DNA of 64,000 nt from Acholeplasmataceae bacterium (GTDB lineage: Bacteria > Bacillota_I > Bacilli_A > Acholeplasmatales > Acholeplasmataceae), in the NCBI GenBank assembly GCA_963675245.1, contig OY775910.1, forward strand, positions 1,024,001 through 1,088,000, given 5' to 3'. The translations under genes and the position numbers were made by a program. Below, piece after piece: positions 1-64,000 of this stretch. The stretch's first letter is position 1. Every line of letters begins with the position of its first letter. Below the pieces are notes generated by a model. It worked only from the letters and a program-made list of their open reading frames with translations. It was not told the DNA's origin and searched no databases.

Positions 1-183
1 CATATTATTCATGAGTTTTATGAAATGATTAAAGGTTATCCTTATGATGATAAGGTGTTGACTGGAGAACCAGTTGTATATCAAGGTGTTTCACAATTTC
101 CAGCACGTATTAAATGCGCGACTTTGGCATGGAAAGCTGCTGAGAAAGGTCTTGAAACTAAAGGAGGAGACAAAGAAACATGA
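1..183 (+). CDS. sufU: SUF Fe-S scaffold/sulfur-transfer protein SufU, 3' part (truncated by window edge)
   Basis: Frame 1 reads ...[24 protein letters not shown], ending TGA at 181-183, which overlaps the suf[15 protein letters not shown] is the SufU C-terminal motif. Confidence 0.9.
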
Positions 184-1592
184 TGGATGAAAACAAGAAA
201 AAAATAGATGCGATAGTCGGTGATTATAAATTTGGTTTTATAACCGACTCGAAAGCAATTGTTGATACAGGTAAAGGGATAAATGAGGATGTTGTACGCG
301 CTATTAGTGCCTACAAAGGCGAACCTGAATGGATGCTCGATTACCGTTTGAAGAGTTATCAGAAGTTTTTAGAAAAGAAAAACCCAACATGGGGTCCTGA
401 TCTCTCATTTATTAATTTTGATGAATTCACTTACTTCTTAAGAGCAAGTGAAAGAGCTGAAACAAGCTGGGATGAAGTACCTGCCAATATTAGAGATACG
501 TTCGAAAAATTAGGCATTCCTGAAGCAGAACGTAATTTTTTAGCAGGTGTATCGACACAGTTTGAAAGTGAAGTCGTTTATCATAATACGATGAAAGAGT
601 TAGAAGAATTAGGCGTAATCTATGTTGATACAGATACAGCTTTAAGAGAATACCCAGAATTATTTAAAGAATATTTTGGTAAAGTGATTCCTTATAGCGA
701 TAATAAATATGCAGCTTTAAATAGTACTGTTTGGAGTGGTGGGTCATTTATTTACGTACCTAAAGGTGTAAAAGTACCTAAGCCATTACAATCATATTTT
801 AGAATTAATTCTGATCAAATGGGTCAATTTGAAAGAACATTAATCATTGTTGATGAAGGTGCATCAGTTAATTATGTTGAAGGTTGTACGGCACCTGTTT
901 ATTCCAAAGATAGTTTGCATGCAGCGATTGTTGAAATCATAGTTAAAAAAGATGCGACATGCCGTTATACAACCATTCAAAACTGGTCTAATAATGTCAT
1001 TAACTTAGTTACAAAGCGTGCATTTGTTTATGAGAATGGACACATGGAATGGATTGATGGTAACATTGGTTCAAATGTCAATATGAAATACCCTTCATGT
1101 GTATTATTAGGTGAACGTGCTAAAGGCACGACGATTTCAATCGCTTTTGCAGGAAAAGGTCAAATCCAGGATGCTGGTGCAAAAATGATTCATGTAGCAC
1201 CAAACACGACATCAACAATTATTTCTAAATCCATTTCACGTGGTGGTGGCTCTGTCAATTATCGTGGTAAAGTTGATTTTGGTAAGAAAGCTAAAGGTGC
1301 GAAGGCACATGTCGAATGTGATACGATTATCCTTGATGATTTCTCATTTAGTGATACGATTCCAACGAATGTTGTTAAGAACTCAGATGTTTTCTTAGAA
1401 CATGAAGCAACGGTTTCTAAAATCTCTGAAGAACAACTTTTCTATTTGATGAGTCGTGGTCTTTCTGAAGAAGAAGCTACCGAAATGATTGTGATGGGAT
1501 TCATTGAACCATTCGCAAAAGAACTACCTATGGAATACGCCATTGAACTTAACCAATTGATTAAATTGGAAATGGAAGGTTCAATTGGTTAA
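180..1592 (+). CDS. sufB: Fe-S cluster assembly protein SufB
   Basis: 470 aa; [41 protein letters not shown]-terminal LEMEGSIG. Confidence 0.97.
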
Positions 1593-1663
1593 TTGTCTCA
1601 TATTAATTTGTGGTAAAATGAGGGAGAGCCTTGCTTAGGCTCTCCTATCTTTATTTTGGTGAT

Positions 1664-2455
1664 ATGATGAAAAAAGGTATATTATTTGTTTTAATTATGT
1701 TAATCAGTTTTTCATTGGCAAGCTGTCAACCATTAACATATGATGAGATTAGATCATCATATGGTTCTTTTATCGCGGATAATGCAGATGATTATAATGA
1801 ATTAGTAAGTATTTACAATCATATCAGTAGTGAAATCGTTAAATCGACAGTGATGATCAAAAACACAATTAGTATACTTGATTTTTCATCGTTAGGTTCT
1901 GGTGTCATTTTTGATGAAGATGACACATATTACTACGTCATGACAAACAGCCATGTCATCGGTGCAGATGACACATATATTCATAACATTACGGTTACTT
2001 TAGTTAATGGTGATGTGATTGATGCGACACTAGTTTCATATGATATAGCTTATGATATAGCCGTTGTTAAATTTATAAAAGGTACACGAGATATAGATGT
2101 TATCATGATGGCAGATGAAAATGCTCATCAGGATGAAACAGTCATCATTTTAGGACATCCTAATGGACAATTACAAGCGATGACGATCGGTTATTACTTA
2201 GAAATGGTGACGTTAACACTTGATGATAACGCCATTGGTCAAGTAGAATTTCCAGTATTCCGTTTAAGTGCCCCAGTTCAATCAGGTAGCAGTGGCAGCG
2301 TCGTTATCAATGAAGAATTTGCCATGGTTGGTCTTGTTTTTGCTGGTAATTTTGTTGGTACCGATACATCTACACACTACTCTTATGCGATTCCCATTGA
2401 AAAAGTATACGAATTTCTTGCACTATATCCATTGACTGGTGGTGAAACATCATGA
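1664..2455 (+). CDS. Trypsin-like (S1C/HtrA-type, no PDZ) serine protease lipoprotein
   Basis: Lipobox SLASC; GSGVI, TNSHV (His), YDIAVVK (Asp), SGSSGS (Ser). ATG 1664 chosen over the ORF-track TTG 1631, which lies in a hairpin. Confidence 0.8.
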   Translation: MMKKGILFVLIMLISFSLASCQPLTYDEIRSSYGSFIADNADDYNELVSIYNHISSEIVKSTVMIKNTISILDFSSLGSGVIFDEDDTYYYVMTNSHVIGADDTYIHNITVTLVNGDVIDATLVSYDIAYDIAVVKFIKGTRDIDVIMMADENAHQDETVIILGHPNGQLQAMTIGYYLEMVTLTLDDNAIGQVEFPVFRLSAPVQSGSSGSVVINEEFAMVGLVFAGNFVGTDTSTHYSYAIPIEKVYEFLALYPLTGGETS

Positions 2456-3162
2456 GAAATATATTTACTTTATTCGTTTTATTGTTAAGTATGTTTTTGC
2501 TTGTTGGTTGTATGGAAGAATTACCACCTGAAACATTAGCGCTTCAACAGCAATATGATGATTATCGAACAAATGAATTTTCTGATTTCGATCATTTTGT
2601 AACCTATATGAATACATTTTCCCTTGAAACCTCACATGCTGGAGTTTATATAGAAGCATCCTATAGTGTTAATCCTTTGACGAGAGTGTCTCATGAATCA
2701 ATGGGTGTGATTATTCATGAAGATCAAAATTATTATTACGCTGTCACAGATTCTCATCTTTTTGATGATGGTGAACGAAATTATCGAATCACAGTTACAG
2801 ATACTTATAACCATGTCATTATTGGTCAAAGAATCGCAATTGATAAAATACTCGAAATCGCGTTGATCAAGTTTACAAAACCTGCAAAAGCGCTTTATGT
2901 ATTAGAAGCCGCACATGCGTTGCCGATTAATCAAGAACCTGTTTTATTATTATCATCATTAGGACAGATTAGACAGCATGTATCACTTGGTAACCTCATA
3001 TATGACGGTAATGTATTAGGTGTCACTGTTGATTTACCATTAGATGACGGCATTGTTGGAGGTGCAGTGTTTGATGTGAATCTTCGTTTAGTCGGTATGA
3101 TTGTGTCAGAAGATGGATTAAAAATGGCAACATATTCAGATATTTGGACATTACTTGAATAA
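2452..3162 (+). CDS. Trypsin-like fold lipoprotein, probably catalytically inactive
   Basis: Lipobox LLVGC; MGVII..YYYAVTDSH parallels the upstream paralog; EIALIK replaces DIAVVK and GIVGGAV replaces GSSGS. Confidence 0.65.
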   Translation: MRNIFTLFVLLLSMFLLVGCMEELPPETLALQQQYDDYRTNEFSDFDHFVTYMNTFSLETSHAGVYIEASYSVNPLTRVSHESMGVIIHEDQNYYYAVTDSHLFDDGERNYRITVTDTYNHVIIGQRIAIDKILEIALIKFTKPAKALYVLEAAHALPINQEPVLLLSSLGQIRQHVSLGNLIYDGNVLGVTVDLPLDDGIVGGAVFDVNLRLVGMIVSEDGLKMATYSDIWTLLE

Positions 3163-3186
3163 CGTTTGTTATAATGGGCTTAAAGG

Positions 3187-3777
3187 ATGGATGGCATGTA
3201 TCGATACTTAATCATTGAAAGTATATCCCCAATTGAACAAAACGAATCAACGCTGCTTGCGTTTTTTTCAGATATCATAAGAATTGATGATGTCACTAAA
3301 AGGCAACATCAAATCACACTCTTTTATCAAGGAGACGCTGAGGTATCGTTTAAGGATATCATCATCAATTTATCTTCAGATACATTAACTGATTTTAGAT
3401 TGTTTGAGTCATGTCATTTTAAAACCGAACTTGAACGATATAAGAATTACGAGCATATTCTTGGATTGTTAAAAAGAATTGAAATAGTAGGCCACCCATA
3501 TGTATCAGAACAGGATATTGTTTCTTTATTGATTCATGATTTAACAGATCAAGATATATCATGTTTTTTAAAATCATATGCGAAAGATCAAACCATGCTC
3601 AACAGTGTTAAAATCTATTTGGAATGCAATCAAAATACGAGTGTAGCTGCAAAACAATTGTTTGTCCACCGTAACACATTAATTCATCGTATTGATAAAT
3701 TTATAGATATAACTGGTTTTGACATTAGAGAGTTTGTTCCAGGATATTTAATATACAGCTTATTAACAAGCCATTAA
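3187..3777 (+). CDS. PucR/CdaR-type C-terminal HTH protein (YxkF-like)
   Basis: YLECNQNTSVAAKQLFVHRNTLIHRIDK is the PucR HTH motif; directly upstream of msmX, as in Bacillus yxkF-msmX. Confidence 0.85.
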   Translation: MDGMYRYLIIESISPIEQNESTLLAFFSDIIRIDDVTKRQHQITLFYQGDAEVSFKDIIINLSSDTLTDFRLFESCHFKTELERYKNYEHILGLLKRIEIVGHPYVSEQDIVSLLIHDLTDQDISCFLKSYAKDQTMLNSVKIYLECNQNTSVAAKQLFVHRNTLIHRIDKFIDITGFDIREFVPGYLIYSLLTSH

Positions 3778-3858
3778 AAAATGTGCATGATGCACATTTT
3801 TTTATATGCTATAACTTGTTATAATGAATGTAACTTGGGAAAAAGAAAGGATACATTT

Positions 3859-5031
3859 ATGGCAACTTTAAAACTGACAGATATAAATAAGATTTACCCT
3901 AATGGCGTACAAGCGGTATTTGATTTTAACTTATCAATTAGAGATAAAGAGTTCATCGTATTCGTTGGACCTTCTGGATGTGGTAAATCAACAACACTTC
4001 GTATGATAGCTGGTTTGGAAGAAATAACTTCAGGTGAGTTATTCATTGATGATGAACTCGTTAATGATAAAGCACCTAAAGATCGTAACATCGCGATGGT
4101 TTTCCAATCATATGCGTTATATCCACATATGACTGTATATGATAATATGGCATTTGGTTTGAAACTGAGAAAAATGCCGAAAGACATCATTGAAAAGAAA
4201 GTAAATGATGCTGCTGAAATTCTTGGTTTAGTACCTTACCTTAAACGTAAACCAAAAGCTTTATCAGGTGGACAAAGACAGCGTGTGGCATTAGGACGTG
4301 CGATTGTTCGTGATGCTAAAGTATTCTTAATGGATGAACCATTATCAAACTTAGATGCAAAATTACGTGTGCAAATGCGTGGTGAATTAATTAAACTTCA
4401 TAATACGATTGAAACAACAACTATTTATGTTACCCATGACCAAATTGAAGCGATGACGATGGCACATAGAATTGTTGTTATGAAAGATGGTTATATTATG
4501 CAAGTTGGTGCACCAAAAGAAATTTATGATAAACCAGAGAACTTATTTGTTGCTGGATTTATCGGAACACCACCTATGAACTTCTTACATGGACAAATTG
4601 ACAATAAAGGTTTCTTTAGAGCTGGTAAATACAGTGTGAAGGTTCCTGAAGATAAACTTGAAATCGTTAAATATCATAAGATGATGGAAAAAGATATCAT
4701 CCTTGGAATTAGACCAGAAGATATTCATGATTCTAAAATAGTTATGGAAACATACCCTGAATCTGTTCTCAATATCATTGTTGATGTAGCTGAATTATTA
4801 GGTTCAGAAACTAATGTTTATACACAAATTAATGATGATCATATTTGTGCTGTGATTAGTGCACGTGCAGGTGTTCATATTGGGGATGAAATGAAATTAA
4901 CACTCGACATGAATAAAGCACACTTCTTTGATCCAGATACAGAAAACGTATTAAAATTGAATGAACCATTAAAACCTAAAAAGATAATGGTTTCTGAAGA
5001 AGAAGCTGAAGCAGCAGCAAAGAAAAAATAA
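3859..5031 (+). CDS. msmX: Multiple-sugar ABC transporter ATPase (MsmX/MalK family)
   Basis: [45 protein letters not shown]-terminal TOBE region; RBS AAAGGA before ATG 3859. Confidence 0.9.
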   Translation: MATLKLTDINKIYPNGVQAVFDFNLSIRDKEFIVFVGPSGCGKSTTLRMIAGLEEITSGELFIDDELVNDKAPKDRNIAMVFQSYALYPHMTVYDNMAFGLKLRKMPKDIIEKKVNDAAEILGLVPYLKRKPKALSGGQRQRVALGRAIVRDAKVFLMDEPLSNLDAKLRVQMRGELIKLHNTIETTTIYVTHDQIEAMTMAHRIVVMKDGYIMQVGAPKEIYDKPENLFVAGFIGTPPMNFLHGQIDNKGFFRAGKYSVKVPEDKLEIVKYHKMMEKDIILGIRPEDIHDSKIVMETYPESVLNIIVDVAELLGSETNVYTQINDDHICAVISARAGVHIGDEMKLTLDMNKAHFFDPDTENVLKLNEPLKPKKIMVSEEEAEAAAKKK

Positions 5032-5033
5032 TT

Positions 5034-5057
5034 AAAGGCCGATAGGCCTTTTCTTTT
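5034..5057 (+). terminator. Intrinsic terminator after msmX
   Basis: AAAGGCC-GATA-GGCCTTT followed by TCTTTT. Confidence 0.7.
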
Positions 5058-5066
5058 GGAGAAAAA

Positions 5067-5483
5067 ATGATGATTGATTATATCACTAACGAGAAAAATC
5101 ACACTTATATTTATCAAGAAAACAAAGTGAGCATACATGCTATATCCAATCTGTCATATGTGAAACAGATGTGCATGAATCATTTATTTACTTATGAAGG
5201 GTATATTAAATCGGTAAAAAGAATGTTTGGTTATCACTATAAGATTCCCATTTTTTTGCATGAAGGTTTACAGTTGATTGCGACTAAATCAGTGAGAAAC
5301 TATGACAATATTTGGATTAATTATGCAAGTGTTGAATCAATTGATTACATAGGTAATCGCATAAGACTAACGTTTACCAGTCATCGAATTTTAATTATTG
5401 AGATAAGCAAGCAAGCATTTAACGAACAAATCAAGCGACTTGAAGTGATAAAGTTGCATATAAGTAAACATTTTCATATATAG
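5067..5483 (+). CDS. ComK-family protein
   Basis: Pattern C..hLFTYEGY.KS.K..FG..YKIPI...L.AT.S....NIWINY resembles the ComK family; 138 aa. Confidence 0.65.
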   Translation: MMIDYITNEKNHTYIYQENKVSIHAISNLSYVKQMCMNHLFTYEGYIKSVKRMFGYHYKIPIFLHEGLQLIATKSVRNYDNIWINYASVESIDYIGNRIRLTFTSHRILIIEISKQAFNEQIKRLEVIKLHISKHFHI

Positions 5484-5566
5484 ATTTATAGAAAATCACA
5501 CGCAATAGTGATATAATATATACGGTCAAAAGTAATCGCTTTAGATGAATTAGAGGAGGAGAAGAA

Positions 5567-6763
5567 ATGCCTAAAAAAACGCTGCGTGACATTGATGTCA
5601 AAGGCAAGAAGGTTTTAGTGCGAGTTGATTTCAACGTCCCACTAAAAGATGGCAAAATCAGTGATGAAAATCGTATTGTACAAGCTTTACCAACCATTGA
5701 ATATATTTTAGAACATGGTGGACGTGCAATTTTATTTTCACACTTAGGAAGAATCAAAGAACCATCTGATTTAGAAAAGAGCAGTTTAAAAATTGTTGCA
5801 GAAAGATTAAGTGAACATTTAAAACAACCTGTTAAATTTGTTCCAGAAACAAGAGGTAAAGCTTTAGAAGATGCGGTTGCTGCATTATCTGATGGTGAGA
5901 TCCTCATGTTTGAAAACACACGTTTTGAAGATTTAGAAGGTAAAAAAGAATCAAAAAATGATCCTGAACTTGGTCAATATTGGGCTTCACTTGGTGATGT
6001 TTTCGTCAATGACGCTTTCGGTACTGCACATCGTGCACATGCATCAAATGTCGGTATTGCAAGCAATATTAAAGAAACAGTTGCAGGCTTTTTATTAGAA
6101 AAAGAAATTAATTTTATCGGTGGTGCATTGGAGAATCCAGAACGCCCATTCGTTGCCATTTTAGGTGGTGCGAAAGTATCTGATAAAATTGAAGTCATAA
6201 AGAATTTATTGAAAGTCGCTGATAAAGTATTAATTGGTGGCGGTATGGCCTACACATTCTTTAAAGCACAAGGTTATGAAATTGGTACAAGTTTACTTGA
6301 AGCCGATAAAATTGACTTAGCAAACGAATTACTTGAGTTAGGTAAAGGAAAAATCGTTCTAGGTAGCGATGTTGTTACAGCTAAAGAATTCAATGCTGAA
6401 AGTGAAAAGAATGTTAGAGCAGTCAATCATATTCCAGCAGATGAAATGGGTATGGACATTGGACCAAGCACGATTAAAACGTTTGAAAATGTCATTAAAG
6501 ATGCGAAGACAGTGGTTTGGAATGGTCCTGTTGGTGTCTTTGAATTCCCTAGATTTGCAGAAGGTACAAAGTCAGTTGCGAAAGCACTTGTTCAAATTAA
6601 GGATCAAGCAACAACCATTATTGGTGGTGGCGACTCAGCAGCAGCTGTGATTCAATTTGGACTAGCAGATGGATTTACACATATATCAACTGGTGGTGGC
6701 GCATCATTAGAATATTTAGAAGGAAAATTGCTACCTGGTATCCAGTGTGTTGATAATAAATAA
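5567..6763 (+). CDS. pgk: Phosphoglycerate kinase
   Basis: [47 protein letters not shown]. Confidence 0.98.
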
Positions 6764-7305
6764 TGGTTAACATCGGAAAAAAGATCCGTGCATTGCGACT
6801 ACAAAATAATTTAACACAAGAAGAACTCGCAAATCGATTGGAACTTACGAAGGGTTATATTTCACAAATCGAAAATAATCTCACGTCACCCTCGATGCAA
6901 ACCCTCTTCTCGATACTTGAAGTTTTAGGAACAGATGTTCACGAATTCTTCAGTAACGAAGAAGAACCAACAGTTGTCTTTAAAAAAGATGACTTCTACG
7001 AAAAGGAAAACGAACAGTTAAAACACATGATTAGCTGGATCGTTCCGAATGCACAAAAATATGAAATGGAGCCAATCATCATTGACATCGAACCTGGTGG
7101 TCAATCAGAAATTGATGACCCACATGCAGGTGAAGAATTCGGGTATGTACTTGAAGGACAAGTAACACTCATTCTAAACAAAAAGCGTCATGTCATACGT
7201 AAGGGTGAAACATTTTATTACCGTGCAAATAAAGAGCATTATCTTATGAATACTTATCATACTCGCGCAAAAGTGCTTTGGATAAGTACACCCCCAATGT
7301 TTTAG
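6763..7305 (+). CDS. XRE-family HTH plus cupin transcriptional regulator
   Basis: N-terminal LTQEELANRLELTKGYISQIENNLTSPS; cupin motif HAGEEFGYVLEG. Confidence 0.9.
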   Translation: MVNIGKKIRALRLQNNLTQEELANRLELTKGYISQIENNLTSPSMQTLFSILEVLGTDVHEFFSNEEEPTVVFKKDDFYEKENEQLKHMISWIVPNAQKYEMEPIIIDIEPGGQSEIDDPHAGEEFGYVLEGQVTLILNKKRHVIRKGETFYYRANKEHYLMNTYHTRAKVLWISTPPMF

Positions 7306-7322
7306 AAAAGGAGTATCACAAA

Positions 7323-7568
7323 ATGGAAAAAGAAATTGTTATTAAAAGTACAACAGGATTACATGCCAGCTTAGCAGCAAAAGTTGTTCAAACTGCTTCA
7401 AAATATGCGGTAGATATTGAACTACATTATGAAGATAAAATCGTAGACTTAAAATCAATCCTTGCACTTATGTCACTTGCAGTCCCTTACGGTGAAAACG
7501 TCAAGATCGTTGCGAAGGGAGCACGTGCTGAAGAAGCGATTAAAGATGTTTCTTCAATTCTCGGCTAA
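7323..7568 (+). CDS. ptsH: HPr-family phosphocarrier protein
   Basis: GLHA (His15 equivalent) and VDLKSILALMSL (Ser46 equivalent); RBS AAGGAG before ATG 7323. Confidence 0.85.
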   Translation: MEKEIVIKSTTGLHASLAAKVVQTASKYAVDIELHYEDKIVDLKSILALMSLAVPYGENVKIVAKGARAEEAIKDVSSILG

Positions 7569-7570
7569 TC

Positions 7571-8326
7571 ATGCGTATACCAGTCATTGCAGGTAATTGG
7601 AAAATGTATAAGACGCGTGATGAAGCACTCGCGTTCATTTATGCAGTTAATCAATTAGTACCAGATTTAGAAAGAGTCGAGTCAGTCATTTGTGCACCAG
7701 CAATCTTCTTAAGGGACTTAGTTAAAAGAGCTGGCGAAAATCTTCGTATTGGCGCACAAAATATGCACTATTTAGATGAAGGTGCTTATACAGGTGAAAT
7801 CTCACCTAATATGCTAAAATCATATGGTGTTGATTATGTTGTTTTAGGACATAGTGAACGTCGTGCTTACTATAATGAAACGGATGCATCTGTTAATTTA
7901 AAAGTACTTAAAGCGATTCAATCAGAACTTAAACCAATTGTATGTGTTGGTGAGTCACTTGATATACGTGAAGCAGGAACAACAAATGCGTTTGTTAAAG
8001 AACAGGTTGTTAAAGCATATGCGAATGTAAGTGATATCGATGCGTTAAAAACAATCGTTGCATATGAACCTATTTGGGCGATTGGTACTGGTAAAACAGC
8101 AACCCCAGAAATGGCGAATGAAACAATTAAAGCGATTCGTCAAGTATTAGCAGAATTATACAATCAACAATCTGCTGATAAAATCCGTATTTTATATGGT
8201 GGTTCAGTGAAACCAAGCAATGTGGATGACCTGCTTGCTGAATCAGATATTGATGGTGCTTTAGTCGGTGGTGCATCACTCGATCCTGAGTCATTCTTAA
8301 CACTTGTTAAAGCAGCCATTAAATAG
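7571..8326 (+). CDS. tpiA: Triosephosphate isomerase
   Basis: AGNWKM, GAYTGEIS, GHSERR, AYEPIWAIGTG, YGGSV, LVGGASL. Confidence 0.98.
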   Translation: MRIPVIAGNWKMYKTRDEALAFIYAVNQLVPDLERVESVICAPAIFLRDLVKRAGENLRIGAQNMHYLDEGAYTGEISPNMLKSYGVDYVVLGHSERRAYYNETDASVNLKVLKAIQSELKPIVCVGESLDIREAGTTNAFVKEQVVKAYANVSDIDALKTIVAYEPIWAIGTGKTATPEMANETIKAIRQVLAELYNQQSADKIRILYGGSVKPSNVDDLLAESDIDGALVGGASLDPESFLTLVKAAIK

Positions 8327-8387
8327 AAAAAGTATTAGAAATAAAAGATACCTTATAACATGAACTTTTTGAAAAAAGACCTTGTTA

Positions 8388-8432
8388 TGAAGTGAACCCC
8401 AAAAGTAGACTCGTAAAAAAAGTCTATTTTTA
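8388..8432 (+). mobile_element. Possible orphan IS3-family (IS150/IS861-like) terminal inverted repeat remnant
   Basis: TGAAGTGAACCCCAAAAGTAGAC resembles the TGAA.TG.ACCCCAAAAGTTAGAC ends I recall for IS150-group elements; followed by an internal inverted repeat AAAAGTAGAC/GTCTATTTT; no transposase ORF; lies at the edge of an AT-rich insert. Confidence 0.45.
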
Positions 8433-8934
8433 TTTTAGAATATACTTTTAGAAACATTGATTACAAAAACAAGTGATTAGCAGATTAAAATAACGATATC
8501 AAATAAACAATAACTTTTTAATTGAAAATAACTAATTTTAACATATGTGAAAATATATTTTAGTAATATTTTATACTTAAAAATAACTATTAAAGTCAGC
8601 ATTTAAAGATAAATTATAATCTTACTACGAAAGAATCACTAACCGTTCAAAAAACATGTTTTTCAACTATAGTTGATTTTTTTTATTAAATATATATAAT
8701 GAAGTTAAAATAAGCGATAATGACATAGGGGAGAGGATAATGAATGGTTTATATGGATGTTCTTTATATAACATTTTTAATATTATCTTTCTTATGTATC
8801 AAGTATGAAAATACTTCGTTAATCAGCAATAACATCAATTGTGTAAAAGAACAACAATATTAAAAATTGATAATTTGAAAGTAGTTACAAGTGTAAACAT
8901 CGCATATATTGAATAGACTATTATGGAGGAATAA

Positions 8935-9534
8935 ATGGTAAAAATATTTAAAGTATTTTCACTTATAACTTTAACTATTGGGTTGATACCAGTTATGTCA
9001 GCATGCAAAAATAACAAGATAGTTGAACAAAAAGCAGATGAAATGATTAATATTGAGACTATTTATTGGAATAGTACTTTTAGTATTGCTGGATATACCA
9101 TTAGTTTTGAACCGCCAGTAATGGAAGAAAATATAATTTTTTCAGTAACTGTTGATCAAGGTACGTTAAGTATGCTTTCTAATTCAAATGGGGTTGAAAC
9201 AGTTACAGTCGGTGAAACAGGAACAATTAATACTGATGGAAGGATAGTTTGGCGAAATGTTACGTATATTGATTCTTCTAAATTTAATTACGATGATATT
9301 GATGAAGCATTTATTGATATTATTGTTAAAGAAGACAATCATATCATTGGATATGCAGTTGTAAGAGTGTATATCACCAGTATTCCGTCGCAAGTAAATT
9401 CTAGTACATATATGGAAGTCTATACAGGAGAAATTCTAATTTCTTCGTATTTTCCAAAACAAAATGGAGAGTATCAGTTAATCGATGATGCGTTAATAAC
9501 TTCATTAATAAGTAAAATAAAAGAGGGGAACTAG
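8935..9534 (+). CDS. Hypothetical lipoprotein
   Basis: Lipobox VMSAC after a hydrophobic stretch; RBS GGAGGA; AT-rich region. Confidence 0.75.
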   Translation: MVKIFKVFSLITLTIGLIPVMSACKNNKIVEQKADEMINIETIYWNSTFSIAGYTISFEPPVMEENIIFSVTVDQGTLSMLSNSNGVETVTVGETGTINTDGRIVWRNVTYIDSSKFNYDDIDEAFIDIIVKEDNHIIGYAVVRVYITSIPSQVNSSTYMEVYTGEILISSYFPKQNGEYQLIDDALITSLISKIKEGN

Positions 9535-9543
9535 GAAGATTCA

Positions 9544-10023
9544 ATGAGAAAACAAATTGTTAGATTGTGTGTTATATTTTTGTTGTCTTTTGTTATGTTT
9601 ATTTGTATAAGTATAAATGTCGAGGCTGATGAGTTTAATGTAGAAAAACATGGTACTTATACTGAACAATATCAAAGCGCATTTTTGGACAAGACTTTAA
9701 AATCTAAAACAACGACTGAACATTTAATTGAGTTATTAATAATGAATGAAAAAGAAGCTTTGGAGTTTATTGCGTTTAGAGGAATATTGATTCCAAACGA
9801 ATTAAATGATAGACAAATTACATTAATTGAAGATCATGCCTTTTATGAAAATAATGGATTGAATTATATAACATTTTATACCGATGTACCACCAACAATT
9901 GATCATTTCATAGATGTTTCTGAATTAACTATTTACGTCCCTACATCATTACTAAACATTTATCGAAGTGCAATAGGATGGGTGAATTATTCAGAAATAA
10001 TCACCGAGTTACCAATAAATTAA
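9544..10023 (+). CDS. Secreted protein with a BspA/LRR_5-like C-terminal cap, possibly internally deleted
   Basis: Signal peptide ending VEA; a single repeat-like unit ITLIEDHAFY then IYVPTSLLNIYRSAIGW..Y, typical of the ends of BspA-type LRR proteins. Confidence 0.5.
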   Translation: MRKQIVRLCVIFLLSFVMFICISINVEADEFNVEKHGTYTEQYQSAFLDKTLKSKTTTEHLIELLIMNEKEALEFIAFRGILIPNELNDRQITLIEDHAFYENNGLNYITFYTDVPPTIDHFIDVSELTIYVPTSLLNIYRSAIGWVNYSEIITELPIN

Positions 10024-10156
10024 AAAAATATAAATTAATTATAAAGACTATAAAAACACGCTATATTTAGTGTGTTTTCTTTAATTGTATGACATATATG
10101 CCATACTTTTTTTGATTCACTTCCATTAAACTATTAAAAAGAAAGGAGTGCTAGCT

Positions 10157-10597
10157 ATGCGTGCATACTATCTTGTAAAACAACATATGATTGTGAATGC
10201 AAAGACAATTATTGCAGATGAGAAGAATAATTTACTTTATCAACTCACAACGGATGGCATAAAGCACTCGTGGTCTTTAAAGACGTATGAAAAAGGATAT
10301 ACGCTTATTGTATTTGAACATGGATTTACACAAAGCTGCATAAGATTCAAATATTTAAATCATATATATACAGTTAAGAAAAGCGCATGGACTGCAAAGT
10401 ATCTTGTCAGTTGTTCAACAATTCAAGATTGTACATATACATATAAAAACGGATCATATAAAAGTCATTTCTATATTAATGATGAAGAACAATCCTATTA
10501 CGATGAAGACTCATCAATTATCGCAACCAATGAAAAAGACACAGTATTCTTATTACTCGTTCATTTAGCGGTTTACATCATCATGCATAGAACTTGA
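10157..10597 (+). CDS. Hypothetical protein (possibly LURP-one/tubby-like)
   Basis: RBS AAGGAG; N-terminal YLVKQ..., I.DE.....Y and a C-terminal hydrophobic helix resemble LURP-one proteins; weak. Confidence 0.5.
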   Translation: MRAYYLVKQHMIVNAKTIIADEKNNLLYQLTTDGIKHSWSLKTYEKGYTLIVFEHGFTQSCIRFKYLNHIYTVKKSAWTAKYLVSCSTIQDCTYTYKNGSYKSHFYINDEEQSYYDEDSSIIATNEKDTVFLLLVHLAVYIIMHRT

Positions 10598-10678
10598 TAA
10601 CTAAAAGTACCCTTTCTCTCCAGGGTGCTTTTTTGTATAAAAAAACAGGTGATTTCCATCACCTGTTTGATTTGTCTA

Positions 10679-11278
10679 TTATCTGTTGTAGAATTCGACG
10701 ATAAGCTGTTCATTAACTTCTTGAATAATTTCATGTCTTTCTGGATAACGAACATATGTGCCTACGCCAGTGTCTTTGTTGTAATCTACGAATTCAGCAG
10801 TTGCAAATTGAGCTTCTAAAGCTTCTTGAACGACTTTTAAATTCTTTGATTTTTCTCTAAGTTGTACATTTTGTCCTGGTGTGAGACGGTACGATGGAAT
10901 ATCCACTTTCTTGCCATCGACAAGAATGTGACCATGGTTAACGAGCTGACGCGCTTGAGCTCTTGTACGAGCAAGTCCTAAACGGTAAACGATATTGTCT
11001 AAGCGTGATTCTAAGTAAGTTAAGAATACAACACCATGTTTACCTTGTGTACGGCCTGCTTCATCAAATGTTTTTCTGAATTGTTTTTCAGAAAGACCAT
11101 AAGTGAAACGTACTTTTTGCTTTTCTTGAAGTTGTAGACCATAACCACTGATTTTAGTACGACGTCTGCCATGTTGCCCTGGTGCATAAGGACGTTTTTT
11201 AAGTTCTTTACCAGTTTCAGAAACTGAGTAGTTTAAACGTCTTGATATTTTCCATGTAGATCCTGTGAAACGTGACAT
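10679..11278 (-). CDS. rpsD: 30S ribosomal protein S4
   Basis: [52 protein letters not shown]. Confidence 0.98.
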
Positions 11279-11289
11279 CTTTTATACCT

Positions 11290-11440
11290 CCTTTTTAAGT
11301 TGGTCGTAAAAGATACAAATAATTAAATGATGAGTATCCCGATATTCTTTTCGCCTTCAAGCAGTAGAAGGTTACTAAGGGCTCCAAGTGGTAGGGATCG
11401 CAGCATAATCAAATATTTGCCTGCTTTTTACCGACGCAAT
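11290..11440 (-). promoter_or_regulatory. Probable structured rpsD (S4 autoregulatory) leader
   Basis: ~150-nt relatively GC-rich UTR containing GTAACCTTCTACTGCTTGAAGGCG (CCTTC/GAAGG stem) and long-range GTCGGTAAAA/TTTTACGAC pairing; position matches Firmicute S4 leaders. Confidence 0.45.
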
Positions 11441-11450
11441 CTATTTTACC

Positions 11451-11909
11451 CTATAGGGTATGCTTTGTCAATTGTTTTATGATGATTTGTGAAAAGTCTT
11501 CTAAAAAGCCAACTAATGTGTCATCAAAACGGTTTAATACGGGGCTATCGATATCTAGAACCCCATATAATTCACTACCTAAATAAAGCGGAACAACGGT
11601 CTCTGAGCGACTATTAGCATCGCATGCGATATGATTAGCGTGATTTAACACATCAGCAATTACCATTGTTTCATTCTTTTTAGCAGATTCCCCACATACA
11701 CCTTCACCTAATTTAATCGTTGCACATGCGACTCTACCTTGAAATGGACCCACGTTTAAGACGTGACCATCAAAAAGATAAAAGCCTACCCAATTGAGTT
11801 CATCTAATATCTCATAGAGATAAGCAGATGCGTTCGCAAGAAGGGAAATGGCAGTTGGTTGTTCATTTAAAAGACTTTCTGCTGTTTCTAAAAATTCATT
11901 ATAATTCAT
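11451..11909 (-). CDS. GAF-domain protein, free methionine-R-sulfoxide reductase (MsrC/YtsP-like)
   Basis: LANASA, NWVGFY, GPFQGRVAC, GEGVCG, HIACDANSRSE, GVLDIDSP. Confidence 0.9.
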   Translation of the reverse strand: MNYNEFLETAESLLNEQPTAISLLANASAYLYEILDELNWVGFYLFDGHVLNVGPFQGRVACATIKLGEGVCGESAKKNETMVIADVLNHANHIACDANSRSETVVPLYLGSELYGVLDIDSPVLNRFDDTLVGFLEDFSQIIIKQLTKHTL

Positions 11910-11965
11910 TAATATCACCGAAACCATTATAGCATAACATGTTATAATAGTTGTGGTGATTAAGG

Positions 11966-13225
11966 ATGAAAAAACAGATTTTAATACGCTTCGGTGATTT
12001 AGTTCTTAAAGGAAGAAATAAAGGTTTTTTTATTAAGGCCATTAGAACCCATGTCAAACATGCATTAAATGGGTTATCGGTTGATTTTAATAATACACAC
12101 GATCGGATGTATATTAAATTTCACGAGTCAGATCAAGATGAAATTATTAATAAACTTAAGAAAATTCCAGGTCTATATTCTTTCAGCTTAATTTATGAAA
12201 CAACAAATCAATTAGAAGATATTATAAAAACAGCCATAGTGGCTGCTAATGAACAATTAACAAATGAAACGTCAATTAAAATTGATACGAAACGTGCGGA
12301 TAAAACATATCCGCTTACAAGTTTAGAAGTTACACAAAAAATAGCTGGTCGTATTTTAGCCGGTGTTGATCACAAGATGGTTGTTGATGTGAGGCATCCA
12401 GATGCAGTGATTTATATCGAAATTAGACGAGATGTGTCATTTGTCTTTATAGGTCAAATATTTGGTATGGGTGGATTTCCATATGGCACTGCAGGTAAAG
12501 GGCTTGTCATGATGAGTGGTGGAATTGATAGTCCGATTGCTGCGTATTTAGCAATGAAACAAGGTATTCGTGTGGAACTATTCCATTTTGAATCGACGCC
12601 TTTAACACCGCTCGAGAGTGTTCAGAAAGTGATTGATCTTGCTAAAATATTATCAACCTACTCAGCCAATGGATCGATTAAATTGCATTTAGTACCGTTT
12701 ACGAATATTCATGAAAATTTATTGAAGAATGTGGCGGATTCTTATATTATTACCATCATGAGAAGAATGATGTATCGACTTGCTGAACGCTATGCAAACG
12801 AACAAGAAATCAATTGTTTGATTAACGGTGAATCTGTTGGTCAGGTCGCGAGTCAAACGCTAGCAAGTATAAAAGTTGTTGAAAATGTAACTAATATTCC
12901 TATCTTAAGACCCGTCATTACATATGATAAAAATGAGATTATTAAGTTAGCTTATGCGTTAGAATCATTTGACATATCAACAAGACCATTTAATGATTGT
13001 TGCAGTATATATGTACCAAGAAACCCGGTCACTAACCCTAATGTTCTATTCGCTGAAAGAGAAGAATTTAAGGTTGATTTTAGTTTAATGGATGAAGCAC
13101 TAGCAAACATTGTATCACTTGATATAACACCAAAATTAGATTTTGAAATCGCAAACTATGGATTTAGTGCGAATGAAGCGTATCAAGCGTTTAGAGAAGA
13201 TAAAAGAAAGAAGTATGATGAATGA
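11966..13225 (+). CDS. thiI: tRNA 4-thiouridine synthase ThiI
   Basis: N-terminal RFGDLVLKGRN, THUMP domain, PP-loop SGGIDS, GESVGQVASQT, DCC. Confidence 0.95.
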   Translation: MKKQILIRFGDLVLKGRNKGFFIKAIRTHVKHALNGLSVDFNNTHDRMYIKFHESDQDEIINKLKKIPGLYSFSLIYETTNQLEDIIKTAIVAANEQLTNETSIKIDTKRADKTYPLTSLEVTQKIAGRILAGVDHKMVVDVRHPDAVIYIEIRRDVSFVFIGQIFGMGGFPYGTAGKGLVMMSGGIDSPIAAYLAMKQGIRVELFHFESTPLTPLESVQKVIDLAKILSTYSANGSIKLHLVPFTNIHENLLKNVADSYIITIMRRMMYRLAERYANEQEINCLINGESVGQVASQTLASIKVVENVTNIPILRPVITYDKNEIIKLAYALESFDISTRPFNDCCSIYVPRNPVTNPNVLFAEREEFKVDFSLMDEALANIVSLDITPKLDFEIANYGFSANEAYQAFREDKRKKYDE

Positions 13226-13920
13226 TTGAATCAAGACAAAATAAACAAATAAAGATTTGGATAAAATTGAAACAGAAAAAATACAGAGATCAATTTGACC
13301 GTTTTTTAGTTTATGGAGAACACCTCATTGAAAGAGCAAAAGCAGTAGGTGCACTTGAAGAAATCATCACAGACAATCCAGATAAAGAAGGGACATTGAT
13401 TGCACCTGAATTAATGAAAGAATTACAACAAACAGCAAGTTATATTGATCAAATTGGTGTTTGTAAAATGACAAATAAACCGATGAAATCGGATGCTGTT
13501 TTAGTATTAGATGATGTCCAAGATCCCGATAATGTTGGTGCACTTATGAGAAGCGCAGTAGCATTTGGATTTAATCATGTCATCTTAAGTTATGGATGTG
13601 CTGATATGTATAACGAAAAAGTTATCCGCGCATCTAAGGGTGCTTTGTTTGATTGTTATGTAGAAAGAAAACCGCTTGATAAAGCGTTATCCAGTTTAAA
13701 AGAAAATGGCTATCAAGTGCTTGCTGCAGATGCACATCAAAAAGGATCATTGAAAGAAACACATAAAATTGCACTTATATTGGGCAATGAAGGACATGGT
13801 ATATCAGATGATGTTTTACCGTTTGTTGATCAATTTGTTACAATAAAAACAAAGACGGTTGAAAGTCTTAATGTCAGTGTTGCAGGTGCAATTATCATGA
13901 GAGATTGGAGTTTATTATGA
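13222..13920 (+). CDS. TrmH/SpoU-family RNA methyltransferase
   Basis: LDDVQDPDNVGALMRSA, LGNEGHG, ESLNVSVA. Confidence 0.92.
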   Translation: MIESRQNKQIKIWIKLKQKKYRDQFDRFLVYGEHLIERAKAVGALEEIITDNPDKEGTLIAPELMKELQQTASYIDQIGVCKMTNKPMKSDAVLVLDDVQDPDNVGALMRSAVAFGFNHVILSYGCADMYNEKVIRASKGALFDCYVERKPLDKALSSLKENGYQVLAADAHQKGSLKETHKIALILGNEGHGISDDVLPFVDQFVTIKTKTVESLNVSVAGAIIMRDWSLL

Positions 13921-14822
13921 AAGCGAAACTAACAGCGTTTTTTGATCACGATGGCAAGCTTCCATTAGAAGATAGACTAGCGTTAGCTAAGCATCATGGT
14001 ATTGATTCAATAGGATTAAGAAGTTATCAAAATAAGCCATTAATCGAAATGACAGAACGTGATGCGAAAGATGTTTATCAACTGTTTAAACAAGCCAATA
14101 TGAATCTGTCATTTTTGGATGACAACATCGGTGATTATGATTTGAATAGTGATTCTAAATATAAAGAACACTTAGAGCAATTCAAATTTCTAATTGAATT
14201 ATCTGATCGTTTAAAAACAAACACGTTATGTTTAAGACTTCCTCAATTTACGAAAGTGATTGATGAATTTGAAAATATAAGTTTTAGACTCACACCTTTT
14301 TTTGAAGCAGCTAGTAAAAGAAGAAAACGGATATGGATTGTACCTTCTAATGATTATAAGGCAAATACATATGCGTATATATTTAAAAAGATGAAAACAT
14401 CACATGTCGGCATGTTATTTGATCCAGTATACTTTATGGATATTAAACAATCGAATACAACCGCTTATCGCTTATTAAAACGATATATCGACGTGTTTGC
14501 ATGTCATGATAAAGATCATAAAGGTAATCCTAGACTTTTAGGATATGGAAAAACTGATGTCATTGGATTATTTAAACGTTTAACGAGGGATCGTTATAAT
14601 GGGATGTTGTTAGTGGATAATGATTTTTATCATCAAGTGTTTGCCGAACCAGCAACAAAAAAAGGCCTTTTTGGTTTCGGCTATAAGAAACAGCAAAAAC
14701 AAAAAGATGCCTTACAGAAAGAACTTTCACATGTGCTCTTCCCAAATGAACAGACAAGAGTCTGTACATATGATGATGTTTTATCAAATCAAATTCGTTT
14801 GGTTAAAGTATTGTTTTCTTAA
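13917..14822 (+). CDS. Xylose-isomerase-like TIM-barrel protein
   Basis: A...GIDSIGLR, LFDPVYF, H-D, LLGYGKTD..., YNG.L.V pattern of AP-endonuclease-2/sugar isomerase barrels; metal ligands partly degenerate. Confidence 0.6.
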   Translation: MKAKLTAFFDHDGKLPLEDRLALAKHHGIDSIGLRSYQNKPLIEMTERDAKDVYQLFKQANMNLSFLDDNIGDYDLNSDSKYKEHLEQFKFLIELSDRLKTNTLCLRLPQFTKVIDEFENISFRLTPFFEAASKRRKRIWIVPSNDYKANTYAYIFKKMKTSHVGMLFDPVYFMDIKQSNTTAYRLLKRYIDVFACHDKDHKGNPRLLGYGKTDVIGLFKRLTRDRYNGMLLVDNDFYHQVFAEPATKKGLFGFGYKKQQKQKDALQKELSHVLFPNEQTRVCTYDDVLSNQIRLVKVLFS

Positions 14823-15403
14823 ATCTCAGCGTCTTCTTCGTTTTCTGGAATTTCAAAGGCAGGCGCTGCATTTGGAATGTTTGGGAAGAGTTTAGAGGTG
14901 AAAAGAATACCATCCAAGTGATCAAGTTCATGTTGGAAAACAATACCCACATAACCTTCTAGATGAAGTTTGATAGGTATCACTTTATCTGCCGGTATAT
15001 CATAAGACAAAGCTTCTAACGTAATTGTTTTATAACGTGGTGTGAGACCAATTGTTTCACGGTCGACGGATAAACATCCTTCACCACCAGGTACATAAAT
15101 AAGCTCACTACTCTTTTCTGTAATAACAGGATTGATGAGTGCGAAAGAATAAAGCGTCCCATCAAAGTCTGTGACATGTACAGCATACATTCTTTTAGAC
15201 ACGTTGACTTGTGGCGCAGCGATACCAACGGCAGGTCTTAGTTCGTATTTTTCAACCATGTCAGGATCCTGAGAGTTTTTAACAAATTGTAGTAAATCGA
15301 TTAGTAAACGTTTATCAGCCACTGATAAAGGAAGTTTCACTGGTTTAGCGACTGTCACGAGGGTTTTATGCCCTTCTCGAATGACATTTTTCATAGTTAT
15401 CAT
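14819..15403 (-). CDS. def: Peptide deformylase
   Basis: VGIAAPQV, EGCLS, QHELDHLDG. Confidence 0.96.
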   Translation of the reverse strand: MITMKNVIREGHKTLVTVAKPVKLPLSVADKRLLIDLLQFVKNSQDPDMVEKYELRPAVGIAAPQVNVSKRMYAVHVTDFDGTLYSFALINPVITEKSSELIYVPGGEGCLSVDRETIGLTPRYKTITLEALSYDIPADKVIPIKLHLEGYVGIVFQHELDHLDGILFTSKLFPNIPNAAPAFEIPENEEDAEI

Positions 15404-15518
15404 AAATCATCCACCTCATTCATATTATAGCATAGGAAGTTATGGCATGCTATTAGGATGTGTGGTAGGTCACATGATACAATATAAGTATGAAAAAAAA
15501 TAGTAAAAGGAAAAAATT

Positions 15519-15911
15519 ATGACAGATATCATTTTACAAGCATATAATGTTTTGGATGAAATTGTGAAAGATCCTGATGTTATAGCTTTAAAAAAATTAA
15601 ATAAAGAAATTGATGAAAAATTTTCCAATGAAATCAAAGCTTTTAGTGAAGCTAAGAATGTCTATGATGATGTGATGTCAACAGGTGGGCATTATCATCC
15701 GGATTTTAAAAAAGTGACACTAAAGTTATCTGAGGCAAAATCAACACTCTATCAAAAACCTGAAGTAAGTGATTATTTAAAGTTAGAGAAAAAAGTTGAG
15801 ACAAAACTAAATGATTTATTAAGAGAAATGACAAATCGTATTTCGTCACATATCCCAACACCAAATGCAATCGGTATCGTGAAAAAGGGAGGTAGTTGCC
15901 ATGTTGGTTAA
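15519..15911 (+). CDS. ylbF: YlbF/Com_YlbF-family regulator
   Basis: GHYHPDF, P.V..Y...E..., IS.HIPTPN..., C-terminal GGSC; upstream of ylbG as in Bacillus. Confidence 0.75.
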   Translation: MTDIILQAYNVLDEIVKDPDVIALKKLNKEIDEKFSNEIKAFSEAKNVYDDVMSTGGHYHPDFKKVTLKLSEAKSTLYQKPEVSDYLKLEKKVETKLNDLLREMTNRISSHIPTPNAIGIVKKGGSCHVG

Positions 15912-16137
15912 TCGTATGAGCTATGTGGTTTTCTTTAAAGGAAATCAAGTAGTTAACAAATTGGCAGAGCTGCCAGTAAATGTCACATATGTTTCAAAAA
16001 AGAAAAGGTTCGCGATTATTTATACGGATAAAGCTAACGAAGAAAGCATTAAAAAAGCATTAAAAAATATTAAAGGGTTTAAAGGATTTACACCATCACA
16101 AACCTTTGATGAAAATTTAAATTTTGATGTTAAGTAA
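15901..16137 (+). CDS. ylbG: YlbG-family (DUF2129) protein
   Basis: 78 aa, R...VV...., VTYVSKK.RFAIIY; synteny with ylbF. Confidence 0.7.
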   Translation: MLVNRMSYVVFFKGNQVVNKLAELPVNVTYVSKKKRFAIIYTDKANEESIKKALKNIKGFKGFTPSQTFDENLNFDVK

Positions 16138-16207
16138 AAAACCTTGACACTAACGGTTTTTTATGTATAATAGGAATGTACATTTGTTTTAGAAAGAGAG
16201 TGAAAAT

Positions 16208-16450
16208 ATGGCAGTAAAATTAAGATTACAACGTTATGGTACACACAAGACACCTTATTATCGCGTCGTAGCAAGCGATTCACGTCGTTCAAGAGATGGA
16301 AAATTCTTAGAAATTCTTGGCACATATGATCCGCTTAAAGGCGTTGTATCAGTAGATGCAGACAAAGTCCAAAAATGGATATCAAATGGTGCACAACCTA
16401 CAGATACAGTTAAGAGTCTTATTAAGAAGTATCACGTACTAAGTAAATAA
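16208..16450 (+). CDS. rpsP: 30S ribosomal protein S16
   Basis: [32 protein letters not shown]. Confidence 0.97.
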
Positions 16451-16466
16451 ATAGGGGGTTTAGAAA

Positions 16467-16721
16467 ATGGCAATAGATTTTGAAAAACTAATCAAAAATA
16501 TCGTTGTGCCATTAGTCGTTAACCCGGATGACGTTTTAGTAAAGATTATATCAGATGATGGTGATATACTTGCCATTCAACTGCTAGTCAATGAAGCTGA
16601 TTTAGGTCGTGTTATTGGTAAAGGCGGAAAGATTGCTAATGCTATGCGCACAATTGTTTATGCAGGTGCTTCGAAAGAAAATAAGCGCGTGCATATCGAT
16701 ATTGACTCTTATCAGTTTTAG
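16467..16721 (+). CDS. khpA: KH-domain RNA-binding protein KhpA (YlqC)
   Basis: DLGRVIGKGGKIANAMRT; position between rpsP and rimM. Confidence 0.9.
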   Translation: MAIDFEKLIKNIVVPLVVNPDDVLVKIISDDGDILAIQLLVNEADLGRVIGKGGKIANAMRTIVYAGASKENKRVHIDIDSYQF

Positions 16722-16724
16722 GGA

Positions 16725-17219
16725 TTGAGTATGTATCTGATTGGCCGGATTGCGAGTACTCATGGTATTCGTGGTGAGCTAAAAGTCGACAGCTTAAGTG
16801 ACTTTGAACGCTTTAAGCCGGGGAAAACAGTCTATATTGAAGAAAACGGCATGCACATACCCTTTGAGATTGAAAGTGTCAGAGAGCATAAGAACAGGTA
16901 TCTTGTTAAGTTCGTTGGTAAAGATAATATCAATGATGTCTTAATGTATAGAGGTTTAAAACTATATGCAGAAGATAAACCTGAAGATGTGCTTGAGGAA
17001 GATGAGTATTATTACGAAGACCTTATAGGGAAACTTGTGAAAACGGATCAAGGCGAAGACATTGGTGTTATTTCAAGTTTAATTGAAGTACCACAGGGTC
17101 ATTTACTAGAAGTTAAGAAAACTAATGGTAAAAAAGTGTTGATACCTTTTGTCTCGTTCTTTGTAAGTCGTGTTGACGATCAAACGGTCGTGATTAAACC
17201 GATTGAAGGGTTATTATGA
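16725..17219 (+). CDS. rimM: Ribosome maturation factor RimM
   Basis: IGRIASTHGIRGELKV, EYYYEDLIG, LIPFV; TTG start. Confidence 0.93.
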   Translation: MSMYLIGRIASTHGIRGELKVDSLSDFERFKPGKTVYIEENGMHIPFEIESVREHKNRYLVKFVGKDNINDVLMYRGLKLYAEDKPEDVLEEDEYYYEDLIGKLVKTDQGEDIGVISSLIEVPQGHLLEVKKTNGKKVLIPFVSFFVSRVDDQTVVIKPIEGLL

Positions 17220-17941
17220 AGATTGATATCCTAACAATATTTCCAGAGTTTTTTGACGCATTTTTAAATACATCGAAGATTAAGCACGCTATAGAAGATG
17301 GACAAGCAGTAATTACTTGTCATCAACTTAGAGATTATGCAGTTAGAAAACACGGCAATATCGATGACACACCTTATGGTGGTGGTGTTGGTATGCTCAT
17401 GCAATTTCCACCTTTTTATGAAGCGATTAAATCGCTAAAAGAAAAAGATTCGAAAATTTATTTGATGAGCCCACAAGGAAAACTCTTTAATCAAAAAATG
17501 GCACAAAGCCTTTCACATGAAAAGCATATGATATTGTTATGTGGACATTATGAAGGTGTGGATGCAAGAGTCTTAGACATCATTGATGGTGAAATATCTA
17601 TTGGTGATTATGTCTTAACAGGTGGAGAAATTCCAGCGATGATCGTAACAGATGCCGTTGTGAGATTACTTCCTGATGTGATTCATGAAGCATCAAGTGC
17701 GACGGATAGTTTATCGAATGGCTGGTTAAAATATCCCCAGTACACCAAACCGGAAACCTATAAAGGTTACTCGGTTCCAGATATCTTATTATCAGGACAT
17801 CATGCGAATATTGAAGCATGGCGTAAGAAAGAATCCATGACATCAACGTATAAAAAACGCAAAGATCTTATTAAAAAGATTAAAATGACTGATGAAGAAA
17901 AAGATATATTAGAAACAATCAAATTGGAACATAAACGATAG
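17216..17941 (+). CDS. trmD: tRNA (guanine37-N1)-methyltransferase
   Basis: DDTPYGGGVGM, SPQG, CGHYEGVDAR, SIGDYVLTGGE, PQYTKP, LLSGHH. Confidence 0.97.
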   Translation: MKIDILTIFPEFFDAFLNTSKIKHAIEDGQAVITCHQLRDYAVRKHGNIDDTPYGGGVGMLMQFPPFYEAIKSLKEKDSKIYLMSPQGKLFNQKMAQSLSHEKHMILLCGHYEGVDARVLDIIDGEISIGDYVLTGGEIPAMIVTDAVVRLLPDVIHEASSATDSLSNGWLKYPQYTKPETYKGYSVPDILLSGHHANIEAWRKKESMTSTYKKRKDLIKKIKMTDEEKDILETIKLEHKR

Positions 17942-17996
17942 TTGAAGATTTAACTAGAGTTTGTTATAATAAATAAGCCTATATCAAGAAAGAATG

Positions 17997-18033
17997 CAAT
18001 GGTCCGCTGTTAAAAAGAGTAACAAGAACATTG
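17997..18033 (+). promoter_or_regulatory. L19 (rplS) leader RNA
   Basis: AATGGTCCGCTGTTA...TAACAAGAACATT matches the short L19-leader pattern (UCCGCUG...CAAGA.CAU) directly upstream of rplS. Confidence 0.65.
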
Positions 18034-18056
18034 GAAAGAAAGAGAGTGAGTCAAAC

Positions 18057-18413
18057 ATGGCAAAATTAAAAGGGCAAGCGCTAATCGCTGAAATCACGAA
18101 AGGATACATCAAAGAAGTTCCTGAATTTAATGCTGGCGATACTGTTAAAGTATACGTAAAGATTAAAGAAGGCGACAAAGAACGTATCCAGCTTTTCGAA
18201 GGTCTTGTGATTAAAAGACAAGGCGGCGGTGTATCAGAAACATTTACAGTTCGTAAGGTTTCTTATGGTATTGGTGTGGAAAGAACTTTCCCAGTTCATT
18301 CACCAGCAATTGATCATATCGACGTTGCAAGACGTGGTAAGGTCAGACGTGCAAAACTACATTACATCCGTACATTATCAGCTAAGGCATCAAGAATTAA
18401 AGAAAAGCGCTAA
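18057..18413 (+). CDS. rplS: 50S ribosomal protein L19
   Basis: [49 protein letters not shown] 18057. Confidence 0.97.
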
Positions 18414-18419
18414 AACATT

Positions 18420-18442
18420 AAAGGAGCTCATGCTCCTTTTTT
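18420..18442 (+). terminator. Intrinsic terminator after rplS
   Basis: AAAGGAGC-TCAT-GCTCCTTT followed by TTT. Confidence 0.75.
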
Positions 18443-18490
18443 GTTAAATGAATATAAATGAAAAAACTTTCATAAACTTTCATAAAACTA

Positions 18491-18519
18491 TTGAAAGCCT
18501 TTTCATATTATGATACAAT
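18491..18519 (+). promoter_or_regulatory. Sigma-A promoter of the ccpA-like gene with overlapping cre-like site
   Basis: TTGAAA (18491-96), 17 nt, TACAAT (18514-19) preceded by TG; TGAAAGCCTTTTCA at 18492-18505 overlaps the -35. Confidence 0.55.
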
Positions 18520-18558
18520 AGGTTTGAAGTTTTGAAAAATTTAAAGGAGTGATTTTAT

Positions 18559-19554
18559 ATGAGTAACGCAACTATATATGATGTCGCAGGCGCAGCTGGT
18601 GTCTCACTTGCTACCGTCTCACGTGTACTCAATAATCCTGAAAAGGTTAAAGAAGAAACTAGACAACGTGTATTGAAAGTCATCAAAGAATTAGGGTATC
18701 GTCCAAACGTGATTGCAAGGGGCTTAGCAAGCAGAAAAACAACCACTGTAGGCATCGTTATTTCTGATGTCACAAGAGCTTCAGTATCTGAAATGCTTGG
18801 TGGTATTAGTGATATTGCTCATAATTATAAGTATTCAATCAAATTGTTCTCAATCCGCGAAGATATGGATGTTATGGATGTCTTAAAAGATATCGTGGCT
18901 GAACAGGTTGATGGTGTACTTTATTTAAATGACGAACTTAATGAAAATAGAGTAGAAGAAGTGAAAGGTATTTTCCAAGATAATCAAATTCCATTTGTTT
19001 TCGCGAATGTTGTTTCTGATGATCCTGAAGTACCAATGGTCTCTATTGATTATGAAAAAGCTGGTTATGAAATCACGAAACTTATGTTAGATGATAAACG
19101 TAAAGACGTTTATTTATTATCAACTGCTAGACGTTACTCAGTAAATGATAAAAAAGAAGCTGGTTATACAAAGGCGATGCGTGAAGCTGGCCTAGAACCA
19201 AAGATCTTTAGAACAAGCGGCGATACACATATTAATCGTCAACACTTTAAAACGTTTTTCAGTGACAAACGTATCGATGCTGCGATTGGCGTCAGAGACT
19301 CAATTGCTGTATCATTTATGAATGTCTCAATTGAAGAAGGTGTTAAAGTACCTAAAGCATTATGTGTTGCAGGTTTCCAAAACACGAAATATGCATTATT
19401 AAGTCGTCCCAACTTGACATCTATTGATGTTCCAGTGTATGATATTGGTGCAGTTTCAATGAGACTGTTAACGAAGTTAATGAGCTCTAAAGATGTTGAT
19501 AATATCAGAATTATTTTGCCACATTATATCGTTAAACGTCAAACAACAAATTAA
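18559..19554 (+). CDS. ccpA: LacI-family regulator, catabolite control protein A-like
   Basis: TIYDVA..AGVSLATVSRV, YRPNVIARGLASRKTTTVG, QVDG, RP.LT....P.YDIGAVSMRLLTKLM (CcpA-typical). Confidence 0.85.
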   Translation: MSNATIYDVAGAAGVSLATVSRVLNNPEKVKEETRQRVLKVIKELGYRPNVIARGLASRKTTTVGIVISDVTRASVSEMLGGISDIAHNYKYSIKLFSIREDMDVMDVLKDIVAEQVDGVLYLNDELNENRVEEVKGIFQDNQIPFVFANVVSDDPEVPMVSIDYEKAGYEITKLMLDDKRKDVYLLSTARRYSVNDKKEAGYTKAMREAGLEPKIFRTSGDTHINRQHFKTFFSDKRIDAAIGVRDSIAVSFMNVSIEEGVKVPKALCVAGFQNTKYALLSRPNLTSIDVPVYDIGAVSMRLLTKLMSSKDVDNIRIILPHYIVKRQTTN

Positions 19555-19559
19555 TCAAT

Positions 19560-19750
19560 CGATGAAACAATTAAAGTAGATTTATTTAAACCTTAAATAG
19601 AGATTCCATGAGAGTGTAACATGGAAAGAAAAAATAAATTGAAATACGCTTGTGGAGATTATATAAACATTTGAGGGCTAGGAAACTAGAACTAAGGTGG
19701 TACCGCGATAATATGTCGTCCTTAGATTATTTTAAGGACGATCTTTTTAT
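19560..19750 (+). promoter_or_regulatory. T-box riboswitch (Tyr)
   Basis: Specifier GAAA-TAC (UAC, 19645-47); T-box AAGGTGGTACCGCG near 19694-19707; terminator CGTCCTTA..TAAGGACG plus U-tract; precedes tyrS. Confidence 0.9.
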
Positions 19751-19767
19751 GAAAAAAGGAGAACAAG

Positions 19768-21012
19768 ATGAAATTATATGATGAATTAATATGGCGAGGA
19801 CTCATCAAGGATGTTTCTGATGAAACGCTTGCTAGAAAATTATTAAACGATGAAAAAGTTAAATTCTATTGTGGTTTTGATCCTACGGGTCAATCACTTA
19901 CTGTTGGACACTTAGTTCAAGTGGTTCGTATTTTACTATTGGAAAAATATGGCCATACGCCTATTGTATTAATTGGTGGTGCAACGGGTTTGATCGGAGA
20001 TCCAAAACAAACAGCCGAAAGAAAGTTATTAACCGTTGAAGAGTCTTTAGCGAATGCGGAAAAGATTAAAATTCAACTCAGCCAGTTTATTGATCAAAAC
20101 AAGGCTATTTTTGTAAATAACTACGATTGGATTAAAGAAATTGATATGATCGCATTCTTACGTGATTACGGAAAACTCTTTTCTATTAATTATATGTTAG
20201 CCAAAGATACGGTTCAAAGAAGACTCGATATTGGTATTTCATATACAGAATTTTCATATATGTTATTGCAAGCAATTGACTTCTTAAAGTTATATCAAAA
20301 TGAAGGATGTCAAATGCAATTTGGTGGTTCTGATCAATGGGGTAATATCACCACAGGACTTGAAATGATTAGGAAGGTTGAAGGTGATAAAGCTGAAGCA
20401 GTTGGTTTATCATCACCACTCTTATTGAAAGCGGATGGAACGAAATTTGGTAAAAGCGAATCAGGCACACTTTGGTTAGATGCTGATTTAACTAGTCCTT
20501 ATGAACTCTATCAATATTTCGTCAATGCAGCAGATGCAGATGTTGATCACTACTTAAAGATGTTAACACTTCTTGAAAAAGAAGAGATCCTACGTTTAGA
20601 ACAAGAAGCAAAAGAAGCACCTGAAAAACGTGAAGCACAAAAAACGTTAGCTGGTGAAGTAGTTAAATTAGTTCATGGCGAAGAAGCGCTTAATGAAGCG
20701 ATTAAAGTCACGGATGCGTTGTTTAGTGGCGATTTTAATGATCTCTCTGAAAAAGCATTCAACATGTTAGCCAAAACGTTAGATACAGTTCAAGTATCAG
20801 ATGATGTGAATATTGTTGATGCATTGATTGATGCGAAACTCGCATCATCAAAACGTGAAGCAAGACAATTTGTTGAAGGTCATGCAGTATCGGTTAACGG
20901 TGAAAAACAATCAGATTTAGCGTATATGCTATCGGCATCTGGTGCGTTTTATCAAAGATATACAGTGATTAGAAGAGGTAAGAAAAAGTACGCTTTAATC
21001 GCGTTTAGCTAG
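19768..21012 (+). CDS. tyrS: Tyrosyl-tRNA synthetase
   Basis: YCGFDPT, TVGH (HIGH variant), [27 protein letters not shown]-terminal S4-like domain. Confidence 0.97.
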
Positions 21013-21021
21013 GAGGCTACG

Positions 21022-21873
21022 ATGGACGTATTATTGTTTAATCCATTATCAAGAAATGGTAAGGACCCAGAGTTTGTCAACAAGATAGCAAAGCATCTAG
21101 AACATGAAGGTAGATCTGTACGTGTAGAAGACATTTTACATGTGGGAAAGGTCAATGATTTTATTAAAAGTTTAAATCCTGAAGATCGTGTGATTTTAGT
21201 TGGTGGAGATGGGACGCTTAATCGTCTTGTTAATGTTATACACGGTATTCCATTTACACAAGATTTGGATATGTATCAAGCAGGTACAGGAAATGATTTT
21301 ATTAGAAGTTTAAATACATCTGACCGAATTGTCTCAATCAAACCCTATATTGAACGTGTACCAGAAATCACATTAAATGGCAAAAAAAGACTGTTCCTTA
21401 ATGGTGCAGGTATTGGCATGGATGGGTTTATCGCAAGACTCGTCAATAATGACAAAGGTAAAAAAAACAAATTCAATTATTTCAAGAATACGTTAAAGGG
21501 ATTTGTTTTATTTAAACCTATGAAGATTAAATTCAAAGTGGATGGTCAATCATACGAGGATGAAAAAGTTTGGCTTGCATCAGTGATGAATGCACCTTAT
21601 TTTGGTGGTGGAATGAAAATTGCACCAGATGCGAATAGGTCAGAAGATGAATTACAATTAGTACTCGTTAAAAAGATTCCCAAATTTATGTTATTTCTTA
21701 TTTTTCCAACGATTTATTCAGGGAAGCATGTTAAGTTTAAAAAATGGGTCAATATATATAAAGGAAAACATTTTGAATTAGAATTTGAAAAAGAAACATA
21801 TATGCAAGTAGATGGCGATGATGAATATCCAATCAAGAAGATTAACGTTGATGCATATGAAGACAAAAAATAA
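21022..21873 (+). CDS. Diacylglycerol/lipid kinase family protein (YegS/DAGKc)
   Basis: NPLS, GGDGTLN, AGTGNDF, GIGMDG, N..YFGGGM, QVDGD. Confidence 0.92.
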   Translation: MDVLLFNPLSRNGKDPEFVNKIAKHLEHEGRSVRVEDILHVGKVNDFIKSLNPEDRVILVGGDGTLNRLVNVIHGIPFTQDLDMYQAGTGNDFIRSLNTSDRIVSIKPYIERVPEITLNGKKRLFLNGAGIGMDGFIARLVNNDKGKKNKFNYFKNTLKGFVLFKPMKIKFKVDGQSYEDEKVWLASVMNAPYFGGGMKIAPDANRSEDELQLVLVKKIPKFMLFLIFPTIYSGKHVKFKKWVNIYKGKHFELEFEKETYMQVDGDDEYPIKKINVDAYEDKK

Positions 21874-21897
21874 ATGAGGCAAATTTTGCCTCATTTT
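21872..21897. terminator. Bidirectional terminator between the convergent kinase gene and trpS
   Basis: AAATGAGGCAAA-T-TTTGCCTCATTT palindrome flanked by A/T tracts. Confidence 0.75.
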
Positions 21898-22895
21898 CAT
21901 TTAACTCTACCTAAACCGATTTTTTTATAGACTTTATACATTTTCTTGCGAGCGATTTGACTTGCTCTGTCTCTACCCTTATCTAAAATTTCATCAAGAA
22001 CAGGGTCTTTAATCAATGCGTTATAGCGATCTTGAATCGGTTTGATCGTATTGACAACAACTTCAGCGAGATCCGCTTTAAAATCCGCATAACTTTTATC
22101 TTCATACTGTTTTACGATATCTGTAATAGTTTGATTTGTCAAAGAAGCATAAATCGTAAGTAAATTAGAAATACCTGCTTTTTCTTTTAAATCATAACGA
22201 ATTGTGCGGTCAGAATCAGTGACAGCACTTTTAATTTTATTTCTAATCACATTTAAATCATCTAAAAGTAGAATGTAAGCTTTTTGATTATCATCTGATT
22301 TACTCATCTTTTTTGATGGGTCAACTAATGATTTAATACGAGCACCAGTCTTAGGGAAGAATCCATCAGGTACGACAAATGTTTGACCATATATGTTGTT
22401 AAAACGTTCTGCTAAATTTCTTGTTAATTCTAGATGTTGTTTCTGATCATCACCAATTGGCACAATATCCGCATCATATATCAAAATGTCTGCAGCCATC
22501 AGAGCGGGATACGTCAGGAGAGATGTACGTATCCCATCTGATTGTTTAAGCCGTTTGTCTTTGTATTGTGTCATGCGTTCCATTTCACCGACATATGCGG
22601 TCGATTCCATAATATATCCTAAGCTTGCGTGTTCGCTCACTTCTGATTGTACAAATAAATTCACTTTTTCTGGATCTAATCCGCAAGCCACATATAAAGC
22701 TGCCACACTTTTAATAGCGTTTCTTAAAGAAACCCTTTCCTGTGGGGTTGTGATGGCGTGAAGATCAGCGATAAAAATGAAGAATTCTGTGTCTTCTAAT
22801 TCATCTTGTAAGGCAACGAATTGTTTAATCGCACCAATGTAATTACCTAATGTTAATTGACCTGTAGGCTGAATGCCTGATACTAATCGTTTCAT
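21897..22895 (-). CDS. trpS: Tryptophanyl-tRNA synthetase
   Basis: SGIQPTG, TLGNYIGA, YPALMAADIL, PIGDDQKQH, KMSKS. Confidence 0.97.
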   Translation of the reverse strand: MKRLVSGIQPTGQLTLGNYIGAIKQFVALQDELEDTEFFIFIADLHAITTPQERVSLRNAIKSVAALYVACGLDPEKVNLFVQSEVSEHASLGYIMESTAYVGEMERMTQYKDKRLKQSDGIRTSLLTYPALMAADILIYDADIVPIGDDQKQHLELTRNLAERFNNIYGQTFVVPDGFFPKTGARIKSLVDPSKKMSKSDDNQKAYILLLDDLNVIRNKIKSAVTDSDRTIRYDLKEKAGISNLLTIYASLTNQTITDIVKQYEDKSYADFKADLAEVVVNTIKPIQDRYNALIKDPVLDEILDKGRDRASQIARKKMYKVYKKIGLGRVK

Positions 22896-22909
22896 GATTA
22901 ACTCCTTTA

Positions 22910-23112
22910 TTAAAATAAAAACGTCCCTAGATAAAATATCTAAGGACGATTAATCGCGGTACCACCTTAGTTCCAGATATATCTCTGGCCCTCAAACCGT
23001 TATAGCCGGTATACTGTTAGCTCCAAGGGTCCATTCATTAACAATAACATCGTTGGCTTACACTATCCCAACTCGCTTAACATGCTAGTTATTAATTACT
23101 TATTCCTTTTCT
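22910..23112 (-). promoter_or_regulatory. T-box riboswitch (Trp)
   Basis: Minus strand: GAA-TGG specifier (CCA at 23031-33), AAGGTGGTACCGCG (22955-68), terminator CGTCCTTAGA..TCTAGGGACG plus TTTT. Confidence 0.9.
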
Positions 23113-23136
23113 TTGCTTATATTCATTATAGTTTAA

Positions 23137-24906
23137 TTAGTTAAGTTCGTCAAGCGCTTTTTCAAGTTCATCGAGTAAAACATTGTAACGTTTTGTGACT
23201 GCGTTAAACGTTTCTTTATCTGTTAAATCAGCACCTGCTTTAGCTAGTAAGTTCACTGGGTAATCTGAACCACCTGACTTAAGAAGCTCTTTATAACGTG
23301 CCATTGCACCTGGTTTATTAGATTTTACATCATCATAAAGTTTAAGTGATGCTGAGAAAGATGTCGCGTATTGATAGACATAAAATGGGGTTCTAAATAG
23401 GTGAGGGATATATGCCCAAACATATGCTTTACCATCCTCTTTTGTGATGTCTAAGTCATAATAATGTTTGTATAAATCAATCATAATCTTTGATAATTGT
23501 TGATCATTAATAGGTACACCTTTTTCGACAAGTTCGTTTGCTTTATATTCATAAGTCGCGAATAATGTTTGGCGGATAAAGGTTGCCATAAAGCCATCAA
23601 GTGCCTTTTCTAATAAGGCAATTTTTTGTTTTGGAGAAGTCGCATTTTTGACAAGGTAATCAAGTAAGATGTGTTCATTAAATGTAGATGCGACTTCAGC
23701 TACGAAGATGACGTAATCAGCTGTAGCCATAGGTTGTGCTTTGTTAGAAAAAATCGTGTGTGCACTGTGTCCTGCTTCATGTGCTAATGTGAAGACTGAA
23801 TCTAGTGTATCATCATGATTTAATAAGATATGAGGATGAAAACCATAGAATCCTGAAGAGTAAGCACCATTGCGTTTACCATCTGCTTGAAAGACATCAA
23901 CGAAACCATCAGCGATTGCTTCATGTTGATTAGCTACGTATTCTTCGTCCATACCATCTAGAGCAGAGAAGAATAGGTTTCTTGCAGTATCATAATCATA
24001 TTTAGTGTCGTCTTTCACGATTGTCATAAAACGATCATATGTATGATATTCATCAAGTTTTAAAGCTTTCTTTCTAAGTTTTATATAACGTCTTACTGTT
24101 TCATTTGACTCATAAGCAGCGTCCATTAAATTCTTATAAACATCTAAAGGAATGTTATTGCCGAATAAAGCTGCTTCAAGTGCTGAACTATATTCACGTG
24201 ACGTATAGTTTGCTTTTGCTTGTTGTAAGACTAAATTATAAATATTAGCAAATGTAGTTTTATTATCTTTAAAACGTTTGAAAGCAGCTTCAAAGATAGT
24301 TTTACGATCTTCAGCATTTTCCGCATTCGTAATTAAAGAACGGAAGTTTGTTAATGTAACAACCTGTTTTTTACCATTTGATAAAATGACTTCTTCGTCT
24401 TTAGCATCAACAATGGATAATGCTTGATAAAGTTGTGCTGGTACAGAACGAAGCGTACCGAAGTTTGCAAGTAAACTTTCTTTGTCATCGCTTAGCACAT
24501 GCGCTTGTTGTGCAAATAATCTTTGAAGAGGGAAGCGATAGGTTTTAAGTAAATCATCTTTTTCAACAAATGACATGACTTTTTCTTCACCTAATGCGAT
24601 AAGCTCTGGATTGACATAACTAACTTTCTGATTAAGCTCTGAGAACTGCAACATAATTTGTTGGTTCTTTGCCATCTTATCTTGATCTTTTAGGTTTAAG
24701 TCACTTGCTAAATGAATATAAGCGAATAAGCGATAAAAGAAATGTGATGCTTCTTCATCTGCTTCATAAAAAGCTTTAAAGGAATCAAAATCTCCTAATT
24801 TACCTTTGAATGATGCTAGTTTTTCAATATAGCTTGGTAATTTTTCTAAATCTTTTTCCCAAGCTTCAATATTTGGATAAAATTGTGATAAATCCCAGTG
24901 TGACAT
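23137..24906 (-). CDS. pepF: Oligoendopeptidase F (M3B)
   Basis: N-terminal WDLS, GKRNGAYS, TLAHEAGHSAH, FVAEVAST.NE, WAYIPHLF..PFYVYQYA; RBS GAGG before ATG 24906. Confidence 0.95.
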   Translation of the reverse strand: MSHWDLSQFYPNIEAWEKDLEKLPSYIEKLASFKGKLGDFDSFKAFYEADEEASHFFYRLFAYIHLASDLNLKDQDKMAKNQQIMLQFSELNQKVSYVNPELIALGEEKVMSFVEKDDLLKTYRFPLQRLFAQQAHVLSDDKESLLANFGTLRSVPAQLYQALSIVDAKDEEVILSNGKKQVVTLTNFRSLITNAENAEDRKTIFEAAFKRFKDNKTTFANIYNLVLQQAKANYTSREYSSALEAALFGNNIPLDVYKNLMDAAYESNETVRRYIKLRKKALKLDEYHTYDRFMTIVKDDTKYDYDTARNLFFSALDGMDEEYVANQHEAIADGFVDVFQADGKRNGAYSSGFYGFHPHILLNHDDTLDSVFTLAHEAGHSAHTIFSNKAQPMATADYVIFVAEVASTFNEHILLDYLVKNATSPKQKIALLEKALDGFMATFIRQTLFATYEYKANELVEKGVPINDQQLSKIMIDLYKHYYDLDITKEDGKAYVWAYIPHLFRTPFYVYQYATSFSASLKLYDDVKSNKPGAMARYKELLKSGGSDYPVNLLAKAGADLTDKETFNAVTKRYNVLLDELEKALDELN

Positions 24907-25114
24907 AATTAATACCTCTTTCGTTATTGATATGGTTCCATTATACATGAAATAGGGTTCAAACATGAACTTTGATAGATGCTAAATTATGAAAAATAAA
25001 TGGAAAAACGCTTCCACAGGTTGCAATATAAGGCCATCCATAATATAATGAAACTTGCAGGTGGAGACCATAAGTGCTATAGGCTAATACCTATGCTCCA
25101 AGAGGAGGAAGACA

Positions 25115-25576
25115 ATGATTACGATTTATACAACACCTAGTTGTTCATCTTGTCGGAAAGCGAAAAAGTGGCTCGATGATCATAAGATCAACTATGAGGA
25201 AAAGAACCTTTTCAATTCTCAAATCACTGAAGAGGATATTGACCGCATGCTCGAGCATTCGGAAAATGGATTTGAAGACATTATCTCAACGCGTTCAAAA
25301 GTATTTAAAGAAAATGATTTAGATATTGATGATATGCGTATTAGTGAATTAAAATCCTTTATCTTAGATAATCCAAGTGTTTTAAAGAGACCAATCATGA
25401 TTGATGGTGGCAAACTTCAAGTTGGTTACAATGATGAAGAAATACGCGTATTCATTCCAAAACGCCTGCGGGAAATGATTATGTGTGTTGATTGTCCTAA
25501 TGGTGATAATTGTGATTACCAATCTATTTTGAAACAATATTTCGCAGAAATTAAAGAGAAGCAACAGTCAAATTAA
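25115..25576 (+). CDS. spx: Spx/MgsR-family transcriptional regulator
   Basis: YTTPSCSSCRKAK.W, ENG..DIISTRS, LKRPI, LQVGYNDEEIRVF.P; extra Cys-rich C-terminal tail. Confidence 0.9.
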   Translation: MITIYTTPSCSSCRKAKKWLDDHKINYEEKNLFNSQITEEDIDRMLEHSENGFEDIISTRSKVFKENDLDIDDMRISELKSFILDNPSVLKRPIMIDGGKLQVGYNDEEIRVFIPKRLREMIMCVDCPNGDNCDYQSILKQYFAEIKEKQQSN

Positions 25577-25650
25577 GACGGAAGAGAACTTCCGTTTTTT
25601 TGTAGATGATTTGTCAATTATCGTTCAAAAAAAAGAACCATTAAAGGTTC

Positions 25651-26046
25651 TTATTTATTAGTGAATCTTTTCTTAATTGGTCCAAAGAATCCAGCCACTG
25701 ACGTAGCGACCATAAGGACAAGACCTAAAAGATATATCGTTTTAACAGTTGGTGCAAAATTTGAAGTCACATAAGGTGAATTAACCAATACACCAATATG
25801 TTCAATGTGTAATGCAGCGAATACCGCAAACAAAGAAGCACTAATTAAAACCATAGTTTCATCTTCAAAATACCAACCAAACCATAAAATGGCAACTGGA
25901 ATAATATAATAATAATAGTCGAGAAGGACAATGTCTGCATAGTCAGGTTCTTGGAAAAACTTAAAAAAACGAATGACGATTGACATGACGAGTAATATAC
26001 TCGCTATTATAGCGGTGATGAAATACAGTATGTTGCGATCTTTCAT
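25651..26046 (-). CDS. Hypothetical membrane protein (~4 TM helices)
   Basis: Four hydrophobic stretches; RBS GGAGG before ATG 26046. Confidence 0.7.
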   Translation of the reverse strand: MKDRNILYFITAIIASILLVMSIVIRFFKFFQEPDYADIVLLDYYYYIIPVAILWFGWYFEDETMVLISASLFAVFAALHIEHIGVLVNSPYVTSNFAPTVKTIYLLGLVLMVATSVAGFFGPIKKRFTNK

Positions 26047-26136
26047 GATAACCTCCAGGACATAATACCTTATTCTAATTATATGTTTAAAGCCAATAAA
26101 TGTCAATTTTTTATCAGAAAAAATAGCCCTTTTAGG

Positions 26137-26685
26137 CTATCTTCTGCATGTAAAGGCTCTTTCGCTCTTTCTTTTTATAGGAATTGGTGTAATATTGCAA
26201 TTTGAAAGCAATTTTTCAAAAACGATTTTACCATCTTCATAATTGTTAGCTTCATACTCTAATTCATAATCTGTCACGTTGCAATAATCACAACGATCAA
26301 GGAATAATGTGCCACCTTCGTAAGGTGTGCTTACACGGTAATTATCCAAACTGACTTGGAAAGTGACAAATTCATCTATATCATCAAAAAACTCTTTTGT
26401 ATAAAAGCCATTTTCAATCATATCCATCGCTTTTTCTTTTTTTAAGACAAAATGTTTCTCATAAGCTTCTTTATCACTTTGACATTTTAAAGTAACCTTA
26501 AAAAGTTCACCTTTTTGTCTAATGCGAAGAACAATTTGTTTTTGACTCAAAATATATTCATTTGTGTCAAAATAATGATTTATTTGTTTGAAAACATTAT
26601 TTTCAAGATCAAATTTTTTAAGTAGATACTGGTATGTTTCCAGCGGTATAATCGTTTTAAATTCGATTTCAACGTTTTGTGTCAT
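26137..26685 (-). CDS. CYTH-domain protein (YjbK-like)
   Basis: EIEFK (ExExK), QINHYFDT, LRIR, DYELEYE; near spx and pepF as in the Bacillus yjb region. Confidence 0.9.
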   Translation of the reverse strand: MTQNVEIEFKTIIPLETYQYLLKKFDLENNVFKQINHYFDTNEYILSQKQIVLRIRQKGELFKVTLKCQSDKEAYEKHFVLKKEKAMDMIENGFYTKEFFDDIDEFVTFQVSLDNYRVSTPYEGGTLFLDRCDYCNVTDYELEYEANNYEDGKIVFEKLLSNCNITPIPIKRKSERAFTCRR

Positions 26686-26856
26686 CTTTTACTCCGATCA
26701 TGTACAATTTGCCCCTATACATTATACCAAAATTACCCATATTTTTAAAGAAAAAACGTTTACATTTAAATCAAATATTCTAATTATTTGTTTTTAGTTA
26801 TAGTAATGGTAAAATAGTGATGAAGAAATAATCCACTCAAGGAGGAAATTATAATA

Positions 26857-27867
26857 ATGGCTATTAAAGTAGCAATTAATGGGTTCGGCCGTATAGGTCG
26901 TCTCGCTTATCGTTTGATCTCAGATGATCCAACGTTTGATGTCGTTGCAGTAAACGACTTAACTGATGCAGAAACACTTGCATATTTATTGAAGTATGAT
27001 ACAGCACAAAGACCTTTCAGCAAAGAAGTAACTTTTGAAGGTAACGATTTAGTGGTTGCTGGTGACCGTTTAACGGTTTTATCAGAAAGAGATCCTAAAT
27101 TATTACCATGGAAAGAACTTGAAGTCGATGTTGTATTAGAATGTACTGGATTCTTTGCAAGTAAAGAAAAAGCGTCATGGCATTTAGAAGCAGGTGCTAA
27201 AAAAGTTGTTATTTCTGCACCAGCTGGTAGTGACGTTAAGACAGTCGTGTATAACGTTAATGATGATGTATTAAGTGCAGATGATGATATCGTAAGTGGT
27301 GCTTCATGTACAACAAACTGCCTTGCTCCATTATTGAAAGTATTAGATGATAACTTTGGTGTTAAAGGTGGATTCATGACAACTGTTCATGCTTACACTG
27401 CTGACCAATCACTTCAAGATCAACCACACAAAAAAGGCATTCTTTCTAGACGTGGTCGTGCAGCTGCTGAAAGTATTATTCCATCTTCAACTGGTGCTGC
27501 AAAAGCGATTGGCCTTGTATTACCTAACTTAAAAGGTAAATTAGATGGTACTGCTTTACGTGTACCAACAGTCACTGGTTCTATCGTTGACTTAACAGTA
27601 GAAGTTAAAAATCATACAGATTTAGAAGCGGTTGATAAAGCATTCAAAGCAGCAGCAAACGAAACATTAGCTTATGTCTTTGATCCAATCGTATCAAGTG
27701 ATGTTATCGGCACAAGATTTGGTTCATTATATGATGCACACACAACTCAAGTTGTTAACTATGATGATAGACAATTAGTTAAAGTTATGGGTTGGTATGA
27801 CAATGAAATGAGTTATACATCACAATTAATTCGCACAGTTCAAAAATTAGCAAGTTTGATTAAATAA
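26857..27867 (+). CDS. gap: Glyceraldehyde-3-phosphate dehydrogenase
   Basis: INGFGRIGR, SGASCTTNCLAP, STGAAKAIG, RVPT, WYDNE. Confidence 0.98.
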   Translation: MAIKVAINGFGRIGRLAYRLISDDPTFDVVAVNDLTDAETLAYLLKYDTAQRPFSKEVTFEGNDLVVAGDRLTVLSERDPKLLPWKELEVDVVLECTGFFASKEKASWHLEAGAKKVVISAPAGSDVKTVVYNVNDDVLSADDDIVSGASCTTNCLAPLLKVLDDNFGVKGGFMTTVHAYTADQSLQDQPHKKGILSRRGRAAAESIIPSSTGAAKAIGLVLPNLKGKLDGTALRVPTVTGSIVDLTVEVKNHTDLEAVDKAFKAAANETLAYVFDPIVSSDVIGTRFGSLYDAHTTQVVNYDDRQLVKVMGWYDNEMSYTSQLIRTVQKLASLIK

Positions 27868-27885
27868 TGTAAAGAATTGGTAATT

Positions 27886-27910
27886 AAAATCCCCAAAAAC
27901 GGGATTTTTT
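27886..27910 (+). terminator. Intrinsic terminator after gap
   Basis: AAAATCCC-CAAAAAC-GGGATTTT followed by TT. Confidence 0.7.
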
Positions 27911-27919
27911 ACTTTTTCC

Positions 27920-27948
27920 TTGACATTGTAAGTTAAATCTACTAAAAT
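27920..27948 (+). promoter_or_regulatory. Sigma-A promoter of the riboswitch-controlled fibre operon
   Basis: TTGACA (27920-25), 17 nt, TAAAAT (27943-48). Confidence 0.7.
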
Positions 27949-27983
27949 AAATTGGATAATATAGAGTATTATCGAAACTAGAC

Positions 27984-28059
27984 AGATGTAAAGAGCAAAA
28001 CTAGAGGGATCTAGTGACGCAAAGCTATAGGGCCTAGACAAGGTAGCCAGTTGCCATTT
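27984..28059 (+). ncRNA. GEMM-I (c-di-GMP-I family) cyclic dinucleotide riboswitch, A20 variant
   Basis: GCAAAA-CTAGA-GGGA-TCTAG-TGACGCAAAGCTATAGGGCCT...AGGTAGCCAGTTGCC: GNRA-capped P2, GACGCAAAG core, P3; P1 AGATG(27984-88)/CATTT(28055-59). The register matches Vibrio Vc2, with A at position 20 (nt 27994). Confidence 0.92.
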
Positions 28060-28109
28060 AGAATTTTAAAAATGGTAATTTGACTCGGCTCTGATTAATC
28101 TCATTAAGC

Positions 28110-28144
28110 AAAGGTCAACATTACCAAGTTGACCTTTTTATTTT
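28110..28144 (+). terminator. Riboswitch-regulated intrinsic terminator
   Basis: AAAGGTCAAC-ATTACCAA-GTTGACCTTT followed by TTATTTT, between the aptamer and the first gene. Confidence 0.85.
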
Positions 28145-28171
28145 CAAATATTTTAGTAAGGGAGGCATGCC

Positions 28172-28759
28172 ATGAAATCACGTCGGAGTATACAGTACAT
28201 GGTTATTGTACTACTCGTGGCCGCATTAGGGTTTACATCATCAGCAGCAGTAGCATATTGGAATGATGTAAGAAATGTATCTAATGTTGTTATTAATTTC
28301 TCTGACGAAGAAGCAGAACTACTAATTGAACAGACAAGTGAAGACTTCACCGGAACATTAGTGCCTCATTATTATGATTTCTTTGAGGGGCAAACAGATG
28401 AAGCAATATTCACTTATACGGTTGCAGTAGATAAAACGCTTGTCAAAGAAGTTAAATTGATTGTAGAAGCAATCAACATTCAAATTGGGGGATCTGATCA
28501 GTATACTAACCTTGTACATATCAAGATCAACGAGAATGACATGTATCATGTGAATAATTTATTCAATTCAGAGGTGACGATCACGGTAGTTGTAACACTA
28601 GATGAACCGATTGATCAGCAAGAAGCTCTCGATAGAGGGTTAGATGAGAGTTTCGTTAATGTCACGGATTCAGTGGCTGCGTACGAGACCATAAAAGGTG
28701 AGGTTATAAGTTTCACACTCAGCTTTTTAGTAGAGCCAAAAGAAACTTCAGAAACATAA
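28172..28759 (+). CDS. Secreted protein with SipW-type signal peptide (TasA/CalY/TapA-like minor subunit candidate)
   Basis: Basic N-terminus, hydrophobic core, ...SAAVA/YWND then NVVINFS; beta-rich acidic body ending ISFTLSF.V; RBS GGGAGG. Confidence 0.65.
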   Translation: MKSRRSIQYMVIVLLVAALGFTSSAAVAYWNDVRNVSNVVINFSDEEAELLIEQTSEDFTGTLVPHYYDFFEGQTDEAIFTYTVAVDKTLVKEVKLIVEAINIQIGGSDQYTNLVHIKINENDMYHVNNLFNSEVTITVVVTLDEPIDQQEALDRGLDESFVNVTDSVAAYETIKGEVISFTLSFLVEPKETSET

Positions 28760-28763
28760 ACTC

Positions 28764-28849
28764 AAAAAATCCAATGTAAAAAAACAATGTAAAAAACAAA
28801 AATCCAATGTAAAAAAAAACAATGTAAAAACAAAAATTCAATGTAAATA
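28764..28849 (+). repeat. Tandem CAATGTA-poly(A) repeats in the intergenic region
   Basis: CAATGTAAA five times (28772, 28785, 28805, 28820, 28839), forming ~2.5 copies of a ~33-nt unit AAAAATCCAATGTA(n)CAATGTA(n)C. Confidence 0.9.
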
Positions 28850-28867
28850 AGGAAAGGGAATTTAAAA

Positions 28868-29431
28868 ATGAAAAAAAGAAATTTAGTTATTGGTTTATTA
28901 GTTACTTTAGCGGTTGCATTAACAGGAGCAACATTTGCGTTTTGGGCAGGCGGCATTAGCAATGCAGATATAACAAATACAGGTACAATCACAATTGGGG
29001 ATGCTGATGCAGTAACTACTGCTGTGAGTACAAGTGACTATGTAGTTGCGGGTAGTTCATTAGTTCCAGTAGGTTATGAGGATGCTGGTGATAGTGAAGT
29101 TAGCAGTGTAGATTTAGAATTCGTCGTTATGTGGAATGGTACAGGTGCTGAAGGTGCGCTTGGTACACTTAACGTTACAGTAGATTCTGTTGTTATTAGT
29201 GGTGGTGCTTCAGATGGTCAAGAAGTTGAAGTTGGCGCAGCTAGTAGTTGGGATCTATTCACAGTTGATTTAAGTAATGTAACTGGTGTTGCAGTTGTTA
29301 ATGGTACTGCTACAGGCACACTTTTAATCACTGTTACATTTACAAATGAACCTGCTGATGCAGCTCAATATGCAGCAATTGCAACTAATAGTATTATCGT
29401 TACTTTAAGCTTTGACGTTACAGCTGCTTAA
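28868..29431 (+). CDS. TasA/CalY-like secreted fibre subunit with SipW-dependent signal peptide (major subunit candidate)
   Basis: MKKRNLVIGLLVTLAVALTGATFA/FW is a SipW-type signal (G.T.A.[FW]); then TNTGTITIG; Ala/Gly/Thr/Val-rich beta protein ending IIVTLSFDVTAA. Confidence 0.75.
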   Translation: MKKRNLVIGLLVTLAVALTGATFAFWAGGISNADITNTGTITIGDADAVTTAVSTSDYVVAGSSLVPVGYEDAGDSEVSSVDLEFVVMWNGTGAEGALGTLNVTVDSVVISGGASDGQEVEVGAASSWDLFTVDLSNVTGVAVVNGTATGTLLITVTFTNEPADAAQYAAIATNSIIVTLSFDVTAA

Positions 29432-29452
29432 TATAGTTAACAATATCATCTA

Positions 29453-29481
29453 ACGAATCATGGTCGAAAGACCATTTTCGT
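29453..29481 (+). terminator. Intergenic GAAA-tetraloop hairpin (3' stabiliser or leaky terminator)
   Basis: ACGAA..ATGGTC-GAAA-GACCAT..TTCGT after the putative major subunit. Confidence 0.55.
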
Positions 29482-29500
29482 GCGTAAGGAGGTCTCATAG

Positions 29501-30793
29501 ATGGAAATAAGAATACTAAACTTAAAACAAATATCATCATTGATTATTCTTTTCATGCTATCTATGTTCCTCACAACATTTACTTATGCTACCTGGATCA
29601 CAGGAATCGAGGATGGCTTAGGTACAGGTTTAGGTACCATTTCCATTGGTGCATGGACACAAGAACCAGAAGGTATTGATGCTTATAGTCCTACAATTGG
29701 TTATAGTAGTGGTGCGCTTGTCTGGTTTGAAGGTGATTTCTGGATTTATAAAGGTAATTATTCGTTTGGATTAGACCCTTCAATTGCTAATGGATGGACA
29801 TATTTAAACGATCTTAATTGGTATTCAAATATCATTTATCAAGCAAACGAAGTCGTCTATACAAACGGTATTGTATTCCAAACTTCTGGATATACTGTTG
29901 GTGATAATCCACTTGATGGTGCACCGTGGAATAGCATGATGAATAATCAAGTACAGTGGATTACCGGTCAAGCAGTTACCTTAAATGAAATTGTATTTTA
30001 TAATGGTCAATTATGGATATATCACGATTATTATACGACGTCACAACCGGGGTCTAATTCTGGTTGGGGATTAGTTGGTGATTTAACCTATTCAAGTGGA
30101 TTTGTTTATAATACAGGTGATGTAGTTATATATAATGGTACGTATTACATTGCTACAGGATATGCAAAAAATAAGAGACCAGATAAGAATAATAGTCCAT
30201 TTAACGTTCTAAATACTCCAACTTGGTCAAGTAGTATTCCAAATGGTACGACGCATGTACTATATAATGGATTGCTTTATGAAGCACTTATTACTAACAT
30301 AACAACCCTACAAAATGTAGTACCAGGTAGTTCATCATCATATGGTGTGTGGTCTGCGATTAATACACAAACATGGCAACAATACAACACGTATTCATCA
30401 AACGATCTCATTATGTATAACACAGATGTTTTCATGCTTGTCAATGAAAGTAACTCTACAATTATACCGGGTACTGCTGGCAATTCATGGAATTTAATGA
30501 ATAATATGGAATATGATCCATACAGTACATATAGCAATGGCGATTTTGCAGTTGTAAATGGTATTGTTTACGAAGTTGTGAATGCGTCAAATGCGAATTT
30601 ATATGCACCTGAAGTTGCTGCGAATTCATGGAATCGTTTAAGTGGTTATGATTGGTATTGGTTTAACAATTATGACGTTGGTGATATTTTATTCCATGGT
30701 AATGGCGTATATATTGCATTAGCAGCTTCAACCAATATTGAACCAGGTACCTCAGGTTCAGATTCATATTGGAGTTTATACAACGAAAACTAA
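29501..30793 (+). CDS. SipW-type secreted adhesin with ~8 CBM5/12 (ChtBD3)-like repeats
   Basis: Signal ...TFTYA/TW, then LGTISIG; eight repeats of [WY]....Y..GD.V.YNG..Y.A.......P....W; no membrane anchor or catalytic domain seen. Confidence 0.75.
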   Translation: MEIRILNLKQISSLIILFMLSMFLTTFTYATWITGIEDGLGTGLGTISIGAWTQEPEGIDAYSPTIGYSSGALVWFEGDFWIYKGNYSFGLDPSIANGWTYLNDLNWYSNIIYQANEVVYTNGIVFQTSGYTVGDNPLDGAPWNSMMNNQVQWITGQAVTLNEIVFYNGQLWIYHDYYTTSQPGSNSGWGLVGDLTYSSGFVYNTGDVVIYNGTYYIATGYAKNKRPDKNNSPFNVLNTPTWSSSIPNGTTHVLYNGLLYEALITNITTLQNVVPGSSSSYGVWSAINTQTWQQYNTYSSNDLIMYNTDVFMLVNESNSTIIPGTAGNSWNLMNNMEYDPYSTYSNGDFAVVNGIVYEVVNASNANLYAPEVAANSWNRLSGYDWYWFNNYDVGDILFHGNGVYIALAASTNIEPGTSGSDSYWSLYNEN

Positions 30794-30885
30794 TAAAAAA
30801 AAAAATCACACTTCCATTAATCGTTTGACTATTTTATATGATATAATAGCATTGAAAAGCGGTTAAACGGGAGTGTGATTTTCTA

Positions 30886-31452
30886 GTGAAAAGAAGAAAA
30901 AGCAAAAAAACCAGAGTAATTTTACTATCTGGAATCTACAGTTTAATAGGTATATTAGTATTACTGATTGTATTGCTTGCAGCAGCACCTAGTTTTATGC
31001 TCAATACGCTTGGTTTTAGAACATATGTTTCACACTATGATCAAATGGCACCAACGATTGAATCTAACTCACTCGTGTTTATCACGCAAGTTGATTTAAT
31101 GAATATTGAAAGCAATGATTTAATCACATTCCAATCTAATACAGATTTAAATGATGATGGTCGGAATGATTTGATCACTGGTTATTTTGATCGTACGAAC
31201 GGTACAGGAGATGCTGCTGATTATTATTTCAGAAGTGAAGGTTCCGTAGGAGATTGGGCAGTTATTCAATCAGGTAATATAATTGGTGGTTATGGATTCA
31301 GCATCCCTATATTGGGATTAATTATTGATTTTATTGGTAGTCCATTTGGCATTGCAGTTGTTTGTGTAAATATTGCCATCATTTCAGGCATTGTGTTTAT
31401 AGTGAAACAAGGTAGTAAAAAAGAACCAAAAGAAACACAAAAAGAACAGTAA
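30886..31452 (+). CDS. SipW/S26B signal-peptidase-like membrane protein, catalytic residues apparently lost
   Basis: TM, G.R.Y...YDQMAPTI..NSLVF...D...I..NDLITF...ITGY..., IP.LG....F..SP.G, TM. Collinear with the active paralog, but SGSM is YDQM and VVHR is ITGY. GTG start. Confidence 0.65.
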   Translation: MKRRKSKKTRVILLSGIYSLIGILVLLIVLLAAAPSFMLNTLGFRTYVSHYDQMAPTIESNSLVFITQVDLMNIESNDLITFQSNTDLNDDGRNDLITGYFDRTNGTGDAADYYFRSEGSVGDWAVIQSGNIIGGYGFSIPILGLIIDFIGSPFGIAVVCVNIAIISGIVFIVKQGSKKEPKETQKEQ

Positions 31453-31460
31453 GAGAGATT

Positions 31461-32105
31461 ATGAATCAAAGATTATTAACAACAGATGAATTACTTGATC
31501 AGTTAAAGGAGTCTCTTAGTGATTCCTATCAAACGCAATTAATACATCACAAACATAAAAAAATACAGTATTATATATTTTGGGGCATTGTAGCTATTGC
31601 AGTGCTTCATTTGTTATTGGTTTCATTACCGCTTATGATAGGTGTAAAAAATACAGTGAATGTTATCGGTCAAGCAAGAGTAGTTGGGATCCCTTATGTT
31701 CCTGGAGAAGTTCTTGAACGAGAAGGTCATACGATTGTTTTAAATCGATATGATGTGAGCAACATAGCAATTGATGACCATGTTGTGATCTATGGTATAT
31801 TAGATACAACATATTATTGGGATGTTATCATTACTGATTTCGATGTGAGTCAAGAAATTGTGAGTGTATCATACGATGGTTTGTATTCACTTGATTATTC
31901 GTTTAATGATATTCAAGGTGTTTATGTAAGAGATGCAAACTTCATGGGTATCATTATGTTTGTTTCTTCAAGAATTACAGGATTGATCACAACACTAGTT
32001 ATTTATGGAAGTGTAATTACGATATATTATGTCATAGTTATTAAAGAAATAAAAGTTATTGAAAAGAGGGATCATCATGAGCAAGAAGGGACATATCCAT
32101 CATAA
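31461..32105 (+). CDS. Two-TM membrane protein, probably a highly degenerate SipW-like paralog
   Basis: TM, IG..RVV, YD...I.IDD.VVIY, beta-rich loop, DIQGVY....N.MG...F.SS..G, TM; same layout as its neighbours, no catalytic motifs. Confidence 0.5.
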   Translation: MNQRLLTTDELLDQLKESLSDSYQTQLIHHKHKKIQYYIFWGIVAIAVLHLLLVSLPLMIGVKNTVNVIGQARVVGIPYVPGEVLEREGHTIVLNRYDVSNIAIDDHVVIYGILDTTYYWDVIITDFDVSQEIVSVSYDGLYSLDYSFNDIQGVYVRDANFMGIIMFVSSRITGLITTLVIYGSVITIYYVIVIKEIKVIEKRDHHEQEGTYPS

Positions 32106-32808
32106 AAAACTGATAGGTTCAATTATCTTTTACGTGCTTATGGCATTTCTTTTATATTATATTGCAGTAAACTTAATTGTCCCTGATCGAACCGTGCGAT
32201 TAGCGGGATTCCAATTATCAATTATACCTTCTGGTTCGATGGAACCCAATATCATGATTGGTGATATCATTATTATGACAAATATTGATAGTGAAAAAGT
32301 TAAAGAAAATGATATCGTCGTTTATTATAATTATATTGATCCAAATCAAGATGGTGTTTATACATATGAACGTGTTGTTCACCGTGTTATTTCAACCGAG
32401 GTCGTCGGAAATGAAACAAGAATAATTACTAAGGGTGATAATAATTCAGCAAATGACATCATCAGAAATAGTAGTGGTATGATTGAAGGTTATTTGACAA
32501 CGAAAGATGTCATTGCTCAAGTTCCTCAAATTGGATCGAATCATTGGGTACTACGTATTCCACAAGTTGGATATGTGATGCTTTATGCGCAATGGTTTGT
32601 AAGATTTATGATTTCAAATCCTATTCTGTTATTATTAGTGGTTGTCAATGTTGCAGTCATTGTTACATTGATTGTTGTTATTGTTAAAGGTAATAAAGCG
32701 AAACATGTCGCAGGTACAAAAGAAGAAGAATCGCGCATTAAAGCGAATGATGTAACTGATGAAACTGAACATGAACGTGATGATGATGAAGAGGATGGTA
32801 GTGCATGA
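32077..32808 (+). CDS. sipW: Signal peptidase I, SipW/S26B (ER-type, Ser-His)
   Basis: IPSGSMEP.I..GD, RVVHRV, TKGDNN...D, IP.VGY, flanking TM helices; ATG 32077 after GAGGG. Confidence 0.9.
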   Translation: MSKKGHIHHKKLIGSIIFYVLMAFLLYYIAVNLIVPDRTVRLAGFQLSIIPSGSMEPNIMIGDIIIMTNIDSEKVKENDIVVYYNYIDPNQDGVYTYERVVHRVISTEVVGNETRIITKGDNNSANDIIRNSSGMIEGYLTTKDVIAQVPQIGSNHWVLRIPQVGYVMLYAQWFVRFMISNPILLLLVVVNVAVIVTLIVVIVKGNKAKHVAGTKEEESRIKANDVTDETEHERDDDEEDGSA

Positions 32809-33455
32809 CATGGGATATGTTTGTTCAAGATGAACTCAAAAAACCATATTTTCAGTCGCTTGTCTCTTTTTTAAAAGAAGAAGACAAGCATAAAGTTATT
32901 CTGCCACCAAAAGATAATCGATTGGCGTGTTTTAAACTGACACCTTATGATGAAGTTAAAGTTGTTATAGTTGGTCAAGATCCTTATCATAATGTTCATC
33001 AAGCACACGGATTAGCTTTTAGTGTGGAAAGTGGTAAATTTCCACCAAGTCTTCAAAACATATATAAAGAATTAGTAAGTGATTTAGGTGTGAGTTATCC
33101 CACAACAGGCAACTTAACAGCATGGGCAAAACAAGGTGTGCTTTTATTAAATACAGTATTGACAGTTGAGATACATAAACCTTTATCACATCAACATCAA
33201 GGTTGGGAAACATTCACGTTAGAAGCGATTAAAAAAGTGAATGAAAAAGATGATTGTGTCATCTTTATATTATGGGGTGCCAAAGCGAAAGCTTATATAA
33301 AATATATTGATGTAAAAAAGCATCGTGTGATTACATCTGTTCACCCATCTCCTTTTTCAGCAAGAAATGGCTTTTTTGGATCAAAACCATTTAGTCAAAC
33401 TAATGCGTATTTAAAGGAAGCAGGAAAAAAACCAATTGATTGGTCATTATCCTAG
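32805..33455 (+). CDS. ung: Uracil-DNA glycosylase
   Basis: GQDPYH, AHGLAFSV, PPSLQNI, WAKQGVLLLN, HPSPFS. Confidence 0.97.
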   Translation: MTWDMFVQDELKKPYFQSLVSFLKEEDKHKVILPPKDNRLACFKLTPYDEVKVVIVGQDPYHNVHQAHGLAFSVESGKFPPSLQNIYKELVSDLGVSYPTTGNLTAWAKQGVLLLNTVLTVEIHKPLSHQHQGWETFTLEAIKKVNEKDDCVIFILWGAKAKAYIKYIDVKKHRVITSVHPSPFSARNGFFGSKPFSQTNAYLKEAGKKPIDWSLS

Positions 33456-33498
33456 CATTTCATTACAATTTTAAGTAAAAGAGCGTATAATAAATGAT

Positions 33499-33588
33499 AC
33501 AGAGTAGCTAGAATGCGTAAAGTGTCTGACCATGGGATGTCGGGTTGGAACGAACACGAAAGTGGCGGTAATCTAGCGCGTCCGCTGT
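33499..33588 (+). ncRNA. THF (tetrahydrofolate) riboswitch
   Basis: ACAGAGTAG...TGCGTAAAGTG...GGGATGT...AACGAA...GCGG...GCGTCCGCTGT follows the THF-I consensus and lies upstream of a folate ECF S component. Confidence 0.9.
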
Positions 33589-33628
33589 AAAGTATTTTAT
33601 AGTGGGCCTCAAGAGGAGGTCTTTTTTC

Positions 33629-34174
33629 ATGGAAACACACAGATTGTTAAAAAAAGTTGCGTTAGCAGCAGTCTTTACGGCCGTTTCAATTGTTATTGAT
33701 ATCTTTTTCAAACAATTACTTGGATTGCCAAACTTTGGTGTGCCATTTTATGCCATACCACTTGTTTATGGGTCGATTTTATTAGGACCTGCCTATGGTG
33801 TCATCATGAGTGTCATCAGTGATGCAGTAGGTGTTATGTTATCCCCGTATGGGTATTTACCATTGTTTGTCATTGCTCCTGTTTTCTGGGGATTATTACC
33901 AGGAATTATTATGGGGAAAAAGAAGAAAAATTGGATGAGATTAGCGATTGCGATTTTCGCTACGTACTTATTCGCATCACTTGCTAATACGCTCGCGATT
34001 TTCTATTATTATGGTGAAGGTTCAGCTTTGGCAACACTTTTGAGTCGCGTGGGACTTATTCCATTTAATACGATTATCATGTTTTTCATCATTAAAGAAC
34101 TGATTAAAAAACTTGAACCGATTAGTGAACGATTCTTTGATCAACCATTAAAAGCAGATGAGTCGGAAATATAA
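33629..34174 (+). CDS. folT: Folate ECF transporter S component
   Basis: K.VALAAVFTAVSIVI, GSILLGP.YG, SDAVG, ~6 TM helices; THF riboswitch upstream; RBS GAGGAGG before ATG 33629. Confidence 0.85.
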   Translation: METHRLLKKVALAAVFTAVSIVIDIFFKQLLGLPNFGVPFYAIPLVYGSILLGPAYGVIMSVISDAVGVMLSPYGYLPLFVIAPVFWGLLPGIIMGKKKKNWMRLAIAIFATYLFASLANTLAIFYYYGEGSALATLLSRVGLIPFNTIIMFFIIKELIKKLEPISERFFDQPLKADESEI

Positions 34175-34197
34175 GCACTTAAAGTGCTTTTATTTTT
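34173..34197 (+). terminator. Intrinsic terminator after folT
   Basis: AAGCACT-TAA-AGTGCTT followed by TTATTTTT. Confidence 0.6.
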
Positions 34198-34220
34198 GAT
34201 ATAATGGAGGTGGTGATGAA

Positions 34221-35507
34221 ATGACGAAAATTATTGGTGCGGGATTAGCTGGTGTGGAAGCTGCATATTATCTTGCAAATCACGGCATAGATGTCACACT
34301 CTATGAAATGCGTCCACACAAAATGACACCCGCCCATCAAACAGGCAACTTTGCAGAATTAGTATGTTCAAACTCACTTAGATCTGATGACATTAAAAAT
34401 GCCGTCGGTCTTTTAAAGAAAGAAATGGAAACCATTGGATCTTTGGTCATGCAAGCTGCACGACATGCGAGTGTCCCTGCAGGATCTAGTTTAGCCGTTG
34501 ATCGTAAACTATTCTCAAGTTTTATTATGGACAAATTAGAGCATCATCCCCGTATTACAATCGTTAGAGAAGAAGTTAAAGACATAGATTTAAATACACC
34601 TACTATCGTGTGTGCAGGACCACTTGTAAGTGATGACTTATCATCATATTTACAAAAACTATTACATCAAAGTTATCTTCATTTCTATGATGCTATCGCT
34701 CCAATCATTGATGCTGATTCTATTAACTTAGATATTGCTTATTTAAAGAGTAGATATGATAAGGGTGAAGCTGCTTATATTAATTGTCCAATGACAAAAG
34801 CGGAATATGAAGCATTTTATGATGCGTTAATACACGCTGAAACAGTCAGTGTTAAAGGTTTTGAAAACAATGTTTTTGAAGGGTGTATGCCATTTGAAAC
34901 GATGGCTTCACGTGGCCATGATACACTATTATATGGCCCAATGAAACCAGTCGGATTAGAAGTTGAAGGAAGAGAAAAACCCTATGCAGTTGTGCAATTA
35001 AGACAAGATGATGCAGCTAAACAAATGTATAACATTGTTGGTTTTCAAACACATCTTACGTGGCCAGAACAAAAACGCATTATCCAAATGATCCCTGGTT
35101 TAGAGAATGCTAAGATTCTGCGTTATGGTGTGATGCATAGAAATACATATATTGAAAGTCCTAAAGTATTAAATAACGGTTATCAAGTTAAAGATCATTC
35201 TAACCTTTTTATTGCTGGACAAATCAGTGGTGTTGAAGGTTATGTAGAGAGTGCTGCATCTGGATTGAATGCAGCAATACAATTAGTTAGAGTCATTCAA
35301 GGAAAAGAAATTAATCCATTGCCAAGAGAAACGATGATGGGGGCAATGGCTCATTATATTTCCACATCCAATCAATCGTTCGTTCCTATGAATGCGAATT
35401 TAGGGTTATTTCCTGAGTTAGGATTTAAACATTATAAAAAAGAACGGAAAGAACTATATGCTGGACGTTCATTGGTGGCGTTAGATCAGTACTTGGAGGA
35501 ATTATGA
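34221..35507 (+). CDS. trmFO: Folate/FAD-dependent tRNA m5U54 methyltransferase
   Basis: IIGAGLAGVEAA, AELVCSNS, FEGCMP, GPMKPVGL, VGFQT, RYGVMHRN, AGQISGVEGY. Confidence 0.96.
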   Translation: MTKIIGAGLAGVEAAYYLANHGIDVTLYEMRPHKMTPAHQTGNFAELVCSNSLRSDDIKNAVGLLKKEMETIGSLVMQAARHASVPAGSSLAVDRKLFSSFIMDKLEHHPRITIVREEVKDIDLNTPTIVCAGPLVSDDLSSYLQKLLHQSYLHFYDAIAPIIDADSINLDIAYLKSRYDKGEAAYINCPMTKAEYEAFYDALIHAETVSVKGFENNVFEGCMPFETMASRGHDTLLYGPMKPVGLEVEGREKPYAVVQLRQDDAAKQMYNIVGFQTHLTWPEQKRIIQMIPGLENAKILRYGVMHRNTYIESPKVLNNGYQVKDHSNLFIAGQISGVEGYVESAASGLNAAIQLVRVIQGKEINPLPRETMMGAMAHYISTSNQSFVPMNANLGLFPELGFKHYKKERKELYAGRSLVALDQYLEEL

Positions 35508-36418
35508 ATCCAGTTAAAGCTTTTATAGATTATTTAACAAATGAAAAGAATTACTCTGAACACACATTAATTAGCTATGAACGTGACATTCTAGATTTTG
35601 AAGCGTTTATTGAACATGAAGAATTAGCGCCAGATTTGCTAGGTGTGAAAAGAGAAAGATTGGGCAGACATTTCTTATCGCATTTAGATGAATTGGGATT
35701 AAGTAAAAAAACAATTGCTAGAAAAATATCAGCTCTCCGTACGTTTTATGGGTATTTACAAAAACAAGAGATGATTGATATCAATATTTTTAAAGATTTG
35801 GAAATTCCTAAAATTCCTAAAAAATTACCGAGTATGATTGATGATGATGAAATTGAAATGATATTTAAATCTATCGACCAGTCAACACCATTAGGTTATC
35901 GTAATTACGTCATTTTTGATTTATTATATAGCTGCGGTTTACGTGCGAGTGAACTAATTGGTATGACAACTAAAGATATTCAATTAAATGCCGAACAAAT
36001 TTTAATTCATGGGAAAGGTTCAAAAGATCGTTACGTACCTCTTCATGCTCATTTAATTGATGAACTTAAACATTATTTAACATACACGAGACCTGTTTTA
36101 TTATCTAAAGGTCATGACATAACAGTTCGTGAAGTTCTTCTGAACTATAGAGGTGGTCCATTGACCGTTAGAGGACTGCAATTGATCTTAAAAAAGATTA
36201 TTAAAGATTCTGGTGAAACATTTAAAATTCACCCACATATGTTAAGACATGCATTCGCAACCACACTTCTAAATCATGGTGCTGATTTACGTGTTGTTCA
36301 AGAATTATTAGGACATGCTCATTTAAAATCCACACAGATTTATACGCATGTTTCATCTGAAAAAATACGTGAATCATATCGTGATAAACATCCTAGGATG
36401 GTAAAAAAAAATGATTAG
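35504..36418 (+). CDS. xerC: Tyrosine recombinase XerC/CodV
   Basis: LYSCGLRASE, GKGSKDR, HPHMLRHAFAT, VQELLGH...STQIYTH; trmFO-xerC synteny. Confidence 0.9.
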   Translation: MNPVKAFIDYLTNEKNYSEHTLISYERDILDFEAFIEHEELAPDLLGVKRERLGRHFLSHLDELGLSKKTIARKISALRTFYGYLQKQEMIDINIFKDLEIPKIPKKLPSMIDDDEIEMIFKSIDQSTPLGYRNYVIFDLLYSCGLRASELIGMTTKDIQLNAEQILIHGKGSKDRYVPLHAHLIDELKHYLTYTRPVLLSKGHDITVREVLLNYRGGPLTVRGLQLILKKIIKDSGETFKIHPHMLRHAFATTLLNHGADLRVVQELLGHAHLKSTQIYTHVSSEKIRESYRDKHPRMVKKND

Positions 36419-36974
36419 TTTAGGACCACTCATTATCGAAGAAGGCCTCGTATTCGATCGAAAACCAAAGACGAGACAAACAGCAAGAGCAATTATAATC
36501 AATGAGAAATACGAACTCTTGATGGCGTATTCTAATCTCTTTAAGGATTATACATTTGCAGGTGGTGGATTAAAGTCTGGTGAAGACTTTGAAATGGCTT
36601 TAAAAAGGGAATTATCAGAAGAGTTTGGTGCATCGGATATATCCATACACAAAGCACTAGGGTATACACAAGAATTACGTTATGGCATCCGCGGTGAAGC
36701 AGATATATATATCCAAACATCCATTTACTATATGTGTAAAATCAATCAATTTAAGACACCTGATTTACATGATCGAGAAGTGAAACATGGTTTAGAACCA
36801 GAGTGGGTTTCAATTGATGATGCGTTAAAACAAAATGAATTTATCATTATTGACGAAAGGCACCAAACCAAAGGGTTGAAAACGGTGCTCGTTCGTGAAA
36901 ATATGGTCTTAAAAAAACTAAAGGAGAAAAAGGTATGCGACGATTTGAAAGAGTATCTACATTCGAACATTTAA
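36411..36974 (+). CDS. NUDIX hydrolase
   Basis: Nudix box GGGLKSGEDFEMALKRELSEEFG. Confidence 0.88.
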   Translation: MISLGPLIIEEGLVFDRKPKTRQTARAIIINEKYELLMAYSNLFKDYTFAGGGLKSGEDFEMALKRELSEEFGASDISIHKALGYTQELRYGIRGEADIYIQTSIYYMCKINQFKTPDLHDREVKHGLEPEWVSIDDALKQNEFIIIDERHQTKGLKTVLVRENMVLKKLKEKKVCDDLKEYLHSNI

Positions 36975-37381
36975 AACCCAAATTACCACAAAGACAAACG
37001 GCTCATTCAGCAGGTTATGATCTTGCGTCTCTTGAAGAAGTAATGATCAAACCTGGTGAGATTCAAATGATTCCAACGGGAATCAAAGTGAAACTCCCAA
37101 ATGATGAGGCGTTATTCATTTATCCAAGGTCATCTTTAGGCATTAAAAAGCATCTCATGATGTCCAATTCAGTAGGTGTTGTGGATGCTGATTATTATAA
37201 CAACGATCACAATGAAGGGCACATCATGATTCCGCTTTTAAATTTTGGGGTTGAACCTGTTACAATCGCAGCAGGAGAACGTGTGGCTCAAGGTGTATTC
37301 ATGCGCTTTATGAAGACCACAGACGATGAAGCAGCAAATTCAACGCGTTTAGGTGGATTTGGTAGTAGTGGAAAACACTAA
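36935..37381 (+). CDS. dut: dUTP diphosphatase
   Basis: SAGYDL, PRSS, GVVDADYY, GERVAQG, RLGGFGSSG. Confidence 0.95.
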   Translation: MRRFERVSTFEHLKPKLPQRQTAHSAGYDLASLEEVMIKPGEIQMIPTGIKVKLPNDEALFIYPRSSLGIKKHLMMSNSVGVVDADYYNNDHNEGHIMIPLLNFGVEPVTIAAGERVAQGVFMRFMKTTDDEAANSTRLGGFGSSGKH

Positions 37382-37444
37382 TTTAAGCGTTACCTGTTGC
37401 AAATCCATATATAATATGATATATTTAATAAGGCTATAAGAAAT

Positions 37445-37520
37445 CACATGCGCGATGCTTAATCTTTCCAGTGCCTATAAGGTGAAAGCTAAATGAGTCG
37501 TGCAGAGGAAAACAAACAAA
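37445..37520 (+). promoter_or_regulatory. Probable rpsB leader (t44/S2 autoregulatory RNA)
   Basis: CACATGCGCGA...GTGCC...TCGTGCAGAGG: TGCGCGA/TCGTGCA pairing plus GAGG, like t44-type leaders; downstream of a TTGCAA...TATGAT promoter. Confidence 0.55.
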
Positions 37521-37536
37521 AAGGAGATGTAATTTT

Positions 37537-38541
37537 ATGGCAGTTGTTTCAATGAAACAGTTATTAGAGTCAGGCGTGCACTTCGGACATGCGACTCGTA
37601 GATGGAACCCGAAGATGAAACCGTATATCTTCACAGATCGTAATGGTATTTATATCATTGATTTAAAGAAGACGGTTGTTGAGATTGAAAAATCTTATGC
37701 AGCACTTTTAGAGATTGTTCAAAACGGTGGTAAAGTATTATTCATCGGTACAAAAAAACAAGCTCAAGAAGCTGTTAAAGAAGAAGCAATTCGTACAGGT
37801 ATGTTCTATGTTGACCAACGTTGGTTAGGTGGAACACTTACAAACTTTAAAACCATCCGTCGTCGGATCAAGTATCTTCAAGACCTTTACAAGATGGAAG
37901 AAGATGGTACTTTCGAAAAACTTCCTAAGAAAGAAGTTCTAGAATTAAAGCACCAACGTGATCGTCTTGAAAAATTCTTAGGTGGTATTAAAGACATGAA
38001 GAAAGTCCCTGAGGCCATCTTCATCGTAGACCCTAGAAAAGAAATGAACGCAATTTTAGAAGCGCGTAAACTAGGTATCAAAGTTTTCGGTATCGTAGAC
38101 ACAAACTGTGATCCTGATGACGTTGATTACATTATCCCTGCAAATGACGATGCAATTCGTGCCGTTAAGTTAATCACGAACGTTATGGCAAATGCGGTTA
38201 TTGAAGCACAAGGTGGCTATGTCGAAAAAATCGATGATGCTGAAGCAATGGTCGTTCCAAAACGCGAACCACGCCCACCTCGTAAAGAAAAACCAGCTCC
38301 TGCAGTTAGAAAACCTGCAGAAAAAGCTGAAGAAAAACCTGCAGAACCTGAAGTTAAAAAGGCAGCTCCTGTTAAAGAAGAAAAGCCTGTAGAAGCAGCA
38401 CCAGCACCTGAAGTAGTCGAAACAAAAGAAGATTACTCAAAACATACGGTTGCTGAATTACGTGATCTAGCTAAAGAACGTGGATTATCAGGATACTCAA
38501 CCCTTAAAAAGGCAGAATTAATCGATTTATTAAACGCATAA
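37537..38541 (+). CDS. rpsB: 30S ribosomal protein S2 with C-terminal linker and Rho-N-like domain
   Basis: [37 protein letters not shown]; ~105 aa extension. Confidence 0.97.
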
Positions 38542-38593
38542 AATAAGGGGATTTATCCCCTTATATTTTTATAAATACTGGAGGAATTTAAAA

Positions 38594-39469
38594 ATGGCTG
38601 TAACAGCACAAATGGTAAAAGAATTAAGAGAAAAAACTGGCGCAGGTATGCTAGACTGCAAAAAAGCGCTTGTTGAAACTGATGGAAATATAGATGCTGC
38701 TATTGATTACCTAAGAGAAAAAGGTATCATGAAAGCACAAAAGAAATCTGACCGTATTGCTGCGGAAGGATTATGTAATGTCGTTGTTGATGGTAATCAA
38801 GCTGTCATTTACGAAATCAACTCAGAAACTGACTTTGTTGCTAGAAACGATAAGTTCTTAGCACTATTAGATAACGTTGGTCAAGCAATTGTTAAATCAG
38901 ATGCGACTGACACAGAAAGTGCATTAGCTGCTCCTGCTGAAGGTGGTAATGTTAATGATTTACTGATTAATGCAACAGCAACAATTGGTGAAAAGATTTC
39001 ATTACGTCGTGTATCACGCGTTGTTAAATCCGATGCACAAGGTTTTGGTGCATATCTTCACCAAGGTGGACGTATTGCTGTATTAACTGTTGTTGAAAAA
39101 GACGATGAAGAAGTTGCTAAAAATATTGCAATGCACATCGCTGCAAACAACCCTCAGTACTTAAACAAAGATCAAGTGGATCAAGAAACACTCGAACATG
39201 AAAAACATGTCTTAACACAACAAGCATTACAAGAAGGTAAACCAGAGAATATCGTTGATAAGATGGTTATTGGTCGTCTTAACAAATTCTTAAAAGATAT
39301 CTGCTTAGTTGATCAACCTTATGTTAAAGATCCTGATCAAACTGTTGCTAACTATTTAAAATCAAATGGTAATAATGTTTTATCATTCAATCGCTTAGCT
39401 GTAGGTGAAGGCATTGAAAGCAAAGCTTGTGATATAGCAGAAGCAGTAGCAGAATTAACAGGTAAATAA
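38594..39469 (+). CDS. tsf: Elongation factor Ts
   Basis: VKELREKTGAGMLDCKKAL, NSETDFVA, AMHIAA. Confidence 0.97.
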   Translation: MAVTAQMVKELREKTGAGMLDCKKALVETDGNIDAAIDYLREKGIMKAQKKSDRIAAEGLCNVVVDGNQAVIYEINSETDFVARNDKFLALLDNVGQAIVKSDATDTESALAAPAEGGNVNDLLINATATIGEKISLRRVSRVVKSDAQGFGAYLHQGGRIAVLTVVEKDDEEVAKNIAMHIAANNPQYLNKDQVDQETLEHEKHVLTQQALQEGKPENIVDKMVIGRLNKFLKDICLVDQPYVKDPDQTVANYLKSNGNNVLSFNRLAVGEGIESKACDIAEAVAELTGK

Positions 39470-39493
39470 AAACAAAAAAGGGAGTGTGGCAAC

Positions 39494-40207
39494 ATGTATC
39501 GTAGAGTCATCTTAAAACTCAGTGGTGAGGCTTTAAAAGGCAATGGTGCGTATGGTATTCATCCATTAACGGTTAAAGGAATTGCCACAGAAATCAAAGA
39601 GATTTACGAATTAGGCGTAGAAATTGGTATTGTCATTGGTGCTGGTAATCTATGGCGCGGAAAAACAGGTGAAGAACTTGGTATGGATCGTGCACAAGCA
39701 GATTACATGGGTATGTTAGGAACTGTGATGAACGGACTTGCCTTACAAGATGCGTTTGAGCATGTGAGTGTTCCAACACGCGTTATGACAGTTTTACCGG
39801 TCAGTGCCGTCGCAGAACCGTATATCAGAAGACGGGCATTACGTCATTTTGAAAAAGGCAGAGTACTCGTATTTTCTGGTGGTACAGGAAGCCCATTCTT
39901 CTCAACAGACACTGCAGCAGCATTACGTGCCGCTGAACTTAATTCCGACATTATTTTAATGGCGAAAAATGGTGTTGAAGGTGTTTATGATAAAGATCCT
40001 AAAAAACATGAAGATGCTATCTTGTTTGATGAAATTTCACAAAATGAATTATTAAAGAAAAATTTACAAGTAATGGATCAAACAGCTGCATCAATTTGCC
40101 GAGAAAACAAATTAAACATTCTCGTCTTCAATATGAATGAACCTGGAAATATTAAACGAGCAGTCATGAAAGAAAAGATTGGAACACTCGTTAAATGGGA
40201 GGATTAA
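39494..40207 (+). CDS. pyrH: UMP kinase
   Basis: [41 protein letters not shown]. Confidence 0.97.
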
Positions 40208-40208
40208 C

Positions 40209-40763
40209 ATGAACGAACAAGCTGATCTAATGTTAATGGAAATTGAAGAACATATGCAAAAAACAATCGAAGCACTCGAAAGAGAATTTGCTGCTGTCCG
40301 CACTGGTCGTGCAAATCCAGCACTTCTTGACCATGTGAATGTCGATTATTACGGGGCTGAAAGTCCAGTCAGACAAATTGCATCCGTTTCAGTGGTTGAA
40401 GGTAATCAACTTTATATTAAACCATATGATAAATCTATTCTAAAACAGCTTGAAACAGCAATTTACGCATCTGACTTAGGTTTAAATCCGATTAATGATG
40501 GACTTGGTTTAAGATTGATCTTACCTCAACCCAGTGAAGAAAGACGTAGAGAACTTGTGAAAGTTGTCGATAAAGAAGCTGAAGAAGCGAAAGTCGGTAT
40601 TAGAAATATTCGTCGTGATGGTAATCACCACTTAAAAAAATTGGGATTAACAGAAGATGATGAAAAAGGATATCTTGATGATGTTCAAGATTTGACGGAT
40701 GAATTTATTAAAAAGATTGATGAGTTATCAAAAGAAAAATCTCAAGAATTAATGAAAATGTAA
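40209..40763 (+). CDS. frr: Ribosome recycling factor
   Basis: VRTGRANP, V.YYG, LGLNP.NDG, EERRRELVK, IRNIRRD; RBS GGGAGG before ATG 40209. Confidence 0.96.
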   Translation: MNEQADLMLMEIEEHMQKTIEALEREFAAVRTGRANPALLDHVNVDYYGAESPVRQIASVSVVEGNQLYIKPYDKSILKQLETAIYASDLGLNPINDGLGLRLILPQPSEERRRELVKVVDKEAEEAKVGIRNIRRDGNHHLKKLGLTEDDEKGYLDDVQDLTDEFIKKIDELSKEKSQELMKM

Positions 40764-40879
40764 AAGGCTTTGGCCTTTTTCTTTTTTCATAAATATGATT
40801 CTATGAATCATGTTATCATTCACATATAATTAAAAACATTTATTTTAACGTTGAAATCGGTTATAATAATGGAAGGTGA

Positions 40880-41560
40880 TTGAGCTTGGAAAATAAACAA
40901 ACGCCAAAACATGTCGCGATTATCATGGATGGTAATGGCAGATGGGCGAAAAAACGTGGACAACCCAGATCTTTTGGTCATTATATGGGTGGAAGAAATC
41001 TATTTAAAGTTGCTAAATTAGCTAAAGATATGGGTATTAAAAAACTATCTCTTTACGCTTTTAGTACGGAAAATTGGAAACGTCCTAAAGAAGAAATAGA
41101 TTATTTATTTAAAACACCAGTTGAATTTTATGAAAAGCGAAAAGCTGATATAGCAACCATTGGTTATCAAATAATTTTTTCTGGAAGAAGAGATCGTCTC
41201 CCTAAAGAGTTATTAAGAGTCATTATTGAAATTGAAGAAACAACATCTAAGTTTGATGGGTTTGTATTAAATATATGCCTTGACTATGGGTCATATGATG
41301 AAATTATTACTGCGTTTAATCAATTAACACCACCCATCACTAAAGAAGATTTAGAAGCTCATTTGATGGTTAAAGAACCAGTTGATTTACTCATTAGAAC
41401 GAGTGGTGAACAACGCTTATCTAATTTTATGTTGTGGCAAGCAAGTTATGCAGAATTTTATTTCACTAAAATACATTGGCCTTCTTTTGGTAAGAAGCAA
41501 CTTAAAAAAGCTGTGAATAGTTATCAAAAGAGACATCGTCGTTTTGGGGGTCTCAAATGA
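40880..41560 (+). CDS. uppS: Cis-prenyltransferase (undecaprenyl diphosphate synthase)
   Basis: HVAIIMDGNGRWA, YAFSTENWKRP, LIRTSGEQRLSNFMLWQ, RRFGG. Confidence 0.96.
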   Translation: MSLENKQTPKHVAIIMDGNGRWAKKRGQPRSFGHYMGGRNLFKVAKLAKDMGIKKLSLYAFSTENWKRPKEEIDYLFKTPVEFYEKRKADIATIGYQIIFSGRRDRLPKELLRVIIEIEETTSKFDGFVLNICLDYGSYDEIITAFNQLTPPITKEDLEAHLMVKEPVDLLIRTSGEQRLSNFMLWQASYAEFYFTKIHWPSFGKKQLKKAVNSYQKRHRRFGGLK

Positions 41561-42495
41561 AACAACGCGTGATCACAGGTGCCATCTTAATCGCAATACT
41601 CCTACCGATATTTACCATAAGTATCTTTTTCGAAGTGTTTGAAGTCTTTATGATATTCTTTGTGATCGTAGCAGCATTTGAATTAATTAAAATGTATGAA
41701 AAAGAAAAACCATTTCACCCAATAGCTAAATTTGGCATTGTTGGTTTGACATTAGCAACGTTTATTAGTATGTCATCTGTTTTTCAACCAACAGATAACC
41801 CACTTGTTAAAGGCGATATACTGACGATCATGATTCCAATTATTACGTTGATTTTATTTGGTTTTATGGCATTATTAAAAGACTTCAATGGGGTGGATGT
41901 CGGAAAAGCATTAACGGTTGTCAATTATGTTGGGTTAGGTTCTGCAGCAATTGTCATCTTAAGAATGATTGGTGTGCGTTTTATCGTATATTTATTTTTA
42001 ATTACGATGTTAACTGATACGTTTGCGTTTTTGATTGGATCAAAATATGGCAGACATAAAATGGCACCTCATATTTCACCTAAAAAATCTTGGGAAGGTG
42101 CAGTTGGTGGTGCGTTAATCGCGACTGTATTCGCATCTTTATTCGCTATTTTTTATGGGTATGTTTTCGTCCCAGGCACGGCATTAGGTGATTTATTTAA
42201 CTCAACAGGAGAAAGAACATTATTAGAAAACTTTTCTAGTTTAGCTGATGGTGTCCCACTATGGGTACAATCACTTGTCTTGGTACCAATTACGTTGGTT
42301 GCAAGTTTCCTTGCGCAAACAGGTGATTTAGTAGCTTCACGTTTGAAAAGAACATATGATATAAAGGATTTTGGAAATATTTTACCAGGACACGGTGGCC
42401 TCATGGATCGATTTGATTCTGTATTGTTCGTCGCAATGTTCTTGGTTGCTGCGTTCTTGATTATTCAGCAAATATATCCACTCTACGCCGTATGA
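41557..42495 (+). CDS. cdsA: Phosphatidate cytidylyltransferase
   Basis: DTFAF..G, ISPKKSWEG, GDL..S.LKR...IKD.G..LPGHGG.MDRFDS. Confidence 0.96.
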   Translation: MKQRVITGAILIAILLPIFTISIFFEVFEVFMIFFVIVAAFELIKMYEKEKPFHPIAKFGIVGLTLATFISMSSVFQPTDNPLVKGDILTIMIPIITLILFGFMALLKDFNGVDVGKALTVVNYVGLGSAAIVILRMIGVRFIVYLFLITMLTDTFAFLIGSKYGRHKMAPHISPKKSWEGAVGGALIATVFASLFAIFYGYVFVPGTALGDLFNSTGERTLLENFSSLADGVPLWVQSLVLVPITLVASFLAQTGDLVASRLKRTYDIKDFGNILPGHGGLMDRFDSVLFVAMFLVAAFLIIQQIYPLYAV

Positions 42496-43628
42496 AAAAT
42501 ATCTACTTATTAGGAGCAACAGGCTCAATTGGAAAACAGACCATAGATGTCATTAAGGCGCATGATAAGCAATATAAATTAATTGGTGTATCTTTAGGTA
42601 GAAATGATAAAGATAATGATCAAATATTAAGTGACTTTCCGATCGAAATTGCATGCCTAAGATCAGATGAAAAATTAAAGCTATATCAAACAAAATATCC
42701 TAAAGTGACATTTGTTGTTGGTGCCGAAGGATTAATCAAAGTCGCTAAATATCCTAAACCTGGATTGGTCGTGAACGCATTATCGGGTTCTGCGGGTTTA
42801 AAACCGACGGTAACTGCTATTAAACAAAAAAAGAGTATCGCATTAGCGAATAAAGAAACACTTGTGATGGCTGGCGATTTAATTAAACGTTACATAAAAG
42901 ATTATGAGGTTGAATTATATCCTATTGATAGTGAACATAGTGCTATATGGCAAACATTGGCACATGAACGTCCATCTGATATTGAGAAAATCGTTATCAC
43001 AGCTAGTGGTGGAGCTTTTAGAGATTTAACAAGAGATGAATTAAATGACGTGACTGTAGAAGATGCCTTGAAGCATCCAAATTGGTCAATGGGACCTAAG
43101 GTGACCATTGATTCTGCAACCATGATGAATAAAGGGTTAGAAATCATTGAAGCACACCATTTATTTGATTTACCTTACGATAAGATTGAAACAGTATTGC
43201 ATGCTGAATCTGTCGTACACGGGTTAACTTATTTTAGAGATGGTAATATCAAAGCGAGCCTTGGTGTTTCAGATATGAGAATTCCTATTGCATATGCGCT
43301 TTCTTATCCAAAAAGATTCGCATATCATCAATCTTTAGAACTGACAAATCTCAGTTTTAAACCAATGGATTTTGAACGCTTTCCACTATTGGAATTAGCC
43401 TATCAAGTTGGAAAGATAGGTGGGCTATTGCCGACGGTGTTGAATGCGGCAAATGAAGCAGCAGTAAAACTCTTCTTGGAAGAAAAGATTACGTTTCTTG
43501 GCATAGAAGAAATTGTGTTCCGTACCGTTAGAAAATTTAAGAACAAACTAAATCCGACCCTTGAAGATATATTGGAAACGGATCAGAGCACACAACAAGC
43601 AATTATTGATTACTATGAGAAGAGGTAG
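42492..43628 (+). CDS. dxr: 1-deoxy-D-xylulose-5-phosphate reductoisomerase
   Basis: LGATGSIG, LANKE, PIDSEH, TASGG, HPNWSMG, DSATMMNKGLE, NAANE. Confidence 0.96.
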   Translation: MKNIYLLGATGSIGKQTIDVIKAHDKQYKLIGVSLGRNDKDNDQILSDFPIEIACLRSDEKLKLYQTKYPKVTFVVGAEGLIKVAKYPKPGLVVNALSGSAGLKPTVTAIKQKKSIALANKETLVMAGDLIKRYIKDYEVELYPIDSEHSAIWQTLAHERPSDIEKIVITASGGAFRDLTRDELNDVTVEDALKHPNWSMGPKVTIDSATMMNKGLEIIEAHHLFDLPYDKIETVLHAESVVHGLTYFRDGNIKASLGVSDMRIPIAYALSYPKRFAYHQSLELTNLSFKPMDFERFPLLELAYQVGKIGGLLPTVLNAANEAAVKLFLEEKITFLGIEEIVFRTVRKFKNKLNPTLEDILETDQSTQQAIIDYYEKR

Positions 43629-43631
43629 AGC

Positions 43632-45215
43632 ATGGTTATATTAAATATATTATTATTCTTATTTGTACTAGGTATTATTATTTTAGTACATGAAGCAGGA
43701 CATTTCTTTTTCGCGAAAAGAGCAGGCATTTTATGCCACGAATTCGCAATTGGTATGGGACCTGTTGTTTATCAAAAAAGAAAAGGCGAAACGGTTTATT
43801 CAATAAGAGGTATTCCTATTGGTGGATTTGTCTCAATGGCAGGAGAAGCTGTAAGCGACGCATTAATTAATAAAGAACAAGTGATTGGTTTGAGGATTAA
43901 TGAACAAGGTAATGTTTATGAAATTATCTTAACTGATAAACTTGAAGCAGATGTGATTGGTAAAGTCGTTGATTATGACTTATATGGCAAAGATTTTAAT
44001 GAACTCTATATAGATATAGAAAGGGAAGGTGTGGTGACACACTATCCTGTCGTTAGAGATGCTGTTTATCAATTAGGTAAAAATCGCACGATGTGGATTA
44101 CACCAGAAGAGAAGAGTTTTGAATCCAAAACGTTATGGCAAAGATTCTTGGTCGTTTTTGGTGGACCAATGATGAATTTCATCTTAGCTTTCTTGATATA
44201 TTTAATTATTGGATGGTTTGTTCTAGTTCCAACTGTTGAATCAAATGAGATTGCAGATGTGGCTGAAGGTTATTCAGCTGATATGGCTGGCATAGAAGCT
44301 GGTGATCAAATCACATCAATATCAGTTGATGGTACAGCTTATGCGATTAATAGTTGGAGTGATCTCTCGCTTGTGATGGATCAACTAGCCACGACTCAGA
44401 TTGATGTCACGGTTCTTCGTGATGACAATGAAATAACGTATAGCGATTTAAATCTATCTGTTTATATTCAATCAGCGGGACTTGCTAATTTAACTACTGA
44501 CGGTGAAATTCTTAATAACGGACCAGCTGTTTTAGGTCAAGCATATGGACGTGCTAGTTCAAATGGAAGGTTAGAAGCTGGTGATGTAATCAATAGTATT
44601 GTTGCTGGTGGCGTCACTTATGATATCACTAGTTGGGATGATATTATCGCGACATTTAAAGTGGTAACATCTGGTGATATTGTCATCAATTACACAAGAG
44701 ATGGTATCAATGATATAGCATCATATTCACTATTAAGTCAAAACGCACTAGAACAGTTAGGGCACGAAGCAATCGTCTTCCAATTAGGGGTTACAGCAAT
44801 GAGTCATTTTGATTTTAGCTATTCCTTATTATATGCGCCACGCGCGTTATGGAGTAATGTTCGTGAAGTGTTTGTTACATTAGGATTATTATTCAGCCCT
44901 GCAGAGAATTTGGGTATTGGAGATTTATCTGGTCCAGTTGGCATTTTCTCACTTGTTAGTTCAACTGCTAGTCAAGGTTTCTTATCAGTCTTAGCGTTAA
45001 TGGCATTCTTATCTGTTAACATTGGTTTATTAAACTTACTACCGATTCCTGCATTAGATGGAGGCAGACTTGTCTTCTTAGGTTATGAAGCAGTAACAAG
45101 AAGACCAATTAACAGAAAAGTTGAAAATTGGGTCAACACAGTGATGTTCTTTGCATTGATGACATTATTTGTATTTGTTACTTATAATGACATTGTTAGA
45201 CTCATATTTGGTTAA
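43632..45215 (+). CDS. rseP: RseP/RasP intramembrane metalloprotease (M50) with PDZ-like domains
   Basis: HEAGH, FAIGMGP, PIGGFV, GP..N, SGPVGI, NLLPIPALDGG. Confidence 0.94.
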   Translation: MVILNILLFLFVLGIIILVHEAGHFFFAKRAGILCHEFAIGMGPVVYQKRKGETVYSIRGIPIGGFVSMAGEAVSDALINKEQVIGLRINEQGNVYEIILTDKLEADVIGKVVDYDLYGKDFNELYIDIEREGVVTHYPVVRDAVYQLGKNRTMWITPEEKSFESKTLWQRFLVVFGGPMMNFILAFLIYLIIGWFVLVPTVESNEIADVAEGYSADMAGIEAGDQITSISVDGTAYAINSWSDLSLVMDQLATTQIDVTVLRDDNEITYSDLNLSVYIQSAGLANLTTDGEILNNGPAVLGQAYGRASSNGRLEAGDVINSIVAGGVTYDITSWDDIIATFKVVTSGDIVINYTRDGINDIASYSLLSQNALEQLGHEAIVFQLGVTAMSHFDFSYSLLYAPRALWSNVREVFVTLGLLFSPAENLGIGDLSGPVGIFSLVSSTASQGFLSVLALMAFLSVNIGLLNLLPIPALDGGRLVFLGYEAVTRRPINRKVENWVNTVMFFALMTLFVFVTYNDIVRLIFG

Positions 45216-45293
45216 TAATTAAGCATAAATCGACCACATTGTAGCGTTTATTCAAAACGTTTAAAAAATGTGGTTTTTTTATGCCTAAATCTG

Positions 45294-45427
45294 TTGACTT
45301 ATCGGCTTAAATGTAATATCATAGATAAGGTCGCCCAAGTGGCGAGGTACCGATTCAGTAGGTCAAAAATTAAAGCGGAAAAAAGTATGCTTTATCTGTT
45401 GACAAATATCTGATGTAATGGTATTAT
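45294..45427 (+). promoter_or_regulatory. Tandem rRNA promoters P1 and P2
   Basis: TTGACT(45294)-17-TATCAT and TTGACA(45399)-17-TATTAT; boxA-like TCTTTGAAAA near 45463. Confidence 0.7.
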
Positions 45428-45575
45428 TATAAAGCGCGCGAAAAGTCGTGTGCAAACGTAGGTCTTTGAAAACTGAATGATGATGAGCGTAATAGTCGCT
45501 TTATGGAGATAAAGCGACAGAGTTAAAAAGAAACTCAAAAAACAATAAAGAGCTATTAACAAACAAACTATAAAT

Positions 45576-47094
<1,519 letters not shown>

Positions 47095-47289
47095 AAGGAG
47101 AAAGGCGAGTCGTAACAGACTCATTACAATTCTCACTTATGGGTATTCGCAAGAAGACCTGTAAACATTACACTCATCATATTCAGTTTCCAAAGACTTA
47201 CAAAAGTCTTTGAACAAGGAATTTAAAAATTCCTGATCAAAAAGATTTGATCTTTGAAAAGTAGATAAAAGCTGTCATAAAAAAGAAAA

Positions 47290-47395
47290 GTTGTTTTTTA
47301 AGGCAAAACAACGTGTTGATTAATCTAAAGATTAACAACTGGTTGATTATTTCTAGTGAAATAACAACTGGTTGATTATTCTAACGAATAACAAC
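47290..47395 (+). repeat. Tandem GTTG...CAAC hairpins in the 16S-23S spacer
   Basis: Four consecutive stems; TAACAACTGGTTGATTATT occurs twice. No tRNA seen in the spacer. Confidence 0.7.
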
Positions 47396-47396
47396 T

Positions 47397-50242
<2,846 letters not shown>

Positions 50243-50388
50243 GTTAGTTTTGAAAAAACGAATAGCACGAGGGTTTTCCTAAGGAAAGCCAGTGCACAAG
50301 TTAACAATGAAAGCCTTATAGACAACAAACTCTTGATTTTCCTAGTGAAAAACAAGTATGACAGCATTTATCTAGTTTTGAAGGATTG

Positions 50389-50497
50389 TCTGGTGGCGAT
50401 GGCGAAGTGGACACACCTGTTCCCATCCCGAACACAGCAGTTAAGCACTTCTGCGCCGACGATAGCACTAAGGTGCGAAAATAGGACGCTGCCAGGC
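50389..50497 (+). rRNA. rrf: 5S rRNA
   Basis: TCTGGTGGCGAT...CACCTGTTCCCATCCCGAACACAGCAGTTAAGC...GCTGCCAGGC; ~109 nt. Confidence 0.95.
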
Positions 50498-50609
50498 AAC
50501 TTTCAAATCTTTTTTTTAAAAAAATATCGAAAAATTTTGTTGATTATGTTATCATAATATCGACAAATAAAATGTTCACTTAAAAATTTAGTGACGCCTA
50601 CAATAAACT

Positions 50610-50686
50610 GCCTACATAGCTCAGTTGGTTAGAGCACCTGACTGTTAATCAGGGGGTCCTAGGTTCGAGTCCTAGTGTGGGCGCCA
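50610..50686 (+). tRNA. tRNA-Asn(GTT)
   Basis: Acceptor GCCTACA/TGTGGGC, D arm AGCTCAGTTGGTTAGAGC, anticodon GTT at 50644-46, GGTTCGAGTCC, encoded CCA. Confidence 0.96.
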
Positions 50687-50771
50687 TTACGATAATTAAA
50701 GTACTGATAAATCAGTGCTTTTTCTTTTTAATATAACATGTTATATTAGCAGTATATCGAGGTGCGATGCT

Positions 50772-51641
50772 ATGTCTATAAAAAGTATATTGGTTAATTA
50801 TGGTTTTAAAAAAAGTGATGATCGCCGTGATAAAGGGTTAACGACGCCTGATGATATTAAAAGAGTTGATCATCTATATTATGGTCAAAATAAGAAGTGG
50901 CAAGTCTTGGATGTCTATTATCCGAAAGATACGAATCAACCATTACCAGTCATTATTAACATCCATGGTGGTGGATGGGTTTATGGAACAAAAGAAACAT
51001 ATCAATTCTACTGTATGAGTTTAGCACAAAGACATTTTGTTGTTGTCAATATGTCGTATCGTTTAGCGCCAAAACATAAATTTCCAAAACAACTAGAGGA
51101 TATTAATTTGGTCATAGGTTGGATCCATCAACATGATAATGAATATCATATGGATTTAAATCATGTTTATTTAATCGGTGATTCAGCAGGTGCACATCTC
51201 GCAACATTATACACATCATTTTGTGTCAATAAAGCATATCAAACACAATTTAGTTTTAAACCGATTTCATCGTTTAAACCTAACGCGATCGTTTTAAATT
51301 GTGGCATTTATGATATTTATGATATAAATACAAGATTAAAAACATTATTAAAAGATTTATTGGGAAGAAAAGGATATAAAAATCATCTCAAGTTAGTACA
51401 ACCCATCGATCATATAACACATGATTTTCCACCTGTTTATGTGATGACTTCAAATGAAGATTTTTTAAGAGAGCAAGCCCCTATTTTAGTGAGTCAATTG
51501 AAAGAAAAAAAGATTGATTTTCAGTATAAAATTTATGGCGAAAAAGATAATAAGTTATCCCATGTTTTTCACTGTGATATTAGGAAACCAGAAGCGAAGA
51601 TTTGTAATGATGATGAGTGTAGATTTTTAAGAAAATATTAA
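50772..51641 (+). CDS. Alpha/beta hydrolase (HSL-type esterase/lipase)
   Basis: LDVY.P, IHGGGW, YRLAP, GDSAGAHLA, D-F, HVFH; ATG 50772 after GAGGTG. Confidence 0.9.
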   Translation: MSIKSILVNYGFKKSDDRRDKGLTTPDDIKRVDHLYYGQNKKWQVLDVYYPKDTNQPLPVIINIHGGGWVYGTKETYQFYCMSLAQRHFVVVNMSYRLAPKHKFPKQLEDINLVIGWIHQHDNEYHMDLNHVYLIGDSAGAHLATLYTSFCVNKAYQTQFSFKPISSFKPNAIVLNCGIYDIYDINTRLKTLLKDLLGRKGYKNHLKLVQPIDHITHDFPPVYVMTSNEDFLREQAPILVSQLKEKKIDFQYKIYGEKDNKLSHVFHCDIRKPEAKICNDDECRFLRKY

Positions 51642-51848
51642 CTTAGTTTAATTATTAAATTAAATTTTAGACACATGTTTACTATTCATGGTAAATGTGT
51701 GTTTTTTTATATGTCGAAAGATTTTATAAGTATTTAATATAAATAAATATGTCTGTTTTAAAAAATGACAAAACTTTTACGATTTTGAGAAAAAAATTCA
51801 GTGAAAACATTTTCATAGTTGCATTTTAAGTAAAATTCATGTAAATGA

Positions 51849-51877
51849 TTGACATTCTTTTCGAATAGTTTCATAAT
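51849..51877 (+). promoter_or_regulatory. Sigma-A promoter of the opp operon
   Basis: TTGACA(51849)-17-CATAAT; cre-like TGAAAACATTTTCA upstream at 51802-15. Confidence 0.6.
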
Positions 51878-51943
51878 AAACGTTATATTATAAAAATTGA
51901 GGAATAAAGAGATCCTTTATTTTTATAAAATAATACTCAAAGG

Positions 51944-52882
51944 ATGATGACTAAATTGGATAGTAAATTGATGGTTTATATTTCTAAACGATTATTGCTT
52001 ACAATCGTTACAATTTTCATAATCATTACTGTTACCTTTTTTGTCATGCATGCCATTCCTGGTGGCCCGTTTCTAAGTGAAAAAGCAGTGACGCCAGAAG
52101 TTGAAGCAGCTTTAAACGAAAAATACGGATTAGACGTTCCTGTTGGAGAGCAATTTGTTAATTATTTGAATGGTATTATTCATTTTGATTTTGGACCATC
52201 TATTAAGAGTCGTGGACGTACAGTGACCGATATTATTTTGACAGGATTTGCAACATCTGCGAAGTTAGGTGCTTTAGCGGCATCAATAGCCATTTTATTT
52301 GGTGTTTCATTTGGGTCTCTTGCTGCAATTAAAAGAAATAAAGCTTCCGATCGAGTCATTATGGTATCAACGACAGCTTTCGTTGCTATGCCATCGTTTG
52401 TTTTAGGGTCTTTTTTCTTAATTTTATTTTGTGTGATTTGGCCTATTTTTCCAGTGAATGGTGCATTACCAGGAGGAATGGTTCTGCCTACAATCACTTT
52501 GGCATTATACCCTACTGCTTATATTACACGATTAACACGTTCTAGTATGCTGGATGTTTTGCAACAAGATTACATTAGAACAGCAGAAGCTAAAGGTGTA
52601 TCTAGAGTATTAATTATTTACAAACATGCATTAAAAAATGCGTTAATCCCTGTCATCACATATGTTGGTCCAATGATTGCATATATTTTAACAGGTAGCT
52701 TAGTTGTAGAGAGAATTTTCTCAGTACCCGGTTTAGGTAGACAGTTTATCAATAGTATTACAAATAGAGATTATCCAGTAATTATGGGAACAACTATCTT
52801 TTTAGCAACACTAGTTGTCCTCATGAATTTGGTATCTGATATCATGTATAAAGCAGTTGATCCAAGGATTGACTTTAGTTAA
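51944..52882 (+). CDS. oppB: Oligopeptide ABC permease OppB
   Basis: PGGPF, YGLD.P, DFGPS, R.TRSSML.VL.QDYIRTA.AKG, HALKNAL, RDYP, DPRI. Confidence 0.93.
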   Translation: MMTKLDSKLMVYISKRLLLTIVTIFIIITVTFFVMHAIPGGPFLSEKAVTPEVEAALNEKYGLDVPVGEQFVNYLNGIIHFDFGPSIKSRGRTVTDIILTGFATSAKLGALAASIAILFGVSFGSLAAIKRNKASDRVIMVSTTAFVAMPSFVLGSFFLILFCVIWPIFPVNGALPGGMVLPTITLALYPTAYITRLTRSSMLDVLQQDYIRTAEAKGVSRVLIIYKHALKNALIPVITYVGPMIAYILTGSLVVERIFSVPGLGRQFINSITNRDYPVIMGTTIFLATLVVLMNLVSDIMYKAVDPRIDFS

Positions 52883-52891
52883 GGATAAGAG

Positions 52892-53983
52892 ATGAAAGTA
52901 AACAAATTGAGTAAAAAAACACAATTGTATACGAAACCATTTTCTTTTCATGCCAATATTGAAAGTTTTATTCCTGCTACTGAAGAGGAAAAAGGACAGC
53001 AAATATTATTTCGAGAAAGTTCAACTTTCTGGAAAGACGGACTAAAAAGACTATGGAAAAACAAAGTTGCAATGACTTGTATTTTCATCATGGCAATTAT
53101 TATCCTTGCCGTTATATTTGTACCGATGTTCTGGCCTTATAGTTATGAACAACAACTAGGTATCATAGCTGGACAACCTGTTGATGGTTCATTTGGTAAT
53201 TTAAGACCATTTGAATATGGTGAATCGGAATTATTAAGAATTGAAAACGGTGAGTTTGTATTTCCACATTTGTTTGGTACAGATTCAGCAGGTAGAGATT
53301 ACTTTATTCGTGTGATTTACGGTGCAAGGGTATCTCTTGCAGTAGGTTTGTTTGCGAGTATTATCGTTTTAATCATTGGTACATTATATGGCTCAATCGC
53401 TGGTTATATTGGTGGCAGAGTTGATTTATTTATGATGAGAATCGTTGATATCATATATTCATTACCAGAAATGTTGATTATTATTTTATTATCAGTGGTA
53501 TTGAATCAGATATTTAAAACTGTATTGACCGGTGGTGTCATCGCAGCCTTAGGGCCTAATATGATTAGTATTTTCTTAGTATTTGGGCTGTTATATTGGG
53601 TTGGCATGGCGCGCTTAATTCGTGGTCAAATATTATCATTAAAAGAACAAGATTACGTATTAGCGGCCAAATCGATTGGTGCATCACATAGTAGAATTAT
53701 TAGAAAGCATTTATTGCCAAATTCAATTAGTGTTATTATCATTTCTACAGCATTACAAATTCCAAGTGCTATTTTTACAGAAAGTTTTTTGAGTTTCTTA
53801 GGTTTAGGTGTTTCTGCACCAATGCCTTCACTTGGATCGTTAGCTAGCAATGCTTTAAGTGGTGTTTTTAGTTATACGTATAGATTAATCATTCCAGCTG
53901 TATTTATATTCCTAATTGTTTTATCACTTAATTTATTGGGTGATGGGTTAAGAGATGCTTTTGATCCGAAGTTGAAAGGATGA
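52892..53983 (+). CDS. oppC: Oligopeptide ABC permease OppC
   Basis: HLFGTD..GRD, GARVSL, ARLIRGQ, EQDYVLAA, HLLPN, ESFLSFLGLG, GDGLRDAFDP. Confidence 0.93.
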   Translation: MKVNKLSKKTQLYTKPFSFHANIESFIPATEEEKGQQILFRESSTFWKDGLKRLWKNKVAMTCIFIMAIIILAVIFVPMFWPYSYEQQLGIIAGQPVDGSFGNLRPFEYGESELLRIENGEFVFPHLFGTDSAGRDYFIRVIYGARVSLAVGLFASIIVLIIGTLYGSIAGYIGGRVDLFMMRIVDIIYSLPEMLIIILLSVVLNQIFKTVLTGGVIAALGPNMISIFLVFGLLYWVGMARLIRGQILSLKEQDYVLAAKSIGASHSRIIRKHLLPNSISVIIISTALQIPSAIFTESFLSFLGLGVSAPMPSLGSLASNALSGVFSYTYRLIIPAVFIFLIVLSLNLLGDGLRDAFDPKLKG

Positions 53984-53986
53984 TGA

Positions 53987-55018
53987 ATGATGAGTTTATT
54001 AGAAGTTCGTAACCTGCAAACATCATTTTTCACAGATGCTGGCGAAGTTAAAGCAGTCAATGGTGTTTCATTTAAAGTTGAAAAAGGAAAAGTTTTAGGT
54101 ATTGTTGGTGAATCCGGTAGTGGAAAAAGTGTCACCGCCTATTCTATTATGCAAATACTTGCAGATTCAGGACAGATTGTTGGCGGTAGTATAAAATATA
54201 AAGATACAGAGTTAGTAGGTGCCGATAGACAAACGTTGAAGGATGTTAGAGGAAATAAAATAAGCATCATTTTCCAAGACCCTATGACTAGTTTAAATCC
54301 AGTATTTACGATTGGAAATCAATTGATTGAAGCTATTTTACTTCATACCAATCGCAATAAAAAAGAAGCGATTGATCGCGCACTACAAATGATTGAGCTC
54401 GTAGGTATTAATGATCCTAAGAAACGGCTAAAACAATATCCACATGAATTATCAGGTGGTATGAGACAAAGAATTATGATTGCCATGGCGTTAGCTTGTG
54501 AACCTGATATTTTGATAGCAGATGAACCGACAACAGCCCTTGATGTGACCATACAAGCACAAATTCTTGAACTTATGATTAAGTTAAAAGAAGAACTTGG
54601 TATGGCGATTATTATGGTGACACATGATTTAGGTGTTATCGTACAAATGTGCGATGAAGTCATCGTCATGTATGCAGGAAAAGTATGTGAAAGAGGTACA
54701 GTTGATCAAATTTTTTACAATCCTAAACATGAATATACAAAGGGATTGTTGAAATCAATTCCATATGGATCTAAAGCACAAGGACAACTTATTCCAATTA
54801 CAGGATCACCTGTGGATGTGATGAATTTACCAAAAGGGTGCGCATTCTCGCCAAGGTGTTCAAAAGCGATGAAAATTTGTTTATCTGAACAATGTGGTGA
54901 AGTACCAATTGAAGGGTCTCATACTGCTGCTTGCTGGTTGAACATAAAAGAAGCAATAGAAAATGACTTACTAGTAGCAGAAAGTAATGATGCATCTCAA
55001 GAAGTTGGTGATGTTTGA
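53987..55018 (+). CDS. oppD: Oligopeptide ABC ATPase OppD
   Basis: [42 protein letters not shown]-terminal GC.F.PRC. Confidence 0.94.
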
Positions 55019-55998
55019 TGGCTGAAAAATCTGATAAAAAAGTATTGGTTGAAATCAAAGACTTAAAACAATATTTCGATATACCGACTGGATTTTTTAA
55101 ATCCAAGCAATTAAAAGCAGTTGATGGTATTTCATTTAAAATAAATGAAGGTGAAACCCTAGGTTTGGTAGGTGAATCTGGTTGTGGTAAAACAACAGCT
55201 GGCAGAACCATATTAAATTTATATAAACCAACTGATGGTGAGATTTATTTCGAAGGCAAAAAGATTGAGACAAAAGAAGATCTACAGTTTTTTAGAATGA
55301 ATGCTGCAATGGTGTTCCAAGATCCTTATGCGTCTTTAAATCCGAGAATGACCGTTGGCGATATTATTGGTGAACCCTTAGATGTTCATCACTTGTATCA
55401 CACAAAAGAAGAACGGGCAAAAAGAATTGAAGAATTAATGGAATTAGTTGGTTTATCTCATGAACATGCCACCCGTTATGCCCATGAATTCTCTGGTGGT
55501 CAAAGACAAAGAGTAGGTATCGCTAGGTCACTTGCAGTTAATCCAAAGTTTATTGTTTGTGATGAACCTGTATCAGCATTAGATGTATCTATTCAGGCAC
55601 AAGTCATCAACATGTTTGAAGATTTACAAAAGAGACTAAACCTGACATATTTGTTTATTGCACACGACTTATTAATTGTAAGACATATTAGTGATCGTAT
55701 CGCTGTGATGTATTTAGGAAAAATTGTAGAAATAGCAGACACAGAAGAATTATTCAAAAATCCCTTACATCCATATACTGAATCATTAATGTCTGCAGTA
55801 CCATCACCTGACCCTAAAACGGCACGGAAGGCTAAACGAATTGTCCTAACAGGTGATGTACCTAGTCCACTTGATATTCCGAGTGGATGTCCGTTTAGGA
55901 CGAGATGTCCAAAAGCATTTGGCCGTTGTAAAACTGAAGTGCCTACATTAAAGAAAAAACAAGATGGACATTTAGTCAGTTGTCATTTACATGATTGA
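55015..55998 (+). CDS. oppF: Oligopeptide ABC ATPase OppF
   Basis: [47 protein letters not shown]. Confidence 0.94.
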
Positions 55999-56055
55999 TT
56001 TTAATATATATTTTTATATATTGAAAATATTAAAAAAGAAAGAGAGAGAGAAAAA

Positions 56056-57828
56056 ATGAAGAAAATTAGTTTTATCGTTTTACTTTTAGTTTTTGCTGTT
56101 AGTCTCGCTGCATGTACTAGCGCAGAAGCTGTTAAGGACGTAGACTTCTCTGCCGTAGAAGCATATTCTATGGATTTATCTGGTATAGAAGGCTATGATG
56201 ATGTTGTTGAAAATGGTACTTGGGCAGAAACATATGACCAAATCATTGAATACGCAAGACTTGAAACAGATGAAGCCGTAAGAAATGAATTATATCATGC
56301 TGCTGAAGATCTATTAATGTCAACTGGTACAATTGTGCCACTTTACTATTATACTGACATTTTTATGGCTTCAACTGATATTACAGGTTTCTACTCTACA
56401 CCATCTGGTTCTAAGTATTTTAAGAATACAGCTGTTGATGGTGCGACTGATAACATTAATGTTTTATTAGCATCAGAACCTGCTACAATCGACCCAGCAT
56501 TAAACAGCTCAGTTGATGGTGCAACAATGATTCTACATGCATTTGCTGGACTAGTTCGTTATGACGATACTGGTGCAGCTTTAGAACCTGATTTAGCAGT
56601 TGCATTCCCAGAACCTGTTGAAAACAATGATGGTACAGTCACATATACATTTGAACTACGTTCTGGTCTAAAATGGTCAGATGGCTCAGCACTTACTGCT
56701 TCAGATTTCGTTTACTCATGGAATCGTGCCGTTGATCCTGAAACTGCTGCTGACTATGGTTACATGTTCTCAGTCATTGATGGATTTGCTGATAATGATT
56801 TAAACGTTGTAGCTGTTGATGATACACACCTAGCTGTTACGTTAACTGTTGACGTACCTTACTTCTTTGAATTATTAGCATTCCCAACTTATATGCCAGT
56901 TCAACAAGCTGCTGTTGAAGCTGACTCTGAAGCATGGGCTACAAGTCCTGCATCTTACGTTTCAAATGGTGCTTATGTACTAGATTCATGGGATCATGAT
57001 TCTAATTTAGTCTTTGTTAAGAATGATAATTATTGGGATGCTGCTAATGTTTCTATGGAACAAATCACATTCTATCTATCAGATGATGATACAGCAATCT
57101 TAGCAGGATTCGAATCTGGAGCGTATGACTTTATTGATTCAGTTCCAAATGATGAAATTGAACGCTTAAGTAGTACACCTGAATTCCATATTCAAGGTCA
57201 ATTAGGTACTTATTACATTATCTTTAATAACAACAAAGATTTCTTACCATCAAGCGTATCTAAAGATATGTCACCTGTTGAAGTATTAAGAGCTAATGAA
57301 GAAATTCGTAAAGCATTATCACTATTACTTGACAGAAACTACATTGTTGAGGAAATTGGACAAGCTGGTCAATTACCTGCATCATCATTCGTTTCTATGG
57401 GTATCCAAGATTCACAAGGTAACGAATTCTATCAAGCAGCTGGAAGTAGTTCATTATACGTTGGTTATTACAATACTGCAGCTAGTGCATACACAGCTAA
57501 TACAGAAGCTGCTGTTGAAACATTGAAACAGTATTTTGATTACAATGAAGGTCAAGAAAAATTCACAAACTTCCCATCATTCGAATATTTATATAACACA
57601 TCATCTGGTCACCAAGCAATCGGTGAATATATCCAATCAGCATTTGCTGCATTTGGAATTGATGTTACGTTAGCAAATCAAGAATGGGGCACATTCTTAG
57701 ACACAAGAAAGAATGGCGACTATGTACTTGCTCGTAATGGTTGGTTAGCAGACTTTAATGATCCAATCAACATGCTTGATATGTGGACAACTGATTCTGG
57801 TAATAACGACGCTCAATTAGGTAAATAA
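56056..57828 (+). CDS. oppA: Oligopeptide-binding lipoprotein OppA (apparently circularly permuted)
   Basis: Lipobox SLAAC; EPATIDP, YTFELR..LKWSDG..LTA.DF.YSW, SNGAY, KN.NYWDA, GW.ADFNDP; the usual C-terminal segment is found at the N-terminus. Confidence 0.9.
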   Translation: MKKISFIVLLLVFAVSLAACTSAEAVKDVDFSAVEAYSMDLSGIEGYDDVVENGTWAETYDQIIEYARLETDEAVRNELYHAAEDLLMSTGTIVPLYYYTDIFMASTDITGFYSTPSGSKYFKNTAVDGATDNINVLLASEPATIDPALNSSVDGATMILHAFAGLVRYDDTGAALEPDLAVAFPEPVENNDGTVTYTFELRSGLKWSDGSALTASDFVYSWNRAVDPETAADYGYMFSVIDGFADNDLNVVAVDDTHLAVTLTVDVPYFFELLAFPTYMPVQQAAVEADSEAWATSPASYVSNGAYVLDSWDHDSNLVFVKNDNYWDAANVSMEQITFYLSDDDTAILAGFESGAYDFIDSVPNDEIERLSSTPEFHIQGQLGTYYIIFNNNKDFLPSSVSKDMSPVEVLRANEEIRKALSLLLDRNYIVEEIGQAGQLPASSFVSMGIQDSQGNEFYQAAGSSSLYVGYYNTAASAYTANTEAAVETLKQYFDYNEGQEKFTNFPSFEYLYNTSSGHQAIGEYIQSAFAAFGIDVTLANQEWGTFLDTRKNGDYVLARNGWLADFNDPINMLDMWTTDSGNNDAQLGK

Positions 57829-57846
57829 ATTTATTTAAGCAATATG

Positions 57847-57878
57847 AAAAGAACTTACTTTGTGTAAGTTCTTTTTTT
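57847..57878 (+). terminator. Intrinsic terminator after oppA
   Basis: AAAAGAACTTAC-TTTGT-GTAAGTTCTTTT followed by TTT. Confidence 0.75.
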
Positions 57879-57997
57879 ATTAAGTCATTTAATCTTTCAA
57901 TTTCATAGGGCTATTTAATATATTAAACATAAAAAAAGATGTTAGTGGTTTTATAGCACTAACATCTTATCATGTCATATCAAGTTGCTTGTTATAT

Positions 57998-60169
57998 TTA
58001 TCTACTAAATAAGAAATTAAGTAATGGTTCTATTTCAACTAAGATAGGTACAAGAATCAAACTCACAATACTCATTAACTTAATTAAGATATCCATAGAA
58101 GGACCAGCTGTATCTTTAAATGGATCACCAACAGTATCACCAGTAACGGTTGCTTTATGAACCTCACTACCTTTACCACCTTCTTGACCTTCTTCAACGA
58201 GTTTCTTAGCGTTATCCCATGCACCACCAGAGTTAGCCATAAAGACGGCTAACATGATGGCAGAGACTAAACCGCCCATGAGCATACCGCCTAAGCCTTG
58301 AACACCGATTAAGATACCAGCAATGATAGGTGACAAGATCGCGATTAATGCAGGTAGTACCATTTCTCTTAACGCTGCTTTTGTTGAGATATCAACGCAT
58401 TTCGCATAATTAGGAATAGATTCACCTTTCATGATACCTGGATCATTTTTATATTGATCTCTCACTTCTTCAATCATTGCATTCGCTGCTTTACCAACAG
58501 ATTTAATGACAAGTGATGTAAATAAGAAAGGTAACATAGCACCAATGAATATACCAATCACTGTACCAGGTTGTAAAATATCGATTTCAGTAATACCGGA
58601 CGCTTTTTCAAAAGCAAAGAATAAACCAATCGACGTTAATGCTGCTGAACCAATACAGAATCCTTTACCAATAGCAGCAGTCGTATTACCCACTGCATCC
58701 AAATGATCGGTAATGTTTCTTACACTGCTATCTAATTTGCTCATTTCGGCAATACCACCGGCATTATCAGCAATAGGACCATAGGCATCTACAGCAATCG
58801 TAATACCTGCCGTAGATAACATACCTACAGAAGCTAAAGCTATCCCGTACATATCACCAACAAATAAATAAGATAAGACAATACCTAATGATAAGAGTAA
58901 TACGGTTAATAATGTGGATTGCATCCCCACTGAGAATCCCGCAATAATATTAGTGGCAGAACCAGTTCTTGATTGAACAACAATTTCTTTGACATGTTTA
59001 TGAGCACCAGATGTATAGTATTCAGCGATTAAGCCTAAACCAATACCAACAAGTAAACCAATCACAATCGCTAACCAAATGCCAATCCAACTCGCTTCTG
59101 CATGACCTTTAAAGAATAAAAGACTTAATACGAAGCTACCGATTAGCATAAAACCAACAGCGAAATATGTTGATAAATTTAATGCCCATTGGGGATGTCC
59201 CCAATGTTTCGCTCTAACTAAGAAAACAGCGAAAACAGCGGATAAAGCACCTAATCCAGAAATGACTAATGGAAAGATGACGGTTCCGATAACGGCATTA
59301 AAATCAGCAGCAGTAGGAACAGCAACAACAAATGCATATAACCCTAATGTTAAAGCAGAAATAATTGATCCGACATAACTTTCAGTAAGATCTGATCCCA
59401 TCCCTGCGATATCACCTACATTATCACCAACATTATCAGCGATAACAGCTGGATTTCTTGGATCATCTTCTGGGATACCTGCTTCAACTTTACCGACTAA
59501 ATCAGCACCGACATCAGCAGCTTTGGTATAAATACCACCACCAACACGTCCGAATAAGGCAATCATTGACGCACCAAGACCATACCCAGTGACAATGTGA
59601 ATCGCGTGACTTAACGCTTGAAATTGTTGGGCAGGATCATTATTGTTCCATCCACCATAAACCACATAAAAAGTATAGAATAACGCGATCAATCCGAATA
59701 GTCCAAGACCAACAACAGTTAGTCCTAAAACTGAGCCACCTGTGAAGGCAACACGTAATGCTTCTGGCATACCGTGTTTTCTAGCGTTATCGGTTGTTCT
59801 GGCATTTGATTTAGTAGCTGCAAGCATACCAATAAATCCTGCAAGACCAGAAAAAGATGCACCAACTATAAACGTGATTGAAGATCGCCAACCAACGCCT
59901 TCTGCACCTTGAAGTGATGGTATGAGTCCAATAAGTGCAAGAATCGCACCAACACCGATAGCAAAGATGGCGATAATCCGATACTGACGCTTCATATAAG
60001 CCATCGCGCCTTCGCGAATATATGAAGAAATCTCGTTAATACGTTCATGCTCTACGGTCATTTTATTTATTTTTCTTCTTAAAACTTGCGCATATAATAG
60101 CGCAATTAATGCTGAAAAAGCAGCAACTCCTAATAATATAGTCGTTACGTGAAACTGTTCAATTGGCAT
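57998..60169 (-). CDS. hppA: Membrane-bound cation-translocating pyrophosphatase (K+-dependent, probably Na+-pumping)
   Basis: GGGIYTKAADVGADLVGKVE, DNVGDNVGD, DAYGPIADNAGG, GNTTAA (Ala = K+-dependent), GDTVGDPFKD; DLTESYVGS resembles Na+-PPase helix 6. Confidence 0.92.
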   Translation of the reverse strand: MPIEQFHVTTILLGVAAFSALIALLYAQVLRRKINKMTVEHERINEISSYIREGAMAYMKRQYRIIAIFAIGVGAILALIGLIPSLQGAEGVGWRSSITFIVGASFSGLAGFIGMLAATKSNARTTDNARKHGMPEALRVAFTGGSVLGLTVVGLGLFGLIALFYTFYVVYGGWNNNDPAQQFQALSHAIHIVTGYGLGASMIALFGRVGGGIYTKAADVGADLVGKVEAGIPEDDPRNPAVIADNVGDNVGDIAGMGSDLTESYVGSIISALTLGLYAFVVAVPTAADFNAVIGTVIFPLVISGLGALSAVFAVFLVRAKHWGHPQWALNLSTYFAVGFMLIGSFVLSLLFFKGHAEASWIGIWLAIVIGLLVGIGLGLIAEYYTSGAHKHVKEIVVQSRTGSATNIIAGFSVGMQSTLLTVLLLSLGIVLSYLFVGDMYGIALASVGMLSTAGITIAVDAYGPIADNAGGIAEMSKLDSSVRNITDHLDAVGNTTAAIGKGFCIGSAALTSIGLFFAFEKASGITEIDILQPGTVIGIFIGAMLPFLFTSLVIKSVGKAANAMIEEVRDQYKNDPGIMKGESIPNYAKCVDISTKAALREMVLPALIAILSPIIAGILIGVQGLGGMLMGGLVSAIMLAVFMANSGGAWDNAKKLVEEGQEGGKGSEVHKATVTGDTVGDPFKDTAGPSMDILIKLMSIVSLILVPILVEIEPLLNFLFSR

Positions 60170-60322
60170 TGTTCTGACCTCCCTTAAAGTAAGTGTATGC
60201 CTTTCATGTATTTAATTTGCGAAAAAAACGCCTTTGTTGACATTTTAACACAAAAAAAGCGGATTGAAACCGCTTTTTTTACATTTATATAAATATGTCT
60301 AATATATCAGTTTATCATCTCG

Positions 60323-62170
60323 TTATTTAAACAAAAGACGCAAACTATTCAAGATAACTAAGATGGTTGATCCTTCATGAGCGATCACCCCTTCAGGTAA
60401 CCTGATAATACCGAAGACATTACTTGTTAATAAGAAGAGAATAACAGTCACTGCGAAAATAATATTTTGTAATGTAATCACGCGCATTCTTTTTGATAGT
60501 TTAATGAGCTTTGGTAAGTTTTCAATACGGTTATTCATGAAAACAATATCTGCGGTTTCAAGAGAAACGTCAGTACCTGCACCCATCGCGACACTGACAT
60601 CAGCGGTTGCTAATGCAGGTGCATCATTAATACCATCACCAACCATCATCACTTTTCTACCTTCAGCCTTAAGTTTCTTTAATTCTGCAACTTTATCTTC
60701 AGGAAAACAATTGGCACGATATTGATCAATACCCGCTTCTTCAGCGATATATTTCGCTGTATTTTCATTATCACCAGTAACAAGGATGGTTTCAATACCA
60801 GCGGCTTTTAATTCAGCAATCGCTTCTTTCGCCTGATCTCTTAATGTATCCATTAAGGCTACATAACCAACGATATGATCATCTTTAATAATATTGACAA
60901 TAGAGTGTCCTAAAGATTGGCAACGTGTATAAGGCGCTTCTAATGATTGATCTAGGGTTGCATCAAATCTTCCGATCCGCCACACAGCGTTTTCAAAGTG
61001 AGCTTCCATCCCACGACCAGAGATTTCTTTTGAATTTAAGTCAAACGAATTGACATCACCATCCAAATAATCAACAATGGCTTTTGCGAGTGGGTGATTA
61101 GATTGTTTTTCTAGCGTCATTAATAAGGATAAAATATCATCTTTATTCACACGATCAATCATGTCAATACGGGCCACTTTAGGTTCCCCTGTAGTGAGTG
61201 TACCCGTTTTATCAACGATAATGGTGTCAACACCAATGAGTGATTCAAAATGTTGACCACTCTTTACTAATATTCTCTTACGGGCACCATTGGAAAGACT
61301 TGCTAGCATAGCTGGTGTGATGGACGCGACAAGCGCACAAGGTGAACCAACCACAAGCACGACTGTACCACGATAGAATGCTTCCGATGGCGTTAACCAA
61401 CCAGCAATAGAAGGGATAGTCATAAAACCAATAGCCATTAAAATAACGATATAGACATAATATTTTTCAATTTTGTCGATCAGTGATTGGCCATGAGTCT
61501 TATTTTCTTGTGCTTCTTGCACGAGATTAATAATTTTTTGAACAACTGATTCACTGGGATCTTTTTTGGTTTCAACGATGATGGTTGATTCAATATTGAT
61601 TGAACCAGCAAACACATCCTCATTTAGACCTTTAGAAACGGGCACATATTCACCTGTAATAGCTGCTTGGTCAATAGAAGAAGCACCATCAACAATCATA
61701 CCGTCAACTGGTATTTGTTGACCAACCTTAACGATCACGCGATCGCCAACTTTTAGTTCTTCAACAGGCACTTCAACTTCTCTACCGGCTTTAACGACAA
61801 TCGCTGTTTTTGGTGCTAATTTTAATAAACTAGTTAGATCTTTGTTACTTCTAGAGGTGGCATATGATTCTAGTACACCTGTGACAGCAAAGATGATAAT
61901 TAAGATGGCACCTTCTGCATAATTTTGAACGATAAATGCACCAAACGCAGCTAATATCATTAAAATTTCGACGTTGAGTGACTTTCTTTCAATTGTCTCA
62001 TGAATACCTTCTTTGGCTTTAGCAAATCCACCAATCGCAAAAGCAAGCGCATATAGTGTCACAACATACCATGTGGAAGCCACATTCTGTTCTAGTATAT
62101 ATGCCACTATAATCAATATAATTGACATAATGACGCTAATTGTTTCAATAATTAATTGTCTTTTATTCAT
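60323..62170 (-). CDS. P1B-4 heavy-metal P-type ATPase (PfeT/ZosA/CoaT-like)
   Basis: TGE, SPC in the TM segment (VVGSPCAL), DKTGT, HP, GDGINDAP, HEGST; no N-terminal metal-binding domain. Confidence 0.9.
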   Translation of the reverse strand: MNKRQLIIETISVIMSIILIIVAYILEQNVASTWYVVTLYALAFAIGGFAKAKEGIHETIERKSLNVEILMILAAFGAFIVQNYAEGAILIIIFAVTGVLESYATSRSNKDLTSLLKLAPKTAIVVKAGREVEVPVEELKVGDRVIVKVGQQIPVDGMIVDGASSIDQAAITGEYVPVSKGLNEDVFAGSINIESTIIVETKKDPSESVVQKIINLVQEAQENKTHGQSLIDKIEKYYVYIVILMAIGFMTIPSIAGWLTPSEAFYRGTVVLVVGSPCALVASITPAMLASLSNGARKRILVKSGQHFESLIGVDTIIVDKTGTLTTGEPKVARIDMIDRVNKDDILSLLMTLEKQSNHPLAKAIVDYLDGDVNSFDLNSKEISGRGMEAHFENAVWRIGRFDATLDQSLEAPYTRCQSLGHSIVNIIKDDHIVGYVALMDTLRDQAKEAIAELKAAGIETILVTGDNENTAKYIAEEAGIDQYRANCFPEDKVAELKKLKAEGRKVMMVGDGINDAPALATADVSVAMGAGTDVSLETADIVFMNNRIENLPKLIKLSKRMRVITLQNIIFAVTVILFLLTSNVFGIIRLPEGVIAHEGSTILVILNSLRLLFK

Positions 62171-62388
62171 TCATTAAGTCCTCCTGTTAATTTGATTACA
62201 GGTATATTATATCAAATGAAAACCACTAAATCTATAAATAAGAACCATATTTATTATAAATAAGAAGTTATTTAGAAAAGAAATAATTATATCTCTAGTC
62301 TTATATACATATTGTATCATTATTCAATTTTTTTAAGAACGTAAGGAAAGCCTAAATATGATATACTTTTTACGAGAGGTGAAAACAT

Positions 62389-62700
62389 ATGAATTTTAAC
62401 TATGAAAAAAACCGTATATTCGTCAATGATGAACAGGGAAAGATGATCGTAGAAGCGACATTCCCATTATATAAAGAAGGCGTCGTAGTCGTCGACCACA
62501 CGTATGTTGATCCAAGTTTACGTGGTCAAGGTGTAGCAAGTGATCTCATGAAAGCCGTATGTAAATATGTTGAAGAACAAGGCTTAAAAATAGTCGCGAC
62601 ATGCCCTTACGCAGTAGTTTGGTTTAAACGACATAAAGACTATGGTTATTTACGAGATGAAGATGCACAAGCAACTTTGTCACCAGAATGTCAAATATAG
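62389..62700 (+). CDS. Small GNAT-like protein (YjdJ/Acetyltransf_CG)
   Basis: DHTYVDPSLRGQGVA, I.ATCPY. Confidence 0.88.
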   Translation: MNFNYEKNRIFVNDEQGKMIVEATFPLYKEGVVVVDHTYVDPSLRGQGVASDLMKAVCKYVEEQGLKIVATCPYAVVWFKRHKDYGYLRDEDAQATLSPECQI

Positions 62701-62710
62701 GATGTAAGAT

Positions 62711-63337
62711 ATGAATAAACCGTTATTGATTTTAGTTGGTGGTGGATCCGCATCAGGAAAAAGCAGTATTGTTCAAGAAGTGTTAGAAGCTGCAGGTTTG
62801 AATGATGTCATCATTATTAAGCATGATGATTACTATTTGGACCAAACCAACCTGCCACTCGAAAAACGTTATCAAATGAATTATGACCATCCAAGTTCAC
62901 TTGACAATGAACTGCTTTTTGAAGACCTTGAAAAACTACTTGATTACAAACCTATTGAAAAACCTGTTTATGATTTTGAGGCGTTTACAAGAAGTGCTGA
63001 TATTGAACATATTGACCCTAAACCAATTATTATCATTGAGGGTATTCTTATTTTAGAAAATGCGAAAATTAGAAGTTTAGCAGATATTAAGTTATTTGTT
63101 ACCGCAGATGAAGATACACGGTTTATCAGACGTCTTTTAAGAGATATGAATGAACGTGGTCGATCAATTGATAGTGTGATCGCACAATATCAAAAGACGG
63201 TTAAACCAATGTTCCATAAGTATATAAAACCAACGAAACGCTACGCAGATATTATTATTCCAAATGATCAAAAACACGACATCGCTGTTGATTTAATTGT
63301 TGCTAAAATAAAACAGATTTTAGGTAAGCGATCATGA
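62711..63337 (+). CDS. udk: Uridine kinase
   Basis: GGSASGKS, HDDYY, NYDHP, IIEGIL, RFIRRL.RD..ERGR, P.KRYADII. Confidence 0.95.
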   Translation: MNKPLLILVGGGSASGKSSIVQEVLEAAGLNDVIIIKHDDYYLDQTNLPLEKRYQMNYDHPSSLDNELLFEDLEKLLDYKPIEKPVYDFEAFTRSADIEHIDPKPIIIIEGILILENAKIRSLADIKLFVTADEDTRFIRRLLRDMNERGRSIDSVIAQYQKTVKPMFHKYIKPTKRYADIIIPNDQKHDIAVDLIVAKIKQILGKRS

Positions 63338-63909
63338 AAATCATTGTTGCTGCCATGCCTGAAGAAGTCAAAAACATTAAAAATCACAATGTGATAGTTA
63401 CGGGTATTGGTAAAGTGAATGCAGCGTATAAACTCACAGAAAGATTAATGATTGATGATGTCAAAGCCATCTATAATGTGGGTTTTGCAGGTGCGAGTCA
63501 TCATTATGAAATTGGTGATATTATTATCGTTAAAGAAGCGAGATATCACGATTTTGATTTAACATTTTTCGGCTATGAAAAAGGTCAAGTACCACAATGT
63601 CCTGTCGCTTTTACATCTGATGATAAACTGCTTAATCAGGCTATTTCCCTTTTTCCAAATGCGAAGTTAAGTGAACTATTCACAGGAGATTACTTCATGA
63701 CAGAACATACTGATATTCCGTATGTTGTTGATATGGAAGGCGCAGCTTTATATCAGGTTGCTTATTTAAAGAAAATACCTATTATATCTATAAAAATTGT
63801 TTCTGATATTGTTGGTATGGATGACCATTATAAAAACTATAAAGCATTTGAGTCTGATCAAGGTGCGAAGGTTATCTCAGAGATTGTAGATCGTTTAGTA
63901 AAGGAGTGA
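63334..63909 (+). CDS. mtnN: 5'-methylthioadenosine/S-adenosylhomocysteine nucleosidase
   Basis: AMPEE, GIGKVNAA, N.GFAG, HDFDLT.FGY..GQVP, TGD.F, DMEGAA, K.VSD. Confidence 0.88.
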   Translation: MKIIVAAMPEEVKNIKNHNVIVTGIGKVNAAYKLTERLMIDDVKAIYNVGFAGASHHYEIGDIIIVKEARYHDFDLTFFGYEKGQVPQCPVAFTSDDKLLNQAISLFPNAKLSELFTGDYFMTEHTDIPYVVDMEGAALYQVAYLKKIPIISIKIVSDIVGMDDHYKNYKAFESDQGAKVISEIVDRLVKE

Positions 63910-63913
63910 TTTG

Positions 63914-64000
63914 ATGAAAGGGCTTATTGTGTTTAGTGATCGCATGGAAGATGTCGAAGCTTTGGCAACACGTGCTCTACTCGTACGTGCTGGTATTGAA
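63914..64000 (+). CDS. DJ-1/PfpI-family protein, 5' part (truncated by window edge)
   Basis: MKGLIVFSDRMEDVEALATRALLVRAGIE resembles the DJ-1/YajL N-terminus (FE..E......L.RAG); RBS AAGGAG. Confidence 0.7.
   Translation, partial: MKGLIVFSDRMEDVEALATRALLVRAGIE

Follow-up and report, generated by a model that had tools for sequence, protein, structure and literature searches.

A putative fibre operon with a cyclic-dinucleotide riboswitch and a SipW-type signal peptidase in an apparently wall-less Acholeplasmataceae bacterium

The gap–ung interval and its riboswitch leader

The DNA analysed here, referred to as the window, is a stretch of 64,000 nt from an Acholeplasmataceae bacterium (GCA_963675245.1 OY775910.1:1024001-1088000), with positions counted from its first letter. 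The operon region considered, 27920..32808, carries six genes (p1–p6) that all point in the same direction, lie downstream of a riboswitch and a terminator, and are bounded by gap and ung (Table 1). A first-pass annotation had described a promoter, a GEMM-I riboswitch and a terminator followed by genes inserted between gap and ung, and all of these elements are indeed found at the positions given. The start of p6 could also be an ATG at 32077.

Table 1. Features of the operon region and its flanking genes
Feature	Position	Strand	Description
gap	26857-27867		Upstream flank
gap terminator	27886-27908		
Sigma-70-like promoter	27920..27948	+	TTGACA, 17 nt spacer, TAAAAT
c-di-GMP-I (GEMM-I) aptamer	27984..28058	+	Rfam RF01051
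Hairpin, proposed anti-antiterminator (ligand-free state)	28049..28080	+	Aptamer 3' strand AGUUGCCAUUU paired with AAAUGGUAAUU
Proposed antiterminator	28073..28126	+	UGGUAAUUUGAC paired with GUCAACAUUACCA (terminator 5' arm and loop)
Intrinsic terminator of expression platform	28110..28137	+	10-pair stem, 8-nt loop, T run
p1	28172..28759	+	195 aa; secreted paralog of p2, conserved, possible minor subunit
p2	28868..29431	+	187 aa; secreted beta-sandwich protein, proposed major subunit
p3	29501..30793	+	430 aa; N-terminal module as in p2, then eight CBM5/12-like repeats
p4	30886..31452	+	188 aa; SipW-type paralog, membrane segments at both termini
p5	31461..32105	+	214 aa; distant SipW-type paralog without catalytic Ser and His
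p6	32059..32808	+	249 aa; SipW/ER-type signal peptidase I (S26B), predicted active
ung	32805-33455		Downstream flank

The host had been thought to be probably wall-less, and its gene content agrees. In the genome (99.96% complete), PBP transpeptidase (PF00905) and FtsW/RodA (SEDS; PF01098) have no matches, and Mur_ligase_M has a single one, in a 417-aa ORF. The scan comprised these three families. The named relatives are Acholeplasmataceae, Mycoplasmatota and Mariniplasma. Judged by its sequence, this is a wall-less, Acholeplasma-type bacterium.

The promoter-like site, just past the gap terminator, has 11 of 12 consensus matches and is the best within 27800-33000, by consensus match only. The full RF01051 model (1-87) aligns to the aptamer with 58.1 bits, above the gathering score of 35, and with E 9e-9 over the entire window. 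Three helices compete in the leader. The proposed anti-antiterminator hairpin, so named for its suggested role, comes up when the leader and its successively longer prefixes are folded to minimum free energy. With the aptamer masked and the 3' arm of the terminator not yet made, the antiterminator helix is the minimum-free-energy structure (-15.9 kcal/mol); once the leader is complete, its value is -16.7 versus -17.2 for the terminator, which is seen in the leader folds too. Alternative helices overlap the 3' strand of the aptamer. This competition fits an ON switch, and the reading as a cyclic-dinucleotide riboswitch that acts through a terminator is borne out. A second kind of platform, in which the aptamer 3' strand itself is the terminator 5' arm, occurs in 5 orthologous leaders (L027, L034, L035, L036, L042). 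From folds and leader comparison, both kinds can be read as ON switches.

The link between riboswitch and operon is kept in 24 of the 27 relatives' loci examined: in all 14 loci of the gap–subunit layout the riboswitch sits after gap and ahead of the first subunit gene, and 10 of 13 additional loci have it upstream of p1. The genome has six GEMM-I copies, each preceding proteins with a SipW-type leader. The nature of the ligand is less clear-cut. Position 11 of the Rfam model, just 5' of the first helix, is presumably G20 of Vc2; the consensus there is G, and the base at 27994 is A. Six orthologs from the genus share this A, as do two of three tandem riboswitch copies elsewhere in the genome. 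[quoted passage not shown] Because the base taken as G20 is A here, the ligand is perhaps not c-di-GMP alone, and a response to 3'3'-cGAMP, or to cGAMP plus c-di-GMP, is a minority reading that deserves consideration. Set against it are the G at position 11 in 20 of the 27 orthologous operon riboswitches (17 by script, 3 by eye), the retention of RF01051 after Rfam clan competition, and the 10 GGDEF matches in the genome.

Secreted proteins and the signal peptidase family

The products of p1, p2 and p3 carry the cleavage motifs AVA/YW, TFA/FW and TYA/TW, followed by the alternating strands NVVINFS, NTGTITIG and LGTISIG, respectively. Motifs and strands are present in the translations and conserved in orthologs, in line with the first description of these proteins as secreted with a SipW-type motif, and in the orthologs of all three the residues at -3 and -1 are small ones (A, T or G). 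From A(-1) to the glycine of the IxIG strand there are 20 residues in p3, as in p2. A 1313-aa protein encoded downstream of another riboswitch keeps the spacing that p2 and p3 have in this N-terminal module, and G44 of the p2 family is nearly invariant in 147 sequences. A relaxed leader motif, defined post hoc (K/R in the n-region, followed by 16 uncharged residues and [FYWV]A[FYWT][FW]), occurs in 8 of the 1831 genome ORFs of at least 80 aa, all eight downstream of c-di-GMP-I riboswitches. Other proteins with such a leader in the genome are large and adhesin-like (1313 and 2499 aa) and encoded nearby.

By profile comparison, the p2 family matches Peptidase_M73-like proteins (hhalign 94.2%, E 1.1e-7, 52 columns, residues 4-55). 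The match comprises the leader, the cleavage motif and the first strand and then stops, which could mean a common peptidase recognition signal rather than a common fibre mechanism. Searches with single models, suggested as a check for the TasA/Peptidase_M73 family and a SipW-dependent leader, did not recover either: p1, p2 and p3 have no match to PF12389 at E up to 1 in a Pfam HMM search, and p1 reaches 15.0 bits against TIGR04088, under the cut-off of 19. PF12389 is nonetheless the Pfam family most often touched, weakly, by members of the p2 family (10 of 147, best E 4.5e-4), and the nearest named ESM-Atlas cluster (score 0.93).

The proteins p1 and p2 are paralogs (p1 against the p2 family: hhalign 95%, E 3.6e-8, 164 columns) in a family of 671 cluster representatives without a Pfam model. 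Identity to G005 is 79% for p1, 71% for p3 and 44% for p2, which is diverging much faster than its neighbours. The AF2 model of p2 is a beta-sandwich (pLDDT 85.3), in which residues 37-49 form no strand in the monomer. Its top Foldseek match is the TasA fibre 8aur_A, at a weak level (E 2.9e-3, prob 1.00, 227 columns, TMq 0.38); nothing is found at E 1e-3 or better. VIA-align places 8aur_A at rank 48 (Z 5.0, rmsd 3.9, 123 aligned residues, 20% identity), outranked by generic Ig-like, PapD-like and MSP folds (Z 6-7.2). Donor-strand pilins (CsuA/B, PapA, PapE, Fim) recur among the fold matches; chaperone-usher pilins and chaperones score Z 5-6.4, values common for unrelated sandwiches. In these fold searches the modelled body of p2 comes out as a generic Ig-like/PapD-like beta-sandwich, to which TasA is a weak top Foldseek match.

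The third protein had been assigned a carbohydrate-binding role, and CBM5/12 modules are found in it above cut-off (CBM_5_12, PF02839: 40.1 bits, cut-off 26.2, 3 stretches). Self-alignment resolves residues 61-430 into eight repeats of ~46 aa, fused directly to the N-terminal module; scanned singly, three of the eight match CBM_5_12 and one matches CBM_5_12_2. No sandwich domain is detected in p3. The gene is absent from 5 of 22 complete gap...ung loci, and is therefore not essential.

All three remaining proteins had been described as SipW-like membrane proteins. Their homology holds, but only p6 has the catalytic Ser and His. It scores 76.4 bits against TIGR02228 (cut-off 51.85; 77.3 bits in the genome scan). 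S60, M61 and H108 do not vary among the 13 orthologs, and Ser, His and GDNN are kept together in nearly all. Of the solved structures, SEC11C and SEC11A match it best (E 4.9e-17), in an alignment that spans the SMEP, HR and GDNN motifs. The Bacillus SipW equivalog model NF046067 (cut-off 190) is not reached by p6 (57.3 bits) or p4 (32.4 bits), and p6 is accordingly placed by sequence in the same subfamily as SipW, not as its equivalog. Score and catalytic residues together identify p6 as a true SipW/ER-type signal peptidase, predicted to be active. The genome also encodes a separate housekeeping bacterial SPase I (93.6 bits), and p6 is therefore an extra, dedicated enzyme. The p4 protein is related to the p6 family (hhalign 100%, E 2.9e-39), and here its Ser and His are replaced by Gln53 and Gly99. 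In other lineages p4 retains both; a dead-peptidase anchor is therefore no general design. The more distant p5 (97.6%, E 2.6e-12, 173 columns), without a match in Pfam and NCBIfam searches, has Val and Asp at the aligned catalytic positions. Both are paralogs of p6, predicted to be catalytically dead in this genome.

A proposed donor-strand fibre and its alternatives

Taken together, the operon probably builds an adhesive extracellular fibre, with polymerisation by donor-strand exchange as the proposed mechanism. Once bound to its ligand, c-di-GMP and perhaps 3'3'-cGAMP as well, the aptamer would keep hold of its own 3' strand; the antiterminator could then form and RNA polymerase would pass the terminator, as folds and leader comparison suggest. 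The proteins p1, p2 and p3 would be exported and cut by p6 after the small-x-small motif (A-V-A, T-F-A, T-Y-A), so that the new N-terminus would begin with two aromatic residues and a short strand of alternating pattern. This strand would complete the beta-sandwich of a neighbouring subunit in a TasA-like manner. The fast-evolving p2 would polymerise into the fibre, with the conserved p1 as a minor subunit. Through its strand module p3 may fill an unoccupied groove and act in the way of TapA, as nucleator or as end piece, and its CBM array may bind a chitin-like or cellulose-like polysaccharide. More speculatively, p4 and p5, each with two membrane segments, may be non-catalytic partners, or membrane holdfasts that replace the cell wall.

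The most serious competitor is that p1–p3 are monomeric secreted or surface adhesins or coat proteins, which share a SipW-type leader only through their dedicated peptidase and do not exchange strands. This is appreciably less likely than the fibre, but several observations agree with it: the confinement of the TasA-like similarity to 52 N-terminal columns, the generic sandwich body, the predominance of carbohydrate-binding modules in p3, and the large adhesin-like proteins with the same leader that are encoded nearby. What speaks for strand exchange is that the IxIG strand, its invariant Gly and its fixed distance to the cleavage site go beyond signal-peptide recognition alone. Moreover, a strand module without a sandwich, as in p3, is sensible if it docks into another subunit, and a pair of small paralogous subunits of which one evolves fast, as here, is what pilus loci typically show.

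Membrane-anchored surface proteins are common in wall-less bacteria, and two of the three peptidase paralogs are dead here. It could be supposed, then, that the N-terminal segments stay uncleaved, with p1–p3 anchored in the membrane and p4–p6 acting as their partners rather than providing a processing enzyme. The preserved Ser, His and GDNN of p6 make this improbable, as do the small -3 and -1 residues in orthologs of p1–p3, which follow the signal-peptidase rule. On balance, a cyclic-dinucleotide-ON operon of a wall-less Acholeplasmataceae member, whose p6-processed proteins would form a donor-strand extracellular fibre, is favoured by a modest degree over the other readings.

Relation to known systems

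The closest reference point is B. subtilis tapA-sipW-tasA. As described in PMC9674648, this operon is under SinR control, the donor strand of TasA (residues 28-38) lies directly past the SipW cleavage site, and the N-terminus of TapA is similar. The operon described here likewise includes a dedicated SipW/ER-type peptidase, its subunits match M73-like proteins by profile in leader, cleavage site and first strand, and, as with TapA in that source, the accessory protein (p3) has the N-terminal strand of the subunits; donor-strand assembly, known for TasA fibres, is here a proposal. Differences are equally evident: the subunits are under the PF12389 threshold, with TasA only a weak fold match; control is by a cyclic-dinucleotide riboswitch instead of SinR; of its three peptidase paralogs two are apparently dead; a CBM5/12 array makes up the accessory protein; and the host has no wall for TapA-type anchoring.

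The Pyrobaculum bundling pili offer a second parallel. According to PMC9245690, AbpA is a very divergent TasA-like subunit, seen only by sensitive comparison, which forms its fibre by donor strand in an organism that lacks peptidoglycan; a second protein is proposed to supply the first strand and distal adhesin domains, and membrane proteins of the operon are proposed as anchors. On the proposed reading, a divergent TasA-like subunit, the absence of peptidoglycan, a strand-giving second protein and putative membrane anchors would be shared. The AbpA/AbpB locus has no dedicated peptidase, according to the same paper, unlike the one active and two degenerate paralogs here, and the AbpA profile matches PF12389 at 97% across the ectodomain (PMC9245690), whereas the similarity here is N-terminal only. 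The present system is, furthermore, bacterial and riboswitch-controlled.

We know of no riboswitch leader for B. cereus sipW-tasA-calY or C. perfringens sipW-bsaA, whose hosts, in contrast to this one, are walled Firmicutes and whose subunits are of different families. In these loci sipW is linked to a single matrix or pilin-like subunit or to two paralogous ones (PMC4292775, PMC7395162). A peptidase gene linked to paralogous subunits is a trait of the present locus as well. GEMM-I leaders precede genes for adhesion and surface structures, chitin-binding proteins included, in Firmicutes and Vibrio. Unlike those cases, all six copies here precede proteins with SipW-type leaders, in a Mollicute-type host. 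Tandem c-di-GMP-I arrays have been described (PMC12452182).

Chaperone-usher pili (Fim, Pap, Caf1, Csu) resemble the proposed fibre in their Ig-like sandwich and in an N-terminal extension proposed to complement a neighbour, but here there is no periplasm, chaperone, usher or relation at the sequence level. A literature search found no paper that joins a riboswitch, a SipW-type peptidase, a TasA-like leader and a wall-less host. To judge from the relatives' sequences, the riboswitch–SipW/TasA-like operon is a cassette conserved family-wide and not special to this genome.

The gap–ung locus and its host

Six co-directional open reading frames lie between gap and ung; p1–p3 encode secreted proteins and p4–p6 SipW-type peptidase paralogs. 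The layout proposed in the first-pass annotation is borne out, with all of its elements found in the region. The leader holds a c-di-GMP-I (GEMM-I) aptamer followed by a terminator.

Features of the operon and its flanking genes, in window positions
Feature	Position	Remarks
gap	26857–27867	flanks operon upstream
gap terminator	27886–27908	between gap and promoter-like site
Promoter-like site	27920–27948	11 of 12 consensus positions
c-di-GMP-I aptamer, complete	27984–28058	Rfam, 58.1 bits (gathering score 35)
Hairpin and T run	28110–28137	3' of aptamer
p1	28172–28759	ATG at 28172, Shine-Dalgarno-like AAGGGAGG upstream
p2	28868–29431	
p3	29501–30793	
p4	30886–31452	
p5	31461–32105	
p6	32059–32808	
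ung	32805–33455	start codon overlaps p6 stop by four bases

Overlap or close abutment of p6 and ung (32805–32808) is seen again in orthologous loci, and ung may be partly co-transcribed with the riboswitch-controlled operon or served by an internal promoter. A THF riboswitch (33498–33589, 67.6 bits), conserved beside ung in relatives, lies upstream of a multi-pass membrane protein of 190 aa (33602–34174) that is probably a folate-family transporter. The window also carries a T-box leader (22939–23122, minus strand, 99 bits), a complete rRNA operon (16S, 23S, 5S; 45576–50497, plus strand) and tRNA-Asn(GTT) (50610–50686, plus strand).

The genome is a single contig of 1,626,300 bases (99.96% complete). 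Public sequencing runs for it comprised four DNA datasets from a single study, with none of RNA. It has one Mur-ligase-like ORF and zero matches to the PBP transpeptidase and FtsW/RodA families; the host is wall-less. Named records with the locus comprise Acholeplasmataceae MAGs, Mariniplasma, Izemoplasmatales and Tenericutes genomes, a few MAGs labelled Bacillales, Bacillota, Erysipelotrichaceae or Erysipelothrix, and ‘Mycoplasmatota bacterium strain zrk7’ (CP076021.1), which belongs to the same genus as the genome under study. With p2 as query, matches were obtained in 20 of 61 genomes, this one included: in 9/9 other genomes of the genus, 18/36 of the family and 1/24 in the order's other four families.

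The locus is well conserved. The gene order gap, riboswitch, p1, p2, p3, p4, p5, p6, ung is kept within the genus and in other genera. Both gap and ung are visible in 22 of the 33 named loci, with p3 missing from five of those 22. All 14 loci of this arrangement have a riboswitch between gap and the first subunit gene; among 13 further loci, 10 have one upstream of p1, and the exceptions are L087 (no upstream DNA), L091 and L109. Family genomes without the operon are small (0.7–1.2 Mb), and in three of five such members gap and ung adjoin, 74–102 bases apart; this direct adjacency marks the operon as a discrete cassette at the site, with gain and loss both possible.

Compared with G005, a relative's genome, identities are 92% for gap, 79% for p1, 44% for p2, 71% for p3, 63% for p4, 51% for p5, 54% for p6 and 78% for ung. 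Thus p2 diverges much faster than its neighbours, which fits an exposed major subunit. Another relative (G027; loci L030 and L040) has four p2 paralogs away from the gap–ung site, three of them within about 5 kb, with no c-di-GMP-I aptamer in the flanks examined. In G007, a genome of the same genus (L039 6711–7218), p2 is split into two ORFs of 93 and 81 aa, likely by a frameshift or as a pseudogene, and the rest of the operon is intact. Close p2 homologs (P0003 and P0007; 52% and 45% identity) occur in transcriptome assemblies labelled Anaeramoeba; their probable source is associated bacteria, not the eukaryote itself.

Secreted proteins and peptidases

Neither p1 nor p2 matches a Pfam family. 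The two are paralogous (hhalign 95%, E 3.6e-8, 164 columns). A profile from 15 p2 relatives was searched against 1.84 billion proteins; an E limit of 1e-3 gave 671 cluster representatives, and 1e-10 gave 442. The p2 subunit family is widely conserved and covered by no curated model. An initial AF2 model of p2 from 15 sequences was poor (pLDDT 65), with uninformative fold searches, and is superseded by a confident model from 147 sequences (pLDDT 85.3, pTM 0.68). In the latter, a leader helix is followed by an N-terminal stretch that lacks regular structure; the beta-sandwich starts at residue 51 and includes one short helix. Its best PDB match in Foldseek is the TasA fibre 8aur_A, a weak hit (E 2.9e-3, prob 1.00, TMq 0.38, 227 columns, 14% identity), there being zero PDB matches at E 1e-3. 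VIA-align places generic Ig-like, PapD-like and MSP sandwiches on top (Z 6–7.2) and 8aur_A at rank 48 (Z 5.0, rmsd 3.9, 123 residues, 20% identity); neither its wide search nor a second look singled out TasA. Donor-strand pilins and their chaperones recur among the fold-match lists. Given the weak Foldseek match and the generic sandwiches ranked above TasA, the p2 fold speaks decisively neither for a TasA relation nor against one. When solved structures were searched by sequence with p2 profiles and an M73-like profile (A6), nothing meaningful came up, and TasA itself was missed.

The link to TasA lies in the N-terminal module, which consists of leader, small-x-small cleavage site, aromatic pair and short alternating strand. 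The secreted proteins are not members of PF12389 (Peptidase_M73, TasA/camelysin) by HMM test. This is the Pfam family touched most often by 147 p2-family members (10/147, best E 4.5e-4), and among named ESM-Atlas clusters it is the closest (score 0.93, for 22% of members). Against an M73-like alignment, built from a relative's canonical sipW-tasA-like pair (L056) plus homologs, the p2 family matches at 94.2% probability (E 1.1e-7) over just 52 columns, namely p2 residues 4–55: leader, cleavage site and first strand. Most PF12389 matches in relatives' genomes likewise span just model positions 3 to about 57–78. According to PMC9674648, SipW cuts this module in TasA, and residues 28–38 then act as the donor strand. 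On sequence grounds, the part shared by p2 and M73 is exactly the module so cut and so used.

The cleavage motifs AVA/YW, TFA/FW and TYA/TW, and the strands NVVINFS, NTGTITIG and LGTISIG, were all claimed earlier and are present in the translations. Orthologs have small residues (A, T or G) at −3 and −1 and aromatic ones (Y/F-W) at +1/+2, and the alternating strand that follows ends in a near-invariant Gly. The distance from the −1 Ala to this Gly is 20 residues in p2, in p3 and in a 1313-aa protein behind another riboswitch, and four residues shorter in p1. Cleavage of p1–p3 would presumably occur at this motif, and polymerisation may proceed through the N-terminal strand. The main alternative is that the secreted proteins are non-polymerising adhesins that merely have a peptidase signal in common. 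A complex prediction with three copies of mature p2 (residues 25–187, alignment A1) scored 0.00 and is uninformative in either direction. A further alternative, that the leaders are uncleaved anchors, has to be set beside the conserved small residues at −3 and −1 and the dedicated peptidase described below. Type IV pilins and sortase pili were rejected, as the class III leader and LPXTG are absent from the translations (by eye) and the host is wall-less.

In p3 the module runs directly into eight repeats of ~46 residues (61–430), a carbohydrate-binding array: the whole protein passes CBM_5_12 (40.1 vs 26.2 bits) and, scanned singly, three of the eight repeats match CBM_5_12 and one matches CBM_5_12_2. 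No sandwich domain was detected in p3. Such a strand-only protein could donate, not accept, a strand, a role proposed for TapA (PMC9674648) and for archaeal AbpB (PMC9245690). A search of the genome for GH18 chitinase gave no match, so a link of p3 to chitin use is unsupported.

The three membrane proteins annotated as SipW-like are indeed all related, p4 and p5 being paralogs of p6 (profile–profile 100%, E 2.9e-39, and 97.6%, E 2.6e-12, respectively), but catalytic residues are absent from p4 and p5. The nucleophile Ser position is Gln53 in p4 (Thr in most of the genus) and its His position is Gly99 (Tyr in others); the corresponding residues of p5 are Val and Asp. Judged by these positions, both are degenerate peptidases here. 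Elsewhere p4 retains Ser and His, so its loss of catalysis is derived in the clade holding this genome; in the minimal loci labelled Izemoplasmatales or Bacillales, the only such enzyme is of p4 type and looks active. p6 passes TIGR02228, the archaeal/ER-type signal peptidase model (76.4 vs cut-off 51.85 bits), and falls below the Bacillus SipW equivalog model (57.3 vs 190 bits). Its S60, M61 and H108 are invariant across 13 orthologs, and the best solved relatives of its family profile are the human catalytic subunits SEC11C and SEC11A (E 4.9e-17), and the SMEP, HR and GDNN boxes fall within the alignment. By these signatures p6 is an active S26B peptidase. Since a bacterial-type SPase I is encoded elsewhere in the genome (93.6 bits), p6 is an additional, dedicated enzyme; that it is the sole housekeeping signal peptidase was rejected for the same reason.

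The riboswitch and its other loci

In the unconstrained leader fold, the aptamer 3' strand AGUUGCCAUUU (28049–28059) is paired with AAAUGGUAAUU (28070–28080), and the terminator is free to form. When the aptamer is masked, which mimics the ligand-bound state, UGGUAAUUUGAC (28073–28084) pairs with the terminator 5' arm and loop (28114–28126); this antiterminator helix (−15.9 kcal/mol) forms ahead of transcription of the terminator 3' arm. In the complete leader, antiterminator and terminator are almost equal (−16.7 vs −17.2). The two nearest relatives (L029, L031) have the same platform design. In five more distant leaders (L027, L034, L035, L036, L042) the aptamer 3' strand is itself the terminator 5' arm, followed by a U run. 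Both designs predict ligand-bound read-through, and folding thus suggests an ON switch.

Position 11 of the Rfam model, the conserved G directly 5' of the first helix, is A in this leader (27994). Across 27 operon riboswitches it is A in seven, this one included, and G in 20 (17 called by script, three by eye). We take this position to be G20 of the Vc2 riboswitch. According to PMC6140456, the G20A change lets Vc2 bind 3'3'-cGAMP as well as c-di-GMP, and naturally occurring A variants recognise cGAMP or both ligands. The ligand may then be cGAMP or both dinucleotides, an alternative that bears on regulation only. The genome has 10 GGDEF matches.

All six c-di-GMP-I aptamers of the genome precede proteins with SipW-type leaders. 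A relaxed leader motif, picked after seeing these proteins so that the scan is descriptive and not a test, occurs in 8 of 1831 ORFs (≥80 aa), all eight in c-di-GMP-I riboswitch loci. Outside the window, at G000:C1:1095619–1099654 (L046), the genome's strongest aptamer (67.8 bits) lies upstream of the 1313-aa protein, which carries the module SFA/YW ... IPIG and weak matches to SbsC_C and Endotoxin_C2-like repeats. Three tandem aptamers, likewise outside the window (60.9, 53.5 and 52.7 bits; G000:C1:1397816–1398143, L045 1816–2143), with G, A and A at model position 11 in that order, head a second cluster of two further SipW-type peptidases, one just above cut-off at 52.4 bits, and several small proteins with TYAW/TFAWF-type leaders. 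Embedded in this SipW/TasA-like cluster (L045 5783–9192; G000:C1:1401783–1405192) are an AAA_5-like ATPase (512 aa) and a DUF2357 protein (617 aa), which may be an inserted restriction-type gene pair. The second peptidase gene runs into a further aptamer at 1406638, which lies upstream of two more leader-bearing proteins and a 2499-aa protein.

Proposed working and significance

Bacillus biofilms have TasA-type fibres as their main protein scaffold, and archaeal bundling pili are formed by distant relatives; to our knowledge, little is known of the regulation, nucleation and anchoring of such fibres outside Bacillus. The present system is proposed to work like tapA-sipW-tasA, where the parts assigned to p1–p3 individually, and any function of p4 and p5, are putative. 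Like the archaeal bundling-pilus locus, it is TasA-like but very divergent, and its cell lacks peptidoglycan. Four features set it apart: control by a riboswitch, the presence of three peptidase paralogs, a CBM5/12 protein with the strand only, and subunits of a family that curated models do not cover. In the literature searched, which took in few subscription journals, no paper connected TasA, SipW, GGDEF, c-di-GMP or riboswitches to Acholeplasma, Mollicutes or Tenericutes.

A broader reading, which we consider rather improbable, is that all SipW-leader proteins form one cyclic-dinucleotide riboswitch regulon that builds a modular fibre, anchored by dead peptidases, in wall-less Acholeplasmataceae. 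The CBM5/12 array p3 and the 1313-aa adhesin-like protein would be interchangeable end pieces, sharing one identically spaced donor-strand module and plugging into the same p2 polymer; the catalytically dead p4 and p5 would hold the fibre in the membrane, replacing the cell wall. If true, this would add a new way of anchoring donor-strand fibres.

The locus is a compact, widely conserved variant in a host without a wall for fibre anchoring, and a simple RNA switch is the sole evident regulator of the operon. The strand-only adhesin p3 offers a test of the TapA-nucleator idea, and p4 and p5 are natural pseudo-peptidases. Since the genus has a cultured member (CP076021.1), direct tests for filaments, for processing and for the ligand of the riboswitch are feasible. 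The system would be a clear case of cyclic-dinucleotide control over surface structures in Mollicute-type bacteria.

Follow-up and report, generated by a model that had tools for sequence, protein, structure and literature searches.

A naturally occurring circular permutation in an OppA-type lipoprotein encoded with an OppBCDF importer in an Acholeplasmataceae bacterium

ABC-importer binding proteins are classified by chain topology, and to our knowledge all solved structures of OppA/DppA-type proteins share one chain order. That the two-lobe fold tolerates new termini has been established by biosensor engineering, in which periplasmic binding proteins were circularly permuted or given inserted domains; such molecules differ from the protein described here in being man-made and mostly derived from maltose- or sugar-binding proteins. 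The closest precedent for a permuted OppA is the Cluster B lipoprotein MglB-2 (Tp0684) of Treponema pallidum, an ABC-importer binding protein of ‘Type Ic / Cluster Bc’ in which a circular permutation is natural and conserved and ligand binding is retained (PMC4990184). Permutation of that type was described for tethered proteins of spirochaetes and of Gram-positive gut bacteria, and the authors considered tethering as its possible driver (PMC4990184). MglB-2 differs from the present protein in binding sugars (Cluster B) rather than peptides (cluster C), in being cut elsewhere, and in having a solved structure with accompanying binding data; the available text of that report describes no series of cut sites, tandem intermediates or reversion, features that the OppA subfamily appears to display (PMC4990184). 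A search of the literature, with subscription journals mostly outside its coverage, yielded no description of a permuted OppA/DppA-type protein; one article that mentions both circular permutation and OppA (PMC2238938) concerns structural analogues.

The gene considered here lies in a 64,000-nucleotide stretch of contig OY775910.1 (‘the window’). Its product is described below in terms of three modules, T (the canonical C-terminal tail), N (the N-terminal lobe) and C (the second lobe), such that the canonical order is N-C-T. The locus is organized as follows:

51849..51877, + strand: promoter-like site ahead of oppB (TTGACA-17-CATAAT, 11/12), a match to consensus only
51944..52882, + strand: oppB-type permease, 312 aa (Pfam BPD_transp_1, 7.5e-41, and BPD_transp_1_N)
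52892..53983, + strand: oppC-type permease, 363 aa (Pfam BPD_transp_1, 1.7e-32, and OppC_N, 1.4e-13)
53987..55018, + strand: oppD-type ATPase, 343 aa (Pfam ABC_tran and oligo_HPY)
55015..55998, + strand: oppF-type ATPase, 327 aa (Pfam ABC_tran and oligo_HPY)
56056..57828, + strand: circularly permuted oppA, chain order T-N-C, 590 aa plus stop, without internal stop
57847..57875, either strand: 12-pair hairpin with T runs (reported for the - strand; on the + strand the T run was read in the sequence itself)

The permuted oppA is thus the last gene of an oppB-C-D-F-A operon, and the only binding-protein gene in it. Promoter-like sites are no commoner in the region than in shuffles; a terminator-like hairpin (51669-51704) lies just before the one listed. 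The open reading frame at 56056..57828 encodes an OppA-type family-5 lipoprotein, and its end is marked by a hairpin (57847-57875) and the T run behind it; this hairpin is common to the convergent oppA and H+-pyrophosphatase genes. The initial annotation had described an intact gene with its own ribosome-binding site, lipobox and terminator; the intact frame, the LAAC lipobox and the hairpin with its T run are all present, but upstream of the ATG there is only a purine-rich stretch, AAAGAGAGAGAGAAAAA, rather than a clear GGAGG. A signal peptide with a lipobox places the protein among the predicted bacterial lipoproteins, and the cysteine that would be lipidated (Cys20) is invariant in all 62 of the proteins that share the T-N-C order. 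The sole significant Pfam family is SBP_bac_5 (PF00496, 248.2 bits against a cut-off of 32.4), with residues 176-584 corresponding to profile positions 2-367 of 368; by family and fold the protein does not belong to the MglB-type Cluster B.

The arrangement of the chain, in which the tail precedes the first and then the second lobe (solved cluster C proteins run from first lobe to second lobe to tail), can be read from the following features:

56056..56115, + strand: signal peptide, residues 1-20, with lipobox LAAC (residues 17-20), Cys20 being the predicted site of lipid attachment
56116..56142, + strand: short new leader, residues 21-29, with no canonical counterpart (BLASTP alignments to the canonical relatives P0063 and P0120 begin at residue 30)
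56143..56439, + strand: module T, residues 30-128, equivalent to canonical 501-598 and profile 495-591; a hairpin, two helices and a long crossing strand
56434..56454, + strand: fusion joint VDGATDN, residues 127-133, the short stretch left between two conserved canonical elements, the tail and the first strand, as judged against canonical termini
56440..57249, + strand: module N, residues 129-398, equivalent to the canonical N-terminal lobe (profile about 28-302)
57250..57825, + strand: module C, residues 399-590, equivalent to the canonical second lobe as far as ...GNNDAQLGK (profile about 303-492); it holds H519, R560, W563 and D566

It had been proposed from the sequence that this OppA is a natural circular permutant, that alignment to canonical OppA would return two pieces in swapped order, and that about 90 residues had moved from the end of the protein to its front. 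The permutation and the swapped pieces are borne out, and the size of the moved segment is corrected to about 99 residues. When the protein was compared by BLASTP with its close canonical relative P0063, residues 136-590 matched canonical 36-499 (59% identity, E 0) and residues 30-128 matched canonical 501-598 (55%, E 1.5e-29); the two pieces cover the whole of the parent, from which nothing has been lost and whose order is merely rotated. Searches of the PDB with phmmer returned the same swap for B. subtilis OppA (8are; query 132-585 to chain 20-449 and query 59-125 to 456-522, the latter piece at E 5e-4) and for DppE (8ay0; query 139-583 to 29-443 and query 55-118 to 447-511, 3.5e-7), and the tail piece was also aligned to Salmonella OppA (1b05; query 59-124 to 445-511, weak by itself at 0.14). 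On a profile of 592 positions built from 51 canonical relatives, the protein reads as positions 495-591 (residues 31-128) followed by 28-492 (residues 127-590). The stretches of sequence on which the proposal had rested are present in the translated frame: a tail-like segment at residues 60-122 (YDQIIEYARLETDEAVRNELYHAAEDLLMSTGTIVPLYYYTDIFM...KYF), the normal N-terminal motif at residues 134-147 (INVLLASEPATIDP) and a C-terminus that reads ...GWLADFNDPINMLDMWTTDSGNNDAQLGK.

The predicted fold agrees with this map. An AlphaFold2 model of the protein (mean pLDDT 92.1, pTM 0.88) assigns pLDDT values of 83-97 to module T and above 90 to the joint of about 7 residues, with low values for a signal-peptide helix at residues 2-18. 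So short and confidently modelled a joint implies that the termini of the canonical parent would lie near each other in space. The best Foldseek match of the model is B. subtilis OppA (E 2e-35), and in a VIA-align superposition on 1ola (Z 30.1, rmsd 2.1 Å, 423 residues) model residues 124-590 fall on chain residues 1-444; comparisons with OppA, MppA and DppE give similar values (Z about 30, rmsd 2.1-2.5 Å, about 420 residues). For all 50 of the 50 solved chains listed, the structural aligners matched only model residues ~124-590, placed from the start of the chain (~1-444/455), which is the behavior that a permutation predicts. Module T would take the place of the canonical tail within what is predicted to be a three-domain fold of the OppA type.

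Canonical OppA, DppE and MppA (8are/8arn, 1ola/1b05, E. coli 3tcf, 8ay0) provide the homologous family and fold to which the window protein belongs, together with its peptide-binding His, Arg, Trp and Asp residues and its operon partners; the window protein differs in that its last ~99 residues come first and its termini and predicted anchor lie in the second lobe, all 50 of the 50 solved chains listed being canonical. Nearer relatives of canonical order are found in Clostridia (among them P0063, P0076, P0080 and P0120, named Butyrivibrio sp.). These are 55-60% identical to the window protein in every module and share with it the oppBCDF-A operon and, ahead of the tail helices, a hairpin specific to the lineage, but have the N-C-T order and leaders that are often long and rich in Ser, Thr, Ala and Glu. 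Counted on the 1b05 alignment, the new termini correspond to about residues 441-444 of Salmonella OppA. With the lobe limits reported for OppA in the 1994 structure paper, it follows from this mapping that both termini and the lipid anchor would sit on the second lobe, rather than on the first as in canonical proteins, so that the tether is predicted to shift to the other lobe, as had been suggested.

The permuted order is not peculiar to one genome. It occurs in 62 of 235 collected proteins, which are collinear with the window protein at 54-86% identity, and 61 other protein clusters align collinearly over 100% of its length; the homologs that are collinear with it are themselves non-collinear with canonical OppA, and end-to-end collinearity, which had been named as the observation that would overturn the permutation, was found only within the permuted set. 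Among 80 related genome loci, 30 encode the T-N-C order (in records labelled Acholeplasmataceae, Bacilli, Erysipelotrichaceae, Lachnospiraceae, Oscillospiraceae, Blautia, Ruminococcus and Sphaerochaetaceae). Against an 81% identical orthologue, dN/dS is 0.137 overall (leader with module T, 0.147; module N, 0.123; module C, 0.150), values that are approximate at a dS of about 1; the permuted gene, including its moved part, is under purifying selection.

These observations bear directly on the suspicion that the gene is a product of faulty assembly or annotation, with a chimeric join near position 56440. An artefact would have to account for the same order and joint in 61 other clusters and about 30 loci from independent assemblies, and for a joint region that is conserved and under purifying selection, in a genome that consists of one 1.63-Mb contig rated 99.96% complete. 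Four sequencing runs of one study contain words of the stretch: three, from a single sample that is possibly the source, hold 208 of the 208 words sampled, and the fourth, from a second sample, a fraction of 0.38. (There are no RNA runs among the sequencing runs listed as containing the stretch.) This explanation is close to refuted, and its probability is negligible. It could also be supposed that the permuted protein has left transport for another role, such as that of a sensor, an adhesin or a chaperone-like protein, while remaining in the operon; second roles have been reported for the OppA of Mycoplasma hominis (cytoadhesion) and of Yersinia (chaperone-like activity). Such a departure is very improbable for a gene that is the sole source of binding protein in its operon, whose layout is identical to that of canonical relatives and whose peptide-binding residues are invariant. 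H519, R560, W563 and D566 are present in 62 of 62 T-N-C proteins and align, by counting, with Salmonella OppA H371, R413, W416 and D419, the residues that hold the peptide ends. In 61 of 80 related loci, regardless of chain order, the binding-protein gene is preceded by all four of oppB, oppC, oppD and oppF. Encoded with OppB, C, D and F and carrying the conserved peptide-end residues, the window protein would qualify as an OppA-type receptor and probably binds peptides for transport; it is most likely an ordinary peptide receptor, and the finding suggests no new function. Since the same genome contains a second Opp-like system, the operon need not be essential.

The reading that we prefer, at a probability of roughly 0.9, is that the gene supplies the adjacent OppBCDF importer with its working peptide receptor, and that this receptor is a natural circular permutant of the OppA fold (family 5, cluster C), likely derived from a tandem fusion and fixed once in its clade. 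The mature chain, predicted to be lipid-anchored at its starting Cys20, opens with the segment that forms the C-terminal tail of canonical proteins (a hairpin and two second-lobe helices, then a strand crossing back to the first lobe), passes through a joint of about 7 residues into the normal N-terminus, and ends inside the second lobe, directly after the GW.AD.NDP...GNND segment. The operon slot is as before, as are the predicted fold and binding cleft; only the start and end of the chain, and hence the predicted site of the lipid anchor, are altered. Most likely, two tandem copies were fused in frame and their outer parts were then lost, with the signal peptide retained through an internal deletion.

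Phylogenetic analysis (quick tree searches, with SH-aLRT as the only measure of support, the clade tree being built from modules placed side by side) grouped all 35 of the sampled T-N-C proteins with a single protein of canonical order, P0069, at a support of 96, a value repeated in a second tree; in single-module trees five T-N-C proteins (P0049, P0059, P0060, P0065 and P0097) change position. By these trees the T-N-C form of the window’s clade appears to be the outcome of one event, in the ancestor of that clade. Two proteins of canonical order, P0069 and P0104, are nested within it (support 99-100). Their C-to-T joins are longer (51 and 48 residues) than those of the 43 other canonical proteins that were measured (36-38), and the extra residues match the mature N-termini of window-type proteins, leaving a scar of 12-15 residues; both appear to have reverted to the canonical order with the scar retained. 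In the wider subfamily there are at least five cut sites (mainly at profile positions about 492, 302 and 398, and more rarely at about 150 and 192), and in a tree of 154 rows well-supported branches force at least nine changes for the T-N-C order. A single origin of every T-N-C protein is rejected, because several representatives, two loci (L055 and L062) and a distant group of 30 are placed with canonical proteins. A common fusion ancestor of the window type and of the C-T-N type, considered because their joints look alike, was also rejected: the similar letters are those of the conserved canonical tail and first strand, and the trees separate both types. Permutation has been repeated many times in related OppA proteins, at a few preferred cut points, and has been reversed at least once.

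With respect to mechanism, gene duplication followed by trimming had been put forward, and relatives with tandem double OppA units had been predicted. Such relatives exist: P0296 (N-C-T-N-C-T, units 48% identical), P0344 (a tandem or partial duplicate, units 59% identical) and P0260 (T-N-C-T-N-C, units 31% identical), together with the partial duplicates P0010 (N-C-T-N, copies 73% identical) and P0061 (C-T-T-N, copies 93% identical). These were encountered only in the representative library, all five lie outside the window’s own clade, and the tandem fusions are either 31-34% identical to the window protein or members of another permuted lineage. Duplication and trimming are accordingly well supported as the route of the family, and for the window lineage the same route is inferred. 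No tandem double was seen among the nine longer proteins matched in a search with the window protein, which is weak evidence, and no tandem oppA paralog adjoins the gene in 79 of 80 loci (within 8 kb there is a single gene of the window oppA’s subfamily in those 79, and a weak second match in the eightieth, L079). P0010 may be an ancestral intermediate, but fusion or recombination at a later time, or chimerism of its 3.5-kb contig, is equally likely; its first N copy is nearest to the canonical proteins P0093 and P0112 (81%), and the remainder falls inside the C-T-N clade.

Two accounts of why the rotated order persists deserve comparison. The one towards which we lean slightly regards the permutation as selectively neutral: tandem copies would often be fused and trimmed, the survivors would be those cut at tolerated surface loops, and the shift of the anchor would be inconsequential. 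The clustering of cut sites at profile positions about 492, 302 and 398 (with the rarer ones at about 150 and 192) is consistent with this, as are the location of the window cut and of the 302 cut at subfamily insertions relative to B. subtilis OppA (seen as alignment gaps), the occupation of the same operon slot by canonical and permuted forms, the equal strength of selection across modules, and the known reversion. Against it stands the fact that with each of the three common cuts the chain starts in the second lobe (at profile 495, 304 and 401, by the lobe limits given above) and the anchor is placed there too, which could reflect selection. This is the starting point of the other account, which we consider doubtful: movement of the anchor from the first lobe to the second, on a short leader, would improve presentation to the permease or the bearing of tether strain. 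Recurrence of the T-N-C order in many lineages, with its nine or more forced changes, argues for such an advantage, and the leader between the Cys and the first conserved element has a median length of 12 in T-N-C proteins (n=56) but of 39 in canonical ones (n=49), although these statistics ignore kinship and many of the canonical proteins belong to a single Butyrivibrio-like group whose linkers are long. The existence of five T-N-C proteins behind linkers of about 500-700 residues speaks against any requirement for a short tether, and reversion occurs too. For MglB-2 of Treponema, likewise a tethered permutant, the same idea was put forward with its structure (PMC4990184). A broader and tentative proposal, rather unlikely as a whole, is that the OppA-type lipoproteins of Bacillota and their neighbours constitute a hot spot of recurrent permutation, with dozens of independent events at three to five cut points, living tandem-fusion intermediates and at least one reversal, in which the common cuts move the anchor to the second lobe because this is favoured in tethered receptors. 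If so, the window protein would be a single product of a rewiring that is both selected and repeatable, and the OppA family a natural experiment relating chain order and tether point to the function of Venus-flytrap receptors.

The existence of a conserved, selected OppA with a rotated chain implies that the canonical order is dispensable. Around this protein are canonical and permuted relatives that can be compared in matched pairs (at up to 65% identity), together with different cut sites, intermediates of tandem fusion and a case of reversion. This is an unusually complete body of material for studying how permutations originate and what difference, if any, the tether point makes to a lipoprotein receptor, and the family's natural cut points are tolerated sites at which engineered peptide sensors could be permuted or split. 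Such proteins are misjudged by annotation and domain models built for the canonical order: the Pfam model covers only residues 176-584 of the window protein, and relatives are labelled ‘hypothetical’.

The protein encoded by the oppA-type gene of the window (56056..57828, + strand) is a circular permutant of OppA, as the initial annotation had proposed. When compared with the PDB by phmmer, its residues 132-585 and 59-125 correspond to residues 20-449 and 456-522 of B. subtilis OppA (8are), and residues 139-583 and 55-118 to residues 29-443 and 447-511 of DppE (8ay0); in Salmonella OppA (1b05) the tail piece, residues 59-124, matches 445-511. The two BLASTP segments in swapped order that had been predicted against a canonical OppA were obtained with P0063, a close canonical-order relative (599 residues, 55-59% identical), in which residues 136-590 of the query align with 36-499 and residues 30-128 with 501-598. 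By this two-piece match, the whole canonical chain is present, rotated. On a profile of 592 positions, made from 51 canonical relatives, the protein reads [495-591][28-492]; the canonical module order is N-C-T and that of the window protein T-N-C. The presence of the tail at the front was correctly recognised, with its extent, estimated at about 90 residues, now measured as follows.

Modules of the window protein (residue numbers)
30-128: module T, the canonical tail
129-398: module N, the canonical N-terminal part
399-590: module C, the canonical second lobe up to the cut

The T-N joint is short: approximately seven residues (VDGATDN) separate the canonical tail, conserved in relatives as ...KYFMYTT[IV].., from the canonical first strand, likewise conserved (..I[NS]VCLASEP). 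The leader that follows the predicted lipid-anchor cysteine (residues 21-29) has no canonical counterpart. The cut falls where a hairpin begins that spans about 25 residues (model strands 37-40 and 50-54) and is present in this subfamily but absent from B. subtilis OppA. From the phmmer alignment, the new C- and N-terminus fall near residues 440-445 of Salmonella OppA. Domain III of the 1994 OppA structure reportedly extends from about 271 to 486; by these limits and the alignment, both new ends would lie in the second lobe and the canonical ends in the first, in agreement with the earlier suggestion that the lipid tether had moved to the other lobe.

The gene is intact, with the lipobox and terminator previously ascribed to it: a single open frame of 590 codons encodes a signal peptide and lipobox (LAAC, predicted lipid anchor Cys20), and Pfam SBP_bac_5 matches residues 176-584 (248 bits). 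Its surroundings are those of a five-gene opp set, after which comes a convergent H+-pyrophosphatase gene.

The opp gene set in the window
51849-51877: promoter-like site (11/12 consensus match), 5' bracket of the five opp genes
first gene of the five-gene set: oppB-type gene (Pfam BPD_transp_1 + BPD_transp_1_N)
second gene of the set: oppC-type gene (Pfam BPD_transp_1 + OppC_N)
third and fourth genes of the set: oppD- and oppF-type genes (each Pfam ABC_tran + oligo_HPY)
56056..57828 (+): oppA-type gene
57847-57875: hairpin with T runs, 3' bracket of the five opp genes

Across 80 related genome loci the operon slot is identical for every chain order: by our own count oppB-C-D-F lies directly upstream of the binding-protein gene in 61 and downstream in 2, the other 17 being cut short or incomplete. 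In loci L055 and L062 (Bacilli and Erysipelotrichaceae MAGs) a permuted gene precedes oppBCDF rather than following it, and their proteins group with that of canonical L066, separate from the window's clade. Upstream of the window's set lies an esterase-type gene (BD-FAE / Abhydrolase_3, 50715-51641), closed by a strong terminator-like hairpin (51669-51704). Some 12-15 kb ahead of the window, the same genome carries another Opp-like system (L002 ORF 436-3399; L084). Its binding protein, of 987 residues, matches family 5 only weakly and bears Ig-like/chitinase-60-like repeats (E 3e-17) at its N-terminus.

An AlphaFold2 model built with the T-N-C alignment has a mean pLDDT of 92.1 and a pTM of 0.88, with the moved segment predicted as confidently as the rest, and Foldseek ranks B. 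subtilis OppA first against it (E 2e-35). VIA-align superposes it on closed, liganded OppA, MppA and DppE (Z about 30, 2.1-2.5 A), over model residues ~124-590 only and ending at chain residues ~444-455 in all 50 listed chains; the matching is sequential and leaves the moved segment outside the superposed range, as it must for a rotated chain.

The permutant is real, conserved and kept by selection. In a large protein collection, the best 120 clusters include the window's own and 61 others that follow its order; these align collinearly with 95-100% of the window protein at identities of 54-85%. These clusters and a second search gave 235 proteins in five orders: 62 T-N-C, 51 N-C-T, 120 C-T-N, 1 N-C-T-N and 1 C-T-T-N. 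The window order occurs in 30 of 80 loci from named genomes, the nearest (81%) in an Acholeplasmataceae MAG; L052, a Sphaerochaetaceae-titled MAG outside Bacillota, also holds it, which could reflect transfer or a binning error. All 62 aligned T-N-C proteins keep Cys20 and many of the core residues, among them H519, R560, W563 and D566 (62/62), which by our count on the phmmer alignment match Salmonella OppA H371, R413, W416 and D419, residues that hold the two ends of the peptide ligand. Relative to the L003 orthologue, dN/dS is 0.137 overall (leader and T 0.147, N 0.123, C 0.150), values that are rough at a dS of about 1. The permutant is most likely functional.

The protein belongs to a family that permutes again and again. 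Among 324 collected sequences, of which 244 are proteins and 80 are ORFs from the loci, chain ends cluster at profile positions ~492 (the window type, 96 sequences), ~302 (134) and ~398 (22), with 66 canonical and 6 untyped. In a second survey, of the best 150 representatives of 50%-identity clusters, 68 are canonical and 42 of window type (plus 3 fragments); 14 are cut near 300, 6 near 363-400, 2 near 150 and 1 near 192, with 9 other fragments and 5 complex cases. Chain order requires 32 changes on a 154-sequence tree, 13 of them for the window order (at least 9 forced by branches with SH-aLRT >=95), counts that are soft given a quick search, long branches and uneven composition flagged in 19 rows. 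Repeated change is borne out by pairwise identities: window-order P0261 has 65.5% identity with canonical P0274 and 41% with the window protein. For the other two cuts, P0340/P0328 and P0337/P0356 form comparable pairs.

The C-T-N order (chain from profile ~304 to ~302) is found very frequently in MAGs of Oscillospiraceae, Faecousia and Ruminococcaceae (L023, L027-L029, L031, L032, L035-L040; P0092, P0121-P0235), and two very long proteins, P0251 and P0254 (3278 and 3366 residues), end in a complete module of this type. A third order starts at ~401 (...TYLYNTS...), continues through the tail and first lobe and ends at ~398 (L005-L022, L024-L026, L030, L033; P0245, P0273, P0303; Acutalibacteraceae, Eubacteriales and one Erysipelotrichaceae MAG). 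Rarer cuts at ~150, ~192 and ~363-378 occur in the representatives P0308, P0323, P0350 and P0307.

The history of the window's clade was followed on a 100-row tree of the three modules side by side (35 T-N-C, 35 canonical and 30 C-T-N proteins from the 62, 51 and 120, leaving out P0010 and P0061; IQ-TREE quick, LG+G4). All 35 T-N-C proteins and canonical-order P0069 form one clade (SH-aLRT 96), sister to canonical P0076 and P0080, and the C-T-N proteins form their own clade inside the canonical ones (SH-aLRT 98); trees of one module at a time are less clear-cut, a few proteins changing place. In the larger trees P0104, also of canonical order, groups with P0069. The C-T join measures 51 and 48 residues in P0069 and P0104, versus 36-38 in 43 other canonical proteins measured; the extra stretch, a 12-15 residue ‘scar’, is similar to what window-type proteins such as P0065 and P0036 have as a C-terminal extension and as a leader behind the lipobox. 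Our reading is that the clade's ancestor was permuted once and that the same process, running again, restored the canonical order once; in P0069 and P0104 the first permutation would have been reversed by another. The solved, more distant OppA proteins (50 listed chains) are all canonical, which makes that order the deep ancestral state.

Natural circular permutation of a binding lipoprotein has an established precedent in MglB-2 of Treponema pallidum, a sugar binder of Cluster B for which a class ‘Cluster Bc’ was proposed (PMC4990184). No permuted OppA/DppA-type protein was found in full-text literature searches, whose coverage omits many subscription papers and in which the lone paper to mention both permutation and OppA was unrelated. 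In all likelihood the window protein functions like other OppA proteins, as a lipid-anchored two-lobe receptor predicted to close on peptide and dock on OppBC, with only its chain path and anchor point differing. In the E. coli DppABCDF structure, both lobes contact the permease and a DppB loop enters the cleft (PMC12136057).

The permutation would have arisen by tandem fusion and trimming, with the signal peptide kept through an in-frame internal deletion. This origin, suggested at the outset, is supported by fusions and partial duplicates in the wider family, where the double-OppA relatives that had been sought were found. Three chains contain two full units, 31-59% identical to each other: P0296 (N-C-T-N-C-T, 48%), P0344 (59%) and P0260 (T-N-C-T-N-C, 31%). 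The partial duplicates are P0010 (N-C-T-N, copies 73% identical) and P0061 (C-T-T-N, 93%); P0271 (2704 residues) contains several partial binding-protein units.

We put the probability that the permutation is neutral at slightly above one half. An adaptive effect on the tether seems less likely. The three common cuts all place the anchor on the second lobe, and window-type proteins have the shorter leaders (median 12 versus 39 residues, raw medians that ignore kinship), but five window-type proteins stand behind leaders of about 500-700 residues. In these proteins (P0239-P0243) the Glu/Ala/Lys-rich leader follows the lipobox as an extremely long tether, with apolipoprotein-like matches among the Pfam hits listed.
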